From positions 425 through 64,424 of the forward strand of contig CAZFRD010000003.1 in assembly GCA_964521215.1 (NCBI GenBank): a stretch of 64,000 nt of DNA, in the 5' to 3' direction. The stretch comes from an uncultured Pseudomonadales bacterium. Lineage in GTDB: Bacteria > Patescibacteriota > Microgenomatia > UBA1400 > PJMF01. The notes under the pieces were generated by a model that saw nothing but the letters and a program-made list of their open reading frames with translations, was not told the origin of the DNA and searched no databases. A program made the translations under genes and the position numbers. This document shows, piece by piece, positions 1 to 64,000 of the stretch (positions are counted from its first letter, which is position 1; every line of letters begins with the position of its first letter).

Positions 1-27
1 AGTATCACTATTAACCAAAAACCCTCT

Positions 28-654
28 ATGCCATTAACACAAGAAACAGAATCAAATAAACGCCCTACAGTTAGACAATTATCGAACGCTTATCTTCAAC
101 TAGATTCAGTTATTCCAGGTAACGAACGTCCCTTTGATGGAAGATTAGCCGCACATAGTAAGTTAGTATCAGAATTAAAAATTACCTCTGGATTAGTTGA
201 ATGCCCAGAGAAGCCTTTCAATGAATGGAGTCCAGAGGATATTGAGACTTTTGTAAAATATTTAGAAAGTGATGTACTACCCCCGATGGAACTCGCAATT
301 GAAGTGATTCATCATTATCTAAAGGAAGATGGAATGCAGGATGAAAAAGCCTACAATGTTTACTCTAATTTGTTTTTCTTTTTTGACTTACTTAGATTAG
401 GTTACTTTAGCAGAATTAAAAAAGGTGAAACAAAAAGCTCGCTCATCGCTGATTGTGAAACTCTTGCAAAATTAATCGCAGCTTTTTGTACTAGTTTATA
501 TGGCATAAATGAAGAAATTATAAATTTAGGTGGCCATCAAACTGCGGGTCAATTTCCTCGAACAGTTTTACTAAGAATTAGCGAAGAGACAAGAAACTTT
601 CAGAAATCTCTCCAACTTTCTTTACTAACTCCAATTGAACCAACTATCACATAG
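28..654 (+). CDS. hypothetical protein (low-GC left-edge island)
   Basis: 208-aa ORF with no recognisable motif. The region is clearly more AT-rich than the core genes. Confidence 0.4.
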   Translation: MPLTQETESNKRPTVRQLSNAYLQLDSVIPGNERPFDGRLAAHSKLVSELKITSGLVECPEKPFNEWSPEDIETFVKYLESDVLPPMELAIEVIHHYLKEDGMQDEKAYNVYSNLFFFFDLLRLGYFSRIKKGETKSSLIADCETLAKLIAAFCTSLYGINEEIINLGGHQTAGQFPRTVLLRISEETRNFQKSLQLSLLTPIEPTIT

Positions 655-684
655 GCAGTAAAAACTAACAGGGACTCTAACAAT

Positions 685-1617
685 ATGCCACGATTTCCAG
701 ATAGAGCTGAATCACCTGAAAACAATCCCCCAAGAGAGTTTGAAGTCAATGAGGTTAGATTTAGAGAATACATTGAAGAAATCCTAAGAGAAGTAATGCC
801 TGGCTATATACTTCCCCTTAGAGGCAAAAAACCAGCTCAACCCGATCATCTTACTTACTCAAATCCCTACGTCGTAATTAACCAATGGGTTGGATTAAGA
901 GGTTTTGACACCAAACCTCCCAAAGGCTTGTTCGTAGATGGCTTAGCTATTTGGGACTGTATTAATGCAATAAAAACGAATGAGCTTACTGAAGATGTCC
1001 GACTCATAGCAGCAATCATGGCTTTAAATGACAAATTAACCTTACAATACCTTGAACTTGAAGAGGCTCATACAAACCCAATACGGCTTAAAGCTGCGAA
1101 ACAACAACTGCTTAGAAGTTGCTACTTGCTAGAAAAATTACTTACCCCAGATGGTCAAAAGAGTGTTGACCAATTCTTCTCTTCTAATAATAGAATAAGT
1201 CCAACGCTAACGTTTCAAGAATTGGGACTTTTCTTTGAGCTTCACCTTGTTGATTTAACAACTCCGGAAAATATTTATTTAGAAGCTCCCATTGATTTTC
1301 CATCTCCTTCTATAAAAAGGGATGGACCTAACCCCTCAAGCCTTGAGTATTTTACCAATGAATTTGACCAGAATTTTTTTAATCTAATGATAAAAATACT
1401 CAAACATCTTTTGTTTTCATTCCTGTTACCGGGAAATATCAGGTTAACTGATGTAGAAATTCAAGATTTGTGTAAAACTATGCTTAGTCATCTTGACCAA
1501 GAGACACAATTCCTTATATCAAATATAATCGTTAGGGTAGTCTCAAACCCTCAACTTACTACAATCTTTGCTCCTGGGTCAATTAAAGTAGTTGCCGCAG
1601 AAACATTTAGATCCTAA
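685..1617 (+). CDS. hypothetical protein
   Basis: 310-aa ORF with no recognisable family, in the same AT-rich block as the upstream ORF. Confidence 0.4.
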   Translation: MPRFPDRAESPENNPPREFEVNEVRFREYIEEILREVMPGYILPLRGKKPAQPDHLTYSNPYVVINQWVGLRGFDTKPPKGLFVDGLAIWDCINAIKTNELTEDVRLIAAIMALNDKLTLQYLELEEAHTNPIRLKAAKQQLLRSCYLLEKLLTPDGQKSVDQFFSSNNRISPTLTFQELGLFFELHLVDLTTPENIYLEAPIDFPSPSIKRDGPNPSSLEYFTNEFDQNFFNLMIKILKHLLFSFLLPGNIRLTDVEIQDLCKTMLSHLDQETQFLISNIIVRVVSNPQLTTIFAPGSIKVVAAETFRS

Positions 1618-1618
1618 T

Positions 1619-2602
1619 CTATACGACCTTTAAACAATTATTCTCCGTTTTTTTCCACCACGTCATTTGTCTTTTTGCATACTGGAATTCGTGAAGGGCC
1701 CAAAGTTGTTGACAGTTTTCTGCAGAAATTTCTCCATTTAGATAACTGCGAATTTCTGGCACGCCAAGCGTTGTTAGTACTGGGGCTGATGCTGGTAATT
1801 TAAGTTTGAGTAGATTTTTTACCTCTTGTATTGCGCCGCTGGCAAACCGTTTTTCTACTCGTTGTTTAATTCGCTTTTCTATTAGCTCCAGCGGCGCTGT
1901 GACTAATTCCACGTGATTATCAACTTGGCTCCACAGCATCGGCGAATTGGTTGATTTAGTCAGTGAGCCACTTCCATGTTTTTTTTGCCAAGTTGCCACC
2001 TCAATAGCACGAAGCAACCTTCGAGAATTCTCTCTGTCCGAATCATTCATCTGCTCCAACCGAGCTGAATCGATCTCTGCTAACCATCGTTGTAAATCCG
2101 CTACCGACATGTTTTCCGCCTTGCGTCTCATAGTTAAGTCTTGAGGAATTTGGGGTGTTACGTCATCAGAAAATAAATGTTTGTGATACAGCCCTGTGCC
2201 TCCTACCAGCATTGGTTGACGATTATTCGACCAGCTCCACTGCATAATTTCTCTTGCAAAGTTGACAAAATGAGCGAGAGACCACTCTGCAGTTGGATCG
2301 ATCATCGAAATTCCAAAGATTCGAATAGAGCCGTCTATATTTGTGAAGTAGTTAGGGTTGCTCTGAGGGGTGTCACACTGAGCATGTCGAAGTGTGACAA
2401 CCTCAAACCCCTCCGGCACATCCGCACCCGTCAAAATCTCCAATCCCTTATACACTTGCCTGGAGTCGGCACTGATCACATCCACCCCCGCCACTTTTTT
2501 CTCTCTCACCAATTGGCCAGCAATCGCCAAAGCTCTATCCGTCTTACCACAGGCGGTGGGACCAACAACAGAAATGCAGTGATTCGCTTGATCAATTTTC
2601 AT
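1619..2602 (-). CDS. miaA: tRNA dimethylallyltransferase
   Basis: N-terminal P-loop VVGPTACGKT and overall MiaA-like sequence. Overlaps the downstream NUDIX gene by 4 nt. Contains an in-frame palindromic repeat copy (see the repeat feature at 2367..2404). Confidence 0.85.
   Translation of the reverse strand: MKIDQANHCISVVGPTACGKTDRALAIAGQLVREKKVAGVDVISADSRQVYKGLEILTGADVPEGFEVVTLRHAQCDTPQSNPNYFTNIDGSIRIFGISMIDPTAEWSLAHFVNFAREIMQWSWSNNRQPMLVGGTGLYHKHLFSDDVTPQIPQDLTMRRKAENMSVADLQRWLAEIDSARLEQMNDSDRENSRRLLRAIEVATWQKKHGSGSLTKSTNSPMLWSQVDNHVELVTAPLELIEKRIKQRVEKRFASGAIQEVKNLLKLKLPASAPVLTTLGVPEIRSYLNGEISAENCQQLWALHEFQYAKRQMTWWKKTENNCLKVV
2367..2404. repeat. palindromic repeat unit, in-frame inside miaA
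   Basis: Sequence ggggtGTCACACTGAGCATGTCGAAGTGTGACaacctc. Perfect 8-bp inverted repeat GTCACACT/AGTGTGAC around an 11-nt loop. Same family as the units at 4681-4810 and 54226-54474. Confidence 0.7.
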
Positions 2603-3015
2603 ATCTCAACCACCTGGAATGCCTTTTTTTTCGAGAGCAACATGTCCAAACCAGCTTTGTGTCCCAGTAAAATATCCTCAGGCAAATTTTCGAGTGAAAA
2701 CCATACCCAATTTTCAGACTTTTCAGGTTCAAGATTAGTAATCTGGCCTTTCCACTCAGTACATACAAACACAAACTGCAAGAAAAAGTGGGTTTTTTGC
2801 CACTCTTTAACCAAACCTAAGAATTGAAATTGTACCGGCACCACCCCAACTTCCTCTAAAAGTTCTCGAGTCATACAGTGTTCTAGTATTTCTTGTTCGT
2901 CAACATGTCCTCCGGGTAATCCGTACAGTCCTTCACCGTAGGCATGCTTGCGTTTGGCTAATAATACTTTGTTATCTTTTAGCAATATTACTGGGACTCC
3001 AAGATTTTTTATCAT
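2599..3015 (-). CDS. NUDIX hydrolase
   Basis: Nudix box GGHVDEQEILEHCMTRELLEEVGV (GX5EX7REUXEEXGU) in a 138-aa protein. Confidence 0.8.
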   Translation of the reverse strand: MIKNLGVPVILLKDNKVLLAKRKHAYGEGLYGLPGGHVDEQEILEHCMTRELLEEVGVVPVQFQFLGLVKEWQKTHFFLQFVFVCTEWKGQITNLEPEKSENWVWFSLENLPEDILLGHKAGLDMLLSKKKAFQVVEI

Positions 3016-3102
3016 GCCTGATATTATAATGCGAAATAAAACACTAATATACTCAAGCGCCTTCGAATGTGTTAGTTCTTTGTTATGTTATGATAGCTTT
3101 AT

Positions 3103-3495
3103 ATGGCCAAAACACCAGAAATAGTTCAACCACTTCAACTTCCCGATGAATTTCTCAAAGAATTTAAAACATTCGCATCAGAAATTCGTAATAATCTAAC
3201 TCATTTAATTGTTACGCTAGCTGATGTAGAAAGCTACCAACTACCAGTTGATGCAAAAGACAAAATATTGCCATCAAGTATCGAAGCAGACAAGAAAAAT
3301 CTAGAGCAACTTGCAGCTCTTGTCATTAATCTTGCGAAACAGCAACTCGATAATAACTACGCTGTTGAAATGGGCGAGTTGCTTAAAGAATTCATCAAAA
3401 CACAGGGACTTATGACAAATCAAGAAGCCGAACTAATTTTACTGTACTATCACGAGATAGCGGGGTTAAATGCTCTATTTAAAAATCAAGAATAA
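3103..3495 (+). CDS. hypothetical protein
   Basis: 130-aa ORF with no motif recognised. Confidence 0.4.
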   Translation: MAKTPEIVQPLQLPDEFLKEFKTFASEIRNNLTHLIVTLADVESYQLPVDAKDKILPSSIEADKKNLEQLAALVINLAKQQLDNNYAVEMGELLKEFIKTQGLMTNQEAELILLYYHEIAGLNALFKNQE

Positions 3496-4665
3496 TCAGA
3501 TAACCTTAGGTCTTCTCTTTAAATTGTCTTTATTGATCATCTGATCTAAAATTTCCCACCGGCGTTTTTTTTCTTTGTGAGGAATATCGTCTGGATAGAT
3601 CCGCCAACTAGCAGTACCAGGGCGAGGAGAGTACATCGCCACAAAACCTACATGCCAATCCATCTGCTTGGCCAGTTCCAGTGTTTCTTGAAATTCCTCT
3701 TCTGTTTCGCCGGCAAAACCAACGACAATATCAGTGCCGATAACAATATTCGGATCAGCCGATCTCAGTTTATTCACAACTTCAATATAAGTTTCTCTGG
3801 TGTAACCCCGGTTCATCCGATACAAAACAGCGTTGCTTCCAGACTGAACTGGTAAATGCACATAGCGATCAATTTTCTGATTCTTGCCAATTTCTGCAAT
3901 CAACTCATCATGAAAATCCCAAGGATTACTCGTCATAAACCGAATAGTTTTAACTTCGTCAAAGGCCGAAATCGCTTGGAGTAATTTCACAAACGGCGGC
4001 GTTTCGGTCGGCTTAAGATACTGCGACTGATTCTCCGGCAAATCTTCTCGATTAAAATCTGCCTTTTCCAACATCAACTTGCGAAAGCCAATCCCCACTT
4101 TTTCCAACCCCCAGGAATTCACATTCATACCCAACAAAGTAATTTCTTCGTAGCCCTGATCAACCAGCCTCTTTACTTCCTCCATAATGCTGGCAAATGG
4201 CCGAGACTGCTCTCTACCTCTGGAATAGGGGACGATGCAGTAGGTACAAAAAGAGTTGCAGCCAGTCGAGATGGGAATCCAAGCGTGCTTAGTATCTTTC
4301 CTTACAGCTGCTTGATTAAAACCAACCTCGTTAATCGGTAAAATTTCATCAATAATCGGCATCATGGTATACAATTTTTCATTGCCATGATGCACCATAC
4401 AACCGGTTAGAATTATCTTCGGTCGCTGTCTACCTTGTTCATTAAAATACACTGCCACCGTGTGCAAAAAACCTCTGGCACGATCTTCTGCCGACTGTCT
4501 GACAGCACAAGTGTTGATCACTAGTTCATCACAGGTTTGCCAATCGCTGGCTTCTGAATAACCACGAGCCTGATAATCACCAGCAATCCGCTCGCTATCG
4601 GACTTGTTGGACTGGCAACCAAAAGTATGAATAAAATATGTTGGCATGAAGGGATAGTGTAACAC
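3496..4665 (-). CDS. miaB: tRNA methylthiotransferase (radical SAM MTTase)
   Basis: N-terminal MTTase motif TFGCQSN and radical-SAM CxxxCxxC (CNSFCTYC). Sits adjacent to miaA. Confidence 0.75.
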   Translation of the reverse strand: MLHYPFMPTYFIHTFGCQSNKSDSERIAGDYQARGYSEASDWQTCDELVINTCAVRQSAEDRARGFLHTVAVYFNEQGRQRPKIILTGCMVHHGNEKLYTMMPIIDEILPINEVGFNQAAVRKDTKHAWIPISTGCNSFCTYCIVPYSRGREQSRPFASIMEEVKRLVDQGYEEITLLGMNVNSWGLEKVGIGFRKLMLEKADFNREDLPENQSQYLKPTETPPFVKLLQAISAFDEVKTIRFMTSNPWDFHDELIAEIGKNQKIDRYVHLPVQSGSNAVLYRMNRGYTRETYIEVVNKLRSADPNIVIGTDIVVGFAGETEEEFQETLELAKQMDWHVGFVAMYSPRPGTASWRIYPDDIPHKEKKRRWEILDQMINKDNLKRRPKVI

Positions 4666-4680
4666 TAACCCAATGTCTGC

Positions 4681-4726
4681 TTCGACACGCTTCGATAAAC
4701 TCAGCGTGACATCAGCATGACATTGG
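4681..4726. repeat. palindromic repeat unit (reverse orientation) plus partial inverse half
   Basis: ttcgacacgcTTCGATAAACTCAGCGTGAC is the reverse complement of GTCACGCTGAGTTTATCGAAGCGTG. It is followed by atcagcatgaca, which is also found at 54291-54306. Confidence 0.6.
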
Positions 4727-4747
4727 TTTAGTCATTTTGAGTAAGAC

Positions 4748-4810
4748 GGGTTGTCACACTGAGCAGTATCCCTGAGTTCATCGAGGGGTTGTCGAAGTGC
4801 GACAACCCCT
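4748..4810. repeat. palindromic repeat unit with ~27-nt loop insertion
   Basis: gggttGTCACACTGAGC[agtatccctgagttcatcgagggg]TTGTCGAAGTGCGACaacccc. The terminal GGGGTTGTCG/CGACAACCCC is a perfect 10-bp inverted repeat. The element encodes the last 9 codons and the TGA stop of the upstream minus-strand ORF. Confidence 0.65.
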
Positions 4811-5452
4811 TAACCAAGAATAAATTTCAAGCAATCCAACCACTAGTAATAACAATGCCGCAGGTTTCGACTGCATGGCCACATGAGCAAAGATCAACCA
4901 AAGAGCAACGTAGGTCAGTCGTTGTAAAACTTTCCAAGATTTACCAAGCTTTTTCATCGATAGATCATTTGAAGTTAACCAAACTGGCAAGAGTAACAAC
5001 CAAGCGATTAGGGCAACTTGTTCAAACAAACGGAAGGGAGTGGGGAAGACAACAGTACCAGTTGAAACTAATTGAATTGCGATATACGGCAAAGTACTAG
5101 AGAAGCTCATGTGCACAAACGCCGTGGTAAACATCAGAATACCCAAGTGACGACGAAAGGGGGTAATCAGGGTGGCAATGGGTAAAGTTACCAGAGGCAC
5201 TATTTTTAAACGCTTCAAGATACCGGGAAGTAAAGTCAGACAAAATAAAAGTAGTGCTGTAGTACCCAGTTTTCTCCCGATGTTCAGCACCACAAATACT
5301 TGCTGAGGACTTAATATTGCAGTCAAGAGAGCCAAAAGCCAGATCAGCACCAAAAAAATTTCGATAATAAACAAACCAGTATTAATCTGCCTTTGGCGAG
5401 GAATTAGTTGTTTTTGGACAAATAGTAGCAAATCGCTTAAGTTTTTTTGCAT
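4778..5452 (-). CDS. polytopic membrane protein (His in TM helices; possibly ferric-reductase/MsrQ-like)
   Basis: 224 aa with several hydrophobic segments containing His (FRRHLG, FVHMSF, FAHVA). The C-terminal GCRTSTTPR and stop are encoded by the palindromic element. Confidence 0.45.
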   Translation of the reverse strand: MQKNLSDLLLFVQKQLIPRQRQINTGLFIIEIFLVLIWLLALLTAILSPQQVFVVLNIGRKLGTTALLLFCLTLLPGILKRLKIVPLVTLPIATLITPFRRHLGILMFTTAFVHMSFSSTLPYIAIQLVSTGTVVFPTPFRLFEQVALIAWLLLLPVWLTSNDLSMKKLGKSWKVLQRLTYVALWLIFAHVAMQSKPAALLLLVVGLLEIYSWLRGCRTSTTPR

Positions 5453-5453
5453 A

Positions 5454-5798
5454 CTAAGCCCTCTTTTGTTGAGCCATCAGAGCAAATGGTAAAAAATACC
5501 TCCTCATACTTTCGGCGGTAGATCGGTATTCATTGTCAAAAACAAAATAGTCAAACCAACACTCTTTCAGTCTCACCAGCTCTCGCAACCGATTGCTATT
5601 GCGCAACTGAGCCATAATGGTGAGTTGAAGTAATTCCACCGAACGAATAAAAGCACGCTCGGCTAACAAATCTTGGTGTTTCTCCCGCCAATGCAAACTG
5701 CGCTCAACTTCGCCACCAATGTGACCCATTTGTTCTGCAAATGAACGATGTTTCCAAGAACCAGATGCCTGATTGGAATGCTGCATAATTTCATTCAA
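5454..5798 (-). CDS. hypothetical protein
   Basis: 114-aa ORF that overlaps the upstream partner ORF by 8 nt. Confidence 0.35.
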   Translation of the reverse strand: MNEIMQHSNQASGSWKHRSFAEQMGHIGGEVERSLHWREKHQDLLAERAFIRSVELLQLTIMAQLRNSNRLRELVRLKECWFDYFVFDNEYRSTAESMRRYFLPFALMAQQKRA

Positions 5799-6138
5799 TA
5801 ACCATCTTCTCGATAATTTCCCTAATTTTCTTTTGCACGAGAGGGTTTTCTACGCCTCTCGATTTATTTCCTCCAGAGGGACGAAGATTAATCATTGAGT
5901 CATATTCAAGCCAATCTGTTGTCCCATGAAGCGAAGGGTACAAATTAATTCCCCACAAGTCAGCTTGTTTTGAACCTTTTTCGAGTAAAACTTGCTCTTC
6001 ATCAGCATGAAGTTCACCATTGATGGCAAGAATCTGTTTTTCCACGTCGATCACTGCCTTGACCATATCACCAAAAACTTCTTCGGCCTCCTGCCTGAGC
6101 TCAGCCAGAGTAATCGGGTTTCTGATGATCCTGATCAT
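5791..6138 (-). CDS. hypothetical protein
   Basis: 115-aa ORF, translationally coupled to ORF 5454..5798. Confidence 0.4.
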   Translation of the reverse strand: MIRIIRNPITLAELRQEAEEVFGDMVKAVIDVEKQILAINGELHADEEQVLLEKGSKQADLWGINLYPSLHGTTDWLEYDSMINLRPSGGNKSRGVENPLVQKKIREIIEKMVIE

Positions 6139-6163
6139 AAAAATGAGTATAGCATGGTCACTA

Positions 6164-6994
6164 CTAGAGAGTTTTTAGCTCAAACTCGGTGCCACCGGCG
6201 GGATAATCAAAGCGCACAGCGGCGGTTTTTTCGCTCATGTGATGAACTCGTAAAAAGAGTTCGACAAACGGGTTGTCGTACCCGCTAGAACCAGCATTGA
6301 CTGCCAAGACGCCTCGATCCACCGTGAATCCACCCGTAGCGACAACCCCCAACATGCTGACGCCATTACAGATCACTTGCACACTTTGACCAACCGTGAA
6401 ACCGCGTTTATCCAGATCTGATTTACGCATGGTGGTTTTAATATTGCCAAACCCATCGGTCCAAGCAATTAAATTGGATGGAATGTTGGGAATATCGGCC
6501 ACTGATAATTCTTTAGTTAAAATTGAGCGATCGCCGTTGAGCAAGCGAGCCACTCTTTCAGGAAAAAAATCACGAGAGCGAAATTGAGAGCCCTTATCTG
6601 GGCAATCAATTTCGCGAAACTCAACAATTTCAGATTTAACAAAACCAAAAGCAAATTCGCTCCAAACATTGATAATCTCAACCCCATTTTTTAAGCGGGC
6701 ATATTTAATACCATGATCAATGTTTGATTTAACCGCCCGAGCGGTATCTCTCCTTGGGGCGGCGTTGCCATAAATCACCATCTTGCCTTGGTTGGGTGCA
6801 AAGGCGTACTGGGCAGTGACGAAGCCAACCGCCATGGTATCTAGCGATGGTACTTCGGTGGGGTGGATCCGCACGCCGTGCGGATCCAGCAGATGATATT
6901 GAAGTCTGTTGGTAATTTCTCCAAACTCCATACCGCCCGCTTTATAGTCGCAGATAACATGTAATAGGGTGGGGGACTGAGCTATTTTTTTCAT
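6164..6994 (-). CDS. SAM hydroxide adenosyltransferase-like protein (DUF62 / fluorinase-chlorinase fold)
   Basis: SQFRSRDFFPERVARLL resembles the FHGRDIFAP motif, and WTDGFGNIKTT resembles IDxFGNLITN. The N-terminal CDYxAGG segment resembles TDFGxxDxYVG. Confidence 0.5.
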   Translation of the reverse strand: MKKIAQSPTLLHVICDYKAGGMEFGEITNRLQYHLLDPHGVRIHPTEVPSLDTMAVGFVTAQYAFAPNQGKMVIYGNAAPRRDTARAVKSNIDHGIKYARLKNGVEIINVWSEFAFGFVKSEIVEFREIDCPDKGSQFRSRDFFPERVARLLNGDRSILTKELSVADIPNIPSNLIAWTDGFGNIKTTMRKSDLDKRGFTVGQSVQVICNGVSMLGVVATGGFTVDRGVLAVNAGSSGYDNPFVELFLRVHHMSEKTAAVRFDYPAGGTEFELKTL

Positions 6995-6997
6995 AAG

Positions 6998-7072
6998 AGG
7001 CGCGGGCGGGATTTGAACCCGCGAATCGAAGGTTTTGCAGACCTCGCCATTGGACCACTCTGGTACCGCGCC
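6998..7072 (-). tRNA. tRNA-Cys (GCA)
   Basis: Reverse complement reads GGCGCGG-TA-CCAG..TGGTCC..-GAGGT-CTGCAAA-ACCTT-..GCGGGTTCAAATCCCGC-CCGCGCC-T. Cloverleaf with a 7-bp acceptor stem, anticodon GCA and a U discriminator. Confidence 0.85.
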
Positions 7073-7131
7073 GACTGGCTAGTTGATTATAACCGATAGC
7101 CACTGTCGGTATAGCGTATAATACCTAACTT

Positions 7132-8061
7132 ATGCCAAAAACCAAAAACACATCCACAAATAGTCCCACGCAACCACCATTAATTATTGGCAACACAATT
7201 TTGACCATCACTCTGCCTTGGATTCAAGTTGCGCCGGAGTATCAAAAAGTCATCAAGCGCATGGCTAAACAACTCAACCTCGCAGGCTTTCGTAAGGGTA
7301 TGGTCCCGCCTCATATCGCTGAAGAACAACTCAGGCCAGAGTCAATTGTCGAGTCTGTTTTACAAATATTACTACCCAAAGCCTACCAATATTTGCTAGA
7401 AAAAGAACAGAAACACCCGATTAGTGATCCAGAATTTGATCCCAAAGCAGTCACTAAGGGCTCCGACTGGTTAATAGAGGTACACTTAGCAGAAAAACCA
7501 GTGGTAGACGTGGCTAACTACGTCAAAATCGCCAAGGAGGCAAAAAAAGCTGCGCTGGTGCATCTCAAAGAGGAAGCCAAGCAAAAAGATGCTACCAAAC
7601 AAACCAAAGTTCCTCACGATGCTACTCACCAACAAAAGCACGATGATGACCATATTTTGCAACATATTTTTCAAGATCTAGTGAAAACCTGCAAACCTCA
7701 ATTGCCAGAATTACTCGTCAAACAACAAACTCGACGTGAATTGGAAAGGTTGGTCAAAGAACTCCAATCAATGAAGCTGACACTGGATGATTTTCTCCAA
7801 AGAAACAATCAGACCTTTGAACAATTATCTAGCCACGTAGCTTCTAGAGCGGTGGGGCAATTACAACTCGAGTTTATTCTTCAGGCTATTACTCAAAAAG
7901 CGACCATTACTGTGACGGACTCGGAAATTGACGAACTAATTAAGCTGACTCCAGATGAAAAAACTCGTGAAAACCAACTCAAGGACCCAAATTACCGGGA
8001 CGCGGGCAGAGAACACCTGACGAGAAAGAAATTATTTACTCATTTGCTCGCAGTGGCTTAA
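7132..8061 (+). CDS. tig: trigger factor (short form)
   Basis: N-terminal ribosome-binding signature GFRKGMVPPHIAEEQ. The protein is only 309 aa, so it is truncated relative to the ~430-aa canonical Tig. Confidence 0.6.
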   Translation: MPKTKNTSTNSPTQPPLIIGNTILTITLPWIQVAPEYQKVIKRMAKQLNLAGFRKGMVPPHIAEEQLRPESIVESVLQILLPKAYQYLLEKEQKHPISDPEFDPKAVTKGSDWLIEVHLAEKPVVDVANYVKIAKEAKKAALVHLKEEAKQKDATKQTKVPHDATHQQKHDDDHILQHIFQDLVKTCKPQLPELLVKQQTRRELERLVKELQSMKLTLDDFLQRNNQTFEQLSSHVASRAVGQLQLEFILQAITQKATITVTDSEIDELIKLTPDEKTRENQLKDPNYRDAGREHLTRKKLFTHLLAVA

Positions 8062-8131
8062 ATTGAAAGCCTCAAATTCAGCTTGATTATGAATTACTTG
8101 TGGGTATAATCTGCTTAGTCAAGTTGGGCTG

Positions 8132-8159
8132 TTGACTTTTTGTATTTTAGACCTATAAT
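8132..8159 (+). promoter_or_regulatory. sigma70-like promoter (TTGACT-16-TATAAT)
   Basis: TTGACT at 8132-8137 and TATAAT at 8154-8159, 27 nt upstream of the 8186 start. Confidence 0.35.
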
Positions 8160-8185
8160 TAACTGGTATAAAGTAGACAGAAACT

Positions 8186-8848
8186 ATGCAATCTCAGACA
8201 AACAGAGGAAGTTCCACTGGCAAAAATGCCTCTGTGGCGTCGCAAAATCCATTTGCTCGAGCTCTGGCAGAAGCAGAGAAGCAAGCTTCGGAAAATAATG
8301 GGCAAACCAAAGGCAATCTAGAACCAGGTTTTCCTAGCTTAGATAACTTCGGTAACTTGGGTCAGTTTGGTGGCAATCAGCTCAACCAAGAGCAACTGTT
8401 GCTCGAACAACAGGAAAAAGCCAAAAAAGAGCGACTTCGCCGCCATTTACACGAACAAATCAACCCGGTTGATACCACCAAAGTCTTTGATGCGCGTCAA
8501 AAACAAGTCAAAGAAGAAATTGACAAGTTGCGAATTGAGCTGAAGGCTTTATCCATGGAAGTTGCGGCCTTTCATAAAGAAATTGAAATTACTTTAATGA
8601 CGGAAGTCGGCTCACAGCCAGGAATGGAAGGCAAATATTATCTCAACTTTTTCCAACAATTGCGCGCTTTTATCATGTTACTTCGGCAAAAAATCCGCAG
8701 TGCTCGTACCTGGGCCAGCACGGCCGGTCAAAAGAAGAAAAAGAAAATGGTCGCTGCCGGCATCATGATTGATGGCTCAGCTCACGAACAGACTAAGAGT
8801 GTTTACGACATGATGCACCATGAACGCAGTAATGCCTATGGTGGATAA
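8186..8848 (+). CDS. hypothetical protein (Gln/Glu-rich, coiled-coil region)
   Basis: 220-aa ORF with a promoter-like element upstream. Confidence 0.4.
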   Translation: MQSQTNRGSSTGKNASVASQNPFARALAEAEKQASENNGQTKGNLEPGFPSLDNFGNLGQFGGNQLNQEQLLLEQQEKAKKERLRRHLHEQINPVDTTKVFDARQKQVKEEIDKLRIELKALSMEVAAFHKEIEITLMTEVGSQPGMEGKYYLNFFQQLRAFIMLLRQKIRSARTWASTAGQKKKKKMVAAGIMIDGSAHEQTKSVYDMMHHERSNAYGG

Positions 8849-8907
8849 ACCAATCGTTTCGTGCAGTGAAGTATTTTTTAACAACACGACTACTTAGTTT
8901 TATTTGA

Positions 8908-8972
8908 TAGTTTAGTGTAAAGCATGACTCCAGACGGGGCTATGGTTTACACTAAACTATGTTTTTCTTTTG
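8908..8972. terminator. bidirectional hairpin terminator between convergent genes
   Basis: Perfect 15-bp inverted repeat ATAGTTTAGTGTAAA (8908-8922) / TTTACACTAAACTAT (8946-8960), followed by GTTTTTCTTTTG. Confidence 0.4.
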
Positions 8973-9042
8973 TGTAGTGTGATCTCAAACCTTATGCTTT
9001 AGTGAGTAAATTTAAAAATAGAAAAGTTTGATACAAAAATAA

Positions 9043-9249
9043 CTATATTCTGACAATACTGTCTCTTCTAATCTTTAACTGATCTAGCGAATGGTCAATC
9101 TCTGTTAGTCTCTCTACTAGGGGTTTTAGATTATCAGCTTCAGTTGTCGCATCCCATTCCATTTTGATCCTAGCTTTTTCAGCTTCAAATGCATCAATCT
9201 GATTTTGGAAATCCGCTAACTTTTGCTCAACGGTTTGCCGCTCTGCCAT
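9043..9249 (-). CDS. small coiled-coil protein, hypothetical
   Basis: 68-aa ORF with heptad-like charged pattern. Confidence 0.35.
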   Translation of the reverse strand: MAERQTVEQKLADFQNQIDAFEAEKARIKMEWDATTEADNLKPLVERLTEIDHSLDQLKIRRDSIVRI

Positions 9250-9294
9250 ATTATTAACCCAAAATGATTATCTAATATATGTGAATTCTGGTTT

Positions 9295-9371
9295 TGGTGA
9301 ACTTGAGAGGACTCGAACCTCTGACCTCCTCGATGTCAACGAGGCGCTCTAACCAACTGAGCTACAAGTTC
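9295..9371 (-). tRNA. tRNA-Val (GAC)
   Basis: Reverse complement reads GAACTTG-TAGCTCAGTTGGTTAGAGC-G-CCTCG-TTGACAT-CGAGG-AGGTC-AGAGG-TTCGAGT-CCTCT-CAAGTTC-A-CCA, with CCA encoded. Confidence 0.85.
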
Positions 9372-9457
9372 AGGTTGCAACTGTTGCCACAAGTTCATGG
9401 CTACTTGCCAGGGCAGATTATACCAAGCATTTCCCCTCTCCACAAGCAAACCAAGAG

Positions 9458-9466
9458 TGATATAAT
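9458..9466 (+). promoter_or_regulatory. extended -10 element (TGaTATAAT) upstream of infC operon
   Basis: TGATATAAT lies ~77 nt upstream of the GTG start of infC. Confidence 0.3.
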
Positions 9467-9542
9467 GTCACACTTATGGTGAACGTGGTCCGTTCATCCA
9501 GTAATATTAGTAATGACTAGTTAGACCTAAGGTTTCGAAACA

Positions 9543-10088
9543 GTGAAACATAAGCCAGGTAAAAGATATCAAAGCCAAGCTGTCTTTGTCGTTGCTAATA
9601 ACCGAATTCGAACACCCCAAGTTAGGGTGATTGATGACCAAGGGACCATGCTAGGAGTAATGGCCACCCACGACGCCATGAACCAAGCATATGCGGAAGA
9701 TAAAGATCTGGTCATGGTCAATGACCAACAGCAGCCACCCATTGCTAAAATCATCGAACTAAATAAATATAAATATCAGTTACAACAAAAACAGGCAGCC
9801 AGTAGAAAAAAGGCCAAAGCACAAGATACAAAAGAAGTCAGATTCAGTCCATTTATGAGCGATGGCGACTTTGAATCAAAATTAAAAAAAGTCAAAGACT
9901 TCATTGAAGACGGCGATAAAGTAAAACTTTCGTTATTCTTCAAAGGCAGACAGATCACCAAAAAATCATTTGGAGACCAAATGATCGCCCGAGTGATTGA
10001 AGCCACAGCAGAAGACGCCGTAGTGGAAATAGCACCAAAATTAATTGGGAAAAAAATTATCGCTCAATTAATGCCAAAGAAAAAATAA
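9543..10088 (+). CDS. infC: translation initiation factor IF-3
   Basis: RIRTPQVRVIDDQG motif, C-terminal IF3 domain, non-ATG (GTG) start typical of infC. Confidence 0.85.
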   Translation: MKHKPGKRYQSQAVFVVANNRIRTPQVRVIDDQGTMLGVMATHDAMNQAYAEDKDLVMVNDQQQPPIAKIIELNKYKYQLQQKQAASRKKAKAQDTKEVRFSPFMSDGDFESKLKKVKDFIEDGDKVKLSLFFKGRQITKKSFGDQMIARVIEATAEDAVVEIAPKLIGKKIIAQLMPKKK

Positions 10089-10093
10089 CAACT

Positions 10094-10297
10094 ATGAAAA
10101 AAACTAAAATAAAAACCCGCAAAGGGGTAGCGCATCGCTTCAAAATCACTGGTAGTGGTAAAGTTATGCGTCGCTCACAAAATATGCGTCACCTCAGACG
10201 CAAAAAAAGTAAGAAGGCCATTCGTGCCTACCGCATACCCATCGAAGTCACGGGCAAGTGGGCCATAAAAATCAAAAAAATGTTAGGAATAGGGTAA
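10094..10297 (+). CDS. rpmI: 50S ribosomal protein L35
   Basis: Start MKKTKIKTRKGVAHRFKITGSGKV in the conserved infC-rpmI-rplT order. Confidence 0.85.
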   Translation: MKKTKIKTRKGVAHRFKITGSGKVMRRSQNMRHLRRKKSKKAIRAYRIPIEVTGKWAIKIKKMLGIG

Positions 10298-10301
10298 ACT
10301 T

Positions 10302-10655
10302 ATGCCAAGAACAAAAACTGGCGTCACTCGTCGCCACCGCCATAAAAAAGTTTTAGAATCCAACAAAGGTTTCCGTGGCGCCAATCGCCGGCTCTACAAA
10401 CGCGCTCACGAAGCGCTACTGCATGCTGGTCAATATGCCTACATCGGTCGCAAGTTGCGCAAGCGTGACTTCCGTAAACTTTGGATCACTCGTCTCTCAG
10501 CCGCTATCAAGGAAGTGAGCGCGGACCTCAACTACTCGCGAGTCATCAACTTGCTCAAAAAAGCCAATATTCAAATTAATCGCAAAATGCTTTCCGAAAT
10601 CGCTATTCGTGATTTTGAAACATTTAAACGCATCATTACCCAGGCGAGGGGATAA
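10302..10655 (+). CDS. rplT: 50S ribosomal protein L20
   Basis: MPRTKTGVTRRHRHKKVL...FRKLWITRLSAAIK. Confidence 0.9.
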   Translation: MPRTKTGVTRRHRHKKVLESNKGFRGANRRLYKRAHEALLHAGQYAYIGRKLRKRDFRKLWITRLSAAIKEVSADLNYSRVINLLKKANIQINRKMLSEIAIRDFETFKRIITQARG

Positions 10656-10688
10656 GGTTATCTAGCAAAAAATCATTAGCAAAGAACC

Positions 10689-10729
10689 CATCCAGACCCT
10701 CGCGGGGGTCCGGATGTGTTCTTTCATGC
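10689..10729 (+). terminator. GC-rich hairpin after rplT (putative terminator or attenuator ahead of pheS)
   Basis: CATCCAGACCC-tcgcgg-GGGTCCGGATG (11-bp stem with 1 mismatch) followed by TGTTCTTTC. Confidence 0.4.
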
Positions 10730-10750
10730 TGTACAATTAAAAGCACCATT

Positions 10751-11845
10751 ATGTCTACCGCATTAACAAATTTTATCAATCAAGCTCAACTGCTTACTAT
10801 GGAGCTGGAAAAAACTACCTCGCTGACCAGAGAGCAACTCACCAATGAGTACCTGGGTAAGAAAGGCAAATTTACTCTTTTGTCTGGAGAATTAGCTAAG
10901 CTGTCGGTCACCGAACGTGCTGAGGCGGGCAAAGTTCTCAACCAGCTCAAAACCCAAATTCAACAAAAAATTGAACAAGCGACGGCTACTCCCACTGAGC
11001 TTTGGGTCGATCTAACCGCTCCAGGCCTCAAACCACCAATTGGCCATCTTCACCCCGTCAGCCAAGCCATTGAGGAAATCTCAGATATTTTCGCTCGTAT
11101 TGGCTTCATTCGCGTTCGTTACCCCGAAGTTGATTGGGATTGGTACGTGTTTGAAAGTCTAAACATGCCTCCCAATCACCCCGCTCGTGATGAGTGGGAA
11201 ACTTTTTTCATTGATACTCCAGACACTTCTCAAGCTGTGGCTTATGACCCCAACCAACCCCGACTCCGTCACCCCAGCTTGATTGGAGGCAAACAAGTGC
11301 TCACGACTCATACCTCAAATGGCCAAGTTAGGGAGATGGAAAGATTGCACAGCCAACCACCAATTCGCATGATCAATATCGCTCGTTGCTACCGCAGACA
11401 ACAAGACGCCACTCATACTCAGATGTTCCACCAATTTGAAGGTTTGGTGGTGGATACCAACATTAATATTCAGCATCTAAAGGGAACGCTAGAATACTTT
11501 GCCCATGAATTTTACGGTCCAGATGTAAAAAGTCGCATTCGACCTTTTCACTTTCGTTTCACCGAGCCATCATTTGAAGTCGATTTTTCCTGCCATATTT
11601 GTCATGGTACAGGAAAAATCGCCGGCGAAAAATGTAAACTCTGCAAATCTGGTTGGCATGAAGTGGGTGGCGCTGGCATGGTCCACCCCAATGTCCTCAG
11701 GGCGGGAGGCATTGACCCAGATAAATATACCGGGTTTGCCTTCGGTTGGGGGGTGGAGCGCACTTATACCCTCAAGCCTAATCTCAATTTAGATGATATT
11801 AGATTATTGTATTCGGCTGACTTACGCTTCTTGTCACAATTTTAA
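10751..11845 (+). CDS. pheS: phenylalanine--tRNA ligase alpha subunit
   Basis: LNMPPNHPARDEWETFFI and GAGMVHPNVL class II motifs. Zn-ribbon insert CHICHGTGKIAGEKCKLCKSGWHEV. Confidence 0.9.
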   Translation: MSTALTNFINQAQLLTMELEKTTSLTREQLTNEYLGKKGKFTLLSGELAKLSVTERAEAGKVLNQLKTQIQQKIEQATATPTELWVDLTAPGLKPPIGHLHPVSQAIEEISDIFARIGFIRVRYPEVDWDWYVFESLNMPPNHPARDEWETFFIDTPDTSQAVAYDPNQPRLRHPSLIGGKQVLTTHTSNGQVREMERLHSQPPIRMINIARCYRRQQDATHTQMFHQFEGLVVDTNINIQHLKGTLEYFAHEFYGPDVKSRIRPFHFRFTEPSFEVDFSCHICHGTGKIAGEKCKLCKSGWHEVGGAGMVHPNVLRAGGIDPDKYTGFAFGWGVERTYTLKPNLNLDDIRLLYSADLRFLSQF

Positions 11846-11847
11846 AT

Positions 11848-13875
11848 ATGAACATTCTCATACCTCATTCCTGGTTGCTCGATCATCTGGACACGGACGC
11901 CACTCCACAAGAAATTCAATCATGTTTGTCGTTAGCAGGACCTTCGGTGGAACGACTGATAGAAAAATCTGGAGAAATCATTTACGACATCGAGGTGACC
12001 ACCAACCGCCCAGACTCACTCTCGGTCAGGGGGATCGCTCGCGAAGCCGCGGTCATCCTCAAGCAATTTGGCAAATCCGCTACTCTGCGACCCCTCACGC
12101 TCCAACCACCTCTGCCCACCCAGCCGACACTCAGCCTACCCAAAATTAACAATAATTCTTCATTAAACGGTCGAGTTATCTGCATCGTGTTGGCAAATAT
12201 CAAACAAACTCCCACTCCTGATTGGATGGAACATCGGTTACAACTAATCGACTTCAATATTCATAACAGTGCCATCGATATTACTAACTATGTCACGCAT
12301 GACCTCGGTCACCCTTGCCATGCTTTTGATTATGATAAATTGATGGCCAAGGGCGGGGAGATCAACATTGTTGAAGCCGAAGCCAATGAAACCTTCGTGA
12401 CGCTGGATGATTTACCTTTCACCACCGCTGGGGGAGAAGTGGTTTTCAAAAATAGCCAGGGCGAAATTATCGATCTACCTTCAATCAAAGGCACCGCCAA
12501 TTCTTCCACCGACGAACAAACTCAAAATATTTTGCTGTTGATGGAATCTATTCGCCCAGAAAAAGTGCGGTTTGCCAGCATGACTCACAATATCCGTACC
12601 GTGGCCGCTCAACTGATGGAAAAGTCGGTTGACCCCAACTTAGCTCAGGATGTGCTTTTCCAAGCTTGCCAACATTATCAAAGCTTGTGTCAGGCTCAGA
12701 TCGCGAGTGAAATCTATGACGATTTTCCGGCTCAAACCAGTCCAGAGCCAATGCTTTTTCCGCTCAGCGTGATAGAAAGATATTTGGGTATTCAAATTGC
12801 CGAACCAACAGTGAAAAACATGCTGGTGGAACTTGGTTGCACCGTTACATCGCAAGACAATTCCTCTCTGCAGATCACGCCACCCACTTACCGTGCTGAT
12901 TTAGCCACGCCAGTCGACTTGGTTGAGGAGGTAGCCCGAATTTATGGGTATCAAAATATTCCCAGCCAACTGATGGCTTCTGCCTTGCCACTTAATCGAC
13001 CAACCAACCAGCATTTTAATCTCGAAAAGAAACTCAAAACGCTCTTCGCTAGTTTGGGTTGGCAGGAAATGTACACCTATTCTTTAGTCAGCGAACAACT
13101 GGCCAGAGATTCTGGTTACCCACTAGAGTCACACCTGCATTTGCAGAACCCACTGAGTGATGACCGCGTTTATTTGCGTCGCTCACTGATACCATCTCTG
13201 GTTGAAGCACTCAACTCCAATCCGCTTCAATCCCAACTCTCAGTTTTTGAAATTGCCTCCGTCTACCATCCCAATCCCCAAGACCTACCCAAAGAGGAAC
13301 TGCGCTTATCCTTGGCGAGTCGCTCATCTTACCGAGAGGTCAGGGGCATGATTGAGGTGATGTGGGAAAAACTTTTCCTTTCTCAAGAGATGCTCAAATT
13401 TATTGCGATAAGTCAAGATTTTACTCAAGGTGAGCCAATTAGCAGTCCAAGCGGTACTCTGCTAATTGGCCAGATTGAATACCAAACACCCAATCAAGCA
13501 CACCCACTTGGTTCGGTTTTTATCCTTCAATCAAACGTGGTGGTCGTCGACTTAGACTTAAACTCAGTTTTTGCCTTGGCTCAAACTCATCCCCAATACC
13601 AACCAATTGCCAAAACCAACCCGTTGATTGAAGATCTCACTTTCACTCTACCAGCCAAAACTCCCATTGGAGAAGTGATCGCCATGATGAAGGCTGAGGT
13701 GGCAGAAATTTCAAAAGTTGAACTAAAAAATAGCTTTCAGCGCAATGCCACCTTTACTCTTTGGTATTTTGACCCAATCACTAACATGTCAAGCGAACGA
13801 GTGGAACCTTTACGACAAAAATTAGTATCTGCCGTAGAAAAAAAATGGCAAGCAACTTTGGTCGGTTCAATCTAA
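11848..13875 (+). CDS. pheT: phenylalanine--tRNA ligase beta subunit (lacks N-terminal tRNA-binding B2 domain)
   Basis: B1-like N-terminus runs directly into TTNRPDSLSVRGIAREAA. The protein is 675 aa against ~800 for the canonical form. Confidence 0.85.
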   Translation: MNILIPHSWLLDHLDTDATPQEIQSCLSLAGPSVERLIEKSGEIIYDIEVTTNRPDSLSVRGIAREAAVILKQFGKSATLRPLTLQPPLPTQPTLSLPKINNNSSLNGRVICIVLANIKQTPTPDWMEHRLQLIDFNIHNSAIDITNYVTHDLGHPCHAFDYDKLMAKGGEINIVEAEANETFVTLDDLPFTTAGGEVVFKNSQGEIIDLPSIKGTANSSTDEQTQNILLLMESIRPEKVRFASMTHNIRTVAAQLMEKSVDPNLAQDVLFQACQHYQSLCQAQIASEIYDDFPAQTSPEPMLFPLSVIERYLGIQIAEPTVKNMLVELGCTVTSQDNSSLQITPPTYRADLATPVDLVEEVARIYGYQNIPSQLMASALPLNRPTNQHFNLEKKLKTLFASLGWQEMYTYSLVSEQLARDSGYPLESHLHLQNPLSDDRVYLRRSLIPSLVEALNSNPLQSQLSVFEIASVYHPNPQDLPKEELRLSLASRSSYREVRGMIEVMWEKLFLSQEMLKFIAISQDFTQGEPISSPSGTLLIGQIEYQTPNQAHPLGSVFILQSNVVVVDLDLNSVFALAQTHPQYQPIAKTNPLIEDLTFTLPAKTPIGEVIAMMKAEVAEISKVELKNSFQRNATFTLWYFDPITNMSSERVEPLRQKLVSAVEKKWQATLVGSI

Positions 13876-15194
13876 CATCTTTCAAGCATCAACTGTTGGG
13901 CTTAACTTTTGTTTGGCTGATTTTCTTACTGCCAACCAATCTATTTCTATCTTTCAATCAAGATAATGCTTATGTCACTGGTATGTTTAGTGACTACTTA
14001 GTGCTAAAACTTTACCTCTCTGAAATTTTTTTATGGTTATTCACTCTCGGCATCCTTATTTTTACCAGAAAACAGTTTGTGGCTTGGTTAACCAAAACTA
14101 TGGTGCCAGTGATACTACGCATATCACATAAAAAAATATTACTGATCATTCTCATATCACTGCTTCTGAGACAAGTGGGGAGTCAGTCACCAGTTATTGG
14201 TATCTGGAGCTTTTTCCAGTGGCTGGAAGTGGGTTGGCTGATTATCACCACCAGCTTCCTTTACTCACTCAGTCCCACTCGATTCGTTAAGTTGCTACTT
14301 CTGGGTTTGGCGAGCACCATTATTTTTCAATCTGCCATTGGTAGCTATCAGTTTTACTGGCAAAAATCGCTCGTCGGTTATGTACTGCTTGGTGAACCAA
14401 ACTTAAGTACAGCTCTCAACCTCAGTCGCCAAACCTTGAGTTTGGGTAGAGAAATGGTGTTACCTTATGGCACCACCGCCCATCCCAACGTGTTGGGAGG
14501 CTATCTGGCCGTTTATGCCACGTTAATCTTTGGTCTTTTCAGTTTAGTAAGGTCAAACATTCAAAAAAAATTACTCTTAATCCCCGTCAGCCTCGCCTGC
14601 CTGTCATTACTAACTACTCACTCGATCACAGCCATACTCATCGCAATGATTGGCATTAGTTTCGCTTTGGGGATAAATTTAACCAAGTTCACCAACCGAC
14701 TACGTCAAACTCACTGCCAAAAATATTGGGCGATTGGATTAGTCCTGCTACTAGTGGTTGGTCTACCACTGCTATTAAATTTTGCTAATTTATGGTTTCC
14801 AGACTCTAGCTCAGTTTCTAGAAGAGTTTGGCTGCACCAAGCTAGTTTTAACATGACGCTTCGTCATCCGATTTTCGGCGTCGGGTTAGGCCAATTTGTC
14901 ACTCAACTGACAAAATTTACCGAAAACCCCGATGTTTGGAGATTTCTTCAGCCAGTCCACACCTCAATTTGGTTGTTCTTGAGTGAAACAGGTTTGCTTG
15001 GTGTTTTACTGATTTACCTGCTTTGGCAGAGTCTCAACCCTGCTCAAAAAAATAGCGTGCTGATCACCAGCACTTTATTGATTGCACCACTTGGTTTGGA
15101 CCATTATTTGGGAAGTCTTCAACCCGGCCGGTGGTTATGGGCAGTGATGCTCATCGGGTTATATCTCGTGCTCAAAAAGCCAACTAAGTTTTGA
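13845..15194 (+). CDS. O-antigen ligase-like (Wzy_C) polytopic membrane protein
   Basis: At least 10 hydrophobic segments. Wzy_C-like periplasmic loop RVWLHQASFNMTLRHPIFGVGLGQF. Confidence 0.5.
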   Translation: MASNFGRFNLTSFKHQLLGLTFVWLIFLLPTNLFLSFNQDNAYVTGMFSDYLVLKLYLSEIFLWLFTLGILIFTRKQFVAWLTKTMVPVILRISHKKILLIILISLLLRQVGSQSPVIGIWSFFQWLEVGWLIITTSFLYSLSPTRFVKLLLLGLASTIIFQSAIGSYQFYWQKSLVGYVLLGEPNLSTALNLSRQTLSLGREMVLPYGTTAHPNVLGGYLAVYATLIFGLFSLVRSNIQKKLLLIPVSLACLSLLTTHSITAILIAMIGISFALGINLTKFTNRLRQTHCQKYWAIGLVLLLVVGLPLLLNFANLWFPDSSSVSRRVWLHQASFNMTLRHPIFGVGLGQFVTQLTKFTENPDVWRFLQPVHTSIWLFLSETGLLGVLLIYLLWQSLNPAQKNSVLITSTLLIAPLGLDHYLGSLQPGRWLWAVMLIGLYLVLKKPTKF

Positions 15195-17949
15195 TCTTGG
15201 GAGTCGGTACTAGTGTGACAACTGGTTCCAACGTGGGAATCACGATTGGTGTTGGCGAAGGGACTGCAGTGGGAGCCACCACTGTGGTGGGAGATGGAGT
15301 GGGGGAGGGAACCTGCCAATCCTCACCGCCAGTACCAATTTTCTTTTTCTCACTCTCTTTGGTTTTTCCATCTCTGGCGTAAGCTTTGACCCAAACAGTG
15401 TATCGGCCTTTTTTCAAATTAATGGTACCCCGATATTCCCGATTCTCTACCGTTTCTATCACCTTATCATCGGCAATGATTTCTATTTTCTCAATCCCTG
15501 CTCCCGAGTCGGCTTTAACAATAAATTCAATGTTCTCCGTGTCATATTTTTTCTCATTTTCTGGTCTTTCCATGATCACCGACAAATCAGATCTGTCGCC
15601 ACAGTATTCGGTTGGAGGTTTATAAAAATCAGTCGTCTGAGGTGCTACCCAAGCGTCGATCGCTTGTTGCCACCGATTAACACCGTCTTGACTATAGGGA
15701 TCTGCCTCTGCCAAACGCACAAATTCTCGCTCATCAAAATCACCAGAAACAACTTGAGCATCAGTCGCCAATTTGTTTTGCCCTTTACATAATTTTAACT
15801 TCAAATGAATTGGGTCGGGGGAACTGGGCAGTAAACCTTTGATAGCGATTTCTGATTTAACCGGAAATTCATCATGAGCTGGGTAGCCAGAGACAGCATC
15901 CACCGAAACCGTCTCGATGCCAGCGGGCACTTCCCATGCTGGGGCAGAGTAGCCATTTTTGAGCGCATATTGGATTAGACGTTGCCAAATTGGGGTTGCA
16001 CCAGAGATACCAGAGGCCACTGTTTTCATAGCGCTGTTATCGTTGTTACCAACCCAAGCACCGATCATCACTTCTCGACTCCAACCGATAGCCCAGTTAT
16101 CTCTTTGGTCGTTGGTTGTACCAGTCTTCACCGCTACATTGGGGCTAACATTGAGTTTGGAATTGGCCCCAAACGCCAACGAGCGGGCAGAGTCATCGGA
16201 TAAGATGTGATTAATGACGTACGACTCCTCTGGCGTCATCACTTCCTCACCTTTGACGGCTCGGTGTTCGTACAAGACTGAACCATTTTTATCGACCACT
16301 TTCATGATCGCCACTGGGTCAACTCGATACCCGCCATTAGCAAATGAACTAAAAGAGCTGGCGGTATCAATCAAATGCACCTCGCCACCGCCCAGAGCCA
16401 CCGACAAACCCAAACGTTGTAAATTTTCTGCAGTCGGCTCCAGCGTACCAAAACCCATTGAGTAAGCATGGGTAAGGAAAGTTTCCAAACCTACTTTGGC
16501 CAAGCCTTTCACAGCTGGTACGTTGAGCGAACTGCCCAAACTATTTCGCAAACTGACTGGACCTCTAAATTTGCCATCATAATTTTTGGGTTGATAGGGT
16601 TTTTCGTTTTCGTTCCGTTGAAAAGTTGTTTCAACATCAATCATCATTGAGGCAGGAGTGTAACCCAATCTAAGCAAAGTTAAATACACCACTGGCTTGA
16701 TCGAACTGCCTGGCTGACGTAAACCATCAACCACCACGTTAAATTGGCCATCAATTTCTTCGTCATTAAAATTGCGACTACCCACCATTGTGAGAATTTC
16801 TCCCGTATTGGGGTTCATCACTAAGGCAGCGCCGTTAGTAATATTCAGTTGGGTTACCTTTTCAATTTCTTCACTAATAATTGCTTGGGCTTCATCCTGG
16901 AGAGTCAAATCCAAGCTGGTGGTGACCTGCAGGCCACCACTTTGGACTAATTCTGGACCGTACATATCTTCAAGTTGGCTCAGTACGTAAAATACAAAGT
17001 GGGGTGCCGACATGGTATTACGTTTGCCTTCAAAAGTGATTGTTTCTAGCTGAGACAGCGCATCTTCGTAGGCAAGGGGAGTAATGTAGTTATCTTCGCT
17101 CATTCGTCTCAACACACCTTTAGTCCGTTCTTTCCAGAGTGGCTCACCATTGTCATCCGTCTTACCCGCGAGGGGAGAGTAGGCAGTGGGTCTCTGCGGT
17201 AAACCAGCCAAAATGGCAGATTCAACCAAATTTAGATCTCGCACTGTTTTACCAAAATAATACTCAGCGGCTGCACCCACTCCATAAGCTGTACCACCAT
17301 AAGGCACTTCGTTCAGATACATTTCTAAGATTTGATCTTTTGAAAATCGCTGCTCTATGAGCAAAGAAAGCACCACCTGTTTGAGCTTGCGCGTAATTGT
17401 TCGCTCGTCACTCAAGAGTGCTTTTTTCACTAATTGTTGAGTTAGGGTAGACCCACCGACAATTCTCCCTTGCGTAATTAAATAGTAAGGAGTCCGTACA
17501 AAAACCAACAGGTCAATGCCTTGATGCTGATAGAATTCTTTGTCCTCAATTGCAATTGAGGCATCCCTCAATGTTTGGGGAATATCTGATAGTGGCACGA
17601 AGGTACGATTTTCGTCAGAAAAGACATCGTCGAGAAGTTTGCCGTTGCGATCAAGAATTTTGGTGCTAAAACCAGACCGACTAATAACTTCTCCAGATTT
17701 GGGCAAATCTTTGGCGTAGAAGGCAAGCATCACCAGAAAAACCACAATCCCCAAGATCACCAAAATTAACGAGGTGAGTGCCCCATAGCGGAAAATTTTC
17801 ATCCACACTAGCCGACGTTTTTCTTGCGATAGTTGCCTAAATCTTCTTCTTGAATGAGCTCCCAAACCTAGCCGATGCTTAAGTGAGTACCACCTACGCA
17901 AAAACAATTGTTTTAATTTTTCTAGCAACATTGTTCTATTGTATAGCAT
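15184..17949 (-). CDS. class A penicillin-binding protein (transglycosylase + transpeptidase) with C-terminal P/T-rich tail
   Basis: N-terminal TM segment and a GT51 motif IEDKEFYQHQGID..RKLKQ. TP domain motifs SSIKP and KTGTT. C-terminal extra domain plus PSPTPSPT linker. Confidence 0.85.
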   Translation of the reverse strand: MLYNRTMLLEKLKQLFLRRWYSLKHRLGLGAHSRRRFRQLSQEKRRLVWMKIFRYGALTSLILVILGIVVFLVMLAFYAKDLPKSGEVISRSGFSTKILDRNGKLLDDVFSDENRTFVPLSDIPQTLRDASIAIEDKEFYQHQGIDLLVFVRTPYYLITQGRIVGGSTLTQQLVKKALLSDERTITRKLKQVVLSLLIEQRFSKDQILEMYLNEVPYGGTAYGVGAAAEYYFGKTVRDLNLVESAILAGLPQRPTAYSPLAGKTDDNGEPLWKERTKGVLRRMSEDNYITPLAYEDALSQLETITFEGKRNTMSAPHFVFYVLSQLEDMYGPELVQSGGLQVTTSLDLTLQDEAQAIISEEIEKVTQLNITNGAALVMNPNTGEILTMVGSRNFNDEEIDGQFNVVVDGLRQPGSSIKPVVYLTLLRLGYTPASMMIDVETTFQRNENEKPYQPKNYDGKFRGPVSLRNSLGSSLNVPAVKGLAKVGLETFLTHAYSMGFGTLEPTAENLQRLGLSVALGGGEVHLIDTASSFSSFANGGYRVDPVAIMKVVDKNGSVLYEHRAVKGEEVMTPEESYVINHILSDDSARSLAFGANSKLNVSPNVAVKTGTTNDQRDNWAIGWSREVMIGAWVGNNDNSAMKTVASGISGATPIWQRLIQYALKNGYSAPAWEVPAGIETVSVDAVSGYPAHDEFPVKSEIAIKGLLPSSPDPIHLKLKLCKGQNKLATDAQVVSGDFDEREFVRLAEADPYSQDGVNRWQQAIDAWVAPQTTDFYKPPTEYCGDRSDLSVIMERPENEKKYDTENIEFIVKADSGAGIEKIEIIADDKVIETVENREYRGTINLKKGRYTVWVKAYARDGKTKESEKKKIGTGGEDWQVPSPTPSPTTVVAPTAVPSPTPIVIPTLEPVVTLVPTPKIKT

Positions 17950-17967
17950 CCATGCTACAATTATTCA

Positions 17968-19170
17968 ATGTCCACTCGAGAACTAATTACTGATCAACAG
18001 CGCATCACCGAAGTGTTAACTCGAGGAGTTGAGCAAGTTCTACCGTCGGTCGAAACTCTCACCCGCGTGATGTCCGAGCGACGCATTCGTCTATACTTGG
18101 GGATTGATCCCACTGGTTCCGAACTCACCCTTGGTCACAGCGTGGTGCTCCGCAAATTGCAACAATTTGCGGATCTAGGACATGAGGTGATTTTACTGAT
18201 CGGCAATGGCACAGTCAAAATAGGTGATCCGACCGGCCGAGACTCGACTCGGCCCGAATTAAGTGATGAACAGATCATGGCTAACTTTGCCCAATGGCAA
18301 CAACAGGCGAGCAAGGTGCTTAATTTTGAAATCATCGAGATTCGAAAAAATGGCGACTGGCTTAATCAATTAAACTATATTGAAATCATCAAATTACTCG
18401 CCAACACCACGGTGCAACAATTAATGGAGCGTGATATGTTTCAAAAACGACTTGAAGCTGGTCTACCTATCTTCGGTCATGAAATAATCTATCCGCTGAT
18501 TCAAGGCTATGACAGCGTGGTAATGGACGTAGATTTGGAGCTTGGTGGTTCCGATCAGCTTTTCAATATGATGATGGGGAGAAGTTTGCAGAAGTCCTAT
18601 CACAACAAAGAAAAATGGGTGCTGACTACCCCGATTATCAATGGAACTGACGGTCGTAAAATGAGCAAATCTTTTCATAATTATATTGCGCTCACCGAAC
18701 CGGCCAATAGTATGTATGGCAAAACCATGAGCATTCCCGACGACCAGGTGGTGCCTTACTTCACTGTGCTCACCAATGTCTCTCTAGATGAAATTGCTCA
18801 AATCCAACAGAAAATCCAGGCTGGCGACAATCCCATGCAGTTCAAAAAACAACTGGCTTGGGCCATCACTGAGTTATACCATGGCGCCACGGCTGCAGAC
18901 CAAGCCCAGAGCTACTTCGAGCGGGTAGTCCAGCAACAGACAGCTCCCGAGGATATTCCAACAGTTAGTTTGAATAGTCAATCGTTGACGGCGCTGGATC
19001 TAGTGGGTGTTTGTTGTCCAGAAATGAGCCGTAGTGAGCGACGGCGGTTAATCGAACAGGGAGGCGTAAAACTCAATGAGCAAAAACTGACAGAACCATT
19101 GGTGAGCGCGCAATATCAAGCGGGTGATGTTTTAAAAATTGGTAAAAGAGGTTATTTTAAATTGCAATAG
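17968..19170 (+). CDS. tyrS: tyrosine--tRNA ligase
   Basis: HIGH-type LGIDPTGSELTLGHSV and KMSKS motifs. The C-terminal S4-like domain and 400-aa length favour TyrRS over TrpRS. Confidence 0.8.
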   Translation: MSTRELITDQQRITEVLTRGVEQVLPSVETLTRVMSERRIRLYLGIDPTGSELTLGHSVVLRKLQQFADLGHEVILLIGNGTVKIGDPTGRDSTRPELSDEQIMANFAQWQQQASKVLNFEIIEIRKNGDWLNQLNYIEIIKLLANTTVQQLMERDMFQKRLEAGLPIFGHEIIYPLIQGYDSVVMDVDLELGGSDQLFNMMMGRSLQKSYHNKEKWVLTTPIINGTDGRKMSKSFHNYIALTEPANSMYGKTMSIPDDQVVPYFTVLTNVSLDEIAQIQQKIQAGDNPMQFKKQLAWAITELYHGATAADQAQSYFERVVQQQTAPEDIPTVSLNSQSLTALDLVGVCCPEMSRSERRRLIEQGGVKLNEQKLTEPLVSAQYQAGDVLKIGKRGYFKLQ

Positions 19171-19180
19171 AAAGATCACT

Positions 19181-19285
19181 ATGACAAAAAAAAGACGAGA
19201 GAGAATTATCCAAATCTTTGCACTACTAGCAATTATCGCCATGGTGGCCAGTCTTCTAGGCAGTAGTTTACTGGCGTTGATTTAA
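19181..19285 (+). CDS. possible 34-aa membrane peptide (MTKKRRERIIQIFALLAIIAMVASLLGSSLLALI)
   Basis: Hand-translated ATG..TAA ORF in the tyrS-recG intergenic region. Basic N-terminus followed by one hydrophobic helix. Confidence 0.2.
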   Translation: MTKKRRERIIQIFALLAIIAMVASLLGSSLLALI

Positions 19286-19309
19286 CCCAGTTCATGATAG
19301 GATGATGCC

Positions 19310-21328
19310 GTGTATAACCTCAACACGAACCTAAGTGACGTCCGTGGCGTGGGAATGGCGCTAGAAAAAAAACTAGCTCAGCACAACATTTTCACCGTTA
19401 AAGACTTCTTACTTCAGCTACCACTGCGTTACGAAGATCGCCGGTTGATTTTGGCAGTCACTGACTTACAACGAAGTGGGGTAGACAGTACCACTCCCAT
19501 TACCGTGATCGCGAAGGTGAAACAAAGTTCGCAACAGTGGCGAGGCAGGATGAGCATCCAACGAGCGACAATTTTTGATGCTACAGGATCTGTCAAAGTC
19601 ACTTGGTTCAATTGCCCATTCATCATTCAAACATTAAAAAGTAGTGGCGAATTTTACTTCAGTGGCACTTGGAACCAACAATACCAGACGCTACAACAGC
19701 CTACGGTGGAAAAAGTCTCCGTCCAAACCGCTATTCATACCGCCCGGCTAGTCCCCATGTATTCGTCCACTACCGGAGTCTCTTCTGGGTGGATGCGGCG
19801 ACTTTTGACTAACCTTTTTGAACATTTGCAAATTGACGATCCGCTTGAGCAGTTGACACAGCCAGAATTGTCTCTACTGGCCGCCTTGCGGCAACTACAT
19901 TTTCCAGGAGAACCAGATGTAGTAGTTGCCGCCAGACAAAGAATTGCCCTCGAAGAACTACTGAGTTTAATGCAACAAGCTGACCAGCAAAAACAACAGT
20001 GGTCCAAAGAAAAACCAGTATCAAAGCTGGGTCAATCGATCATTGATAAACATCTACCAGCGCTAATCAACCAGTTACCTTTTAATCTCACTACTGGCCA
20101 GCAACAAGCTTTACAAGAAATTCTGGGGGACTTAACCCAGGCTCAACCAATGAACCGCCTGCTCCAAGGAGATGTGGGTTCCGGCAAAACCGTAATTGCT
20201 CTCTTAGCTGCTCAACTCTGCCTAGCGGGTGGAACGAACGTCTGCCTGCTGGCTCCCACTCGGATTTTGGCTCAACAACATCTGGCAACGACTCAGAACT
20301 TGTTTCCCCAGCTATCGTGCGAATTGATCATTGGGGGCACCAAGTCACTGGCAAAACCAACTCAGTCGGATCCCAAGCTGTATATTGGCACTCATGCTTT
20401 AGTTAACCAACTAACCACACTAAAACCTGGTTTAGTTATTTACGACGAACAACAGCGGTTTGGGGTAGTACAAAGAAGCAACCAACCGGCTACTAAAGCA
20501 AGTCGGACCAAGCAACCACATGTTTTGACGATGTCGGCCACGCCTATTCCTCGGAGTCTGATGTTGACGGTCTTTGCTCACCTGGAATTATCGACTATCG
20601 GTGAGATGCCCAAACAAAGAAAGCCGACTATTACTTGGTATATACCTGAGTCAAAACGTCAGGGTGCCTATACTTGGTTGGCTGAGTCAATCCAGCAACC
20701 AGATACTATGGCGTTAGTTGTTTGTCCATTTATTGATCCCTCTGAAACCGAAGCGCTGGAAAATGTAGCGGCGGCGAAAGAGATGTACCAAAAAATCGTG
20801 GCTCAGTTACCCAAAGCAACTCGAGTGGCTTTGCTTCATGGAAAACAGAGTAAGGTTGAACAGAATTCTGTGATTGAGTCGGCTTTTGCTGGCAAGATCG
20901 ACGTGATTGTCAGTACGCCGATTGTGGAAGTAGGCGTGGATTTACCCCAGGCCTCAATTATGATCATCGAGGCGGCTGAGCGATTTGGCATGGCCAGCTT
21001 GCATCAACTGCGGGGGAGAGTGGGGCGGAGAGGCCAACAAGGTTATTGTTTGGTATTTTCTGGTTCAACTGACCCCAAAGCTAGAGAGCGACTGAAAGTT
21101 TTTGCCCAAACTCAAGATGGGCAACAAATTGCCGAACTGGATTTGGCCAACCGTGGCGCGGGCAATTTGTTTGGGGTGGAACAACATGGCTTTGACCAAT
21201 TACGCTTTGCCAGTTGGGCGGATACCAAGCTGATCACCCAAGCTCAAAAGCTTTTCAAGGAACTACCCAAGCCTTGGCAAAGCCAGCTTTTCACCGATAA
21301 ACCCACCAATAGCGTTGCCGCTAACTAA
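19310..21328 (+). CDS. recG: ATP-dependent DNA helicase RecG
   Basis: N-terminal wedge region with RYEDR. Walker A GDVGSGKT and helicase motifs, in a 672-aa protein. Confidence 0.85.
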   Translation: MYNLNTNLSDVRGVGMALEKKLAQHNIFTVKDFLLQLPLRYEDRRLILAVTDLQRSGVDSTTPITVIAKVKQSSQQWRGRMSIQRATIFDATGSVKVTWFNCPFIIQTLKSSGEFYFSGTWNQQYQTLQQPTVEKVSVQTAIHTARLVPMYSSTTGVSSGWMRRLLTNLFEHLQIDDPLEQLTQPELSLLAALRQLHFPGEPDVVVAARQRIALEELLSLMQQADQQKQQWSKEKPVSKLGQSIIDKHLPALINQLPFNLTTGQQQALQEILGDLTQAQPMNRLLQGDVGSGKTVIALLAAQLCLAGGTNVCLLAPTRILAQQHLATTQNLFPQLSCELIIGGTKSLAKPTQSDPKLYIGTHALVNQLTTLKPGLVIYDEQQRFGVVQRSNQPATKASRTKQPHVLTMSATPIPRSLMLTVFAHLELSTIGEMPKQRKPTITWYIPESKRQGAYTWLAESIQQPDTMALVVCPFIDPSETEALENVAAAKEMYQKIVAQLPKATRVALLHGKQSKVEQNSVIESAFAGKIDVIVSTPIVEVGVDLPQASIMIIEAAERFGMASLHQLRGRVGRRGQQGYCLVFSGSTDPKARERLKVFAQTQDGQQIAELDLANRGAGNLFGVEQHGFDQLRFASWADTKLITQAQKLFKELPKPWQSQLFTDKPTNSVAAN

Positions 21329-21362
21329 CTCCAGCTGATCTACTCTGATATAATAGATCAAT

Positions 21363-21881
21363 ATGGGACCAGCAGTAAAAGAAACACCAAGTGTTCTTCC
21401 AGTCGGGGTTGAAGTTGATAAAGTTGAAACCGATCCTCTCGCAGAAAAAGTAATCAAATTGCTCAACAGAAGAGACAAGAGACTAATAGCACTTACCGAG
21501 AGCAAAATTATTGAGTTCCCTAAAAAAAGAAATGCCACTGCAACTCTTTTTGAAATTTATGCGCTTTTTATTCGGAAAATGAGAAGAATATATTCAAGGT
21601 TTTATCCCGATGGACCAAAAGGAGTTATGCTGGCAGTAGATTATCGGTTAGGTATGCTTAACCCAGAAAGACAAGCAAGGCACTCGAGTATAACAAAATT
21701 GAATCACCCTAACAGTAAACTAAATCGGGAAATGAAAGATATCATCAGAGCAATGCTGGCAGATGAAAAAATATTGAATATACTACGAAAATTGAATGGC
21801 GGAACCTTAACTATTGACCCTGAACCAGAGAATATCAAATTCTTAAGTATCTTGGCTGAATGCTTAAAAAGAACTAATTAA
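21363..21881 (+). CDS. hypothetical protein (low-GC island)
   Basis: 172-aa ORF with no family recognised. Confidence 0.4.
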   Translation: MGPAVKETPSVLPVGVEVDKVETDPLAEKVIKLLNRRDKRLIALTESKIIEFPKKRNATATLFEIYALFIRKMRRIYSRFYPDGPKGVMLAVDYRLGMLNPERQARHSSITKLNHPNSKLNREMKDIIRAMLADEKILNILRKLNGGTLTIDPEPENIKFLSILAECLKRTN

Positions 21882-21885
21882 CTGA

Positions 21886-22275
21886 TTGATTGCAGTCAAA
21901 AGAAAGTTGAAAGTTATGCCTCAAGAAATAATAAATTACTCAAGGTTGTCTCTCGTGAGTCTAGAATCGATTATTCAGACATTATCCGAAGCTGACTTTA
22001 ATCGAATCAAGCACAGAAGCGATCCATTTAACGATATGATATTTTCTCAGCGTTTTAAAAATCAGCTTGCACTGAGATTAAAAGAAACAGGTCTTAAACA
22101 AAACTATTTTGAACGACTAATTGTTGATAATCGCCTGTTCAGTCCTGATTTATTAAATGGCGTGACTTTTCCCGGCACATATCTTTATTTATTCGTATGC
22201 TACGCCATTACCAGTCCGAAAATTAGTTTTGTTGATTTGAAAAATTTACTAACAACAATAAAAAATGCAACGTGA
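21886..22275 (+). CDS. hypothetical protein (low-GC island)
   Basis: 129-aa ORF immediately downstream of the previous ORF. Confidence 0.4.
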   Translation: MIAVKRKLKVMPQEIINYSRLSLVSLESIIQTLSEADFNRIKHRSDPFNDMIFSQRFKNQLALRLKETGLKQNYFERLIVDNRLFSPDLLNGVTFPGTYLYLFVCYAITSPKISFVDLKNLLTTIKNAT

Positions 22276-22706
22276 TTGGATGATTTTTATAACGAGCTGG
22301 CTGATCAAATGTGGCTTTTGCTCGTAAAAAGAGGTTGGGCACCCCAGCCACTTTATTGATCTGTTACTCTATTATTGGATAAACCCAACGTGACGTGAGC
22401 TAATCAGTCGACCTAGATTGACTAGTTGTCAATTACTACCCATAGTTGGATTTGCTATTTGAAGCACCTCATTAAATAATGTTAATTTGGGTGTCTGCTG
22501 TGCCACAGCTTCAAAAAGAATATTTGTCCAAAAAGTGGTGGGAGTGTCATTCGGGACCACTAGTCAGCTATGGAGAGCGTAACTCCCTTAAGCTGTTACC
22601 CCACTTAGCAAGCTTAATTCCAACAAGCCATTCTAGAACTCAAAAATTTAGTTGAGAATAGTTGTTAAAAAAAAATTTTTCAATCATTTAAGAAAAGAGC
22701 TACATT

Positions 22707-23087
22707 TTATGTTGAACTTAGTGCTGATTTCCTTTCAATGATAGACCGATATACTCCAAGAGTAGCAACTAACAACTCTGATAATTTTGATGCGCTTCTA
22801 GCTTGTGTCAGTACTGAGTCCCAAGTATTTGGTGCGAGATCGGTCCAAGTGATACTACCCATATAAATTCCCACGCTCATTGTTGCCCTCTGGATGTCTT
22901 CTTTATTCCACAAAACCTTCATTAAAATCTCTCTAAGATCATAATTGCTCATTTGAGGAATATCTTGAGGATTATTTGTGAGGTTAGTTAATGCCTCAAC
23001 TGCCTCGGCAATTTCACGTTCCACATCGTATTGTGGTACATCTTGTGTTCCATCATTTGTCTGATCAGGCCTAGCATCTTCTACCAT
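22707..23087 (-). CDS. hypothetical protein (low-GC island)
   Basis: 126-aa acidic ORF. Confidence 0.4.
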   Translation of the reverse strand: MVEDARPDQTNDGTQDVPQYDVEREIAEAVEALTNLTNNPQDIPQMSNYDLREILMKVLWNKEDIQRATMSVGIYMGSITWTDLAPNTWDSVLTQARSASKLSELLVATLGVYRSIIERKSALSST

Positions 23088-23363
23088 ATAATCCTTTTAT
23101 AATATTTACTACAATCTGACCATTTATTATATCTATTGCATCGAATCACGCAACCCTTGCGCAACCTTGACAAGGCAGGTACAATCAACAGCTTATGGGA
23201 GCACTACCTAAGAACAAAATCACCAGAGCCGAGCGCGGCAAACGCCGCCGAGGCAACGCACCAAAACTCGTCAAGGACGTTCATACAGTCAAAACACCTC
23301 TCCACAAGAGAGGTTTGTTAGCCAGTATCCTACGGCACACCAACTTCACTAAGCCGTAACTGC

Positions 23364-23738
23364 ATGTCAGAACACCAAGGTAATCGCCGAATTCAGTTAC
23401 TACAACGATTATTTGCGTTTACCTTCACTCCAGCGCAGTTCGAACGTGGTCTACTTGAGTTTGAAAAATCAAGCTACTTTGGGTTGTTACTACGAAATTT
23501 AGACAAGATCGACCAACGCATCGCCGCTTCCGCCACCGAAAGGCCGCTCAGCGAAGTCAATAAAATCGATCTAGCCATCCTGCGCCTGATTGTGTTTGAA
23601 TCAGAGCAGAAACAAACCCCGCCCAAGGTGCTAATCAACGAAGCCGTCGAACTCGCCAAACAGTTTGGTTCGGAAAATTCATCCAAATTTGTTAATGGTG
23701 TTCTTGGTAAACTATTAGTAGTAGAATCTGAAACATAG
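23364..23738 (+). CDS. nusB: transcription antitermination factor NusB
   Basis: [11 protein letters not shown] and [10 protein letters not shown] motifs in a 124-aa protein. Confidence 0.8.
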
Positions 23739-23740
23739 TC

Positions 23741-24010
23741 ATGTCAAATACCTATCACACCCCGCAACTAGCCGAGACCGTGACCACTCTCATTGCCCAA
23801 CACATCGGGAGCGAACCTCTCGCTGTAGAACTGCTAGCAGATCTAGAAGAAGATCTAGGCCTGTTAGATCAAGACATTAGTCAAATTTTAACCCTAATTA
23901 ACCGACAATACGAAGAGCTCCACCTCACTCTAAATGAGTTGGAAACCAACGAAGTTCATACCGTCGGTGATCTCATCCAGCTAATAGATGATGAGTTAGC
24001 TTACGCCTAA
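23741..24010 (+). CDS. acyl-carrier-protein-like four-helix protein lacking the phosphopantetheine Ser
   Basis: TTLIAQHIG...EDLGLLDQDISQILTLINRQYEEL aligns with ACP ..EQLG...[21 protein letters not shown], but the DSL serine is replaced by D/Q. It sits immediately upstream of rnc, where acpP sits in many bacteria. Confidence 0.45.
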   Translation: MSNTYHTPQLAETVTTLIAQHIGSEPLAVELLADLEEDLGLLDQDISQILTLINRQYEELHLTLNELETNEVHTVGDLIQLIDDELAYA

Positions 24011-24016
24011 TCTTTT

Positions 24017-24703
24017 ATGTTACCAGTTTTCCGCAATTCTCAACTCCTCACAACTGCCCTCACTCACCGAAGCGCCCTCAACGAAAAAGGCGGTGCCAAA
24101 AAATCCCAATCTTATGAGCGTTTGGAGTACCTCGGCGATGCGGTACTCGAGCTGGCAGTCAGTGAATTTGTCTTTCAACAATTCCCCAAAGAACCAGAAG
24201 GAGTACTCACCAGTTACCGGAGTGCTTTAGTCAAAACTGAAACTTTGGCCAAAATTTCCATTCAGTTGGGTCTGGGTGAAAAACTTTTCATGAGTCGGGG
24301 TGAAGCACAAACTGGTGGTAGAAGCAACAAAGGCATCCTAGCCGATGTTTTTGAAGCAGTCGTCGGAGCGCTCTACTTGGACCAGGGCTTTCCCGCAGTC
24401 GTGCAATTTCTCGAAGCCGTGCTGTTTCCTGAATTCGCTACCATTATGCAAACCAAAAGCTACCAAGATGCCAAAAGTTTGCTCCAAGAAAAAGTACAAG
24501 CTTCTGGTTTGCCCGCACCAACTTATCATCTGGTCAGCGCCGTCGGACCAGATCACTCCAAACAATTTACCATTGAAGTCCTGATCCAAGGCGTTTCGGC
24601 CGCCACCGGTACCGGCCCAAGCAAACAACAGGCTCAACAGCAGGCCGCCCAAACTGCACTTGAGCAGTTTAACCAAGACTTGTATAATCCGTCGTCTAAC
24701 TAA
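24017..24703 (+). CDS. rnc: ribonuclease III
   Basis: Signature ERLEYLGDAVLE and a C-terminal dsRBD. Confidence 0.9.
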   Translation: MLPVFRNSQLLTTALTHRSALNEKGGAKKSQSYERLEYLGDAVLELAVSEFVFQQFPKEPEGVLTSYRSALVKTETLAKISIQLGLGEKLFMSRGEAQTGGRSNKGILADVFEAVVGALYLDQGFPAVVQFLEAVLFPEFATIMQTKSYQDAKSLLQEKVQASGLPAPTYHLVSAVGPDHSKQFTIEVLIQGVSAATGTGPSKQQAQQQAAQTALEQFNQDLYNPSSN

Positions 24704-24718
24704 AACAAAGGGAACATT

Positions 24719-25159
24719 ATGTTAAAAATTAAATTAGCTCGCTTTGGCAAAAAAAACCAACCGCATTACCGGATTGTCGTCAACGAAGCCAAAAGCAAAC
24801 GTGATGGCGAATACGTGGCTAAATTGGGAGAGTATGCGCCAACCTTTAGTCCAAAAATTTTAAAGTTTGATTTAGTGGCGTATGAGCAGTGGCTCACCAA
24901 AGGTGCTCAGCCCACCGAAACCGTTGCCTCGCTGGCCAAAAGAGCAGCCAGCGAGAATCCTTTTCCTGCCAAAAAAGCTCGAGCTTCAAAAAAATCTCAA
25001 ACCAAAAAGGCCGAACCAGCCAAAACCGAAGTAGTGGAACCAAAAACCGAGGTAGTGGAACCAAAAGCTGAGGCAGTGGAAACCACCACAGAAGTGACTG
25101 AACCTGTAGCTGAAGTGGTCGAACCAACGGCCGAAGTAACAGAAAAGGAAACAGCATGA
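24719..25159 (+). CDS. rpsP: 30S ribosomal protein S16 with C-terminal repeat extension
   Basis: MLKIKLARFGKKNQPHYRIVV. The C-terminal region carries the tandem repeat KTEVVEP/KAEAVE. Confidence 0.9.
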   Translation: MLKIKLARFGKKNQPHYRIVVNEAKSKRDGEYVAKLGEYAPTFSPKILKFDLVAYEQWLTKGAQPTETVASLAKRAASENPFPAKKARASKKSQTKKAEPAKTEVVEPKTEVVEPKAEAVETTTEVTEPVAEVVEPTAEVTEKETA

Positions 25160-25407
25160 AAAATCTAATTGAATTTATCCTCATTCACCTCGTGGATCAC
25201 CCCGAAGATGTAGTGATAGATGAAACCAAGGGTGAGCAAGAAACGACATATTTAATTCACGTCCACGCCGAAGACATTGGCCGGGTCATTGGCAAAGGTG
25301 GGAGCGTGATCCAAGCCATTCGTCAAATTGCCAGAGTAAGAGCCACCAAAGAAGGTGAGCGAGTCCGCATCGATGTCTTCACCGAAGACAAACCAGAAAC
25401 AAACTAA
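25156..25407 (+). CDS. KH-domain RNA-binding protein (YlqC/UPF0109-like)
   Basis: VIGKGGSVIQAIRQIARV GXXG loop. Follows rpsP as in many bacteria. Confidence 0.75.
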   Translation: MKNLIEFILIHLVDHPEDVVIDETKGEQETTYLIHVHAEDIGRVIGKGGSVIQAIRQIARVRATKEGERVRIDVFTEDKPETN

Positions 25408-25431
25408 TTATTTTTCTGAAATTTCAACTGG

Positions 25432-26217
25432 TCACAGACCCTTCAGTGGATCAACCCCAAAGATGTCCTCAGAGCCTCCGCCTGTAATTTCTCTTTGCTC
25501 GGGTAGGGGAATGGTCAAAAACTCAGCTAACTTAGCTAACACCACATTGTTTTCCTGACTTAGTTGAGGTAGGGGAGCGGTGAGCGCCTGCTGAACATTA
25601 GGATTATAGAAGAACGTTTTGGTCTCAAGATCCACTTGCAAAATTTCTGGTTCGTTGGGATTATCTGCAGTCGAGGCGACAGAATCGCCACCAGCAATTT
25701 CAAAAGCGGTAATAGTGGTGAACGGCGCCACTTTCTCCAGCAAATCCATAAATAAACTGACTTTCTCAAAGTCCCCCTTAATCGTAAATTCTAAGGGCAT
25801 ACTATCCGCTAGATTTTTTTTGTTGGAACTGATTTTGCCACTACCGGTAGCTAGTAAGCCGGGATTGGTTTTCAAGTCATACAACTCAACCTCGGAGGCA
25901 CGCTTCACTTGGTCCAAACTGGTGAGCACCTCAAGTAGGGGCTTGTTGTTGGGCAAAGTCAGTTGCACCAAATCGTTATTGGTAAAATATTCAACTTGAA
26001 TCAAATCCTCACTCAACTGCTTGGCTTTGGTCTTAAGTTTTTTCACTTCTTCGTTTTTCTTCGTGAGAGCCGATTTGGTTTCTAGAATATGTGTAATCTG
26101 CGGGTAAATAATCACTACCGACAACACAATTGAAGCTACAAAAATCAAAATTGAACCACTAAATAAGGTTCGGCGTTTGGCTTGATTAATTAGTAGATTA
26201 GCGTTTTGCACTGGCAT
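25432..26217 (-). CDS. type IV pilus assembly protein PilO-like
   Basis: Single N-terminal TM segment plus coiled coil. Last gene of the pilM-pilN-pilO-like operon. Confidence 0.5.
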   Translation of the reverse strand: MPVQNANLLINQAKRRTLFSGSILIFVASIVLSVVIIYPQITHILETKSALTKKNEEVKKLKTKAKQLSEDLIQVEYFTNNDLVQLTLPNNKPLLEVLTSLDQVKRASEVELYDLKTNPGLLATGSGKISSNKKNLADSMPLEFTIKGDFEKVSLFMDLLEKVAPFTTITAFEIAGGDSVASTADNPNEPEILQVDLETKTFFYNPNVQQALTAPLPQLSQENNVVLAKLAEFLTIPLPEQREITGGGSEDIFGVDPLKGL

Positions 26218-26220
26218 AAA

Positions 26221-26826
26221 TTATTCAAGCTCATCAATAATGGTATCTTGAGTTTTGGACTCGGGCGTAGGGGTGGGAGAAACAATTTGCAGGTTCACAC
26301 TAATACTCATATCGTAATTACCAGTTTCGGTGCGAGAAACATTTTCTTTCACAATATCTTTGTAGTCGGTGCGGAGTTGCGGGTCGTCTAGTTGAGCCAC
26401 CACTCTTTCCAGCACAAAAACGGAGGCGGTCTTCAAACGAAACTCTAGGTCATTACTATCCTCAGCGTAATTCAGACCGGTAATCGAGACGCCAGACTCG
26501 AATAGTGAACGAAATTTCTTTAGCGCTTGCTGTTTGGCTTGCCGGTTTTGAAACAACTCGGACAGCACATTCACTTTAGAAACGTAGCCCACGTAAGCCA
26601 GCTCTTGAGCTTTCAAAGACTCCAATTGCGCTAACACTTTTTTCTCTTCGTTCTTCACCACTGCCAAAGCCACATCAAAACTCAACCTTGCCAGCACGCT
26701 GGCGGTTGTTACAGCAACAGCAATAATACCCACGACGACAGCTTTTTTGAATAATGATCGATCCTGCGCCTGTTCTTTGGAACGTTGCTTGGTGAGATGG
26801 TAGGCAAAATTAATTGAAAATGGCAT
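26221..26826 (-). CDS. type IV pilus assembly protein PilN-like
   Basis: Short cytoplasmic N-terminus, one TM segment, periplasmic coiled coil. Immediately downstream of pilM. Confidence 0.55.
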   Translation of the reverse strand: MPFSINFAYHLTKQRSKEQAQDRSLFKKAVVVGIIAVAVTTASVLARLSFDVALAVVKNEEKKVLAQLESLKAQELAYVGYVSKVNVLSELFQNRQAKQQALKKFRSLFESGVSITGLNYAEDSNDLEFRLKTASVFVLERVVAQLDDPQLRTDYKDIVKENVSRTETGNYDMSISVNLQIVSPTPTPESKTQDTIIDELE

Positions 26827-26835
26827 GAGCTAAAA

Positions 26836-27840
26836 TTAATCTTCGCATTGCAGTAATCCCATCGCTACAGCAAAACTGGGAGGATTGGAAGCATTTTCTA
26901 CAGTTTTGGCGGCACCAAAGGGAGAGGAGACCAAAACCTCGGTGCCCAATTCGGCACTCACTAAGGCTGCAAAGTTGCGCAAAGATGCCACTCCACCAGA
27001 AAGGATAATGCGCTGAACAGATGCCCCCGTATGTTCATTAGCATAGTACTGCATGGCGATTCTCATTTCTCTCAACCATTCTCTGGCTTGGGGCAATAAG
27101 ATTTCCCGGACCTTGCCCTCAAACTGTGATTCATCCAAACCATAAGCCCGCACATACTGTTCTGTCTGACCTGCCTCCAAATTGAGAGTCGTTTGCAACA
27201 CTCTGGTAAGCAATAAACCGCCACCCATATGGGAAACCACAAAATTCAGACGCCCCGCAGTGACAACTTGCAAAATTAATTCGCTCGCTCCCAAGTGAGC
27301 GATTAAAGTCACGGGGTCCGATTCCGCGACACCAATATTGCGGTAAATAGAAACTGCCTGAGTTTCCACCAAGGTTGGTTCCACGCCAATATTTTGGAAT
27401 AAAGAAATATATCGCTCGACTACTTGCTTGCGCACACCCACCAAAAGTACCTGCATCGTCGTATCTTGTTTGTTCTGAGGTCGAGCGATGACTTGGTATT
27501 GCAACGACAGCTCTTCTTTGGGAATAGGAATATGTCGTTCGGCCTGCCATTGAATTGCCGAGGCCAGTTCCGAATCGGAGAGTGGGGGGATAGAAATAAC
27601 TTTGGTCGCCACCACCGATTCTGGCAAGGAAAGCCGCAGCTGAGCTTTGGGCAAGGCATAATCTTGCCAAAGGGTAGTCATCATCTGGCGCATTTGCTCC
27701 ACTTGCGCATCATCAGCGGGAGCTGCCAAACCCGTGGGATTGAGCACTTCAAAAGCCTTATCCACCTTGGCAGATTTACCAGGCTTACCAATCAAAACTT
27801 TGATACTGTATGATCCAAGATCAAGAGCGAGTGTGGGCAT
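26836..27840 (-). CDS. pilM: type IV pilus assembly protein PilM (actin-like ATPase)
   Basis: LALDLGSYSIKVLIG ASKHA-fold start. 334-aa protein. Confidence 0.8.
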   Translation of the reverse strand: MPTLALDLGSYSIKVLIGKPGKSAKVDKAFEVLNPTGLAAPADDAQVEQMRQMMTTLWQDYALPKAQLRLSLPESVVATKVISIPPLSDSELASAIQWQAERHIPIPKEELSLQYQVIARPQNKQDTTMQVLLVGVRKQVVERYISLFQNIGVEPTLVETQAVSIYRNIGVAESDPVTLIAHLGASELILQVVTAGRLNFVVSHMGGGLLLTRVLQTTLNLEAGQTEQYVRAYGLDESQFEGKVREILLPQAREWLREMRIAMQYYANEHTGASVQRIILSGGVASLRNFAALVSAELGTEVLVSSPFGAAKTVENASNPPSFAVAMGLLQCED

Positions 27841-27873
27841 AGGGCAGTACTTTTACTTTATAAATGACTATTA

Positions 27874-28689
27874 CTATGGTTTAGTGATGGTCGTTCCACT
27901 ATATAAGGCATAATCCAAAAAGGGCGGGGGTTGTAGATCACTGGTAGTCACTTGGACGACTCGAGTTTCTTCGTCTTCACCCAAGGCGTTTTGAGCATTG
28001 GCGGTGATGGCATATTGTTGGCCGCTTGCTCCCTCAACATAAAGATTGGTTGAGTTATAGACTGGTATCACTCGGAGGAATAAATCGTCAGCGTCAACAT
28101 CATAGGTAAATTTGCTTTTTCTGCCATCGCTCCCAGCATCGAATGTAGGTTCAAAACCATCATTATGTGTCAATCCACAACCTTTGGCAGATTGGCCAAA
28201 ATATTCAACTTTGGTTTCACCATCATCATAATAGCGAGAGATCAATAAAGACGCTTCGGTATCACATGTCCCAGCCTCTTCCCCCCATTCAAGGACAACT
28301 GATCCACTTGTTGGTAAATTTACCTGGTAGGTTTCGCCTTCATCCAGTGGTTGAGTAAATTCAGTCGCCTGTGCCACTGATACTTGAACCGTCGAGTCAT
28401 TGAGGACACTACTCGATCCAGTAAGTGGCGCTGGGACACCAGCTCTTAATGCAGTGAGCACTTCGGTCAGCACTTGTTCGGCTCCAGACTGGGCAGCCGA
28501 AAAAACCTTGGTGGTTTCCGCCTGCTTGCTCGTCAGCGCTACATCTTCTGCCGTCCGTTGGGCCAAAGAGACTGCAATCACCATGGTTATACCCATGATC
28601 AACAAAACCATTAAGGCAATCTGTCCAGATTGTCGGTGTAAGTGATGAGACATGCGATCATAATACCGCATTAATTGGGTTGTCTGCAA
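27874..28689 (-). CDS. pseudopilin-like protein without Glu5 (ComGG/PilX-like), secreted
   Basis: Leader MQTT..HRQSG followed by QIALMVLLIMGITMVIAVSL, with no Glu at +5. Sits upstream of pilM in the same operon. Confidence 0.35.
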   Translation of the reverse strand: MQTTQLMRYYDRMSHHLHRQSGQIALMVLLIMGITMVIAVSLAQRTAEDVALTSKQAETTKVFSAAQSGAEQVLTEVLTALRAGVPAPLTGSSSVLNDSTVQVSVAQATEFTQPLDEGETYQVNLPTSGSVVLEWGEEAGTCDTEASLLISRYYDDGETKVEYFGQSAKGCGLTHNDGFEPTFDAGSDGRKSKFTYDVDADDLFLRVIPVYNSTNLYVEGASGQQYAITANAQNALGEDEETRVVQVTTSDLQPPPFLDYALYSGTTITKP

Positions 28690-28715
28690 GCTGTGATTTT
28701 GAAAGATTTTGAAGG

Positions 28716-29285
28716 TTAAGCAGTGTATTCTTCGTTTTCTTCCATTTCGCGCTCAATCAAACGCCTCAGGTAGACCGATCGAGGAATTTTCTTTTCCTTG
28801 GCTACCCAATCCAAATAGGTGCTGATGGTAGGCGTAATGAAGAAGTTGAAGCGTACATCACTGGTTTCTTGAGCGTATTCCAAGGCTAGAGTGAGCATTT
28901 CTTCCAGAGTAGAGTCGTCGTAGGTAAGCAGTTGGAGTCGATCAGAGTGCAAACCTTTAAGAGCGTGGGGGAGACCAGCGGCTTCTTTGCGGGTGAGGAT
29001 GATGACGGGTTTGCTCATGTTGAGGGCGGAGGCAACTTCAAAACCAATGCTGACGTCTGGCTGAGAGACTTCGTAGATGATGACGTCGGCTTTTTTGATC
29101 CAGTTGAAAAGTTTTTTGGCGTAGAGTTCGGCTTCAGCGGAGGATTCAGTAACGATCTCCGATGGGTTGCGCTCAATGGCGTGGCGGGTTAGTAAGTCGT
29201 GACCGAGCTTGTCGATAACGGAGATAACTCTCTCAAAGTCAGACTTATTTCCATTAATAATGGGTGCCATAAAATGTATTTTCAT
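28716..29285 (-). CDS. nucleoside 2-deoxyribosyltransferase-like domain fused to C-terminal ribbon-helix-helix (CopG/Arc-like) tail
   Basis: IIYEVSQPDVSIGFEVASALNMSKPVIIL resembles DPGTAFEIGYAxALGKPVI of the Nuc_deoxyrib_tr family. The C-terminal RFNFFITPTISTYLDWVAKEKKIPRSVYLRRLIEREME has a beta-alpha-alpha RHH pattern. Confidence 0.5.
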   Translation of the reverse strand: MKIHFMAPIINGNKSDFERVISVIDKLGHDLLTRHAIERNPSEIVTESSAEAELYAKKLFNWIKKADVIIYEVSQPDVSIGFEVASALNMSKPVIILTRKEAAGLPHALKGLHSDRLQLLTYDDSTLEEMLTLALEYAQETSDVRFNFFITPTISTYLDWVAKEKKIPRSVYLRRLIEREMEENEEYTA

Positions 29286-29357
29286 TTTTTCTCCTCCGTT
29301 TACAAATACCTATTATATACTTACACTGCAAGTTATTAAAAAATATATCAAATACGT

Positions 29358-30383
29358 ATGATTAATTTATCATTTGGTTTCATCGGCTGTGGGGGGTGGG
29401 CGAGGAAGAAATACCTGCCTTACCTGGAAAAACACCCAGAGGTGACGGTGGCGGCTTTTTGCGAGTTGGTGTTGCCCAAAGAAAAAACTGAAATTTCTGA
29501 ACTTTTCCCCGAAGCCAAATATTACGAAACCGCCACCGAAATGCTGGCCAGTGAAAAATTAGCTGGTGTCGTCGTCACGCTCCCACACAGCCTGCACTTA
29601 CCTAGAATCCTTCAGGCTTTAGAGCAAGGCTTACCAGTTTTTACCGACAAACCTGCCGGCGTCACCGCCGATGAAATCCGACAAATTGTCGCCGCCGAAG
29701 CAAAATCAGGCAAAAGAGTCACTATTGGCTCGCAGAGGCGAGCCTTACCAGGTTATACCGAAATTAAACAACGACTAGCCCAAAGTGGCGAACAACCACG
29801 CTGGGCCACCGGCACCTTTCACTTTAGCTCCTACCCCGGTTGGCAAAACACCTGGAGAAACAACCCCCAACTAGCCGGTAATCCGCAAACCAAGCAGGGA
29901 GTCTTGCTCGATACCGGCTACCACCTAATCGACAGCTTGCTCTATATCTTGAACTTCCCCAAACCACTCCGCGTCTTTGCGCAGGCCAATTACCGCGACT
30001 ACAACGTAGAAGCCGATGTAGCGCTCACCATCCAGTTTGACCACGAACTCACCATGCAACTAAATGTTTCGCGCGATGTGCCACCCCAATATGAAAAAGA
30101 GGGCATCGCGCTCTTAACCGACAGGCAGTACCTGTCATTCAACCTCAATTCCGTCAATGGCGTCAAAAAAGCCACTTTAGTGATTAGTGACCAAGACTCC
30201 TCAGCCCAAATCCTCCACTATCCCATCACCGCCATCGCCCATCATCCATTAGCTTCGTTCTTGGATTATGTAGCGGGTAAACCTTATGAAGAAACTTGGT
30301 CTGTCGCCTCTAGTTTGCTGACGCTAGAAATTATTGATGCCGCTTACCAATCAATTCAAACTCAAGCTGTAGTTCACTTATAA
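29358..30383 (+). CDS. Gfo/Idh/MocA family NAD(P)-dependent oxidoreductase
   Basis: N-terminal Rossmann motif FGFIGCGGWARKKYLP in a 341-aa protein. Confidence 0.75.
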   Translation: MINLSFGFIGCGGWARKKYLPYLEKHPEVTVAAFCELVLPKEKTEISELFPEAKYYETATEMLASEKLAGVVVTLPHSLHLPRILQALEQGLPVFTDKPAGVTADEIRQIVAAEAKSGKRVTIGSQRRALPGYTEIKQRLAQSGEQPRWATGTFHFSSYPGWQNTWRNNPQLAGNPQTKQGVLLDTGYHLIDSLLYILNFPKPLRVFAQANYRDYNVEADVALTIQFDHELTMQLNVSRDVPPQYEKEGIALLTDRQYLSFNLNSVNGVKKATLVISDQDSSAQILHYPITAIAHHPLASFLDYVAGKPYEETWSVASSLLTLEIIDAAYQSIQTQAVVHL

Positions 30384-30401
30384 CTTTGTCATGCAGAATT
30401 T

Positions 30402-31154
30402 ATGCCAAATTTAAACTCGGTCGCCGTAATTACAGGTGGAAGTAGTGGGATGGGACTCGCCACTGCCAGAAAATTAGCCCAAGAAGGTTGCCAGACGCTA
30501 TTTTTACTAGCAAGAACTGAGAACAAGTTGGACCAAGTAGTTTCTGAGCTAAAACATGATTTTCCCGCACTCAGAGTGAGCGGACTCACAGTAGACGTAA
30601 GCAACTTTGAGCAAGTCAAAGCCACTTTTGCCACCATTGCCCAAACGGAATCGCGGATTGATTATCTTTTGCTGGCTGCTGGTGCGAGTGTGAGCGAGAA
30701 ACTGAGCAAATCAACCGATTCCCAAGCTTTTAACCAAGATTTACAAATTAACTTAGTCGGCACCTACAATTGCCTATTGTGTGCCCAACCCTTGTTGGGG
30801 CAGGGGAGCAGTGTGGTGACGGTGGCCTCGATCCGGGGCCAGCTGCCTAGTCCGACTGGCTTGGGGTATGCCGCCGCCAAAGGCGGCATCCTAGCCTTAA
30901 CCAGATCCACAGCGCTCCAGCTGGCCCCCCAAGGAATTCGTGTCAATTGCATCTCTCCTAGCGCCGTTTTTCCCACCGGAATGTCCCAACACTGGGACGA
31001 AAGCAAGCGCCAACGGATTACTAACGAAATTCCGCTTCAAAGGATTACTAGCCCCGAAGAAATTGCCAATGTGGCTTGGTTTTTACTTTCCCATCAATCA
31101 AGTTGTCTCACTGGTCAAACTATCAACTGTAACGGTGGTGAATACATGAACTAG
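30402..31154 (+). CDS. short-chain dehydrogenase/reductase (SDR, FabG-like)
   Basis: TGGSSGMG cofactor-binding motif and catalytic YAAAK. Confidence 0.85.
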   Translation: MPNLNSVAVITGGSSGMGLATARKLAQEGCQTLFLLARTENKLDQVVSELKHDFPALRVSGLTVDVSNFEQVKATFATIAQTESRIDYLLLAAGASVSEKLSKSTDSQAFNQDLQINLVGTYNCLLCAQPLLGQGSSVVTVASIRGQLPSPTGLGYAAAKGGILALTRSTALQLAPQGIRVNCISPSAVFPTGMSQHWDESKRQRITNEIPLQRITSPEEIANVAWFLLSHQSSCLTGQTINCNGGEYMN

Positions 31155-31186
31155 CCACCAAAGCAGAAATACGCTAAGATTGGTGT

Positions 31187-31693
31187 ATGTCACAACCATT
31201 TTTTGCTAAAGTGCATCAACAATTGGGATCGACCAAGACTGGTTGGTTATTTGTGCTGGCTGGCGCAGTGGCTGGCTTATTAGTACTAGGCTTGGTTATT
31301 GCCTACCAGCGCACGACCAAAACTACCCAGCAGTATCCCACCGCCGCCGATGGTCCCAAACTACAAGATTTGACATACTTAGAAGCTCAACCAACTGAGA
31401 GCAATTTTGTTTGGCAGCCTCTCGACCAACCGCCGGTGAATGTGGTGGGTAATTTGCAAAAAAGTCGTAACGTGCCGGTTAAGGCTGCCAACCCTGGTAC
31501 TGCGTTGGTGAATGAAGGTTACCAGATGGTAGAAGTGGCTCAAACGGATATGAAGCCTTATCAGTCCCAAACCGGTTATCAAAAAGAGCGGGATGTTTGT
31601 TTGTTAATTGCTTCGATGGCTAATGGTGAAGCAGATATGTGGGCAGATAATCCCGATTACATGTATGAACTCAAGTGCGGCCGTTTACCCTAA
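31187..31693 (+). CDS. membrane-anchored hypothetical protein
   Basis: One N-terminal TM segment followed by a soluble domain. 168 aa. Confidence 0.4.
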   Translation: MSQPFFAKVHQQLGSTKTGWLFVLAGAVAGLLVLGLVIAYQRTTKTTQQYPTAADGPKLQDLTYLEAQPTESNFVWQPLDQPPVNVVGNLQKSRNVPVKAANPGTALVNEGYQMVEVAQTDMKPYQSQTGYQKERDVCLLIASMANGEADMWADNPDYMYELKCGRLP

Positions 31694-31787
31694 GTTTTTC
31701 CATTAGTCCTATAAATATATATTAAATGCGTATTGAAATGGATCATAATTCCTGTACAATCACAGTTAGTATATTATAGGTCTTTAA

Positions 31788-33125
31788 ATGCTAAAGCTAA
31801 ATGAATTTCGAGAAAAAATTGGAACATGGTACTCTCAGTTGTCAAATAAGGAAAAGGCGAGTTTAGGTGTTTTTGTTGGTAGTTTTCTTTTACTATTGAC
31901 CACATCTTGCGCTGAACCTTTACCAATGTCAGGAGTGGCAGCAGCAGCTGACCTAGGTAACAATGACAAGAGAAACCAACCCACAGCTCAAGTTGACAAT
32001 TCCGACGTCGTTGTTGCAGACAATCTTGATGAAGCGACAGCAAATCTCCAACAAGTAGCAACACCAACCCCAACGCAGACACCAAGATCTACTCAAGAGC
32101 AGCCACAACCAACCGAAACACAAGTTCCATATGCCGTTGTGAAAAAAAATAGCAACCTGCGAAGTGACCACACAATAACATCTGCGATTGTTGCTGGGTT
32201 GACCAGCGGAGAGAATGTAGTTGTAATCGGTAAAATAGACTATCCAACTGGGACTTTCGATTGGTACGAAATCCAACGAACGATTGGTAAAAGAGAAAGA
32301 GGTTTTATTCGAGGTGATTTACTTGGTGTTAGCCCAACTATGACAGTTCCCGTGCTAGAAACGCTTTCTGCACCAACCCCAGCTCCTAAACCTCCTACCA
32401 TTAGAGAAAGTCAAACGACGAAAGAAGTTTCTGTAACATACATTACACCTGCCGTGAACACCATCACTTTCTCCAACCCCTACACCCAAGAAGGGAGAGC
32501 ACCAGGCCTTGTCATAACAAACCCTCAGAGATTTAAAGTGTTAACAGACAATCATCCATGGTACGAAATAGTATTCGGAGGAAATCGAGTGTGGATACTA
32601 GCTACTCAAGATACTGTAATAGTAAAAGGAACTGAAAAAGTTGTGGTTCAAGCAAGTGGCCCAGTTGTAACTAACCCAGAAACCGCACCCACATCAACTG
32701 GCACCCATTTTAGTGGAATTCATACCGGAGGTGTCTGGTACATTCCTGAGGTGGAACTCAATCTATCAGATGGAGAACACAATAAAAGAGTCGTGTGGAG
32801 CCCTGAAACAGCAACTATTACTCCAGTTACAGGATGGGTTGCTGAAGCTAGCGAAGTAACGGTATACCAAAAAGAGGGAAACTTAATATTTAATGTGGGC
32901 TCAGTGGATCAAAATGCCGATGGTTCTTATTCGGTGTTGGGTAATAGATTAAACTCATCATATGTAGTTTATATCTATATTAAAGATGACGCTGGCAATG
33001 ACACGGCAACAAATACCAATCTTCAGTATTCTCCAACAATGGTATCAGTTGATGAGCGAGTGGGAGTATTAGGAAATTGTATATTACTATTTGTCTCTAG
33101 AGATAAGTTGCCTAAGATAAAATAA
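31788..33125 (+). CDS. secreted protein with SH3b-like repeats
   Basis: Signal/anchor peptide. Two segments with the bacterial SH3 pattern (VVKKNSNLRSDHT..GENVVVIGKID...WYEIQ and a second at VLTDNHPWYEIVFGG). Confidence 0.45.
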   Translation: MLKLNEFREKIGTWYSQLSNKEKASLGVFVGSFLLLLTTSCAEPLPMSGVAAAADLGNNDKRNQPTAQVDNSDVVVADNLDEATANLQQVATPTPTQTPRSTQEQPQPTETQVPYAVVKKNSNLRSDHTITSAIVAGLTSGENVVVIGKIDYPTGTFDWYEIQRTIGKRERGFIRGDLLGVSPTMTVPVLETLSAPTPAPKPPTIRESQTTKEVSVTYITPAVNTITFSNPYTQEGRAPGLVITNPQRFKVLTDNHPWYEIVFGGNRVWILATQDTVIVKGTEKVVVQASGPVVTNPETAPTSTGTHFSGIHTGGVWYIPEVELNLSDGEHNKRVVWSPETATITPVTGWVAEASEVTVYQKEGNLIFNVGSVDQNADGSYSVLGNRLNSSYVVYIYIKDDAGNDTATNTNLQYSPTMVSVDERVGVLGNCILLFVSRDKLPKIK

Positions 33126-33168
33126 TTACCTCTTGATCATGAGTGCTATTTCTTGATAGAGTGGTATC

Positions 33169-36100
33169 GTGTGGAAATATTTTTGGAAATTATTTGTTAT
33201 TGCATCATTATTTTTTGTTCTCGTAGTTTTTAAACCTCTAAATACCGCTGAAGCTTACTGTAATCCAGACCTCTGGCATGATGCAACAAGTTGTCAGTCT
33301 AGTTGCACAAAAACACAATACAACGACTGCGACGTAACCAATACTAGAGTAGTATCATGTACTGGGGGTAGTTGTGCAGATCCGACTGCTACGCCAGGTG
33401 GTAATCCCAATGTTCGCTGTGGCAGTTGTACCTGCCCAGATGGAAGTACTAAAGCAAAGTGGTGTACCCCCGATTGCTCTGCCACTAACGCCTGTTGGTG
33501 TGATCCATGTGGAGGAGGTGGCGGGGGAGGGGGGAATAGTTGCTGTATGTTAGATGAGAATTGTACTGCTAGTAACTCATGTTACAACTGTAGTCCTGGT
33601 AACTGTAGAGGTTTTTGTGACTCCAATAATGAATGTTCGGCAGCGAGCTACGAAGGCGCCTGTACATATCGTTGTATAGCGGATCCCACCTCACCTCCTG
33701 GTTCCACACCCACTCCAACCTTTCCACCGCTTTGTGGCAACCTCAGCGTCGACCCTGGCGAGGCGTGTGATAATTACATTTACAATAGCAATACAGTCCC
33801 TAATGCCTGTCGGCTGAACTGCCAGTGGCCAGTCTGTGGCGATTTTGTAGTAGATAATACAAACGCCACTCACGGGGGGGTCAACGAAGAATGCGATGCC
33901 GGCGCTGGCAACAGCACCACTGGTTACTGTTCCAACAGTTGTTTACAACTACCCGAATATTCAAATTCTTGTAATCTGATAACTATTGGGCCTTATGCTT
34001 ATGATGGCGTGGACTTTACCTACTCGTACCGAGCGCAAAGTAACGCCAATACTCCAGGTAGTTACTCACCATCGCTACAAATGACTCACCTCAGAAACAA
34101 ATTAGGGATAGATCTTACCCCGCCCAATATTATGTATAGCGAAATAATTCCAAGTTGTAGTAATTACTCATGCACTTCCAACCAAACAATGACCATCGAT
34201 GGTGATTACTTGGTAGTGGATGGAGTAGGTCATAGTTTAACAGTAGGTGTCAATGTCTGGTCAACTATTGAGGGTGAGGCACACCAGTGCGAAACAAGCT
34301 GGTATAGCTCCACCTCGCCAGCATGGCCCAACGAAAACTCACTTAATGGCTGTGATAACAACTGCCGAACTACCATACCAATTATTAATAAGGTAGAGGC
34401 TGCCTGTAACAACTTCACTGTTGACGCTAGTACGATCAATGCAAGTAGTAACTTAACCATCACAGGAACAACTACGACTAATTTATCAGTGGGTCAAGTG
34501 GTACTACAGTACCAAATTCTTAAGGAAGATAACTCCACCACCACTTGGGAAGCCGTTCCAGGAGCAGCTTGCACCGCTACTGGCTCAGATTGGACATGTA
34601 CCAATGTTATTCTTCCTGAATTATTAGAAACTGACCAAGAAGTGAGATTTGATTTGATTCCACTAGTTACAGTTGCCTGTTCGAATATTACGCATCATAG
34701 CGATCAAAGTACGACCGACTGCCTAGTAGCGGCTGGTCCAACTACCGCAGTAAGATGTCGATCTTGGGGCTGGGCCGCTGGCTTGCCTCCCAACGACCAT
34801 CCCAACACTTCTTGTAGCAGTAGTTGTTATGTGGCTTTACCCGTCGGTGCTGTGCCTTATACCCCCACACCCACCCCCACAGTTACACTCACCCCCATTC
34901 CAACCAATACTGCCACACCAACGCCCATTGGAGCGCCCACCGCCACGCCCACCCACACACCCACACCCACACCTACGCCCACTTCTTCCGTACCAACGGC
35001 CACACCCACCAATACTCCTGCCGTGGCACCAGCATTCTGGGGTGAATTATTTTACGACTTCAACAACAATGGAGTTTATGAAACTCAATGTGACGTGGGC
35101 CATATCGTCGAAAAAATTGATTATGCCACCTTTGGCTGTACCGGAGCAGGTTGTACCGACTGCTCGCCCAAAGCTGCACTCGCTGCCCTAATTGGACCAC
35201 TCAACCGGTCACTAGAAGGATTTGAATTATTGGTGGAGGGCACCGGTTTCATTTGGCTCCCCAATCCCAAAATCAGACTCGCACCCTACAGTAGTAATCC
35301 GTTTTACTCGTGGAACGTGGCGCAAAATAATTCTTATACCCTGACTTTGACAGATCCTCGTTCCACCGTCCGTAACTGTAGCGTCACTACTGGTAATCCT
35401 CGCAATATCTCGGTGGGCACTTCCAATGTGGGCAATATTAACACCGGTATCATCTGTAGCCCTCCTTCCACACCCACACCAACGCCCACTCCCACAGCCA
35501 CCGTTACACCCACACCCACCGTCACACCCACTTCCACGCCCACACCCACGCCCACGCCTGGTCCCTATTGGCAAATCCAAGGTGGCAATCTCTTTTCTAA
35601 TGGCGATACTACTGTATTATTGCCAGATCTCTCGTCACTCGGCACCTCAATTCATTTAGCCGATAAATATCCAAATTCTGCTCTCAATATTAGCGCTGGT
35701 GCGGCCATTAGCAATGGATTACTATCAATCGGTTCTGGTTCACTTAATGATTTTTCGGCAAATTTTTCGGGTGAAAAAGTTGAAGAAACTAGCAGCTCGA
35801 TCTGTAGTGATTACACTTTTGCCAGTTTTGCGGATAGTTTAGATTTAGCTCATTTAACATCACAAGGGCCTTTATCAGGAACTATGATTGTCCAAGATTT
35901 CGACAATATATATGGTTCAGCTGTCGATCGGGGAGATTACAAAATTTTCTATCGCTCAGATGATCTACGCCTCAATATCGGAGTATTGTGGGAAGTTAAT
36001 GCAGATCCACCAAACAACAACAAACCCACCATCGTAGTGGTTGATGGAGATCTTGAAGTTGCCTCCATCGGAGGTTTGGAACAACTCATTGACCTAAATC

Positions 36101-36471
36101 CAAATACATTTCTTGGCTTTATTGTCTCTGGCGATATCATTTTTGAAAGCTCAGTGGGCAACAACGTTAGTTCTTCAACTATACCTCCAGGAATTCCAGA
36201 CAACGAACTAAGCAATGTAGAGGGCTTATTCTTCTCGACCGGAAAACCAACCGGTGGCGGTAATGTTATCGTCCAATCAGCCACTCTACCCGCAGAGGAT
36301 AAACGCTTCGTGGGTGAGGGCACATTCATTGGCTGTGCTGGTGTAGAGTTACAGCGAGCCCTTCAAATCAATAATAATAAAACTGAGATATTCCGTTTCA
36401 AACCAGACTTACTATTGAACGTACCAACCGACTTAAGAGAGGCACATATATCATGGCAAGAAATCAACTAG
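33169..36471 (+). CDS. 1100-aa cysteine-rich secreted protein with Myxococcus-type Cys-rich repeats, poly-Gly and PT linkers (candidate pilus-associated adhesin)
   Basis: Signal peptide. Two repeats of the form CGxxxVDPGEACD / CGDFVVD...EECDAGAGNS..YCSNSC. A GGGGGGGGNSCC tract. PTPTPT linkers at ~34858-35025 and ~35465-35565. The stop overlaps the start of the pilin gene at 36453. Confidence 0.7.
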   Translation: MWKYFWKLFVIASLFFVLVVFKPLNTAEAYCNPDLWHDATSCQSSCTKTQYNDCDVTNTRVVSCTGGSCADPTATPGGNPNVRCGSCTCPDGSTKAKWCTPDCSATNACWCDPCGGGGGGGGNSCCMLDENCTASNSCYNCSPGNCRGFCDSNNECSAASYEGACTYRCIADPTSPPGSTPTPTFPPLCGNLSVDPGEACDNYIYNSNTVPNACRLNCQWPVCGDFVVDNTNATHGGVNEECDAGAGNSTTGYCSNSCLQLPEYSNSCNLITIGPYAYDGVDFTYSYRAQSNANTPGSYSPSLQMTHLRNKLGIDLTPPNIMYSEIIPSCSNYSCTSNQTMTIDGDYLVVDGVGHSLTVGVNVWSTIEGEAHQCETSWYSSTSPAWPNENSLNGCDNNCRTTIPIINKVEAACNNFTVDASTINASSNLTITGTTTTNLSVGQVVLQYQILKEDNSTTTWEAVPGAACTATGSDWTCTNVILPELLETDQEVRFDLIPLVTVACSNITHHSDQSTTDCLVAAGPTTAVRCRSWGWAAGLPPNDHPNTSCSSSCYVALPVGAVPYTPTPTPTVTLTPIPTNTATPTPIGAPTATPTHTPTPTPTPTSSVPTATPTNTPAVAPAFWGELFYDFNNNGVYETQCDVGHIVEKIDYATFGCTGAGCTDCSPKAALAALIGPLNRSLEGFELLVEGTGFIWLPNPKIRLAPYSSNPFYSWNVAQNNSYTLTLTDPRSTVRNCSVTTGNPRNISVGTSNVGNINTGIICSPPSTPTPTPTPTATVTPTPTVTPTSTPTPTPTPGPYWQIQGGNLFSNGDTTVLLPDLSSLGTSIHLADKYPNSALNISAGAAISNGLLSIGSGSLNDFSANFSGEKVEETSSSICSDYTFASFADSLDLAHLTSQGPLSGTMIVQDFDNIYGSAVDRGDYKIFYRSDDLRLNIGVLWEVNADPPNNNKPTIVVVDGDLEVASIGGLEQLIDLNPNTFLGFIVSGDIIFESSVGNNVSSSTIPPGIPDNELSNVEGLFFSTGKPTGGGNVIVQSATLPAEDKRFVGEGTFIGCAGVELQRALQINNNKTEIFRFKPDLLLNVPTDLREAHISWQEIN

Positions 36472-36965
36472 GCTATTCTTTAGTCGAACTATTGGTGGTG
36501 ACGGCTCTAATGTTACTCTTGCTTTTGGGTGTGTCCACTTTGCTCATCGCCAGTTTGACCAGCGATGCCCGTATCACCATAAGGCAAGAACTGCGAGCAG
36601 AGGGCAACTACGCCCTAGATACCATGAGTTACTTCATCCGCAATGCCAAATCTCTTGAGGACTGTACTTCTGGGGGCATCACTCTCACCGTCAACAACGA
36701 AGATAGACGAGAGAGCCAGTTCTCAGTGGTACTCAATGGGGGCTATAATCAAATCGCCTCGGATTCTGCAGCGGTAGGCTCCTTTCTTGCACGAAGAGCA
36801 TTTCTCACCCAAGCTCCTTACGAAGTGAGCAACTTTATCGTGGACTGCAATGACGACAACGCCCAGCCCTACGTCACCATTAGTTTCACTTTGGAGCGAA
36901 CTGACGTGGAAGGAGAAGCGATCAGCAATGACTTCCGCCACACCGTATTGGTGCGCAATCAATAA
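36453..36965 (+). CDS. prepilin-type minor pilin/pseudopilin
   Basis: MARNQLG|YSLVELLVV class III signal with Glu5. Confidence 0.65.
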   Translation: MARNQLGYSLVELLVVTALMLLLLLGVSTLLIASLTSDARITIRQELRAEGNYALDTMSYFIRNAKSLEDCTSGGITLTVNNEDRRESQFSVVLNGGYNQIASDSAAVGSFLARRAFLTQAPYEVSNFIVDCNDDNAQPYVTISFTLERTDVEGEAISNDFRHTVLVRNQ

Positions 36966-36970
36966 TTGAA

Positions 36971-37432
36971 TTAATATTCCCGTTCGTAATATTCTTGGGT
37001 CAGAACATAAGTTTTTGTTTTGGCATCAACTTCCCACTCAATGGTAATTTTTGCGGTGATTTTTTCTGGAGATCCAGCTGGTGGCTTCGTAATCAATACC
37101 GTAGGAGTAAAATCCATACCCAGCTTATTGATCGTCGCACATGACGAACCTGGCAGTGGTTCAGTAAAAGTAGGAGGATCCGCTGGAAAATAACAATAGT
37201 TGGTAAGATCGTTCAGCCCAGCAAAAAAAGTTGGCCAACTTTCTTGAGCCCGTTTGAGCAAAATATATTCCGAAATTTCCTCAGCCAAACTTGTTGCGCC
37301 TTCTCGGTAGCGGTTGACAGCTTCTCGCTGGATGGAGTAGGTGAGACTGATAGCGATCCCCGTCAACATCACGCCCACTATTACGGTGGCAACCAGGAGC
37401 TCAATTAAGGTATTGCCTCGTTGTTTTTTCAT
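36971..37432 (-). CDS. prepilin-type minor pilin
   Basis: MKKQRG|NTLIELLVATVIVGV. Confidence 0.65.
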   Translation of the reverse strand: MKKQRGNTLIELLVATVIVGVMLTGIAISLTYSIQREAVNRYREGATSLAEEISEYILLKRAQESWPTFFAGLNDLTNYCYFPADPPTFTEPLPGSSCATINKLGMDFTPTVLITKPPAGSPEKITAKITIEWEVDAKTKTYVLTQEYYEREY

Positions 37433-37434
37433 AA

Positions 37435-37989
37435 TTAAGGTTGTTTCGTCACGGCCGAGATCTCGCCGCCCGGGCTAAGAGTAAATTGATAAGTCACGCC
37501 ACCACGACTGACCTCAATATCGGTATCATCATCCACAGTGGCTCCGCCCATGAGCGAGTAGAAGCTGACGGATTTAGATACACTGCCCCACACTCCACCA
37601 ACAACAATTTGCTCACCATCATAAAACACATCTACCGGTACAGTAATTTCATAGGTACTAACAGGAGTTGGTGAATTTGTAGCCGAAAACTTACCCGAGC
37701 CACAGTATCCCACACTTTGAACTTCATCGTCTGAAGAATTAAAAACTAGGGAATAGCCGATTACTTTATCTGGAACTGTACACCCCTCAGCATCCTGAGA
37801 TCTAGCTTTGGCTCTGGTTTGTACAACAAAACGCTGTAATTCGGTCGCCACTTTTTCTGCATCCAATCTTTCTTGGAAACGCAGATAGGTTGCTCCACCA
37901 ACGGTCAGTAAAATCAGACCCACCACCATCGTCGCCATTAGCTCAATCAGGGTGAAACCTTGATGGTTATGAAGCGTGGGTTGTTTCAT
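37435..37989 (-). CDS. prepilin-type minor pilin (FimT/GspH-like size)
   Basis: ..HQG|FTLIELMATMVVGLILL. Confidence 0.7.
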   Translation of the reverse strand: MKQPTLHNHQGFTLIELMATMVVGLILLTVGGATYLRFQERLDAEKVATELQRFVVQTRAKARSQDAEGCTVPDKVIGYSLVFNSSDDEVQSVGYCGSGKFSATNSPTPVSTYEITVPVDVFYDGEQIVVGGVWGSVSKSVSFYSLMGGATVDDDTDIEVSRGGVTYQFTLSPGGEISAVTKQP

Positions 37990-37999
37990 GAAAAATCAA

Positions 38000-38395
38000 T
38001 TAGGGGTTAGTCACGATAAAAGGCGGAGCGTTTTCTAAGGTTGCTTCCAGTTGAAAACCAGTACAGCTAGTACTGCAACCCCCAGGTGAAGGGGTATATG
38101 TATAAGCGGCACCAGTTGACGGGTCGGTAGGAATTGCTGCATCAGACCAATAACCGGTCGTCGACAGTAAGTCGGTATTTTCTGGGTAAACTCCATTATC
38201 TGATCTGTATAGCACCAGCGCCTGTCTGATATTGGTTACATCAGTTCTCCGACGGCTGTTGCGGGCATTTCTAGCGGCATTGGTATAGGTCACCAAACCA
38301 ATAGCAAATAAGATTGACATAATGGTGACCACGGCTAACAGCTCGATTAGGGTAAAACCTGATCTTTTTTTATTTTTTCGGTTAAGTTTTATCAT
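38000..38395 (-). CDS. type IV pilin
   Basis: ..KKRSG|FTLIELLAVVTIMSIL. Confidence 0.75.
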   Translation of the reverse strand: MIKLNRKNKKRSGFTLIELLAVVTIMSILFAIGLVTYTNAARNARNSRRRTDVTNIRQALVLYRSDNGVYPENTDLLSTTGYWSDAAIPTDPSTGAAYTYTPSPGGCSTSCTGFQLEATLENAPPFIVTNP

Positions 38396-38416
38396 TTTGT
38401 TATTTTTTTTAGATTT

Positions 38417-38827
38417 TTAAAATAAGTTGTTCACACAAAAGAAACCACTTCCCCCCATTCCTGGAACACCACCGCACGCAGCATCACAATTTCCATTGTC
38501 ACCCTCAAGGTCTGCGCTAATACAGTAACTCGTTCCACCAAACTGACAAACATAATCATCTCCGCGTGGACCTTCATAAACTCCGTTGAAACCTTGAACA
38601 TAGTCATCCAAATTTGCACAGTCATTTGTAACTGGGTAAGCATTTGGTAACTGATCTGCATAGTACTGCTCAGCTGCACCTTGTAATGCTTTAATCTCCG
38701 AAATCCTCCGAGCATCTCGGCTTCTCTGAAGTGATTTTTGAAAAGCCATCAAACCCATCGTAGATAAAAGCCCAATGATGGCGACCACAATGAGGATTTC
38801 TATCAGGGTAAAGCCGTTTTTTTTCAT
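38417..38827 (-). CDS. type IV pilin (PilA-like)
   Basis: MKKNG|FTLIEILIVVAIIGLL with a C-terminal Cys pair. TTGCAA-18-TATGAT promoter-like element upstream. Confidence 0.8.
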   Translation of the reverse strand: MKKNGFTLIEILIVVAIIGLLSTMGLMAFQKSLQRSRDARRISEIKALQGAAEQYYADQLPNAYPVTNDCANLDDYVQGFNGVYEGPRGDDYVCQFGGTSYCISADLEGDNGNCDAACGGVPGMGGSGFFCVNNLF

Positions 38828-38888
38828 AGTCTGATCATCATACTAGTATTTGCGACCCAATTGCAAGCGCCGATCAAAGTAGTTGAGT

Positions 38889-39848
38889 TTAAGGACGGAT
38901 TATCACCTGGATTTGGGTGGCAGCAGTTGAGGCCGATTGCGTGCCATAAGCATCAACTACCATCAATTTGGCCAAGTAACTACATTCTGCCTGGGCACAC
39001 GGGTATTGATGAGTCGCCGCCGTATCTGTCGCCAAGCCCGTCCAACTGGTTCCGTCACCAAAATCAAGCGTCGCCGTAGACAATTTCGGCAACAGCGAAT
39101 CAATCACAAAATTAAAAATCACATCATTAATAGTATTGGCTTGGAGCACCCGCTGGTAACGATCAAAACCTGGTTCACCATTAAACGAGAGAATAATCGG
39201 CCGTGGCTGACAACTCGCATAGCAATCTTGACTACAATCAGTGCCCGGTCTCTGCTCACCCACCCCCAAGGATTGAACCGGATCACAGCAACTGAAACCG
39301 TAACCAGCGCAGTTGGTCTCGGGACTAGTAGTCGCCACCGGTTTTTCGAGTGTTGTTACCAGCACTCTATCTTCCAGCATTATCACTCGGGACCGCAACA
39401 GCAGTGGCGCCAAAACCGGCCAATGTTTAGCCACCTCTCTCACCTCGTTAGGCACTGCCTGGAGACTGATCATCCAAGCTCCTTCTTGAGCGAAAACTAA
39501 ACCAGATTGCCCTGGTTTTTTGGTGGCAAAAAGCGGTAGTTTTCGTCGTGTAATGGTTTTGGGTACAAATTCGTACTGGTTGCAAACAATTTCCAACACA
39601 TATTCGGTATCAGAAGTGAATCTGAGTTGAGGGACAAAGAGAGGAGAGTCATTGGTTTTTTGTGCCTCCAAATCCTGGCAATATTGATAATATTCACTCA
39701 GGTCCTTGGTACGCTGTAACAAGGAAACATCGCTCACAACTTGGTTATATGCACGAACCAGCACCCACTGCTGAAAGGCCAAAAAGGAGCCAGCGATAAC
39801 GACCAAGAAAATGAGGGTAAACACAACCACGTAGCGGAAAAAGCGCAT
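38889..39848 (-). CDS. membrane-anchored Cys-rich protein in pilus locus (hypothetical pilus biogenesis factor)
   Basis: N-terminal TM segment. Eight Cys clustered in the C-terminal third. Sits between pilD and the pilin genes. Confidence 0.4.
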   Translation of the reverse strand: MRFFRYVVVFTLIFLVVIAGSFLAFQQWVLVRAYNQVVSDVSLLQRTKDLSEYYQYCQDLEAQKTNDSPLFVPQLRFTSDTEYVLEIVCNQYEFVPKTITRRKLPLFATKKPGQSGLVFAQEGAWMISLQAVPNEVREVAKHWPVLAPLLLRSRVIMLEDRVLVTTLEKPVATTSPETNCAGYGFSCCDPVQSLGVGEQRPGTDCSQDCYASCQPRPIILSFNGEPGFDRYQRVLQANTINDVIFNFVIDSLLPKLSTATLDFGDGTSWTGLATDTAATHQYPCAQAECSYLAKLMVVDAYGTQSASTAATQIQVIIRP

Positions 39849-39860
39849 AGGCTCAGCTTA

Positions 39861-40685
39861 CTACACTCCCAGGAGCTGAGTCCAGTACCAAGCCCAAATT
39901 TGGTCACCCCAAAATAATGCCAAAGCACTGCCAAGCAGGAGAAATGGTCCAAAGGGAATGGGTTGTTTGAGTTTGTGTTTGCCCAACATCAAGAGAAGAC
40001 TGCCCACCAAGGCGCCAGAGCAGACCGCGATCATCAAAGCTACCAATACCTGTGGCCAACCGACTAACATGGCTAAGACTGGCGCCAGTTTCACATCGCC
40101 TAACCCCATGCCTTTTTCTTTGGTGATCCAACGCAAAAACCAAAAAAATGCTCCGACACCAATAGCGGCAACTAGCATGGCTAAGAAATCGATCTGCTGC
40201 ATAATGCCTGAGCCCACGAGGACAATGCGGTACAACAAAGTGGCCACAGCCATGATTACGACTGCCCAGTCGGGAATAATAAAATATTTCATATCTGCCA
40301 CAAAGATAACCAGACTGAGAGTGCCAATTAGTAACCAAAACAAGGGCTGGAGTAGGGTAAATGGCTGGTCGACCAGTAGGAAGAAGAAACTCCCAGCCCA
40401 ATACCACCAAACAAAGAGGGCGCCCACCATTACTTCCATCGCTACATGCGAAATCGCAATTTTTTTATGGCATTTGCGACATTTCCCCCTCAGCATCAAG
40501 TAAGAGAGTAGGGGAATGTTGTCATACCATTTGATGATGTAGGAACAGTGGTCACAACGAGAACGACCAGTTTTCCAGTCTTCTTTTTCTTCCACCGTGC
40601 GATAAACCAGCACGTGCAAAAAACTCCCAATACAGACACCAAGAGCAAAAATGATCAAGCTAACGACTATTTGAAAGATTAACAC
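39861..40685 (-). CDS. pilD: prepilin peptidase (A24 family)
   Basis: N-terminal Zn-binding CDHCSY..CRKCHKK. Multi-TM with catalytic Asp-containing loops. Confidence 0.85.
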   Translation of the reverse strand: MLIFQIVVSLIIFALGVCIGSFLHVLVYRTVEEKEDWKTGRSRCDHCSYIIKWYDNIPLLSYLMLRGKCRKCHKKIAISHVAMEVMVGALFVWWYWAGSFFFLLVDQPFTLLQPLFWLLIGTLSLVIFVADMKYFIIPDWAVVIMAVATLLYRIVLVGSGIMQQIDFLAMLVAAIGVGAFFWFLRWITKEKGMGLGDVKLAPVLAMLVGWPQVLVALMIAVCSGALVGSLLLMLGKHKLKQPIPFGPFLLLGSALALFWGDQIWAWYWTQLLGV

Positions 40686-40918
40686 CCGCTTACTCTACAG
40701 CAGAGTAGGGGAGAACACAATTGGGAGGAGAACCGTAGGAAAAGAACCTAGTGGTCGATTGAAAATGGTAATCAAGTTAGTGGGCTATGTTGAACAACGA
40801 AACTAGATGCCAGTGAATGAAAACCATCAAATAAAGACAAGCGAAAACAAGTAAAAATAACAAAAAAGCCCCGCCGTTCGCGAACGGCGGGGCCAACTTT
40901 CAAACTATCAGTCTAAGA

Positions 40919-41557
40919 TTATGGTAGACAGATCATGTCAACACCTTCTTCACCTGCGGCGTTGACTGCATCATCAGCAACACATACCCCCGCTACACCT
41001 AATAGATCATCTGGTAATGTTCCAGCACATCTCACAGTCGCCTCATTGGCAAAAGCGCTTGACTGTGGTGAAAAACAGACATAAATGTTATCACCGGTGT
41101 CACCTTCATAGTATACATACAAACCCCTTGCCTCCTGAGTGCCAGTGGATCCTCCTCCGGCTTCGTCTACCCTAGTGACATAAGAATCCTTTAATTCTTG
41201 AGTACCAACACACCCTGTGGTTGCTGTAGTTGAAAGCCGTTCAAGAATTGTACAACCAGACACAGTTTCTTCCCATCCAGAATTTACCAATTGCATAGCG
41301 AGAGTTACTCCAACCGTATCATTTGCATCCTCCTGCCATGGGAAAAATCCATTAAATGCATTATATCTTTCGAGAGCTCCAAGTAATTGCTCTGCGTCGC
41401 CACGTTTGGCCGTATCACGGCCACGATTAATTTGTTCGAGTGGGTTGATAGCCGCCAAGACCATTACAGCTAAGATACCTAAGATCGAAATGACGATCAG
41501 TAACTCGATCATTGTGAAACCTCCGCTTTTTAAGCGAGCAAGCAAGGCTTTCTTCAT
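40919..41557 (-). CDS. type IV pilin (candidate major pilin)
   Basis: ..KSGG|FTMIELLIVISILGILA. Strong Shine-Dalgarno aaaAGGAGaa and a TTGACA-16-TATACA promoter upstream. Confidence 0.75.
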   Translation of the reverse strand: MKKALLARLKSGGFTMIELLIVISILGILAVMVLAAINPLEQINRGRDTAKRGDAEQLLGALERYNAFNGFFPWQEDANDTVGVTLAMQLVNSGWEETVSGCTILERLSTTATTGCVGTQELKDSYVTRVDEAGGGSTGTQEARGLYVYYEGDTGDNIYVCFSPQSSAFANEATVRCAGTLPDDLLGVAGVCVADDAVNAAGEEGVDMICLP

Positions 41558-41614
41558 ATATATTCTCCTTTTATACTACTAATGCTGTTAACTTTCTCTT
41601 GTACTACATTTAAC

Positions 41615-41642
41615 TGTATACCAACCTGAAGAGGCTTGTCAA
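41615..41642 (-). promoter_or_regulatory. sigma70-like promoter for pilin gene (TTGACA-16-TATACA on minus strand)
   Basis: Reverse complement of 41637-41642 is TTGACA and of 41615-41620 is TATACA. Confidence 0.4.
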
Positions 41643-41645
41643 CAA

Positions 41646-42848
41646 TTAAAAGGCACTGGTCAAGCTGTAGATCGGCATCACGATGGCAATCACCATGCCA
41701 CCCACCGCCACCGCCAAGATTACCATGATAATCGGCTCAATTGCTGTTGTCATATTCTTGACCGCTTGTTCAGTTTCCTGTTCAAAATAACTCGATAGTT
41801 TAGCCAACACTTCATCCAATTTACCTGTTTCTTCACCCACCGCTACCATCTGCGACAAAATCAGTGGGATCATCTCCTGACGACCAAGAGACTCGGAAAG
41901 CAAACCGCCTTTTTCTACCTGGTCACGTGCTTCCGTAAATGCCTCACGGAAAATTACATTCTCCACACCTTCTATCACCACATCCAGAGATTGGAGTAGG
42001 GTGACACCCGAACCCAGCAACAACGACAACGTCCGCACAAAATCGGTAATCATAATCTTCTGAATCATATTGCCGAAAATTGGTAATTTGAGTAGTAATC
42101 CCGCAATTACCCGCTGACCAGACTCAGTTTTGTACCAACGGTTAAAAAAGTAAATCCCACCGCCGATTCCAGCCAAGATTAGGTACCAACGAGTGGCAAA
42201 AATGTTAGAAACCCCGATCAAAACTCTGGTCGGCAACGGTAACGTTACACCAAAATCACTATACATCGCTGTCAACTTGGGCAAAACAAAAGTCATCATA
42301 ATAAAACCAACCACCAACATCGCAATAATCACAATCACTGGGTAAATCATTGCGCCCTTGGTTTTAGCCCGAAATTCTTTCGATACTTCCAAGTTATGCG
42401 CCAAGCGCGTCAAAATATCATCCAAAATTCCTCCCACCTCACCCGCTTTCACCAGCTGAACGTACAAACGGGAAAAAACTTTCGGGTGGGAACTCAGCGC
42501 TTTGGAAAACGAGGCACCTCCCTCCACCTCATGTAAAAGGTTGGCGACCAACTGAGAAAAACCAGGCGATGACTGCTGGACTAACACACCTAATGCCTTA
42601 GAAATTGACAAGCCGGCGCTGATCATGGTGGAAAGTTGGCGGGTAAAATTTACCACATCATTTTGGCTCACACCGAAAAAACCTTGCAACAGCGTACTGA
42701 GTCCGACCATGCCCACTGGCTTGAGGTTAATCACCAATAAACCCCGCTCATCCAGAAGCATAGCAGCATCTTCGAGTGTCGACGCCTCCGCCTTGCCCTT
42801 GACGATTTCTCCCAGTTTATTTTTGGCAGAGTAAGTAAAAAATGGCAT
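41646..42848 (-). CDS. pilC: type IV pilus platform protein PilC (GspF family)
   Basis: 400 aa with two GspF repeats and 3 TM segments. Confidence 0.85.
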   Translation of the reverse strand: MPFFTYSAKNKLGEIVKGKAEASTLEDAAMLLDERGLLVINLKPVGMVGLSTLLQGFFGVSQNDVVNFTRQLSTMISAGLSISKALGVLVQQSSPGFSQLVANLLHEVEGGASFSKALSSHPKVFSRLYVQLVKAGEVGGILDDILTRLAHNLEVSKEFRAKTKGAMIYPVIVIIAMLVVGFIMMTFVLPKLTAMYSDFGVTLPLPTRVLIGVSNIFATRWYLILAGIGGGIYFFNRWYKTESGQRVIAGLLLKLPIFGNMIQKIMITDFVRTLSLLLGSGVTLLQSLDVVIEGVENVIFREAFTEARDQVEKGGLLSESLGRQEMIPLILSQMVAVGEETGKLDEVLAKLSSYFEQETEQAVKNMTTAIEPIIMVILAVAVGGMVIAIVMPIYSLTSAF

Positions 42849-42853
42849 AATGA

Positions 42854-43921
42854 TTACTCCTTAGCTAAAAGACGTTCGATTTCGTCTGGTCTAAAGGCTC
42901 GGTTACGAGCTGTTTCGGCAGTGATTTTTCCTTGCTGAACTAGCATAAACAAATGTTTTTCGAACAAAAACATCCCTTGCTCCGATGAAGTCTGAATAAT
43001 TGACTCGATTTGGAATGCCTTACTCTCACGAATGAGGTTGCGCACTGCAGCATTGGCAATCATCACTTCCAAAGCTGCCACTCGGCCTCCGCCTTTCTTG
43101 GGCAACAGACGCTGAGAGACCACCGCCTTAATCACGCCAGCTAACTGTTGGCGAATTTGTGGTTGCTGAGCAGCAGGAAAAACATCGATGATTCTATCCA
43201 TCGACTCACTCGCCGTATTGGTATGTAAAGTCGCAAAGACCAAGTGACCAGTTTCGGCAATAGTAATGGCAGAAGCAATAGTCTCGTGATCACGCATTTC
43301 GCCAATCAAAACCACATCGGGATCCTCACGGAGAGCAGAGCGCAGGGCAATATCCCACCCATGGGTATCTTGATTGACTTCTCTTTGAGAAATGATGCTT
43401 TTATCTGGTTGGTAAATGAATTCGATCGGATCTTCAATTGTTAAAATATGTTCGGCGCGTTTGTGATTAATTTCATCGATCAAGGCCGCCAAAGTCGTTG
43501 ATTTGCCTTCACCCGTTGGTCCTGTGAGCAACACTAAACCTTGAGGATACAAAGTAAAATCATGCAAGATTGGCAACAGGTCTAGTTCTTCTACCGTTTT
43601 AATTTTCTCGGGAATCAACCGACCAGCCATGGCCAGATTACCAGATGAGTGGTAGACATTAATTCTGAAGCGAGCTCTTTCTTGGTACTGGTAACCAAAA
43701 TCTAGTTCTTTATTTACCTTCACGTAATCCTGTTGTTCTTGGGTTAAAATGGAAAAAATAAATTCTTTATTTTGGGCTGGTGTAATGGGGGGCATCTCAA
43801 CCCGGCGCAGTTCACCATCCACTCTCAGAATAGCTGGATTACCACAAATCAAGTGAATATCCGATCCTTGCAGATCAACCACCTTTTGCAATAAATTTTG
43901 AATGGTCACGGCGGTGCTCAT
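42854..43921 (-). CDS. pilT: twitching motility / pilus retraction ATPase PilT
   Basis: Walker A GPTGEGKST plus Asp and His boxes. 355 aa. Confidence 0.85.
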   Translation of the reverse strand: MSTAVTIQNLLQKVVDLQGSDIHLICGNPAILRVDGELRRVEMPPITPAQNKEFIFSILTQEQQDYVKVNKELDFGYQYQERARFRINVYHSSGNLAMAGRLIPEKIKTVEELDLLPILHDFTLYPQGLVLLTGPTGEGKSTTLAALIDEINHKRAEHILTIEDPIEFIYQPDKSIISQREVNQDTHGWDIALRSALREDPDVVLIGEMRDHETIASAITIAETGHLVFATLHTNTASESMDRIIDVFPAAQQPQIRQQLAGVIKAVVSQRLLPKKGGGRVAALEVMIANAAVRNLIRESKAFQIESIIQTSSEQGMFLFEKHLFMLVQQGKITAETARNRAFRPDEIERLLAKE

Positions 43922-43939
43922 AGTGCTCTCCTTAAGATT

Positions 43940-46219
43940 TTAAATTTCAGCTACACGCAAGACTTCTTCGATCGTGGTTACTCCATCGAGCACCTTGAGA
44001 TATCCATCTTGCTTCATATACAGCATACCATCTTTGAGACTAACTTTCTCCATATCACTAGCGGCTTTGCGCGCCATAATTAATTTGGAAATTTCTTCCG
44101 AAATTTTCATTACCTCGAAAATTGCGACTCTACCCTTATAATCGGGCTCCGATTCCGGACGCTCTTTTTTGGCGCGCATTAGGACAATATCTTTCTCTGT
44201 TTTCTGGTTTTGCTGTAACCAACGTGTAAAGTTATCACCCAATACTGTTTTAATATTGTCAATCACTGCCGGATCCGGCCGATAGGCTTCTTTGTAATCT
44301 GGATTAATAATACGCACAATCCGCTGGGCCAACACGCAGGTCATTGAGGATGATAATAAAAATGGTTCGGCGCCCATATCCATCAAACGAGGGAGGGCGC
44401 CGGCAGCGGACGAAGTATGCAGAGTAGCAAACACTAAGTGACCAGTCAAAGAAGCCTGCACCGCCAAACCTGCGGTTTCGCTATCCCGAATTTCTCCCAC
44501 CATAATAATGTTGGGATCCTGACGAAGAAATGATCTCAGTCCAGAGGCAAAAGTCAAACCTGCTTGGGGATTAATTTGCACCTGGTTCACACCAGGCATC
44601 TGATATTCAACCGGATCTTCCAAAGTCATAATGTTCACTCTGGGAGTGTTAATCGTGTGCAAAACAGAATATAGAGTGGTGGTTTTGCCTGAGCCCGTCG
44701 GACCGGTGACCAAGATAATGCCGTGAGGCACCTTGATGGCGTCCTGTACATTGCGCAAAGCCAACCCAGATAATCCAATTTCTTCCAGAGTGGGCACATT
44801 GGCATTTTTATTGAGTAAACGCATCACCACCTTTTCTCCATGAATGGTGGGCAAAGTAGAAATACGCAAATCGACTTGCTGATTATTCTCACTGAAATCG
44901 AAACGGCCATCTTGGGGTAACCGGCGCTCATCAATCTTTAATCCAGATAGAATTTTGATTCTTGATACCACCGCTTGGTGGACTGATTTGGGCAAAATTA
45001 ATTTCTCCTGCAAAATGCCATCAATCCGGTAACGGACGCGCGTCCGATTCTCCTGCGGTTCAATATGAATATCGGACGCGCGGGCTTTGAGCGAAAAAGA
45101 CAAAATGGTCTGCACTATTTTGGTAATTGGGGCTTGCCTAATCATGCCACCAGATAAATCACCAAAATCTTGTTGCAGCTGTTTCTGCTGTTGGACTTGC
45201 TTGGTTTGTTCCAACGCTTGAGTCACCTCGGTAGAAAGACTTTGTGAGTATTGTTCTGCGATCAGCCTTTCAATCTCTGAAGAGGAGGCAAAGTGAGCAA
45301 TAACCTTCAAGCCGGTCTTATGTTGTAAAAAATCGATCGCTTGCACATCAAGCGGGTTGCGCATGGCTACAGACAGCGTGTTTTTGTCCTTATTCAAAGT
45401 GAACGGCAACATCCAATAGTTGCGAGCCACTGCCTCTGGAACTTGGGCCAAAGCCTCTGGGTAAACTCCAACTTCGTTCAAATCTACATAAGGTATGTTG
45501 TAGAACTCGGAACGGGCCTTGACCAAATCTTCTTCGCTCACTAATTTATTTTTTTCAATTAGATGTTCAATGTTCAAGCCAGACTGGATATTTTGGGTCA
45601 AAATTTCGTTGGCCTGCTCCGTGCTCAACAACTTGTTTTTCACCAAAACATCGAGTAGTGAGAGTGGAGCAGTCACTTTTGGTTTGGTGGCCGTAGTAGT
45701 AGTTGGCTCCGGTGGTGATGTTGGTTCTGGAACTTGGGCTAGCGGTTCTGGAGCTGGGGCTGGCGTTGGTACCACTGGTTCTGAGGTTGGAGACGATTGG
45801 TCCACGCTATCAGCCAAAGTGGGCAGAGGCACCACGGGTACTTCGCTGGGTAAAATTGACGGAGTAATTGCAGCTTGAGTTGCGGTAATTTCTTCTTCGG
45901 TTGGCGCTTCACCAATAAATTGGATCGGAATTTCTTCTGCATCCGCAGTAATTTGAGTTTCTGGTTGGTTCTGAGTAGTGGCAGAACCTGAATTAATCAC
46001 GGTAGGCTCCTGAGAAGGAATTTGAATTTGACTTAATTCGTCTACCGATTTTGGTCGACTATCACTGACTGAGGCCACAGGTGTTTGTTGCGTGACTGGT
46101 ACACTTACATGGTCGCTAGCTTGATTGGTAACTTGTGGCACCTGACCAGCATTAACTTGAGTCAACATTAATCCTGGAGGAATGATTGAGGATCGATAAG
46201 CATTGGCAGGCTCTGTCAT
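43940..46219 (-). CDS. pilB: type IV pilus assembly ATPase PilB (GspE family) with ~190-aa low-complexity N-terminal extension
   Basis: Walker A GPTGSGKTT and the GspE core. The N-terminal region is rich in P/T/S/Q (PAPAPEPLAQVPEPTSPPEPTTTT). Confidence 0.85.
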   Translation of the reverse strand: MTEPANAYRSSIIPPGLMLTQVNAGQVPQVTNQASDHVSVPVTQQTPVASVSDSRPKSVDELSQIQIPSQEPTVINSGSATTQNQPETQITADAEEIPIQFIGEAPTEEEITATQAAITPSILPSEVPVVPLPTLADSVDQSSPTSEPVVPTPAPAPEPLAQVPEPTSPPEPTTTTATKPKVTAPLSLLDVLVKNKLLSTEQANEILTQNIQSGLNIEHLIEKNKLVSEEDLVKARSEFYNIPYVDLNEVGVYPEALAQVPEAVARNYWMLPFTLNKDKNTLSVAMRNPLDVQAIDFLQHKTGLKVIAHFASSSEIERLIAEQYSQSLSTEVTQALEQTKQVQQQKQLQQDFGDLSGGMIRQAPITKIVQTILSFSLKARASDIHIEPQENRTRVRYRIDGILQEKLILPKSVHQAVVSRIKILSGLKIDERRLPQDGRFDFSENNQQVDLRISTLPTIHGEKVVMRLLNKNANVPTLEEIGLSGLALRNVQDAIKVPHGIILVTGPTGSGKTTTLYSVLHTINTPRVNIMTLEDPVEYQMPGVNQVQINPQAGLTFASGLRSFLRQDPNIIMVGEIRDSETAGLAVQASLTGHLVFATLHTSSAAGALPRLMDMGAEPFLLSSSMTCVLAQRIVRIINPDYKEAYRPDPAVIDNIKTVLGDNFTRWLQQNQKTEKDIVLMRAKKERPESEPDYKGRVAIFEVMKISEEISKLIMARKAASDMEKVSLKDGMLYMKQDGYLKVLDGVTTIEEVLRVAEI

Positions 46220-46270
46220 AACGCCTTTCTACTATACTGGAAACCAACAGCGAGATACAATCCCAAAACC

Positions 46271-46984
46271 ATGATCGAAGTCTCCGCTTTGAACTACTTC
46301 TCAGCTTATCAACAACCACTACTGATGATCCTACCGGGTGAGGCAGACCAACAAAAAACTCTCGTGCAACTGATCGCCACCTGTTCTCCTTACAAAAACC
46401 CCTTGGCTCATCAATCAGTCTACTGGGTCAATTCGAATATGGAATCGCTGGGTATCGATACCGCCCGCCAAATCTCCACGGAAATCACATTTTCTCCACT
46501 TGACGAACAGGTGCGTATTTTTGTGTTACTAGGTTTCGAACAAGCGACCACCGAAGCTCAAAATGCCTTACTCAAGTTACTCGAAAGCTCAGCCAACCAA
46601 ACCCAATTTTGGCTTGTCACTCAAAATCTGAACAAGGTGTTACCCACTATTCAATCTAGGTGCGAGTTAATCACGGTGCCTCAGACTCAAGTGATTTTCA
46701 AAGATGCGAGCGAGGTCCAACCAGCGCAAATATTCCTCCACTTGCGCCAGGCCACTATCCCCGAATGTATTGAGTTAGCGGGAAAATATTCAGATAGAAC
46801 TACCGCCCTCAATTTGGTGACATCTTTGCTGAATTGGCTCACCCAGCAAACCGAATTCATTCCCACCGCCTCGCAATTACAAGCCCTGCAGACAGCATTT
46901 GTCCGATTAGAACAAAACACCAACGTAAAACTAGCCCTTGAAAGTGCCTTTTTTGGGCTTTCTGGTGCCAAAGACCATTTTTAA
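46271..46984 (+). CDS. holB: DNA polymerase III delta-prime-like subunit
   Basis: NALLKLLE and IQSRC motifs, no intact Walker A. 237 aa. Confidence 0.65.
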   Translation: MIEVSALNYFSAYQQPLLMILPGEADQQKTLVQLIATCSPYKNPLAHQSVYWVNSNMESLGIDTARQISTEITFSPLDEQVRIFVLLGFEQATTEAQNALLKLLESSANQTQFWLVTQNLNKVLPTIQSRCELITVPQTQVIFKDASEVQPAQIFLHLRQATIPECIELAGKYSDRTTALNLVTSLLNWLTQQTEFIPTASQLQALQTAFVRLEQNTNVKLALESAFFGLSGAKDHF

Positions 46985-47006
46985 ATTGGTGTAGAATGTG
47001 TTATAA

Positions 47007-49052
<2,046 letters not shown>

Positions 49053-49063
49053 AGGAAAAAACT

Positions 49064-49540
49064 ATGTCTGATATTTTAGTCAAAATTGAAATTCCAGAGG
49101 GCTCACGAGTAAAGTACGAATTAGATGAGGAAACAGGCGAAATGATGGTGGACCGGATTGTCCCCACTGCGATGGATTACCCAGTCAATTATGGATTAAT
49201 AGAAGGCACCAAGGGCGAAGACGGCGATGCTTTGGATGCCCTGGTTTTCCTCAGCGCGGCGGTTATACCTGGAGCAGTGGTGAAATGCAAAGTGATCGGT
49301 ATGCTGGAAATGGAAGATGAAGCGGGAATTGACCATAAAATCGTTTGTGTGCCCGCTCAGGTGAAAATCGATCCCATTTGTGGTGCCTGGGAAAGTCTAG
49401 CCGACGTTCCAGAAATGAAAAAACGTCAGATCAAACATTTTTTTGAACACTACAAAGATTTAGAAGAAGGTAAGTGGGTTAAGCTCAAAGATTGGGCAGA
49501 TGCCACAACCGCATTAGCAGTACTAGAGAAATCTAAATGA
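49064..49540 (+). CDS. ppa: inorganic pyrophosphatase
   Basis: [27 protein letters not shown] family I PPase motifs. Overlaps the gyrA start by 4 nt. Confidence 0.9.
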
Positions 49541-52299
49541 ACGATCAAGATCCCAACATCGAGCAAGTAGACCAAACTGAGCAAGCTAAATCGTCCGACC
49601 AAGCTACCGAACTAACCTCAACGTCCGCCGGTGGCGCCGGTGAGTTTGAGCAGCTGACTGGAACTATTCAAGATAGTCGTTTTGGCAAACTTAAATATAT
49701 CGCCATTGCAGATGAAATGAAGCAGAGCTACTTGGACTACGCCATGAGCGTGATCGTGGCGCGCGCGCTTCCAGATGTGCGTGATGGGCTCAAACCAGTT
49801 CACCGCCGGATTTTGTACTCCATGTACAAATCCGGCATTCATCACTCAAGTTCATACAAAAAAAGCGCGCGCATTGTGGGAGACGTCTTGGGTAAATACC
49901 ATCCTCATGGCGATTCCTCAGTCTATATGGCATTAGTTAGATTGGCTCAAGACTTCAGCATGCGTTATATGTTAGTAGATGGCCAAGGTAACTTTGGCTC
50001 GGTGGATGGTGATAGTCCAGCCGCCATGCGGTACACCGAAGCGCGACTAGCTAAGATTAGTTCGGAAATTTTGGTTGATATCGATAAAAAAACGGTGCCT
50101 TTTACTGACAACTTTGATGGTTCACTCCAAGAACCTTTAGTCTTACCGGCAAAGTTACCCAATCTTTTGCTCATGGGTTCTGAAGGTATTGCGGTGGGTA
50201 TGGCTACCAAAATTCCCCCTCATAATCTGAGTGAAGTTTGCGATGCGATTATCGCTGTCATAGATCAAGGCAAAGCCGAACTAGCCGAGCCTGAGACTGG
50301 CACCACGGTTAAACCAATTATTACTCAAGTGCCTAAAGATATTGCCGAAAAACACACTCTAATCGACAACACTTTGGCTATGAATGCTTCAACCCTGGCA
50401 GGGGTTTTTCGCTCCGAAGCCACTGTAGACGACATCATGAACCACATCAAGGGTCCAGATTTTCCCACCGGGGGCATTATGTATGACTTTGCCGCAATTA
50501 AAGAAGGCTACCGGACGGGCAAGGGGAGAGTAGTGGTGCGGGCCAAAGCAACGATAGAAGAAAACAACAAGGGTTTCCAAATAATCATTACTGAGTTGCC
50601 TTACCAAGTGAACAAAGCCCGACTCTTGATGAAAATTGCGGACCTAGTCAGAGATAAGAAAATCCTCGGTATTCGTGATCTCAACGATGACTCGGATAGA
50701 GTCGGTATGCAAATTACCATCGATCTCAAGCGGGATGCGCGACCCAAAGTGGTGCTTAATAAATTATTTAAATATTCCGAACTCCAATCAAGTTTCCCCA
50801 TGAACATGGTGGCGCTCAATTCCGAAGGCATTCCTCAATTGATGAATATTAAGCAAATGATTACCGAGTTTATTGCCCACCGGCAATTAGTGGTCACCAA
50901 AAGATGTCAATTTGAACTAGCCGAGGCCAGAGATCGAGCTCATATTTTGGAAGGTTTATTAATTGCCCTGCAAAACTTAGATGAGGTGATCGACACGATC
51001 AGAAAATCAGCAGATTCTGATGCTGCCAAACTAGCATTAATGTCCAAGTTTGGTTTGAGCGAAATTCAAGCTCAGGCTATCCTAGAAATGCAACTCAAGC
51101 GTTTGGCAGCCCTTGAGCGGCAAAAAATTGAAGACGAATACCAACAACTTCAGGCCGTGATTGACCGCTTACTACTGTTATTACAAAACCCAATTGAAAT
51201 TCTCAGCGTTGTCAAACAAGAAACTCACGATTTGAAAGCTCAATATGGTGACGAAAGGAAAACTCAACTTATCAAAGGAAAGATCGGTGAATTTAGCGAA
51301 GAAGATTTAGTCCCCAACGAACCAACAGTTATCACGCTTACAGAAAGTGGCTACATCAAACGTCTTGAGCCAAGTGCTTTTCGCTCACAATCCAGAGGAG
51401 GGAAGGGGAGTGTGGGACTGAAAATGCGTGATGAAGATATCGTCAAAACTCTCTTGGTGGCCAAAACCCACGACACCTTGCTCATGTTTACCAACCAGGG
51501 AAAAGTCTTCAAGATGCGAGCATTTGATATTCCTCAAGCTAATCGTCAAGCAAAAGGTACGGCGATTGTCAATCTATTAAGTCTACAACCAGACGAAACA
51601 GTTCAATCATTATTAATTATTGATGAAGTTGCAGACCAAGATAAGTTTATAACGCTAACAACGAGAAAAGGTCTCGTCAAAAAAAGTGCGGTTGCCCTCT
51701 ACCAAAATATCAGACAAACAGGCATTATTGCTATCATTCTTAATGACGACGATAGGTTGGTCCGCAGTGCCTTGACAAGTGGTAATGACGATATATTAAT
51801 GGTGTCTCACCAAGGAAAAGTCATTCGCTTTAGCGAAGAGGAAGTTAAAACCTCTAATCGTGACACCAAGGGTGTCAAAGGTATTACTCTCAGATCAGAT
51901 GATTATGTGGTGGGGGTAGAAACTGTCTCGCCAGAGATGTCTAAATTGGCTGGTAGCTCAGATGAGCCTGCTTTACTAGTTATCACCGAACGAGGCCTCG
52001 GCAAACGGACGGTACTCAGTCAGTACCCTAGTCAGAAACGCACTGGTATGGGCGTCAAAGTCTCTGATATTACTACCAAGACTGGTCCCGTTGCCTCAGC
52101 CAGACTAGTTGAAACCGATCATAAAGATGTGGTAATTACTACTAGGGACGGTATCACCATTAAATTACCACTAAGTAAAAAATCAATTCCAATTTTAACT
52201 CGACCAACTCAAGGAGTAATTTTGATGCGGCTCAAGGATGATGATTTTGTGGCAGCAGTGGCGCTGACTTTTAAGCAAATGGACGATGAAGACGAATAA
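49537..52299 (+). CDS. gyrA: DNA gyrase subunit A
   Basis: Active-site region AARYTEARL and a C-terminal beta-pinwheel. 920 aa. Confidence 0.95.
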
Positions 52300-52786
52300 C
52301 CACCCAACAGTATCGGTAAAAAGAATACTTATTGGCGTACTTATTGGATCATTCTTTCTAATCTCTGCAGTTGTGATGTCTTTGTTTTACATCAAGTATG
52401 GTGACAATTCGCCAGAAATTATCAGTGAGTTTGCTAAATTCTCAACTGATTCACTGATTAACCAACTGTTATTATCTATTAACTGCAGGGGTGAAAATCA
52501 AAAAATTACTTATGTAGGATACCCCAAAGAAGCGTATTGCTATGCAACATACTCCGATGGTGGCGAAGTTTGCTCTGACGGTAACCAGTGCGATTCTGGC
52601 ATTTGCATACTTTCTTACGAAGATGATCGAGCCCTGCGTTTCAGTAAACTGACTAATGACTCTTTAACTGGTACTTGTCTGGCTTCAAGACAACGAGAGA
52701 AAGTAAACCTTCCATATAGTGGATGTCCAATGATGTCAATAAACGATGGGAAGGTTGGGGAATTTTCACTTTGTGCGAATAATTGA
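52286..52786 (+). CDS. membrane-anchored Cys-rich hypothetical protein
   Basis: N-terminal TM segment and eight Cys in the extracellular part. Overlaps the gyrA end. Confidence 0.4.
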
Positions 52787-52796
52787 GAATGTTGCT

Positions 52797-52873
52797 TGGT
52801 GGACCGAAGGGGGCTCGAACCCCTGACCTCCTGCATGCCATGCAGGCGCTCTAGCCAACTGAGCTACCGGCCC
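52797..52873 (-). tRNA. tRNA-Ala (GGC)
   Basis: Reverse complement reads GGGCCGG-TAGCTCAGTTGGCTAGAGC-G-CCTGC-ATGGCAT-GCAGG-AGGTC-AGGGG-TTCGAGC-CCCCT-TCGGTCC-A-CCA. The G3:U70 wobble is the Ala identity pair. Confidence 0.85.
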
Positions 52874-53120
52874 GTGTTCCAAGACGGATAGTATATCATT
52901 TATCTCGACTGGTTAAACAAGATTTCAATAATAAATTTGTCTATCCGCTTTGTTATACTGATAACCCCTAAGATATAGTCTTCTAATCAACTTAACTGAG
53001 TTAAACCTAGTGGGAGAGAGTAGTTTTACTATCTTTTTTGTTTGATACAGCAATATTTTTTACAAAATTAGCAAATTAGCAGAGTAGGGGAGTGACTGCT
53101 AATTTCACCAATCTAGAGTA

Positions 53121-54059
53121 CTACTTAAAATCTGAGTGAAATTTGTGATGAGCCTGCTTGAGCTGTGGTCTGGTGACGTGCGTGTAAATTTGTGTCGTAC
53201 CAATATCTTTGTGACCCAACATTTCTTGAACATCACGGAGTGAAGCGCCATTACTCAACAAATCCGTGGCAAATGAATGACGAATACCGTGGGGGGAGAC
53301 TCTAATAGGCAAACGGGCTTTACGACAGTAGGTATCCACCAGGCGCTGAACACTCCGTGCCGTCAAGCGCATCTCTTCTCCGTCGGAAAGAATATCTGGT
53401 TGTTTGCCAGAAAAACGAATAAACACCGGGTCCCAATTATCTCGACGAGTGTTCAGCCAACGCTCCAACCAGCTCTTGGCTCGATCACTCAAGAACACCA
53501 CACGTGGACGCCTTCCCTTACCAATCACCCCAAACTCTTGAGAGGTCATGTTGACTTGATCACGATTGAGGTTGACCAACTCACTTACCCGCAAACCAGT
53601 AGAAAACAGCACTTCCAGTAACGCCTTATCTCTCAAGCCCGATTGTGAGGATAAATCTGGTTGTCCGAGCAAGCGCTCGATACTTTCTATTGGCAAGAAC
53701 TTCATTAGACGAGCTTCTGCCTTGGGTAAATCAATTTTTTCTGGCTGAATCACTGGTACGTCGTTTTTTACCAACCATTTCAGCCAGGATCGTAAACCGA
53801 TGACATAGTAACTTTGAGTCCGTTTCGAGAGGGTTTCGCCTTCATCATCTTCATATCTTGCTAGATAAATGCGATACTTTCTAATAACTTCCTTATCTAT
53901 TTGTCTCACATCGTCAATTTCTAGATCTTTTAGCCAAGTACAAAATCGTCGTAAATATAATGAATAATTGCGAATGGTCAGTCGACTCACGTTGCGTTCA
54001 ATTTCTAAATGTTCTAAATATTGGGTTAAAAGTAAAAATGGTTCAGTCGGAAATGCCAT
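53121..54059 (-). CDS. tyrosine-type site-specific recombinase/integrase (XerC/XerD/phage-integrase family)
   Basis: N-terminal SAM-like domain. Catalytic region HGIRHSFATDLL...LGHKDIGTTQIYTHV with R, H-x-x-R and Y. Confidence 0.85.
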   Translation of the reverse strand: MAFPTEPFLLLTQYLEHLEIERNVSRLTIRNYSLYLRRFCTWLKDLEIDDVRQIDKEVIRKYRIYLARYEDDEGETLSKRTQSYYVIGLRSWLKWLVKNDVPVIQPEKIDLPKAEARLMKFLPIESIERLLGQPDLSSQSGLRDKALLEVLFSTGLRVSELVNLNRDQVNMTSQEFGVIGKGRRPRVVFLSDRAKSWLERWLNTRRDNWDPVFIRFSGKQPDILSDGEEMRLTARSVQRLVDTYCRKARLPIRVSPHGIRHSFATDLLSNGASLRDVQEMLGHKDIGTTQIYTHVTRPQLKQAHHKFHSDFK

Positions 54060-54225
54060 GCTTGAATTACTATATCAGAAATCAGCAACCGGCTTCTAGC
54101 AACGGTTAATTTTGTTTTAGCTTGTCTTATCAACTTATTACCGTTCTCTACATGGTGGATAGGTTCTCTATTGCCCCAAAATCGGCTTTTTACTAGTGTG
54201 GATGACCAGTTAATCATTGTATTTT

Positions 54226-54310
54226 GGGTGTCATGCTGAGCCTGTCGAAGCATGAATAGCCAAACTCAGCATGACACCCAAATTCAGAGTGACATCAGCA
54301 TGACACCAGC
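54226..54310. repeat. composite palindromic repeat (unit + inverse half + partial unit)
   Basis: GGGTGTCATGCTGAGCCTGTCGAAGCATGA-atagccaaa-CTCAGCATGACACCC. Outer 15-bp perfect inverted repeat. Followed by agagtgacatcagcatgacacc. Confidence 0.7.
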
Positions 54311-54344
54311 CCAGCCTCTGATTGTATATCTGGTTGTACCTCAA

Positions 54345-54380
54345 GTTGTCACACTGAACCTGTCGAAGTGTGACAACGAG
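54345..54380. repeat. palindromic repeat unit
   Basis: aGTTGTCACACTGAACCTGTCGAAGTGTGACAACgag, a 10-bp perfect inverted repeat. Confidence 0.7.
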
Positions 54381-54440
54381 CATAGAGACAGGCGAGCAAT
54401 GTCTGCCTTAGTGAACTCAAAGTAGCGCCTGGATGAACTA

Positions 54441-54474
54441 AATGTCATGCTGAATTTATCGAAGCAGACATTAC
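54441..54474. repeat. degenerate palindromic repeat unit
   Basis: aaTGTCATGCTGAATTTATCGAAGCAGACAttac. Confidence 0.5.
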
Positions 54475-54806
54475 TAAAGCCAACCATATTTTTTTAGATA
54501 CAATGTCGTAAAAGTAATATTGTGCGACATAATAGATTTGTGAAGATTGACCAATTGTGGTGGGGGAAGTAGTCCCCCTCTAACTTGCTTAAACAAGAAA
54601 TTATTTGTTTGCTTAAATTCATCTCTGATGCTAGTTAAACCCCACCCCAAGGGTACCTTCAAATATCGATAAAAAGATGATCTTCGTATGGTCTCCAGTA
54701 TGGGTTCGGGTTATTTATTCCCGCATCACTACCACACAGCGATTTACACACACAATTTACTCGAGTTATAGTCTTATAATAATTAAGTTTTCCACATTCT
54801 ACTCAG

Positions 54807-54845
54807 TATCAAACTATATCAGTTTACGTATATCAAACTATATCA
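54807..54845. repeat. 15-nt perfect direct repeat x2 (TATCAAACTATATCA)
   Basis: Copies at 54807-54821 and 54831-54845 within the ORF-free AT-rich tract. Confidence 0.6.
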
Positions 54846-55090
54846 ACCTCCCCCGCCCCGCCTGGTTTATTCATTTATCTCCCCTACTTTATTGAAAAAT
54901 AATCATCATTTATTTGTATTTTCAGTTAATTTCGTCTTTTCTGGTTAATATTGCTCATCAAATATAAAACTTGATTTTGCTTTTTTAGATAAATAATTCA
55001 TTTTATTTAATTTAAACCAGATCATAACCACCCACTCTCTCCTACTCCTTTATTTTTAAAAGGATTGATGCATCAATCTAATAGCCCACT

Positions 55091-55858
55091 TTATTTACCT
55101 GGGAAAAGTAATAAGAATAGAATCAGAGAAACCACTGTCACTAGAGAATATTCTCGAATGGTTTTTAAAAATAGTCGACCTTTGAGATAACTTTGAAACA
55201 CACCTAAGCCGATGTACATGACAGACATGATTAGTAGACCGATCGCCCAGACGGCATAGGGAATAAATGAGAGGCCGATCGCCAACTCAAACACAGCCAG
55301 GGTAAGCAGTCCAGTTAAAATCCAGTCTGTCTGGTCGAAAGTATTTCTCAGTTGGACGCTCCAAATAGACATAGCAATCAGAGGCAAGTGAATCATGGCT
55401 ACCAATCCAGCTGCCACGACAAAAGGCAAATTAAGGGTAAAAATCGTATTAGTGACTAAGAACGAAATTAATAAGCTGAAAAACAAAGCAATTGTTTGAG
55501 CGGCATAAAGTAGTTGGATGGTTCTGCCTTTGGCCACGGAGAAGATATTGCCCGTTAGCAAAAGCGCATACATGCCAACCCCAAACAAAACCATGAAAAG
55601 CACTCTTTTGGGCGTACTAGCGGGCAAGACAAAATAAAAACTAGCGATAGCCAGCGCATACAGCGTGGGCAATGGCAAAATAGTGAAATATTCATTTTTT
55701 TGCAAATCTTCTGCCAATGCCCACGCTGACAATCCGTAGGTCAGCAGGCCAAAAGCGAAAAGCGACCAAATTCTCCAACCGGCAGGAATTAGCAACACTC
55801 CAAGTAAGGCAAACCCCAACACTAATGAGGTAATGATAAATTTTTCTCTCCGTCTCAT
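55091..55858 (-). CDS. polytopic membrane protein, hypothetical
   Basis: About 8 hydrophobic segments. Overlaps the yebC-like gene by 4 nt. Confidence 0.45.
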   Translation of the reverse strand: MRRREKFIITSLVLGFALLGVLLIPAGWRIWSLFAFGLLTYGLSAWALAEDLQKNEYFTILPLPTLYALAIASFYFVLPASTPKRVLFMVLFGVGMYALLLTGNIFSVAKGRTIQLLYAAQTIALFFSLLISFLVTNTIFTLNLPFVVAAGLVAMIHLPLIAMSIWSVQLRNTFDQTDWILTGLLTLAVFELAIGLSFIPYAVWAIGLLIMSVMYIGLGVFQSYLKGRLFLKTIREYSLVTVVSLILFLLLFPGK

Positions 55859-56421
55859 GGTTGTGACTCTAATTCTAATTTAGCTGAAGTATATACATCC
55901 TCAACATCCTCATGCTCCAACAAAGTCTCAATCAAGATCTGGACAGACCCAAGCTGATCTGGTGTTAGTTCTAATGGTAGAGTGGCTCGAAACTCCGCTC
56001 CATCAGTACGCTCAAATAAATGACGGGCTGATCCAGGTCCTGCAATCGCCCCACCGTGGCGGGAAAAAATAAACTTCATTTCCGAACTAGAACGATTGGG
56101 ATTATCGGTCACGGCTTGGACTAAGTAAGCCTCTCCAAATGGTCCAAACGCTTCGTAGAGTACTTCTTGGATCGCTGCGCCGGTGGCGGATTTGCCCAAA
56201 CCTTTATCGATCGCTTTTTGGATTTTTTCTCTGGGCATGTTTGCCAACCGAGCTTTGTCGAGAAACGTACGCAGAGTGGGGTTGAACTGGGGATCGCCCG
56301 ATCCCCCTTCCTTCACCGCTTTGCGAATGTGCTTAGCCAAATCACCGAAAACTTTACTTCTTTGGCTATCCACTGCGCCCTTGCGATTTTTGATATTATG
56401 CCATTTGCTATGTCCGGCCAT
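55855..56421 (-). CDS. YebC/PmpR family transcriptional regulator
   Basis: MAGHSKWHNIKNRKGAVDSQRSKVF N-terminus typical of YebC. Confidence 0.85.
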   Translation of the reverse strand: MAGHSKWHNIKNRKGAVDSQRSKVFGDLAKHIRKAVKEGGSGDPQFNPTLRTFLDKARLANMPREKIQKAIDKGLGKSATGAAIQEVLYEAFGPFGEAYLVQAVTDNPNRSSSEMKFIFSRHGGAIAGPGSARHLFERTDGAEFRATLPLELTPDQLGSVQILIETLLEHEDVEDVYTSAKLELESQP

Positions 56422-56543
56422 AAATCTTTCCTCTTGGTAGTATATCTACGAATTGTACACCATTCGGTAACTGTTGGTTGACATTTAGGACTATCGTCGG
56501 TATCCTCTGCAGAACGTTTTTAGTGTAAAAAAAGCGAAATTCT

Positions 56544-57275
56544 ATGTCTGCAGCAACCGGTTCACTGAAACAACTTGCCGTCTTAGCCGCCAAACAAGCC
56601 GACTGGCAAAAAGCCATCGACCTCAACCAAGCTATACTAGAAAAAGAACCCACGGACGTGGGAGCCTTCAATCGGCTTGGGGTTTCTTTTCTTCAGCTCA
56701 AACAAGTTGCCGATGCCAGAAAAGCTTTCAAGGCTGCAATTGCACTAGATAAATTCAATACCATTGCCAAAAAAAATCTGGAAAAATTAAAACAAAATGA
56801 TAACGCCAACCAAACTCTCACCTTCTCCAAACAGCAGTTTATTGAAGAATCGGGCAAAACAAAAGTCATTGAATTACACCGACTAGCAGGCAAACAAGTG
56901 CTTGAAGTGCTGTCGGTGGGCACTCAATGCCAATTCATCTGTAAAAAACGCTTTATCTCGATTGAAGCCAATGGCATCTATGTTGGCGCTCTGCCCGAAG
57001 ATATTTCTTTTAGATTAGCCAAATTAATTCAAAATGGTAATCAATATGAGTGCTACATTCGCTCTGTCTCGACTAGCACCTGTTCAGTTTATGTGCGTGA
57101 GGTGCTTCGTTCGGCGGCCAATCATGACGTGAGCTCCTTTCCCATCAACCGCAGTGCTCACTTTGCCACCGACGATCTGGACGAAGGAATGTTAAAGGAA
57201 GATATTGCGCTGGAGTATGCTGGTTTTGAATCGGAAGAAACCGAAGAGCCAGAAGAATCAATGGACTTAGAGTAA
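56544..57275 (+). CDS. TPR-repeat-containing hypothetical protein
   Basis: N-terminal TPR-like helices (WQKAIDLNQAILEKEP..AFNRLGVSFLQLKQVADARKAFKAAIALD) and a C-terminal acidic tail. Confidence 0.45.
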   Translation: MSAATGSLKQLAVLAAKQADWQKAIDLNQAILEKEPTDVGAFNRLGVSFLQLKQVADARKAFKAAIALDKFNTIAKKNLEKLKQNDNANQTLTFSKQQFIEESGKTKVIELHRLAGKQVLEVLSVGTQCQFICKKRFISIEANGIYVGALPEDISFRLAKLIQNGNQYECYIRSVSTSTCSVYVREVLRSAANHDVSSFPINRSAHFATDDLDEGMLKEDIALEYAGFESEETEEPEESMDLE

Positions 57276-58181
57276 ACTTGTTTGTAACTCTTCCACGGTG
57301 CTCTCGCCCAACTGAACTAAAACACCCACTCGATCACGTGAGTAAACCCCACTTGTGACTTCTGTGTTCACTAATCCAGGCAACGATTGGCTGAGCAGGT
57401 CTGCAACTGACTGACACTCTGCGGTTAATAGCTCATCGATAAAAATTGTCGTGGCCTCGGTTGCCAATTCTCGATTGGTGACCCGCACTACTAGCCCACC
57501 CTGTTTGGTGACCAGATCTGCATATTTCGTGGCAATGCCAGCAGTGTTAGTGGTGTTGGCAACCCCAATTGGACAAGCTTCACCCATGCTACCCAGCACA
57601 GCTAATTCTAAAGACGCTTCTTCGACTTGGTCAACAAGTACTAGATTCTTTGTTTGAAGTAACTTCCAAATCGGCAATAGTTGCCAAGCTTGGCGAAGCT
57701 GTTTTTCTCTGAGCTGTTGTAAAATATTCTTCTGAATGGCTTGTTTCGCTAGACGGTTGTTGGATAAATTCACGTTTCCCAAAGGAACTACTTGGTTCAC
57801 CAAAACTCCAGCCACACTCGCCACTTGCCATGGGTCATTTAACTCAAGATCTTGCTCAGTCAGTTCAACTAATGCCAGCTTGGAGTCCAATTGGTTGGAG
57901 TCTAAGAGGACTATGAGGATCGATTTCTTTATATCCGTTGAAGGCGAGTTGGTGAAGGCAATCACTCTTGATTGTGCAACATCTCCAGTCCAACTCAGTA
58001 AGAGATTCACTACAACTGTGAGAGTGATCCAGATTCCGACCAGGCACAAACTTAGCACCAAAAACAGTTTCCACCACCTTTTTTTTGGTTTCGCAGAACG
58101 AAGTCTGACAGTTTTTTTTCTTCGGGCTGGCATTAATTGTTGGTCTATTATTACAGGGATCAAGCCATTTGCAAAATCCAC
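57267..58181 (-). CDS. membrane-anchored hypothetical protein
   Basis: Basic N-terminus and one TM segment, then a 250-aa extracytoplasmic domain. Confidence 0.4.
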   Translation of the reverse strand: MDFANGLIPVIIDQQLMPARRKKTVRLRSAKPKKRWWKLFLVLSLCLVGIWITLTVVVNLLLSWTGDVAQSRVIAFTNSPSTDIKKSILIVLLDSNQLDSKLALVELTEQDLELNDPWQVASVAGVLVNQVVPLGNVNLSNNRLAKQAIQKNILQQLREKQLRQAWQLLPIWKLLQTKNLVLVDQVEEASLELAVLGSMGEACPIGVANTTNTAGIATKYADLVTKQGGLVVRVTNRELATEATTIFIDELLTAECQSVADLLSQSLPGLVNTEVTSGVYSRDRVGVLVQLGESTVEELQTSLL

Positions 58182-59356
58182 TCTCGCATCTGCTCCGCCA
58201 AGCGGATCATCACTCTCAAGTTGTGAATACTGGCTAATCGGTAGTAACTCAATTCCGATACGTTATAAAGATGATGTAAGTAACTGCGAGAATATCCAGA
58301 TGTGCAGGTGAAACAATCACAACCTGCTTGTAGCACCTGATTATCTTGGGCAAATCTTTTATTACTAATGGCCAGCCTACCTTTGGGATATTCCGAAGTA
58401 AATACCGGTTTATCCGTTGCGGCATCAAGCTGGCCAACAAACAAAGCGCCATTTCTAGCCAGGCGAGTGGGACCAACGCAGTCGAACATATCGAAGCCCA
58501 TGAGAATGGCCTCGATCACATCCTGTGGATCTCGGCCCATACCCATGGCATATCTCGGTTTTTCCTCTGGCAACAATGAGTTGATCGAGGCCATGACCTT
58601 CTGAGTGCCCGCCAAATCATAACCCACGGTTTCGCCACCTAAGGCATAACCATCAAAGCCGATTTCCAACAAAGATTTAACAGATTGCTCACGCAGAGCC
58701 AGACTAGTTGAACCTTGGATGATGCCAAATAAAGCCTGGTAGTCGCCGTAGACACTTTTTCTCTTAGCACTCTCCCACTCGCTCTTACACCGCTTAGCCC
58801 ACCGAGAGGTGCGGGCCACAGACTCAGCCATTTTCGTTTCCGAAATCGAGTCGGGCAAACACTCATCGAATGCCATGATAATATCCGCTCCCAATGATTG
58901 TTGAATTTGAATTGACTTCTCTGGGGTAATCAAGTGTTTTGAACCATCCAAATGAGAAACAAAGATGACCCCTTCTTCAGAAATTTTGACTGTGGAAGAC
59001 TGGCCTTTTGCCCGCTGCTGAGCTCCCAAAGAAAAAACTTGATAGCCACCAGAATCGGTCAACATGGGCCGTTCCCAACGCATAAGTGAGTGCAAACCAC
59101 CTGCCGACTCGACGACCGAGGTTCCAGGTTTTAGGTAAAGATGATATGTATTGCCCAAAATAATTTGAGCGCCTAACTGGAAAAGATCGGTGGAGTCTAA
59201 ACCCCTCACGGTGGCTCTGGTACCAACCGGCATGAAGATTGGCGTCTTGATTTGGCCATGAGGTGTGGTTATACTGCCCGCTCGGGCTTGACTTCGAGTT
59301 TTTTTGAGTCTGAAAGTAAATAAGTTAGACATAATATAATTCTGGTATCCTACCAT
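58160..59356 (-). CDS. tgt: queuine tRNA-ribosyltransferase
   Basis: PIFMPVGT and LGNTYHL motifs. Zn site CDCFTCTSGYSRSYLHHL. Confidence 0.9.
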   Translation of the reverse strand: MVGYQNYIMSNLFTFRLKKTRSQARAGSITTPHGQIKTPIFMPVGTRATVRGLDSTDLFQLGAQIILGNTYHLYLKPGTSVVESAGGLHSLMRWERPMLTDSGGYQVFSLGAQQRAKGQSSTVKISEEGVIFVSHLDGSKHLITPEKSIQIQQSLGADIIMAFDECLPDSISETKMAESVARTSRWAKRCKSEWESAKRKSVYGDYQALFGIIQGSTSLALREQSVKSLLEIGFDGYALGGETVGYDLAGTQKVMASINSLLPEEKPRYAMGMGRDPQDVIEAILMGFDMFDCVGPTRLARNGALFVGQLDAATDKPVFTSEYPKGRLAISNKRFAQDNQVLQAGCDCFTCTSGYSRSYLHHLYNVSELSYYRLASIHNLRVMIRLAEQMREWILQMA

Positions 59357-60425
59357 GCTCTCAGTCCAACAGTTTGACTATCCCCTACCTTCTCACTTAA
59401 TTGCTCATGCCCCACTTGAAAATCGTGCAACCAGTCGTCTGCTCGTGCTCAATCGAGCGACGCAAAAACTCACTCACTTACATTTTAGCGATCTCGCTTC
59501 GTTACTCAAGCCAGGAGATGTGCTCGTGCGCAACGAAACAAAGGTGTTTCCCGCTCGGCTTTATGGCCAACTTCAATCTGGAAAAAAAATTGAGGTCTTA
59601 TTGCTCAATCCCCTTGATGACACTGGCATCCTATGGCGATGCCTCACTAAACCGGGAATTACAGAAAATGAAATTTTAAACTTTAATTCTGAAATTACAG
59701 CAATTAATCATTCATCCAAGCAGAGTTATGTCAAGGAAATAGAATTTCTCTGTTCTAAAATCGAACTAAGAGCATATATTTCAAAAAATGGTCACACTCC
59801 TCTTCCTCCCTACATCACCAATCAATCAAGTGAGGATCTTTTGCGGAAGCAGTATCAAACTATGTATGCCAAACATGAGGGTTCCGTCGCAGCACCCACT
59901 GCCGGACTCCACTTTACCACCGAACTTGACCAGGCATTAACCCAGCGAGGAGTAGCGCTGGTCTCAATTACTTTGCACGTTGGATTGGGGACTTTTTCGC
60001 CACTCAAAGACCATTCTTTTGTCGATCAACAGTTGCACACCGAATGGTTTACGGTAAGCCCAGAGGCAGCTGAACAAATTAATCAAGCAAAAAAACAACA
60101 CAGGCGCATTATTGTGGTAGGAACTACCACGGCTCGAACACTGGAAAGTTGTACCAATTCCCAAGGTTACCTTGAGTCCAAATCTGGCGAAACCTCACTT
60201 TTTATTTTCCCCCCTTATAAATTCCAGAGTGTCGATGCGCTGATCACCAATTTTCACTTACCCAAATCAAGCTTACTGACTTTGGTTTCGGCTTTTGTCA
60301 GTGCGCCAAATACATCAGAAATGTTTACCTCATTTGGTGAAAGTCTGATTGGTAGATCATACCAAGTCGCAATCGCTGAAAATTATCGTTTTTATAGCTT
60401 TGGCGATGCGATGTTGATTATCTAA
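59355..60425 (+). CDS. queA: S-adenosylmethionine:tRNA ribosyltransferase-isomerase
   Basis: FDYPLPSHLIAHAPLENRATSRLLVL N-terminus. Sits adjacent to tgt. Confidence 0.9.
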   Translation: MLSVQQFDYPLPSHLIAHAPLENRATSRLLVLNRATQKLTHLHFSDLASLLKPGDVLVRNETKVFPARLYGQLQSGKKIEVLLLNPLDDTGILWRCLTKPGITENEILNFNSEITAINHSSKQSYVKEIEFLCSKIELRAYISKNGHTPLPPYITNQSSEDLLRKQYQTMYAKHEGSVAAPTAGLHFTTELDQALTQRGVALVSITLHVGLGTFSPLKDHSFVDQQLHTEWFTVSPEAAEQINQAKKQHRRIIVVGTTTARTLESCTNSQGYLESKSGETSLFIFPPYKFQSVDALITNFHLPKSSLLTLVSAFVSAPNTSEMFTSFGESLIGRSYQVAIAENYRFYSFGDAMLII

Positions 60426-60880
60426 GCACCCAATTCGTAACGAACAAAGCGACTAACAGCAATTTTCTCACCAATTTTGCCACTCAGTTCTTTGACTAAG
60501 TAACCAATAGTAGTAGCTCCGTCGCGAATGTATTCTTGTTCCAGTAAGTCGTCCACATTTTCTGGTTTCATCGCCACCACTTGCATGGCAATGTTTTTGC
60601 CTAGCGCTTGGAATTCGGAATTGATGGCAACAAAATCAGTTTCGCAAACTAGTTCCACCAAGGCGGCTATGCCGCCAGTCGCATGGACGTAGGAGAAAAT
60701 GGCACCAGCCTTTGTTTCCCGATCTGATTTTTTTTCGGCACGAGCCAGTCCTCTTTCTTTGACGATGGACATGGCTTTTTGATAGTCACCCTCAGCTTCG
60801 GTCAAGGCTCGTTTGCAATCGAGCACGCCAGCTCCGGTTTCTTCACGTAATTTTTTAATATCCATTGCACTAATGGGCAT
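60422..60880 (-). CDS. tsf: elongation factor Ts (short form)
   Basis: IKKLREETGAGVLDCKRAL UBA-like N-terminus. Downstream of rpsB. Confidence 0.75.
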   Translation of the reverse strand: MPISAMDIKKLREETGAGVLDCKRALTEAEGDYQKAMSIVKERGLARAEKKSDRETKAGAIFSYVHATGGIAALVELVCETDFVAINSEFQALGKNIAMQVVAMKPENVDDLLEQEYIRDGATTIGYLVKELSGKIGEKIAVSRFVRYELGA

Positions 60881-60882
60881 AT

Positions 60883-61761
60883 TTACTCCTTTTTAGCTTT
60901 GCTTGTTTTCTTCGCTTTAACCGGTTTTACTACTTTGGCCGATTTAGTAGGTTTTTTTACTACTTTTACCTCTGTTTCGGCCACTACTTTCTCCGTAGTC
61001 GATTGCTCAACTGGTTTAATAACCGCACTCGCTTTTTTGGGCTCAACATCACCAGCTTTTCCTGCTAAGTAAGCCCGAGACATTTGCTGTAAAAAGCATT
61101 CAATACTTTTGATTGCATCGTCGTTGCCTGGTACTGCGATGTCAACGAGGTCTGGATTCGTATTGGTATCAACCAAAGCAATCACTGGTACGCTAACTTT
61201 GCTGGCCTCGGCGACGACAATTTTTTCTTTACCTGGGTCGATAATGATGATGGCGGCGGGAAGGTCAGTCAAGGTCCGGATGCCATCAAAGAATCTTTTG
61301 GCTCGAGCCACTTCTTTCTCGATTTTGACTAATTCGTACTTAGTTCTGCCTTTCAAACTGCCTTCGGCGAGTTTGGTTTCTGTATCTACCATGTCTTTGA
61401 GTGATTTTTTGACCTGAGACCAGTTGGTCATCAGTCCACCTAGCCAACGGGAAGTGATGTGGAGCATGCCAGCGGTTTCGGCAGCCTGTTTTACCAATTC
61501 ACGCGCTTGGCGTTTGGTTCCCACCACGATCACAGTTTTTTTCTGAGTTCCCAGTTGATAAAGCAGGTTGTAAGCCAAGCGCATCTGTTGAGCGGTTTTG
61601 GCCAAATCAATCAGGTGAACACCATTTTTCTCGCTGTGAATATACTGACTCATTCTTGGTTGCCACTTACTTTTGTGGTGACCGTAATGCATACCAGCAC
61701 CAAATAGTTCTTGCAGATCAAAATCTGGCGCTTTATCAGGAAGTGAGGTAACGTCTAACAT
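60883..61761 (-). CDS. rpsB: 30S ribosomal protein S2 with Lys-rich C-terminal tail
   Basis: MLEAGVHFGHQTRRWNPKM-like start (LFGAGMHYGHHKSKWQPRM) and the S2 core. C-terminal KKPTKSAKVVKPVKAKKTSKAKKE. Confidence 0.9.
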   Translation of the reverse strand: MLDVTSLPDKAPDFDLQELFGAGMHYGHHKSKWQPRMSQYIHSEKNGVHLIDLAKTAQQMRLAYNLLYQLGTQKKTVIVVGTKRQARELVKQAAETAGMLHITSRWLGGLMTNWSQVKKSLKDMVDTETKLAEGSLKGRTKYELVKIEKEVARAKRFFDGIRTLTDLPAAIIIIDPGKEKIVVAEASKVSVPVIALVDTNTNPDLVDIAVPGNDDAIKSIECFLQQMSRAYLAGKAGDVEPKKASAVIKPVEQSTTEKVVAETEVKVVKKPTKSAKVVKPVKAKKTSKAKKE

Positions 61762-61808
61762 ATTGTTGTCCTTCTTTCTAGCCGAATTTTTTCAGCTAAG
61801 AGGTTGAT

Positions 61809-62486
61809 TTGGCCAAATCAGGACTCTACACCAAATCAACCCAAGTTTTTACAAGGTGGATAGTATATCATATAATCACAAATATGCAGGAAAACTTAAT
61901 AATCGATGGTAACACAAGTAAACCTATGCAGGATTCTGACCCTCAACCTAGATGTGTGGTTGAAATATGGAATCCAAATCAAGAGCATAACCAAATGGTC
62001 AACGATTTGCGTCAGATCAGTAAAATTGATCTTGCAGTGTTTGGACACGAATATGGATGGAGCATCGTGGATGCACATGAATATATGGTGGATACACCAA
62101 GATCAATAACCGTAATTCTTAGAGACCCTCAAACGAAAGAGGTCGTGGGTTATACTGTAGCTAATCCTACAACATCAACCTACCAAAGTAGAATATATAA
62201 AACAAGACAAGCGGCAAAAAATGTGGCATATATTTCCAATACGGCAATAAAAACTGAATACCGAGGTCACCACTATACCCAGAAATTAATGAATTTACTT
62301 GAAATTGAACTTAGAGCTATGGACTATGACTTTGTTGATAGAGATTCAGCTGACGAATCAATCGATGGTCAACCAAGTTACGCCGATAAAGTCATCAAAA
62401 ACAATTCTGGGCGAATAGTATTTGAGAAAAAATGGAATACTCCACTTGGAATGCAACGATATATTCGAATGAATATAGCTGAGTGA
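61809..62486 (+). CDS. possible GNAT-family acetyltransferase (low GC)
   Basis: TAIKTEYRGHHYTQKLMNLLE resembles the GNAT motif A. Weak call. Confidence 0.35.
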   Translation: MAKSGLYTKSTQVFTRWIVYHIITNMQENLIIDGNTSKPMQDSDPQPRCVVEIWNPNQEHNQMVNDLRQISKIDLAVFGHEYGWSIVDAHEYMVDTPRSITVILRDPQTKEVVGYTVANPTTSTYQSRIYKTRQAAKNVAYISNTAIKTEYRGHHYTQKLMNLLEIELRAMDYDFVDRDSADESIDGQPSYADKVIKNNSGRIVFEKKWNTPLGMQRYIRMNIAE

Positions 62487-62497
62487 ATTACGGCAAC

Positions 62498-63196
62498 TTA
62501 GCTAGCATCTCCGCCGAAGCGTCGCTCCCTGTTTCGATATTCCGCCAGCGCCAACCTAAATTCTTGCACCGAAAAATCGGGAAAAAGTGTGGGCACAAAA
62601 ATCAATTCTGAGTAAATTGACTGCCAGGGCATAAAACCTGAGAGTCTCTGCTCTCCCCCCGTTCGGATGATGAGATCTGGATCGGGAATTTCTGCCGTGT
62701 GCAAACTCGAAGATAACTTTTCTTCCGTCAGCTCATCATCAGAAATTCCTTCTTTGATTAACTTCTTGACTGCCTTGATAATTTCTGCCCTGCCGCCGTA
62801 GTTGAGTGCAAAAGTGACCGTAATTTTTGAATTCTTGCGGGTTTTGTTGACGAAATCCAAACACTGCTTGGCAATATCTTCAGGAAAACGATTTACTTCG
62901 CCAAGAATATTCAACTTAACCCCTTCTTTGATGAATTTAATGGCTAAATTTTTCAGAGCGAACCGAAAGACGCTAAATATCTCCTTGAGTTCTTCTTTAT
63001 CCCGCTTCCAATTTTCAGTGGAAAAAGCCCAAAAAGTGACATAAGGAATTTTTTGGTCTACGCACTCTTGGATCAAAGGTTCGATGGCTTTTTCCGCCGC
63101 AAACCGGTGGCCCTCAGTTGGCTTGAGACCCTTATGCATCGCCCAGCGTCGGTTGCCGTCCATGATAATCGCCACGTGCTGAATATCAGAGTTCAT
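62498..63196 (-). CDS. uppS: undecaprenyl diphosphate synthase
   Basis: HVAIIMDGNRRWA and the C-terminal ExRxxRRFG region. Confidence 0.9.
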   Translation of the reverse strand: MNSDIQHVAIIMDGNRRWAMHKGLKPTEGHRFAAEKAIEPLIQECVDQKIPYVTFWAFSTENWKRDKEELKEIFSVFRFALKNLAIKFIKEGVKLNILGEVNRFPEDIAKQCLDFVNKTRKNSKITVTFALNYGGRAEIIKAVKKLIKEGISDDELTEEKLSSSLHTAEIPDPDLIIRTGGEQRLSGFMPWQSIYSELIFVPTLFPDFSVQEFRLALAEYRNRERRFGGDAS

Positions 63197-63225
63197 AAGG
63201 GTTCATTATAGCAAAGAAAAATTTA

Positions 63226-64000
63226 CTAGAGAGGAGATTCTATCCAGCCTCGCTGTAAGCAATAGTTCAAAACTGTCTGAAGGTCAGCGACTAGTTGGTC
63301 GGATTCTGTTTGTGTTTCATTATAAAATCTAACTAATAATCTGCTTAAATCTTTTTCAGCATCTCTTAATATCTGCATTATAGAGGTTTCAGCTAAGTAA
63401 GAAGGTCCGGAAAGATTCATCGCACCTAGAACATAGGCGTCAGTAATTCCCATATTCTTCAACCAATTTCGTATTTCATTTTCACCATCTTTTTCCTCTA
63501 AAGATTTTGAGAGCCAGTTGGAAAATTCCGCTCTTAAAGCATAGGAGCTATCCCACCTATCGTTGATTGTTCTCAGCCGACTCGCCGCCGCAGAAAATAA
63601 GGCCTGATTTACCGCATCCGATGATTGAACAAATCTAAACCTTTCTACTTTGGGTTTGCTGTCAACTGATTTATTTAAAAAATCAATTTGTGCTTGGGAT
63701 AACGGCAAACCAACTTGTTGAAGTGCTCGACTGACCAATTCGGTTGCACTCCGCAATGCAGCTTGCACTAATTCCTCGTCTGATTTTTCAGGTTCAAAAA
63801 TACCCCATTGGTCTAAATCAATATTGTGAAATACTTTTAACTGTGGAACGACATATTTAGTTACCCGACCAGCTCTAGTGGATAAATCTTCAACGACGCT
63901 GATGATTTCTGCCTTTTTATGTTTGATCTGCTTCTGGATTCGTTGCTGACTTTCTGCATCCAGAACAGTGTGATAATCTTTTCTTGCCGCTTCCAATTCT
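63226..64000 (-). CDS. hypothetical protein (5' end beyond window)
   Basis: The ORF runs to the window edge. The first codon in the track is TTG, so the true start is probably outside the window. Confidence 0.4.
   Translation of the reverse strand, partial: ELEAARKDYHTVLDAESQQRIQKQIKHKKAEIISVVEDLSTRAGRVTKYVVPQLKVFHNIDLDQWGIFEPEKSDEELVQAALRSATELVSRALQQVGLPLSQAQIDFLNKSVDSKPKVERFRFVQSSDAVNQALFSAAASRLRTINDRWDSSYALRAEFSNWLSKSLEEKDGENEIRNWLKNMGITDAYVLGAMNLSGPSYLAETSIMQILRDAEKDLSRLLVRFYNETQTESDQLVADLQTVLNYCLQRGWIESPL

Follow-up and report, generated by a model that had tools for sequence, protein, structure and literature searches.

The tyrosine recombinase gene xer and the long ORF-free tract upstream of it appear, on the sequence comparisons presented here, to form a new, phylum-wide Patescibacteria (CPR) member of the gene-linked Xer/dif modules. 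Taken as a whole, it seems probable that a housekeeping Xer of the CPR is accompanied in this tract by its dif site and by a cis region with promoter and DnaA-box elements, and that phages use the same site. Patescibacteria account for a large share of bacterial diversity, and to our knowledge the maintenance and segregation of their ~1-Mb chromosomes are almost wholly uncharacterized; a literature search on Xer/dif in CPR found no paper on the subject. The suspected mobile element of the earlier note on this DNA turns out to be ordinary core-genome architecture. Coordinates refer to the window, i.e., the whole 64,000-nt stretch that was analyzed, and are collected in Table 1.

The product of xer carries the catalytic residues R157, K181, H257, R260, H283, and Y292 in its translation, which are invariant columns in 29 homologs, and it combines a C-terminal catalytic domain of the R-K-H-R-H/W-Y type (Phage_integrase, PF00589, 9.6e-39) with an N-terminal SAM-like core-binding domain (PF02899, 1.9e-13). 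The top-scoring NCBIfam models are XerC (245 bits) and XerD (244 bits), and the nearest solved structure is that of E. coli XerD (1A0P), with XerA structures also among the PDB matches. All Xer models remain below their cutoffs, i.e., 335 bits for XerC, 330 for XerD, 279 for PRK00283 (score 244), and 220 for XerA (score 197), which places the protein in a distinct Xer-like subfamily. Homologs number more than 8000: the best 120 share 69–94% identity, several of them on contigs of 0.9–1.4 Mb, and conservation within the Patescibacteria ranges from 53 to 95% identity. No second tyrosine recombinase was found in the 64-kb window or in the region around xer of 96 chromosomal loci, and ftsK is absent among the window proteins scanned. 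The xer product is an XerC/D-like tyrosine recombinase and not an island or phage integrase; it is predicted to be the housekeeping Xer of the cell, the enzyme that untangles chromosomes.

Location next to a tRNA gene could suggest a different reading, close to the decayed island of the earlier note: a decayed, tRNA-associated prophage or island, in which the recombinase would be the integrase and the tract a remnant of att and regulatory sequences. The recombinase does adjoin tRNA-Ala, on the 5′ side of the tRNA as had been described (same strand, xer upstream), and a large non-coding tract with AT-poor and AT-rich parts and repeats is compatible with such a history. However, xer, gap, and flanks are syntenic in every relative examined, at recombinase identities from 94% down to about 70%: the block yebC, DUF5656, gap, xer, (tRNA), gyrA, gyrB is kept in Patescibacteria, and the wider order TGT, LytR_C, TPR, YebC, DUF5656, gap (1.0–2.3 kb), xer, gyrA, gyrB, holB is constant in relatives. 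PF18900 is annotated on the DUF5656 homologs of L091 and L093, and the neighboring ORFs left of the gap match PF18900 in 14 of 20 cases and align in 20 of 20. Moreover, the recombinase is Xer-like and ranks among the better-conserved proteins of this region, phage genes are missing from the neighborhood in the window, and the tRNA 3′ end is not repeated within 3 mismatches anywhere in the 64 kb, so that an att repeat is absent, in line with the earlier observation. The tRNA also has a promoter-like element of its own, TGATATACT, which matches the intergenic TGNTATA[AG]T elements in form, and a tRNA lies downstream of xer in five Rfam-scanned loci (L005, L014, L016, L018, and L021). The tRNA-Ala gene is a syntenic neighbor of xer rather than an integration target; a tRNA-targeting element was rejected, and a prophage or island remnant is hardly credible. 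An integron-like platform, also proposed earlier, was discarded as well: integrase models score 103 and 54 bits (cutoffs 265 and 435), their matches cover the C-terminal motif only, no cassette array is present, and the hairpins of the tract belong to a dispersed repeat that relatives lack.

The tract itself (54060–55090, 1031 nt) holds ORFs of only 41–75 aa, none with Pfam support, and is the largest intergenic gap of the window (runner-up 446 nt, median about 20 nt), so the earlier statement that it lacks a credible ORF holds. That note would have given up its reading if conserved synteny across relatives came together with a recognizable ncRNA in the gap: the synteny is there, whereas Rfam recognizes no ncRNA in the gap. 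Its remaining proposal, a regulatory and target region of the recombinase itself, was essentially right: the tract is best read as a cis-acting region of xer, in which a probable dif is accompanied by the predicted promoter of xer and by other conserved cis-elements.

Table 1. Features of the xer locus and its surroundings (positions in the window; sequences on the strand given).
Feature	Position	Strand	Remarks
tRNA-Ala(GGC)	52797..52873	minus	ARAGORN; Rfam 61 bits
Extended -10-like element TGATATACT	52890..52898	minus	16 nt upstream of tRNA-Ala 5′ end; sequence reading
xer	53121..54059	minus	312-aa XerC/D-like tyrosine recombinase; catalytic residues intact
Putative proximal xer promoter, extended -10 TGATATAGT	54069..54077	minus	9 nt ahead of ATG
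Clade-specific conserved block GTAAAAAGCCGATTTTGG	54176..54193	minus	150–380 nt downstream of dif in about 20 closer-clade loci
Hairpin array, three related hairpins with shared core CTGA[GA]CCTGTCGAAG	54223..54475		Repeat comparison
Candidate dif, ATGTCGCACAA-TATTAC-TTTTACGACAT	54503..54530	minus	28-bp near-palindrome
Short G/C hairpin GGGGGACTACTTCCCCC	54562..54578	minus	About 30 nt upstream of dif; sequence reading
Opposite-strand promoter-like site: TTTACA, 18 nt, TATAGT, then TATAAT	54743..54780	plus	Consensus scan, 10/12 matches
DnaA-box-type element TGTGGAAAACTT	54785..54796	minus	Conserved in relatives
Two copies of TGATATAGTTTGATA (direct repeat of the earlier note)	54807..54845	minus	Each with extended -10 TGATATAGT
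G/C cluster CCAGGCGGGGCGGGGGAGG (minus-strand reading)	54847..54865		81% GC
AT-rich spacer	54866..55090		26% GC; after DUF5656 gene
DUF5656-family polytopic membrane protein	55091..55858	minus	255 aa; translation; conserved left neighbor of dif gap
Short YebC/PmpR-family protein	55855..56421	minus	188 aa; member of conserved block

Judged by its dif-like architecture, the segment 54503–54530 is the site most likely cut by Xer: two 11-bp inverted arms, symmetric at 9 of 11 positions, enclose a 6-bp center, and the site is unique within the 64 kb. This agrees with the general description of an Xer/dif site, i.e., ~28 bp with 11-bp inverted arms, a center of 6–8 bp, and one copy per region. Of the 45 informative loci (those with at least 2 kb of sequence upstream of xer), 38 have a dif-like site on the upstream side, oriented like the gene, and none has one downstream; 7–8 of the 45 have no dif-like site within 3 kb, and no second or degenerate copy was detected in 54 loci. 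In the information profile, GTCGCACAAT-NNNN-CTTTTRCGAC, the arms reach about 2 bits per position and variation is limited to the center and the outermost bases, while in the variant site of L052 both arms are altered together. On direct comparison, the inner determinants CGCA.AA-N6-TT.T are common to this site and to E. coli dif.

A 28-bp palindrome might also be an operator or a terminator hairpin for xer or a neighboring transcript, and not a recombination site at all, given its inverted symmetry, its place ahead of a gene in a probably transcribed region, and the absence of a GC-skew switch there. However, an 11-6-11 layout in which invariant arms enclose a variable, asymmetric 6-bp center marks a tyrosine-recombinase core site rather than an operator, and strict terminators show no overall enrichment beside dif. 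The distance to xer varies between 45 and 2850 nt, with other genes in between in some loci, some of them on the opposite strand, and inovirus-like genomes without an integrase as well as a primase-helicase element have the same site. An operator or terminator function is therefore very improbable, and recombination would be expected at 54503–54530.

A classical dif is expected at the replication terminus, i.e., at a switch of GC skew. In the window, neither GC skew nor the skew at 4-fold sites changes sign across the candidate site (54 kb on one side and 9.5 kb on the other), no lasting switch was seen in three 21-kb loci from genomes of 1.1–1.4 Mb, and 29 of 31 loci have a positive skew on their left side. 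Since the sign is unchanged at dif over the 10–50 kb around the site that were covered, a position at the terminus is not supported.

Linkage of dif to the recombinase gene, as found here, is a published hallmark of single-recombinase Xer systems (PMC5357621). The two arms of the present site are identical at 9–10 of 11 positions, which suggests that one recombinase acts on both, probably as a homotetramer. The XerS/difSL system of streptococci and lactococci is comparable in that the site adjoins the recombinase gene as one genetic module (PMC5357621) and that a single recombinase is used, as the near-identical arms would imply in the present case. However, XerS has about 356 aa compared to 312 aa for the XerC/D-like protein studied here, difSL measures 31 bp with an 11-bp center instead of a canonical 28-mer with a 6-bp center, and difSL is immediately adjacent to its gene, whereas the distance is 0.05–2.8 kb here. 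The XerS model yields 122 bits (cutoff 267), and the protein falls outside the XerS/XerH branch (about 355 aa). XerH/difH of Helicobacter and Campylobacter likewise has one recombinase, as would be the case here, and a dif near the gene; its arms are near-palindromic, too, with a small conserved asymmetry that could order strand exchange (PMC5357621, PMC5241119). Unlike the present protein, XerH has 354–362 aa and belongs to a distinct branch, and a conserved promoter/DnaA-box cluster is not reported for difH. Archaeal XerA, which was reported to be FtsK-independent (PMC5357621), is a single XerC/D-like recombinase of about 280–320 aa with a conserved 28-bp site, but the XerA score of 197 bits lies under the cutoff of 220, the present lineage is bacterial, and site-gene linkage is no reported XerA feature. 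The closest models and structure are those of XerCD/dif (E. coli, B. subtilis), with which the 11-6-11 layout and inner arm bases are shared. In contrast, canonical dif has clearly different arms, is served by two paralogous recombinases, and is located at the skew switch, unlinked to xerC and xerD.

Several conserved elements lie on either side of the candidate dif. The short spacing between the proximal TGATATAGT element and the xer start codon suggests a leaderless mRNA. This geometry recurs at 21346 and 63205: TGNTATA[AG]T is mainly intergenic and stands 9–10 nt ahead of three start codons, including that of xer, and the block TTTCTGATATAGT at the xer promoter is kept in L001. The perfect 15-nt direct repeat pointed out earlier was recovered (TATCAAACTATATCA at 54807 and 54831) and corresponds to two conserved extended -10 elements with predicted promoter activity. 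Both copies point toward dif and xer, and the TGATATAGTTTGATA repeats are found with 0–2 mismatches and in the same orientation 150–900 nt upstream of dif, even at about 55% Xer identity; the motifs TTATAGGAC and CCTATA[AG]T are enriched 200–1000 nt upstream of dif. The opposite-strand promoter-like site at 54743–54780 faces the DnaA-type box, and its minus strand overlaps the conserved motif TTATA[AG]GAC.

About 40 of 46 non-redundant loci have a single DnaA-type box, in xer orientation, 150–850 nt upstream of dif, and many relatives carry TGTGGATAACTT at this place, which holds the perfect consensus TTATCCACA; DnaA would be expected to bind at 54785–54796. The earlier note had missed this conserved box (TGTGGAAAACTT) and the 28-bp dif-like site. 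The DnaA-like motifs that it listed are present, TGTGGATGA at 54197 and GGTGGATAG at 54154 (the latter with two mismatches to the DnaA-box consensus), but neither is conserved in relatives. Promoter elements and box most likely constitute a promoter that responds to DnaA and directs transcription toward dif and xer or across them. We know of no link between DnaA boxes and dif. In the plasmid sites cer and psi, too, the Xer core is flanked on one side by conserved sequence to which proteins bind; however, these accessory arms lie at a fixed distance of about 180 bp and are occupied by PepA together with ArgR or ArcA, in contrast to the variable spacing of 150–850 nt and the DnaA-matching motif here.

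Alternatively, promoters, DnaA box (TGTGGATAAC), and AT-rich sequence might serve replication control through DnaA binding, either as an oriC-type element or by titration as in datA/DARS of E. coli, which likewise place a high-affinity DnaA box outside oriC. The perfect consensus is conserved phylum-wide, many lineages possess 1–3 extra copies of TTTTCAC[AG], which fit the relaxed box TTWTNCACA and are about 22 bp apart when the sequences are read directly, and in the window an AT-rich block and the G/C cluster adjoin the box. In L115, a primase-helicase element, three boxes abut the dif-like site, similar to plasmid regions that unite an ori and a resolution site. However, each locus has only one strong box, no DnaA-trio pattern follows the box on direct reading, and neither dnaA nor dnaN is encoded within 10 kb on either side. 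The skew left of the locus is strongly positive, which is the opposite of an origin, and does not switch sign in the window. The combination typical of oriC, i.e., a DnaA-box cluster, an AT-rich unwinding element, and a negative-to-positive turn of the skew, was not found, and a replication-control element is distinctly unlikely.

The gap could also mainly encode an undescribed ncRNA that is transcribed from the tandem TGATATAGT promoters and starts near the box GUGGAUAACUU, with dif beside or inside it. Strong, conserved, and correctly oriented promoter elements are followed by more than 750 nt without an ORF, the gap left of dif always measures 265–950 nt in otherwise compact genomes, and about 600 nt up to dif are purine-rich on the top strand. 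However, at the Rfam gathering score the window and 19 related loci yield tRNAs only, a sensitive Rfam scan of 52600–55300 gave nothing but sub-threshold miRNA-hairpin matches, and ARAGORN detected no tmRNA. The fold of the window segment is no better than that of shuffled sequence (z = -0.63), the stretch from box to dif is very variable in length and sequence, with no common fold in 12 short representatives, and terminators are not enriched. An ncRNA as the main content of the gap is possible though somewhat unlikely; it would be compatible with a dif at the same place.

The dif-like site is not confined to chromosomes. An exact-pattern search found it in 33 viral contigs (L097–L129), 18 of which make up one inovirus-like group with a common Zot-like ATPase; ten of the 18 also encode a rolling-circle Rep. 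A tblastn search with the window Xer, which addresses Xer-like tyrosine recombinases only, detected none in these 18, and its sole match among the viral contigs was L098, outside the group. A dif-like site in an element that has no recombinase of its own characterizes IMEX such as CTXphi, VGJphi, and TLCphi, and the inovirus-like contigs agree with this as far as Xer-like enzymes are concerned; they also resemble IMEX in their Zot-like ATPase, rolling-circle Rep, and host-type dif copy. Unlike for the known IMEX, an integrated form was not encountered here: the chromosomal loci sampled (~6–20 kb around xer per genome) contain neither a prophage between two site copies nor phage genes. These observations point to inovirus-like phages that exploit the host Xer in the manner of IMEX and presumably integrate at the host dif; their hosts would be CPR, an assignment made from the identity of the site.

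Several viral contigs carry the DnaA-type box near the dif-like site as well, and some inovirus-like ones have this box or the 15-mer 200–270 nt from the site. The cluster left of dif might hence be what filamentous phages that integrate at dif have left behind, or a non-autonomous satellite of theirs, and a constant companion of dif for this reason, given that IMEX elements always insert at dif. However, none of 54 loci has a second or degenerate dif flanking the cluster, box and site have opposite orientations in the phages, and the AT-rich inovirus group has no box. Nearly all lineages possess the cluster, with constant side and orientation and without remnants of phage genes, which makes a phage origin very unlikely.

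For the favored Xer/dif module, the following mechanism can be proposed. Xer, probably as a homotetramer, would act at dif, and crossover at 54503–54530 between sister chromosomes would resolve chromosome dimers. The recombinase would be expressed from its own promoter at 54069–54077. About 300 nt upstream of dif, the phylum-conserved pair of tandem -10 elements (54807–54845) and DnaA consensus (54785–54796) could provide a DnaA-sensitive promoter with transcription toward or through dif and xer. Filamentous phages that carry the site but no integrase would use the host Xer for integration at dif. A more far-reaching idea is a composite chromosome-maintenance locus of DUF5656, DnaA-box/promoter cluster, dif, and xer, in which a DnaA-responsive element is functionally coupled to a gene-linked, single-recombinase dif away from the skew-defined terminus; we consider it speculative and rather unlikely. 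If true, the resolution of dimers, or the timing of this step, would be linked with the replication initiator or with transcription across dif instead of FtsK and KOPS. The integrase-less inoviruses and the primase-helicase element would then carry copies of site and box alike in order to exploit the locus.

The phylum-wide dif consensus could serve as a landmark for curating and orienting CPR genomes, and with its help integrase-less filamentous phages can be attributed to CPR hosts, and their integration sites located, in a simple manner. The consensus also predicts a one-protein Xer system, which is testable in vitro and in tractable Saccharibacteria. Two questions follow, namely why a DnaA-box consensus and tandem promoters accompany dif, and why the locus lies away from a skew switch.

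With regard to composition, the tract was described earlier as very AT-rich, which is true for 54866–55090 (26% GC), but not for the whole tract (37%, compared to 44% in the window); the hairpin block has 46% GC. The array of hairpin repeats noted earlier, at 54223–54475, indeed consists of three related hairpins. A fourth copy lies at 2378, and the homologous gap of L001, L005, and L006 has no array: a dispersed repeat was recently inserted between dif and xer in this lineage. Its Rfam output, only sub-threshold and miRNA-like, is as expected of any long hairpin. Purine-rich blocks such as that at 54847–54865, which adjoins the promoter repeats, precede TGATATAGT in most loci. The GGGGGACTACTTCCCCC hairpin is kept in L001 and L009, with analogous purine/pyrimidine hairpins in L011–L021, and a palindrome inside the AT-rich spacer (ATTGATGCATCAAT, 55064–55077) is kept in close relatives only.

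The largest intergenic tract of the window, immediately upstream of the tyrosine recombinase gene xer, contains a 28-bp sequence that is probably the target of the recombinase itself. When this gap was aligned with its counterpart in three relatives, short invariant islands stood out amid diverged, indel-rich sequence. The strongest island is the 28-mer, which on the xer strand reads ATGTCGCACAA TATTAC TTTTACGACAT and is unique within the 64-kb window. Two 11-bp arms with inverted symmetry at 9 of 11 positions surround a 6-bp centre, and judged by its sequence the 28-mer has the anatomy of an Xer core site; the inner arm bases CGCA.AA-N6-TT.T are common to it and to E. coli dif. The next-longest gap in the window measures 446 nt (median ~20 nt, non-coding share 8%). 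The tract had been described earlier as devoid of credible ORFs, and this holds: the small ORFs were rejected for want of Pfam support and because conservation takes the form of short islands split by indels, in which no reading frame is kept. The description as very AT-rich is accurate for 54866-55090 alone (26% GC), whereas the whole gap has 37% GC, the hairpin block 46% and the window 44%.

Features of the xer locus and predicted promoter elements in the window
Feature	Position	Strand	Remarks
tRNA-Ala(GGC)	52797-52873	-	
312-aa ORF (xer)	53121-54059	-	upstream of tRNA-Ala, strand shared
Gap	54060-55090		1031 nt; ORFs of 41-75 aa only, without Pfam support
Three hairpins	54223-54475		
28-mer (dif-like site)	54503-54530	-	candidate Xer target
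TGTGGA[TA]AACTT box	54785-54796		
15-nt direct repeat	54807 and 54831	-	two copies
255-aa membrane protein (DUF5656)	55091-55858	-	4-nt overlap with yebC
Short YebC homolog	55855-56421	-	
TGNTATA[ACG]T, intergenic	21346-21354 (+), 63205-63213 (-), 54069-54077 (-)		9-10 nt before start codon
TGNTATA[ACG]T, intergenic	9417-9425 (-), 9458-9466 (+), 52890-52898 (-)		
Candidate DnaA-binding sequences			TGTGGATAACTT and TTTTCAC[AG]

A search of genome contigs with the single protein gave 3 loci; comparisons therefore used an alignment-based metagenome scan, which supplied 80 further xer loci (53-73% identity). The site, allowing up to 7 mismatches, occurs in 52 of 90 loci, each time upstream of xer and in xer orientation, and it was found downstream of xer in no locus. 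Upstream sequence of 2 kb or more is available for 45 loci, and 37 of them carry the site within 3 kb. In one of the other eight, L052, the site is a variant with joint changes in the two arms (ACGTCGTGGAA-TGTAGG-TTTCACGACGT at 1115-1142, 1.9 kb upstream of xer), which suggests that it co-evolved within a single lineage. The profile over 54 non-redundant sites is GTCGCACAAT-NNNN-CTTTTRCGAC, with nearly 2 bits per arm position and variation limited to the four central and the outermost bases. The arms differ in one fixed respect (CACAA versus the complement of TTTTR), which makes the orientation of the site unambiguous (~45 bits versus ~15 bits).

In the recombinase, a SAM-like N-terminal domain precedes the Phage_integrase catalytic domain. 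Its top NCBIfam models are XerC (245 bits), XerD (244 bits) and then archaeal XerA (197 bits), none of which reaches its curated cutoff; scores for the integron-integrase and XerS models are much lower still. R157, K181, H257, R260, H283 and Y292 are present and invariant across 29 homologs, and among solved structures E. coli XerD is nearest, with those of XerA next. At least 8000 homologs were scored, the best 120 of which are 69-94% identical and, where the source is named, come mostly from Patescibacteria or Woesebacteria. Several homologs lie on contigs of 0.9-1.4 Mb, the size of a whole genome in this group. This distribution fits a core housekeeping gene and not a mobile-element integrase. 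No second Xer was detected in the window or in 96 chromosomal loci.

The gene order around xer is kept in contigs whose recombinase is 94%, 84% and ~70% identical to that of the window: TGT, a LytR_C protein, a TPR protein, YebC, the 255-aa membrane protein, an uncalled gap and xer, followed on the opposite strand by gyrA, a phosphatase, gyrB and holB. The earlier note had suspected a decayed island or an integron-like platform; given this conserved synteny both readings fail, the second also on the low score of the integron-integrase model. The observation that no duplicated tRNA 3' end accompanies the locus was borne out, with zero further copies across the 64-kb window. The gap measures 1.0-1.3 kb in close relatives, 2.3 kb in L093 and 1.9 kb in L095, and in L091 it is broken by an additional 245-aa ORF together with one of 158 aa. 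Five of the Rfam-scanned loci have a tRNA after xer. A phage relic or satellite, or an integrated IMEX, was likewise considered as the origin of the upstream sequences and rejected: a position-weight-matrix scan of 54 loci revealed no second or degenerate site, and no phage gene remnants were found.

Upstream of dif, the gap contains a conserved cluster of further motifs. The direct repeat, present where the earlier note had placed it, reads TGATATAGTTTGATA on the xer strand and contains TGATATAGT. In most loci it is kept with 0-2 mismatches and in constant orientation 150-900 nt upstream of dif, and its conservation extends to lineages with ~55% Xer identity. Of 17 matches to TGNTA[TA]A[AG]T in the window, 8 fall within the intergenic 8%, and such elements precede three start codons, including that of xer, by 9-10 nt. 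Because of this bias and spacing, we read them as predicted extended -10 promoters. The 5' end of tRNA-Ala is preceded, at 16 nt, by a related TGATATACT. The spacing suggests that leaderless mRNAs are frequent in this genome; the xer mRNA would be leaderless as well, and the direct repeat would constitute two tandem predicted promoters firing toward dif. At 8-60 nt downstream of the repeat follows the TGTGGA[TA]AACTT box, a single copy in constant orientation in ~40 of 46 non-redundant loci and a perfect DnaA-box consensus in many of them. Near the box, many lineages have 1-3 additional copies of TTTTCAC[AG], ~22 bp apart by direct reading, and CCTATA[AG]T or ATTATAGGAC motifs are likewise present in many. 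All these motifs show sharp enrichment at 200-1000 nt upstream of dif. The two DnaA-like strings named in the earlier note do exist, at 54154 and 54197, but are unconserved in relatives.

The most economical reading of this cluster would be a DnaA-sensitive promoter region from which transcription runs toward dif or through it, continuing to xer in many lineages. Confidence in any specific role for the cluster is much lower than in the assignment of the 28-mer as Xer target. Three other readings were tried and rejected. A known non-coding RNA filling the gap was searched for with Rfam in the window and 19 related loci, at the gathering threshold and in a sensitive scan, and tRNAs were the sole result; intrinsic terminators beside dif are not enriched (5-6 of 54 loci versus a background of 7%). 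A structured RNA between promoter and dif is contradicted by a fold z-score of -0.63 and by 12 short representatives that yield no common fold. An oriC would bring together DnaA boxes and AT-rich sequence; each locus has a single strong DnaA box, no trio pattern is seen, neither dnaA nor dnaN occurs within 10 kb of the locus, and of 31 loci 29 have positive skew to the left, a polarity that is wrong for an origin.

Classical dif is located at the sign change of the GC skew. In the window no switch was found at the site by plain, cumulative or 4-fold-site GC skew: of 32 two-kb windows, 27 have negative plus-strand skew, and these lie to either side of the site; 4-fold degenerate-site skew, split by gene strand, is likewise negative to either side (~-0.10 and -0.06). 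Mean skew over 31 loci, +0.11 to the left and +0.02 to the right, is confounded by gene strand, and in 21-kb loci from 1.1-1.4 Mb genomes the skew dips only locally, across gyrA and gyrB. Judged on the 64-kb window and the 21-kb loci, a terminus position of the site is unsupported. The site may be situated at a considerable distance from the skew switch, as has been reported for dif in some archaeal systems that act independently of FtsK; the alternative is that skew is a poor indicator in these genomes.

Mobile elements lend the site independent support: it was retrieved from 33 viral contigs by exact-pattern scan of IMG/VR, and tblastn with the Xer of the window matched a single one of them (L098, 24% identity). 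Eighteen of these contigs group together as small elements with a GC content of 30-42%, and those that are complete measure 4-7 kb. All 18 encode a Zot-like assembly ATPase and 10 a rolling-circle Rep of the G2P type, a gene set that marks filamentous phages. IMEX such as CTXphi and VGJphi are recognised as filamentous phages with a dif-like site and without an integrase. An integrated phage copy between two sites was not found; the inovirus-like elements presumably integrate at dif. Beside the site, 16 of the 18 carry a conserved ~300-aa ORF (about 290-315 aa; no match in L103 and L106), for instance at 3858-4736 in L099 and at 1-945 in both L113 and L105. The ORF has no Pfam or PHROG match and could encode a phage replication or Xer-activation factor. 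In some viral contigs the box or 15-mer occurs at a distance of 200-270 nt from the site, in inverted relative orientation. A further contig, L115, has genes for a Toprim/AAA_25 primase-helicase, a helicase and a PD-(D/E)XK nuclease. Its intergenic dif-like site is abutted by TGTGGAAA and two TGTGGATAAC boxes, three in all (8517-8582), an arrangement that resembles plasmids in which a replication origin and a multimer-resolution site lie side by side.

For the single-recombinase systems XerS/difSL and XerH/difH, a recombinase gene linked to dif is described as a hallmark (PMC5357621). The locus described here would work like these gene-linked modules, whereas its protein is XerC/D/XerA-like, not XerS- or XerH-like, and its site a canonical 28-mer. 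No paper on Xer or dif specific to CPR was found in the literature searched, and we record a probable phylum-wide, gene-linked Xer/dif module in CPR as new. What goes beyond routine are a promoter and DnaA-box cluster that is conserved, a skew context unlike that of a terminus, and inovirus-like elements with a matching site.

Several further features of the locus deserve mention. The three hairpins, located where the earlier note had reported them, have the common core CTGA[GA]CCTGTCGAAG, and the block is missing from the corresponding gap in the related loci L001, L005 and L006; the array is a dispersed repeat whose insertion is lineage-specific, and it does not belong to the conserved module. 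A fourth copy of the core (CTGAGCATGTCGAAG) at 2378-2392 (+) sits where long ORFs on opposite strands overlap (1619-2602 (-) and 2177-2827 (+)). The palindrome ATTGATNNATCAAT after the DUF5656 gene is kept in close relatives only. In 54 dif-aligned loci, compared over a stretch equivalent to ~54300-55150 in the window, the purine content of the xer strand is 52-57% for ~600 nt before dif and drops to 35-43% at +50 to +200 past it, a sharp local switch in strand composition centred on the site. Elsewhere in the window, a 1100-aa ORF at 33169-36471 (+) has no Pfam match at E <= 1e-5.

The DUF5656 (PF18900) polytopic membrane protein is the constant left neighbour of the dif gap in ~20 loci with Xer identities of 55-95%. 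The assignment derives from PF18900 as recorded for the L091 and L093 homologs; 14 of 20 left-neighbour ORFs match PF18900 and all 20 align. A link between this protein and Xer/dif is possible. The adjacent YebC/PmpR-family protein has 185-197 aa in the window, L001, L005, L091, L093 and L095. It matches profile positions 1-137 of 245, followed by a short C-terminal segment, so that most of the middle domain is absent, and this short form is kept in all relatives. Contigs matched by the proteins at the ends of the window are 7-13 kb long. In the closely related contig L130, which encodes an identical UppS protein, an extra 395-aa ORF (7907-9094) lies between the TPR gene and yebC; it is absent from the window, where a 122-nt spacer (56422-56543) takes its place.

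Follow-up and report, generated by a model that had tools for sequence, protein, structure and literature searches.

The largest non-coding stretch of the window (the whole stretch of DNA that was analysed, 64 kb in length and about 92% coding) lies at 54060–55090. It is located upstream of a tyrosine recombinase gene of the XerC/D type (53121..54059, minus strand), which encodes 312 amino acid residues and whose start at 54059, as given in the first-pass annotation, agrees with an open reading frame check. Within this stretch, an array of hairpin repeats occupies 54223–54473. The array is composed of three full hairpin units of ~27–33 nt on the plus strand and three truncated units on the opposite strand, and so both unit orientations are present inside a single array. 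A promoter-like site is found on the minus strand at 54544–54516, within a conserved block, and no terminator-like site was found in 53900–55200. A replication origin or terminus at the 1-kb gap was considered and rejected, since there is no GC-skew switch.

The hairpin array

The first full unit, C1 (54229–54256, plus strand), reads TGTCATG-CTGAGCCTGTCGAAG-CATGA, or as a whole TGTCATGCTGAGCCTGTCGAAGCATGA. It lies within a perfect inverted repeat (54223..54282, plus strand) whose arms, at 54223–54240 and 54265–54282, are 18 nt long rather than the 15 that had been reported when this longer repeat was recognized. The right arm of the inverted repeat is the inverted, truncated left arm of another unit, and C1 together with this partner arm is a REPIN/BIME-like doublet. 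C1 matches the covariance model described below with 45.6 bits (E = 2.6e-9), and a 66-nt segment containing it has folding energies of -20.3 kcal/mol (DNA, z = -7.3) and -32.6 kcal/mol (RNA, z = -6.9).

The truncated units are minus-strand left arms with the pattern GTCAYNCTGA at 54266–75, 54284–93 and 54295–304. At 54284..54307 two truncated left arms stand in tandem on that strand, GGTGTCATGCTGA and TGTCACTCTGA. At least four copies within 250 bp had been counted in the first-pass annotation; the repeats are real and were correctly placed, but what was taken for a fourth copy is these three truncated left arms. The second full unit, C2 (54345–54377, plus strand), reads GTTGTCACA-CTGAACCTGTCGAAG-TGTGACAAC and has an 11-bp perfect stem, GTTGTCACACT/AGTGTGACAAC; it matches the covariance model with 43.4 bits (E = 9e-9), and its fold has z = -4.3 both as DNA and as RNA. 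The third, C3 (54441–54472, plus strand; AATGTCATG-CTGAATTTATCGAAG-CAGACATT), has diverged, and its right arm is shifted; it matches with 29.5 bits (E = 3.5e-5). Units in the array are spaced by 96–118 nt.

A degenerate core pattern has 10 matches in the window compared to 1.4 expected, and none of 100 shuffles reaches 10. The covariance model, which was built from 56 units with the window-type (GTCA) arm, finds six full copies in the 64 kb with E values of 3e-9 to 9e-5. These are at 54225, 54343, 54439, 2367–2403, 4679–4715 (minus strand) and 4748–4808 (with an internal insertion). Their stems occur as ATG/CAT, ACA/TGT and ACG/CGT around a nearly constant tip, CTGAGCYTGTCGAAG, in line with the covariation ACAC/GTGT, ATGC/GCAT and ACGC/GCGT that had been read from the sequence before. 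The constancy ascribed to the loop was slightly overstated, as C2 has TGAACCTGTCGAA and C3 has TGAATTTATCGAA. Folded as single-stranded DNA and as RNA, the repeats do form hairpins, with z from about -0.7 to -7.3. As DNA, single units have z of about -2 to -4.3; as RNA, the range is -0.7 to -4.3, the weakest folder being C1 alone (z = -0.7 as RNA). The doublet and nested forms have z of -2.8 to -7.3.

The neighbouring recombinase

Hairpin repeats upstream of a tyrosine recombinase gene raise the question of an integron-like system, in which the hairpins would be attC-type folded sites used by the adjoining recombinase. Like the present units, attC sites are folded single-strand hairpins with stems that are conserved in structure and not in sequence. 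The enzyme, however, is of the Xer type. It scores 245 bits with the XerC model (TIGR02224) and 244 bits with the XerD model (TIGR02225), while the integron-integrase model (TIGR02249), which has a cutoff of 265 bits, gives only 102.9, with a match confined to the C-terminal catalytic stretch, residues 232–297. The best solved relative is E. coli XerD, which aligns end to end (11–304 to 6–289), while IntI4 (2a3v) aligns over 64 C-terminal residues only (233–296). The extra domain of IntI is not seen, and the likeness to IntI is not borne out.

The repeats differ from attC sites as well. In attC sites conservation lies at the ends (R boxes) and the centre is variable, while the present units are the opposite: their ends are GTTGTCA...TGACAAC or GGTGTCA...TGACACC, and it is the centre that is conserved while the stems vary. 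No attC boxes (GTTRRRY/RYYYAAC) occur in the units. No gene cassettes were found between them, which agrees with the earlier observation that cassette ORFs are missing there; the only ORFs are of 48–75 aa, overlap the repeats and are read from these. The locus has no IntI, no cassettes and no attI. Moreover, the remaining window copies are far from any recombinase, one of them inside miaA, and the array is missing from a relative whose xer gene is similar. When ORFs within 3 kb of the copies in about 290 loci were clustered, no transposase or integrase recurred. The recurring neighbours are phage/GTA-like structural genes only, due to the make-up of the viral collection.

An integron-like system is therefore highly improbable, and the resemblance proposed in the first-pass annotation falls away. 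A functional tie between the repeats and the adjoining recombinase is not supported. The position beside xer would be incidental; at most, the array may lie in the xer 5′ leader and could modulate xer. For this locus, a false lead is removed: there is no integron in a CPR genome here.

Anatomy and fold of the unit

The unit has three parts: a tag with an arm on the 5′ side (TGTCAYR in this genome), the apical module CTGAG-YYTRT-CGAAG, and a complementary arm on the 3′ side. With the core numbered C1-U2-G3-A4-G5-(N6-10)-C11-G12-A13-A14-G15, the positions C1-G15, U2-A14 and G5-C11 should be able to pair, in DNA or RNA, and to close a 5-nt loop. Between them, G3·A13 and A4·G12 would form a tandem sheared pair, as both strands fit 5′-YGAR-3′. 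This context favours sheared G·A pairs in RNA and DNA. The energy models used leave an 11-nt loop open and do not give the sheared-pair fold, and the count of 8 stem positions with a 5-nt loop is obtained only if the tandem G·A is counted as stem.

TGTC precedes the window copies, and its GTC pairs with a 3′ GAC in C2 and in the miaA copy. The unit tail is GAC or ACA. Copies in other phyla have the heads CGTTC, CGCTC, TGTC or CCTC. Rfam 15 gave no match on the units at the gathering threshold, in the window and 15 multi-copy loci, and at E<=10 the only overlapping matches were miRNA hairpin models far below threshold. Two known RNA motifs were rejected by inspection of the sequence. The hammerhead ribozyme (core CUGANGA...GAAA) does not fit a single-hairpin topology in which G8 and A9 are missing, and the K-turn and box C′/D′ do not fit because there is no 3-nt bulge.

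Distribution across phyla and stem covariation

The exact 15-mer CTGAGCCTGTCGAAG is found at at least 120 loci in a viral collection and at least 120 in a genome collection, some of which are expected by chance alone. At least two complementary bases abut the core in 102 of the 134 matches listed from viral contigs and in 121 of the 138 listed from genomes, compared to ~14% expected by chance. Among the matches listed, the 15-mer is spread over more than 10 phyla. These matches include Chloroflexota, Alpha-, Beta- and Deltaproteobacteria, Actinomycetota, Bacteroidota, Cyanobacteria, Acidobacteriota, Vulcanimicrobiota, Ignavibacteria, Latescibacterota, Zixibacteria, and the CPR Shapirobacteria and Peribacteraceae. 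On single megaplasmids of Comamonas and Sphingobium there are as many as 19 copies, nearly all of them without an annotated feature. Inverted doublets like that of C1 occur at three further loci (L263, L280, L284). With respect to co-directional flanking ORFs, 27 copies are sense and 29 antisense, and a further 21 lie between convergent and 12 between divergent ORFs, by crude ORF calls in GC-rich contigs.

Covariation was assessed in an ungapped alignment of 135 copies that was anchored only on the core. The pair next to the core (-1:+1) is complementary in 131 of 135 copies (97%; CG 90, GC 31, AU 5, GU 3, UA 1, UG 1), and the next (-2:+2) in 120 (89%; CG 50, UA 37, GC 21, UG 11), with 5–6 pair types in use at these two positions. 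The third pair (-3:+3) is formed in 82 of 135 (GC 39, AU 20, GU 17, and others), and more distal pairs are formed in about 40–55% of copies. The covariation score is 0.431 compared to 0.217 in shuffles, none of 500 of which reaches 0.431, and slid partners score 0.214 at most. The 5′ flank has a conserved sequence (CCGYTCRNS, TGTCAYN or CCTCAYN) while conservation in the 3′ flank stops after three bases, which means that the unit is asymmetric.

A further scan was made with GTCANNCTGAN7GAAGNNTGAC, in which the seven central bases are left open. Where the two NN are complementary, most matches carry GCTTGTC (15 copies) or GCCTGTC (1) in the centre; where they are not, the matches are unrelated sequences, some of them recurring. 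The constant core thus belongs to the family and is not an artefact of the query.

The first-pass annotation took stem covariation to imply selection on a folded structure. The covarying stems and the conserved tip are there. However, covariation is general in the family, and alternative stems are known in REPs, as described in PMC3733652, so that by itself it shows neither a functional RNA nor an attC-like substrate.

Other copies in the window and nesting

Beyond the array, copies sit at unlinked sites of the window, so that the positions are 2.4 kb, 4.7 kb and 54.3 kb. The first is a unit at 2370..2400 (plus strand) inside miaA (1619–2602, minus strand), where it is in frame and antisense to the gene and reads VVTLRHAQCDT. 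It matches the covariance model with 43.2 bits. The other two are nested composites, both located in the 112-nt spacer from a miaB-like gene to an msrQ-like gene. In the composite at 4672..4725 (minus strand), a complete unit, TGTCACGCTGAGTTTATCGAAGCGTG, sits at the apical loop of an outer one, ATGTCATGCTGA...TCGAAGCAGACAT, and the whole folds as a single long coaxial hairpin (z = -4.7 as DNA, -5.0 as RNA). In the composite at 4750..4807 (plus strand), the loop of the outer unit GTTGTCACA-CTGAGC^TTGTCGAAG-TGCGACAAC holds a further unit of 24 nt, AGTATCC-CTGAGTTCATCGAGG-GG; the covariance-model match of 27.9 bits spans 61 nt. A 27-nt string with a double left arm, TGTCATGCTGATGTCACNCTGARTTT, is present both at 4725–4699, where it begins the nested composite of 4672–4725, and at 54306–54280, so that a composite element was copied as a whole within the genome.

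Counting the window and unrelated contigs, there are seven clear cases in which a 23–25-nt unit lies within the apical loop of a host copy. The insertion point is between core positions 6 and 9 of the host copy, and the inserted unit is made of a 6–8-nt 5′ arm, the core and 1–2 further nt. The composites fold into one continuous helix in which the apical module is repeated. This placement suggests that insertion favours the loop which a folded copy exposes. A parallel is known in IS1397, which inserts into REP loops (reference 41 of PMC3116915).

Clusters with truncated and duplicated arms, and nested forms in which inner and outer arms are identical (L078, L184), could also be produced without any mobility. 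In that case slippage during replication or template switching at quasi-palindromes, along with gene conversion, would multiply the units locally, and the common core would reflect descent or convergence. Neither target-site duplications nor defined insertion junctions were found, and a tblastn search with seven RAYT/TIRYT sequences gave no transposase match in the window and all loci, 2.5 Mb in total, which is a tiny sample compared to whole genomes. Both results would be expected from purely local multiplication. It accounts poorly for the unlinked copies in the window and for up to 19 places on one megaplasmid, for the same 15-mer in more than 10 phyla among the matches listed, and for a precise in-frame insertion in a conserved gene, and we regard it as quite unlikely.

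Turnover between relatives

In an alignment of MiaA orthologues, the segment encoded by the unit is confined to a sub-clade. The unit of the window is intact, and two orthologues that are 81–82% identical (P0002, P0003) carry a decayed form. In P0010 and P0013 there are further, nested copies; the miaA DNA of P0013 reads, on the element strand, GTCATGCTGAGAA[GTCACCCTGAGTTTATCGAAGGGTA]GTCGAAGTGTGAC. Several closer orthologues have short linkers that are maybe decayed copies. Among them P0009 gives a model match of 12.5 bits, and in its lineage the weak copy stands at the same place of miaA in the opposite orientation. None of P0014–P0054 has the segment. P0014 and P0015 are without a trace of it (PEGFAVMA--TQAD), and the others have short unrelated linkers.

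The miaB–msrQ spacer of two relatives (L126, L123) contains a left-arm remnant only. At xer, a metagenomic relative has a recombinase that is 95% identical to that of the window over the best segment, and the blocks that flank the array are conserved at 74–82% DNA identity. Between these blocks, the 265-nt array is replaced by ~188 unrelated nt without any unit. Given this lack between conserved flanks, the array is an accretion specific to the lineage, in a permissive spacer, and no conserved partner of xer.

Relatives therefore differ in presence or absence at three sites, namely miaA, the miaB–msrQ spacer and the xer spacer. There are about 6–10 copies in 64 kb of the window, and fewer in relatives, so that the activity of the repeat may be old. 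No polymorphism was found in two same-genome contigs from other samples, both of which are identical to the window.

The same data bear on whether the hairpins work as RNA. The apical module could be the binding site for a widely conserved protein or RNA. The units would then function at the transcript level, with the xer 5′ leader or 3′ UTRs as examples of settings, by controlling stability or translation, and their spread would be secondary. The strong covariation of the proximal stem, including G-U pairs, would suit such a structured RNA motif, as would the invariance of the module across phyla and the continuous helix kept in nested forms. The promoter-like site at 54544–54516 (minus strand) would place the array in the xer leader, and REPs are thought to act partly as RNA, according to PMC3733652. 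Against it, the copies show no orientation bias with respect to flanking genes, both orientations occur in the array and, across lineages, at the miaA site, and the miaA copy is antisense to its gene. In addition, no Rfam family matches, and the orthologous xer leader has no array. As a primary explanation, an RNA motif is therefore unlikely.

Interpretation

The array is probably a local accumulation of miniature palindromic DNA elements, REP-like, non-autonomous and ~25–33 nt long. A REP/BIME-like family was the alternative given in the first-pass annotation, and it is the one we favour. The repeats are multi-copy dispersed palindromes, with six full and further truncated copies at three unlinked sites in 64 kb, and they have complementary alternative stems and inverted dimers, as expected of REPs in general. 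A MITE-like family, which had been mentioned together with it, does not fit: the units are of 25–33 nt, short of the 50–500 nt of MITEs, and their flanks extend the palindrome instead of forming direct repeats.

The units would spread at the DNA level. This is argued by the presence/absence differences at three sites, the unlinked copies, the composite copied as a whole and the in-frame coding insertions, and also by the occurrence of both orientations at one site, the lack of orientation bias and the lack of terminator tails. The most plausible route would be that an enzyme from elsewhere in the genome acts in trans on single-stranded hairpins; an HUH/RAYT-like transposase or another hairpin-specific nuclease is a candidate for it. 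The preferred target may be the apical loop of another copy, and units would persist where insertions are tolerated, such as in long spacers and in a variable surface loop of MiaA. Within the REP-like reading, mobilisation in trans as single-stranded DNA is a serious possibility that nevertheless falls short of an expectation, and template switching at replication and an RNA-level role are live alternatives to it.

One feature speaks against REPs of the usual kind. The 15-nt module is constant across phyla, which is unusual, since REPs are normally lineage-specific. Such constancy is more naturally explained by a motif that is read by a universal factor, possibly as RNA, and nesting, too, could be read as structural elaboration of an RNA helix. 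More tentatively, and with some doubt, the units may belong to an undescribed pan-bacterial class of ~25-nt mobile hairpins, distinct from the GTAG/CGTC REPs and the RAYT-driven REPINs. The invariant CUGAG-N5-CGAAG tip of such hairpins, with its tandem sheared G·A clamp, would be read by a widely conserved host factor or a horizontally travelling one, and the apical loops of other copies, along with coding loops that tolerate insertion, would be their preferred targets.

Comparison with known systems

The array is a REP-type repeat cluster, which is an ordinary kind of thing; what is out of the ordinary is how widespread the family is and how constant its tip. From Patescibacteria to Chloroflexota, Proteobacteria and Actinomycetota, a 15-nt tip remains identical while the stems covary freely, and the family nests into itself and is found in frame inside a tRNA-modification gene. 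In a literature search, the exact core string (both strands, also as RNA) returned chance primer matches only, a keyword search returned no description of the repeat family, and a two-unit query had no match in phage records. A description of the family is thus absent from the literature searched.

REP/REPIN–RAYT systems, as described by Bertels & Rainey 2011 (PMC3116915), share with the present units imperfect palindromes of 20–40 nt that are multi-copy and lie mostly outside genes, inverted doublets that form hairpins of greater length (here C1 and its 18-nt partner), and a single-strand mobilisation in trans that would apply here as well. They differ in their heads, which are GTAG/GTGG there and TGTC, CGTTC or CCTC here. 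No RAYT match accompanies the present units in the 2.5 Mb searched. Furthermore, REPINs are described as lineage-specific and vertically inherited, while the present core is common to many phyla.

The palindromic elements of Rickettsia resemble the miaA copy in that a palindrome lies in frame within a housekeeping gene, in a tolerant surface segment, and keeps the frame. The classical RPE-1 is 100–150 nt long; the present unit is ~30 nt and is also found across phyla. In Nostoc, small dispersed repeats (SDR) are reportedly mobile-looking hairpins of 21–27 nt, and are said to be inserted within one another and within other repeats. By this description they are like the present units in size and nesting. 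To our knowledge, no transposase is known for the SDRs and they have been described only for cyanobacteria.

The small ORFs that the units create (...LRQAQHD..., ...LSLSK...) are spurious, and the units also cause assembly breaks. Masking them would improve the annotation of metagenome-assembled genomes.

Compared by text description, the closest described kind is the super-family of CGTC-tagged (also TGTC-tagged) REPs surveyed by Di Nocera, De Gregorio & Rocco 2013 (PMC3733652), to which the present units may belong. According to that survey, the CGTC tag is often changed to TGTC or CCTC, stems of 8–9 bp start with A-T, loops are of 4–5 nt, and tails are of 3 nt (CCA-like). Alternative complementary stems, inverted dimers and intragenic in-frame copies are reported, and the elements are found in five phyla with no associated transposase; RPE-4 and RPE-6 are classed among them (PMC3733652). 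The present units share the tag variants, first stem positions that are often A-T, a distribution over several phyla, sub-families with alternative stems, inverted dimers and in-frame copies within genes, and like those REPs they have no linked transposase. The 5-nt loop is shared too, if C-G, U-A, G·A, A·G and G-C are counted as stem.

Judged by the same description, there are several differences. The tag of the window copies is paired with the tail (GTC...GAC) instead of being unpaired, and the tail is not CCA. The stem has a conserved tandem G·A, which the survey filter (<=1 mismatch) would exclude. The 15-nt apical module is invariant across phyla, and clusters and loop-nested copies are common. 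Neither the core string nor the translated peptides occur in the text of PMC3733652 and the supplements searched with it. That survey leaves open how the transposase-less CGTC REPs spread. If a single factor reads the tip of the present units, its identity would explain the spread of transposase-less REP families.

Repeat Units in Prophage-Like Clusters and in miaA

Many of the matches from the viral collection are GC-rich structural clusters resembling prophages or gene transfer agents (L004, L008, L039, L088, L092, L099, L110, and others), in which capsid, portal, and tail-type ORFs were assigned by appearance. In these clusters, the hairpin repeat unit is placed between structural genes. 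Such clusters are a possible vehicle for the horizontal spread of the repeat family.

The unit also occurs in frame within the miaA gene (1619-2602, minus strand). In the variable segment of MiaA, its orientation is opposite between lineages (window 2370-2400, compared with the collection loci L126:10203-10239 and L123:10200-10247), and one of these lineages has a second copy of the unit nested in the segment. Together, the opposite orientations and the nested copy imply either a hotspot that has been struck more than once or an inversion of the loop within a palindrome.

Tandem Cores and a Variant Center

In some genomes, the conserved apical core of the unit forms short tandem arrays (L136:90-152; L130:6452-6609; L216; L117). 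The period is 24 nt in a Synechococcaceae contig, where CTGAGCCTGTCGAAGGGCATTCAC is found three times, and ~71 nt in Microbacterium mangrovi. These tandem arrays may be coding repeats or may result from local amplification.

A hairpin at L259:1680-1706 has the arms and the CTGAG...CGAAG frame of the family with a different center (GTCATC-CTGA-GTGAAGC-GAAG-GATGAC). Widespread repeats with the pattern GTCATTGCGAGCGAAGCGAAGCAATCC also have the GAG...CGAA frame. A larger super-family founded on this frame is possible.

Noncoding DNA Around xer

The tRNA-Ala(GGC) gene (52797-52873) lies on the same strand as xer and 250 nt downstream of it, and a AATTAGCAG...CTGCTAATT hairpin is found between the two genes at 53080-53110. 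No repeat units were found on this downstream side of xer.

Two conserved noncoding blocks are shared with L299, an aligned relative that lacks the array. The block at 54700-54895 is ~81% identical to L299:1995-2185 with long identical runs, while the surrounding DNA is far less conserved. Within it, the 15-nt sequence TATCAAACTATATCA is directly repeated (54807-54821 and 54831-54845, spacing of 24 nt), with a DnaA-box-like TTTTCCACA on the plus strand just upstream of the two copies. The block also includes the G/C run CCCCCGCCCCGCC and the small minus-strand hairpin GCGGGAATAAATAACCCG. Nothing in Rfam matches the block, and the GC skew does not switch there. It could be an unrecognized RNA gene, an iteron or regulatory region, or a promoter.

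The second block, at 54487-54577 (L299:2364-2456), immediately adjoins the array. Its minus strand carries TTCACA-17-AATATT (54544-54516), which resembles a promoter, and the block also has the palindrome ATGTCG...CGACAT and a hairpin, GGGGGACTACTTCCCCC. If the promoter-like site is the xer promoter, the array would lie inside a leader of ~460 nt. A dif-like site adjoining a single xer gene, as for XerH and XerS, is also conceivable here.
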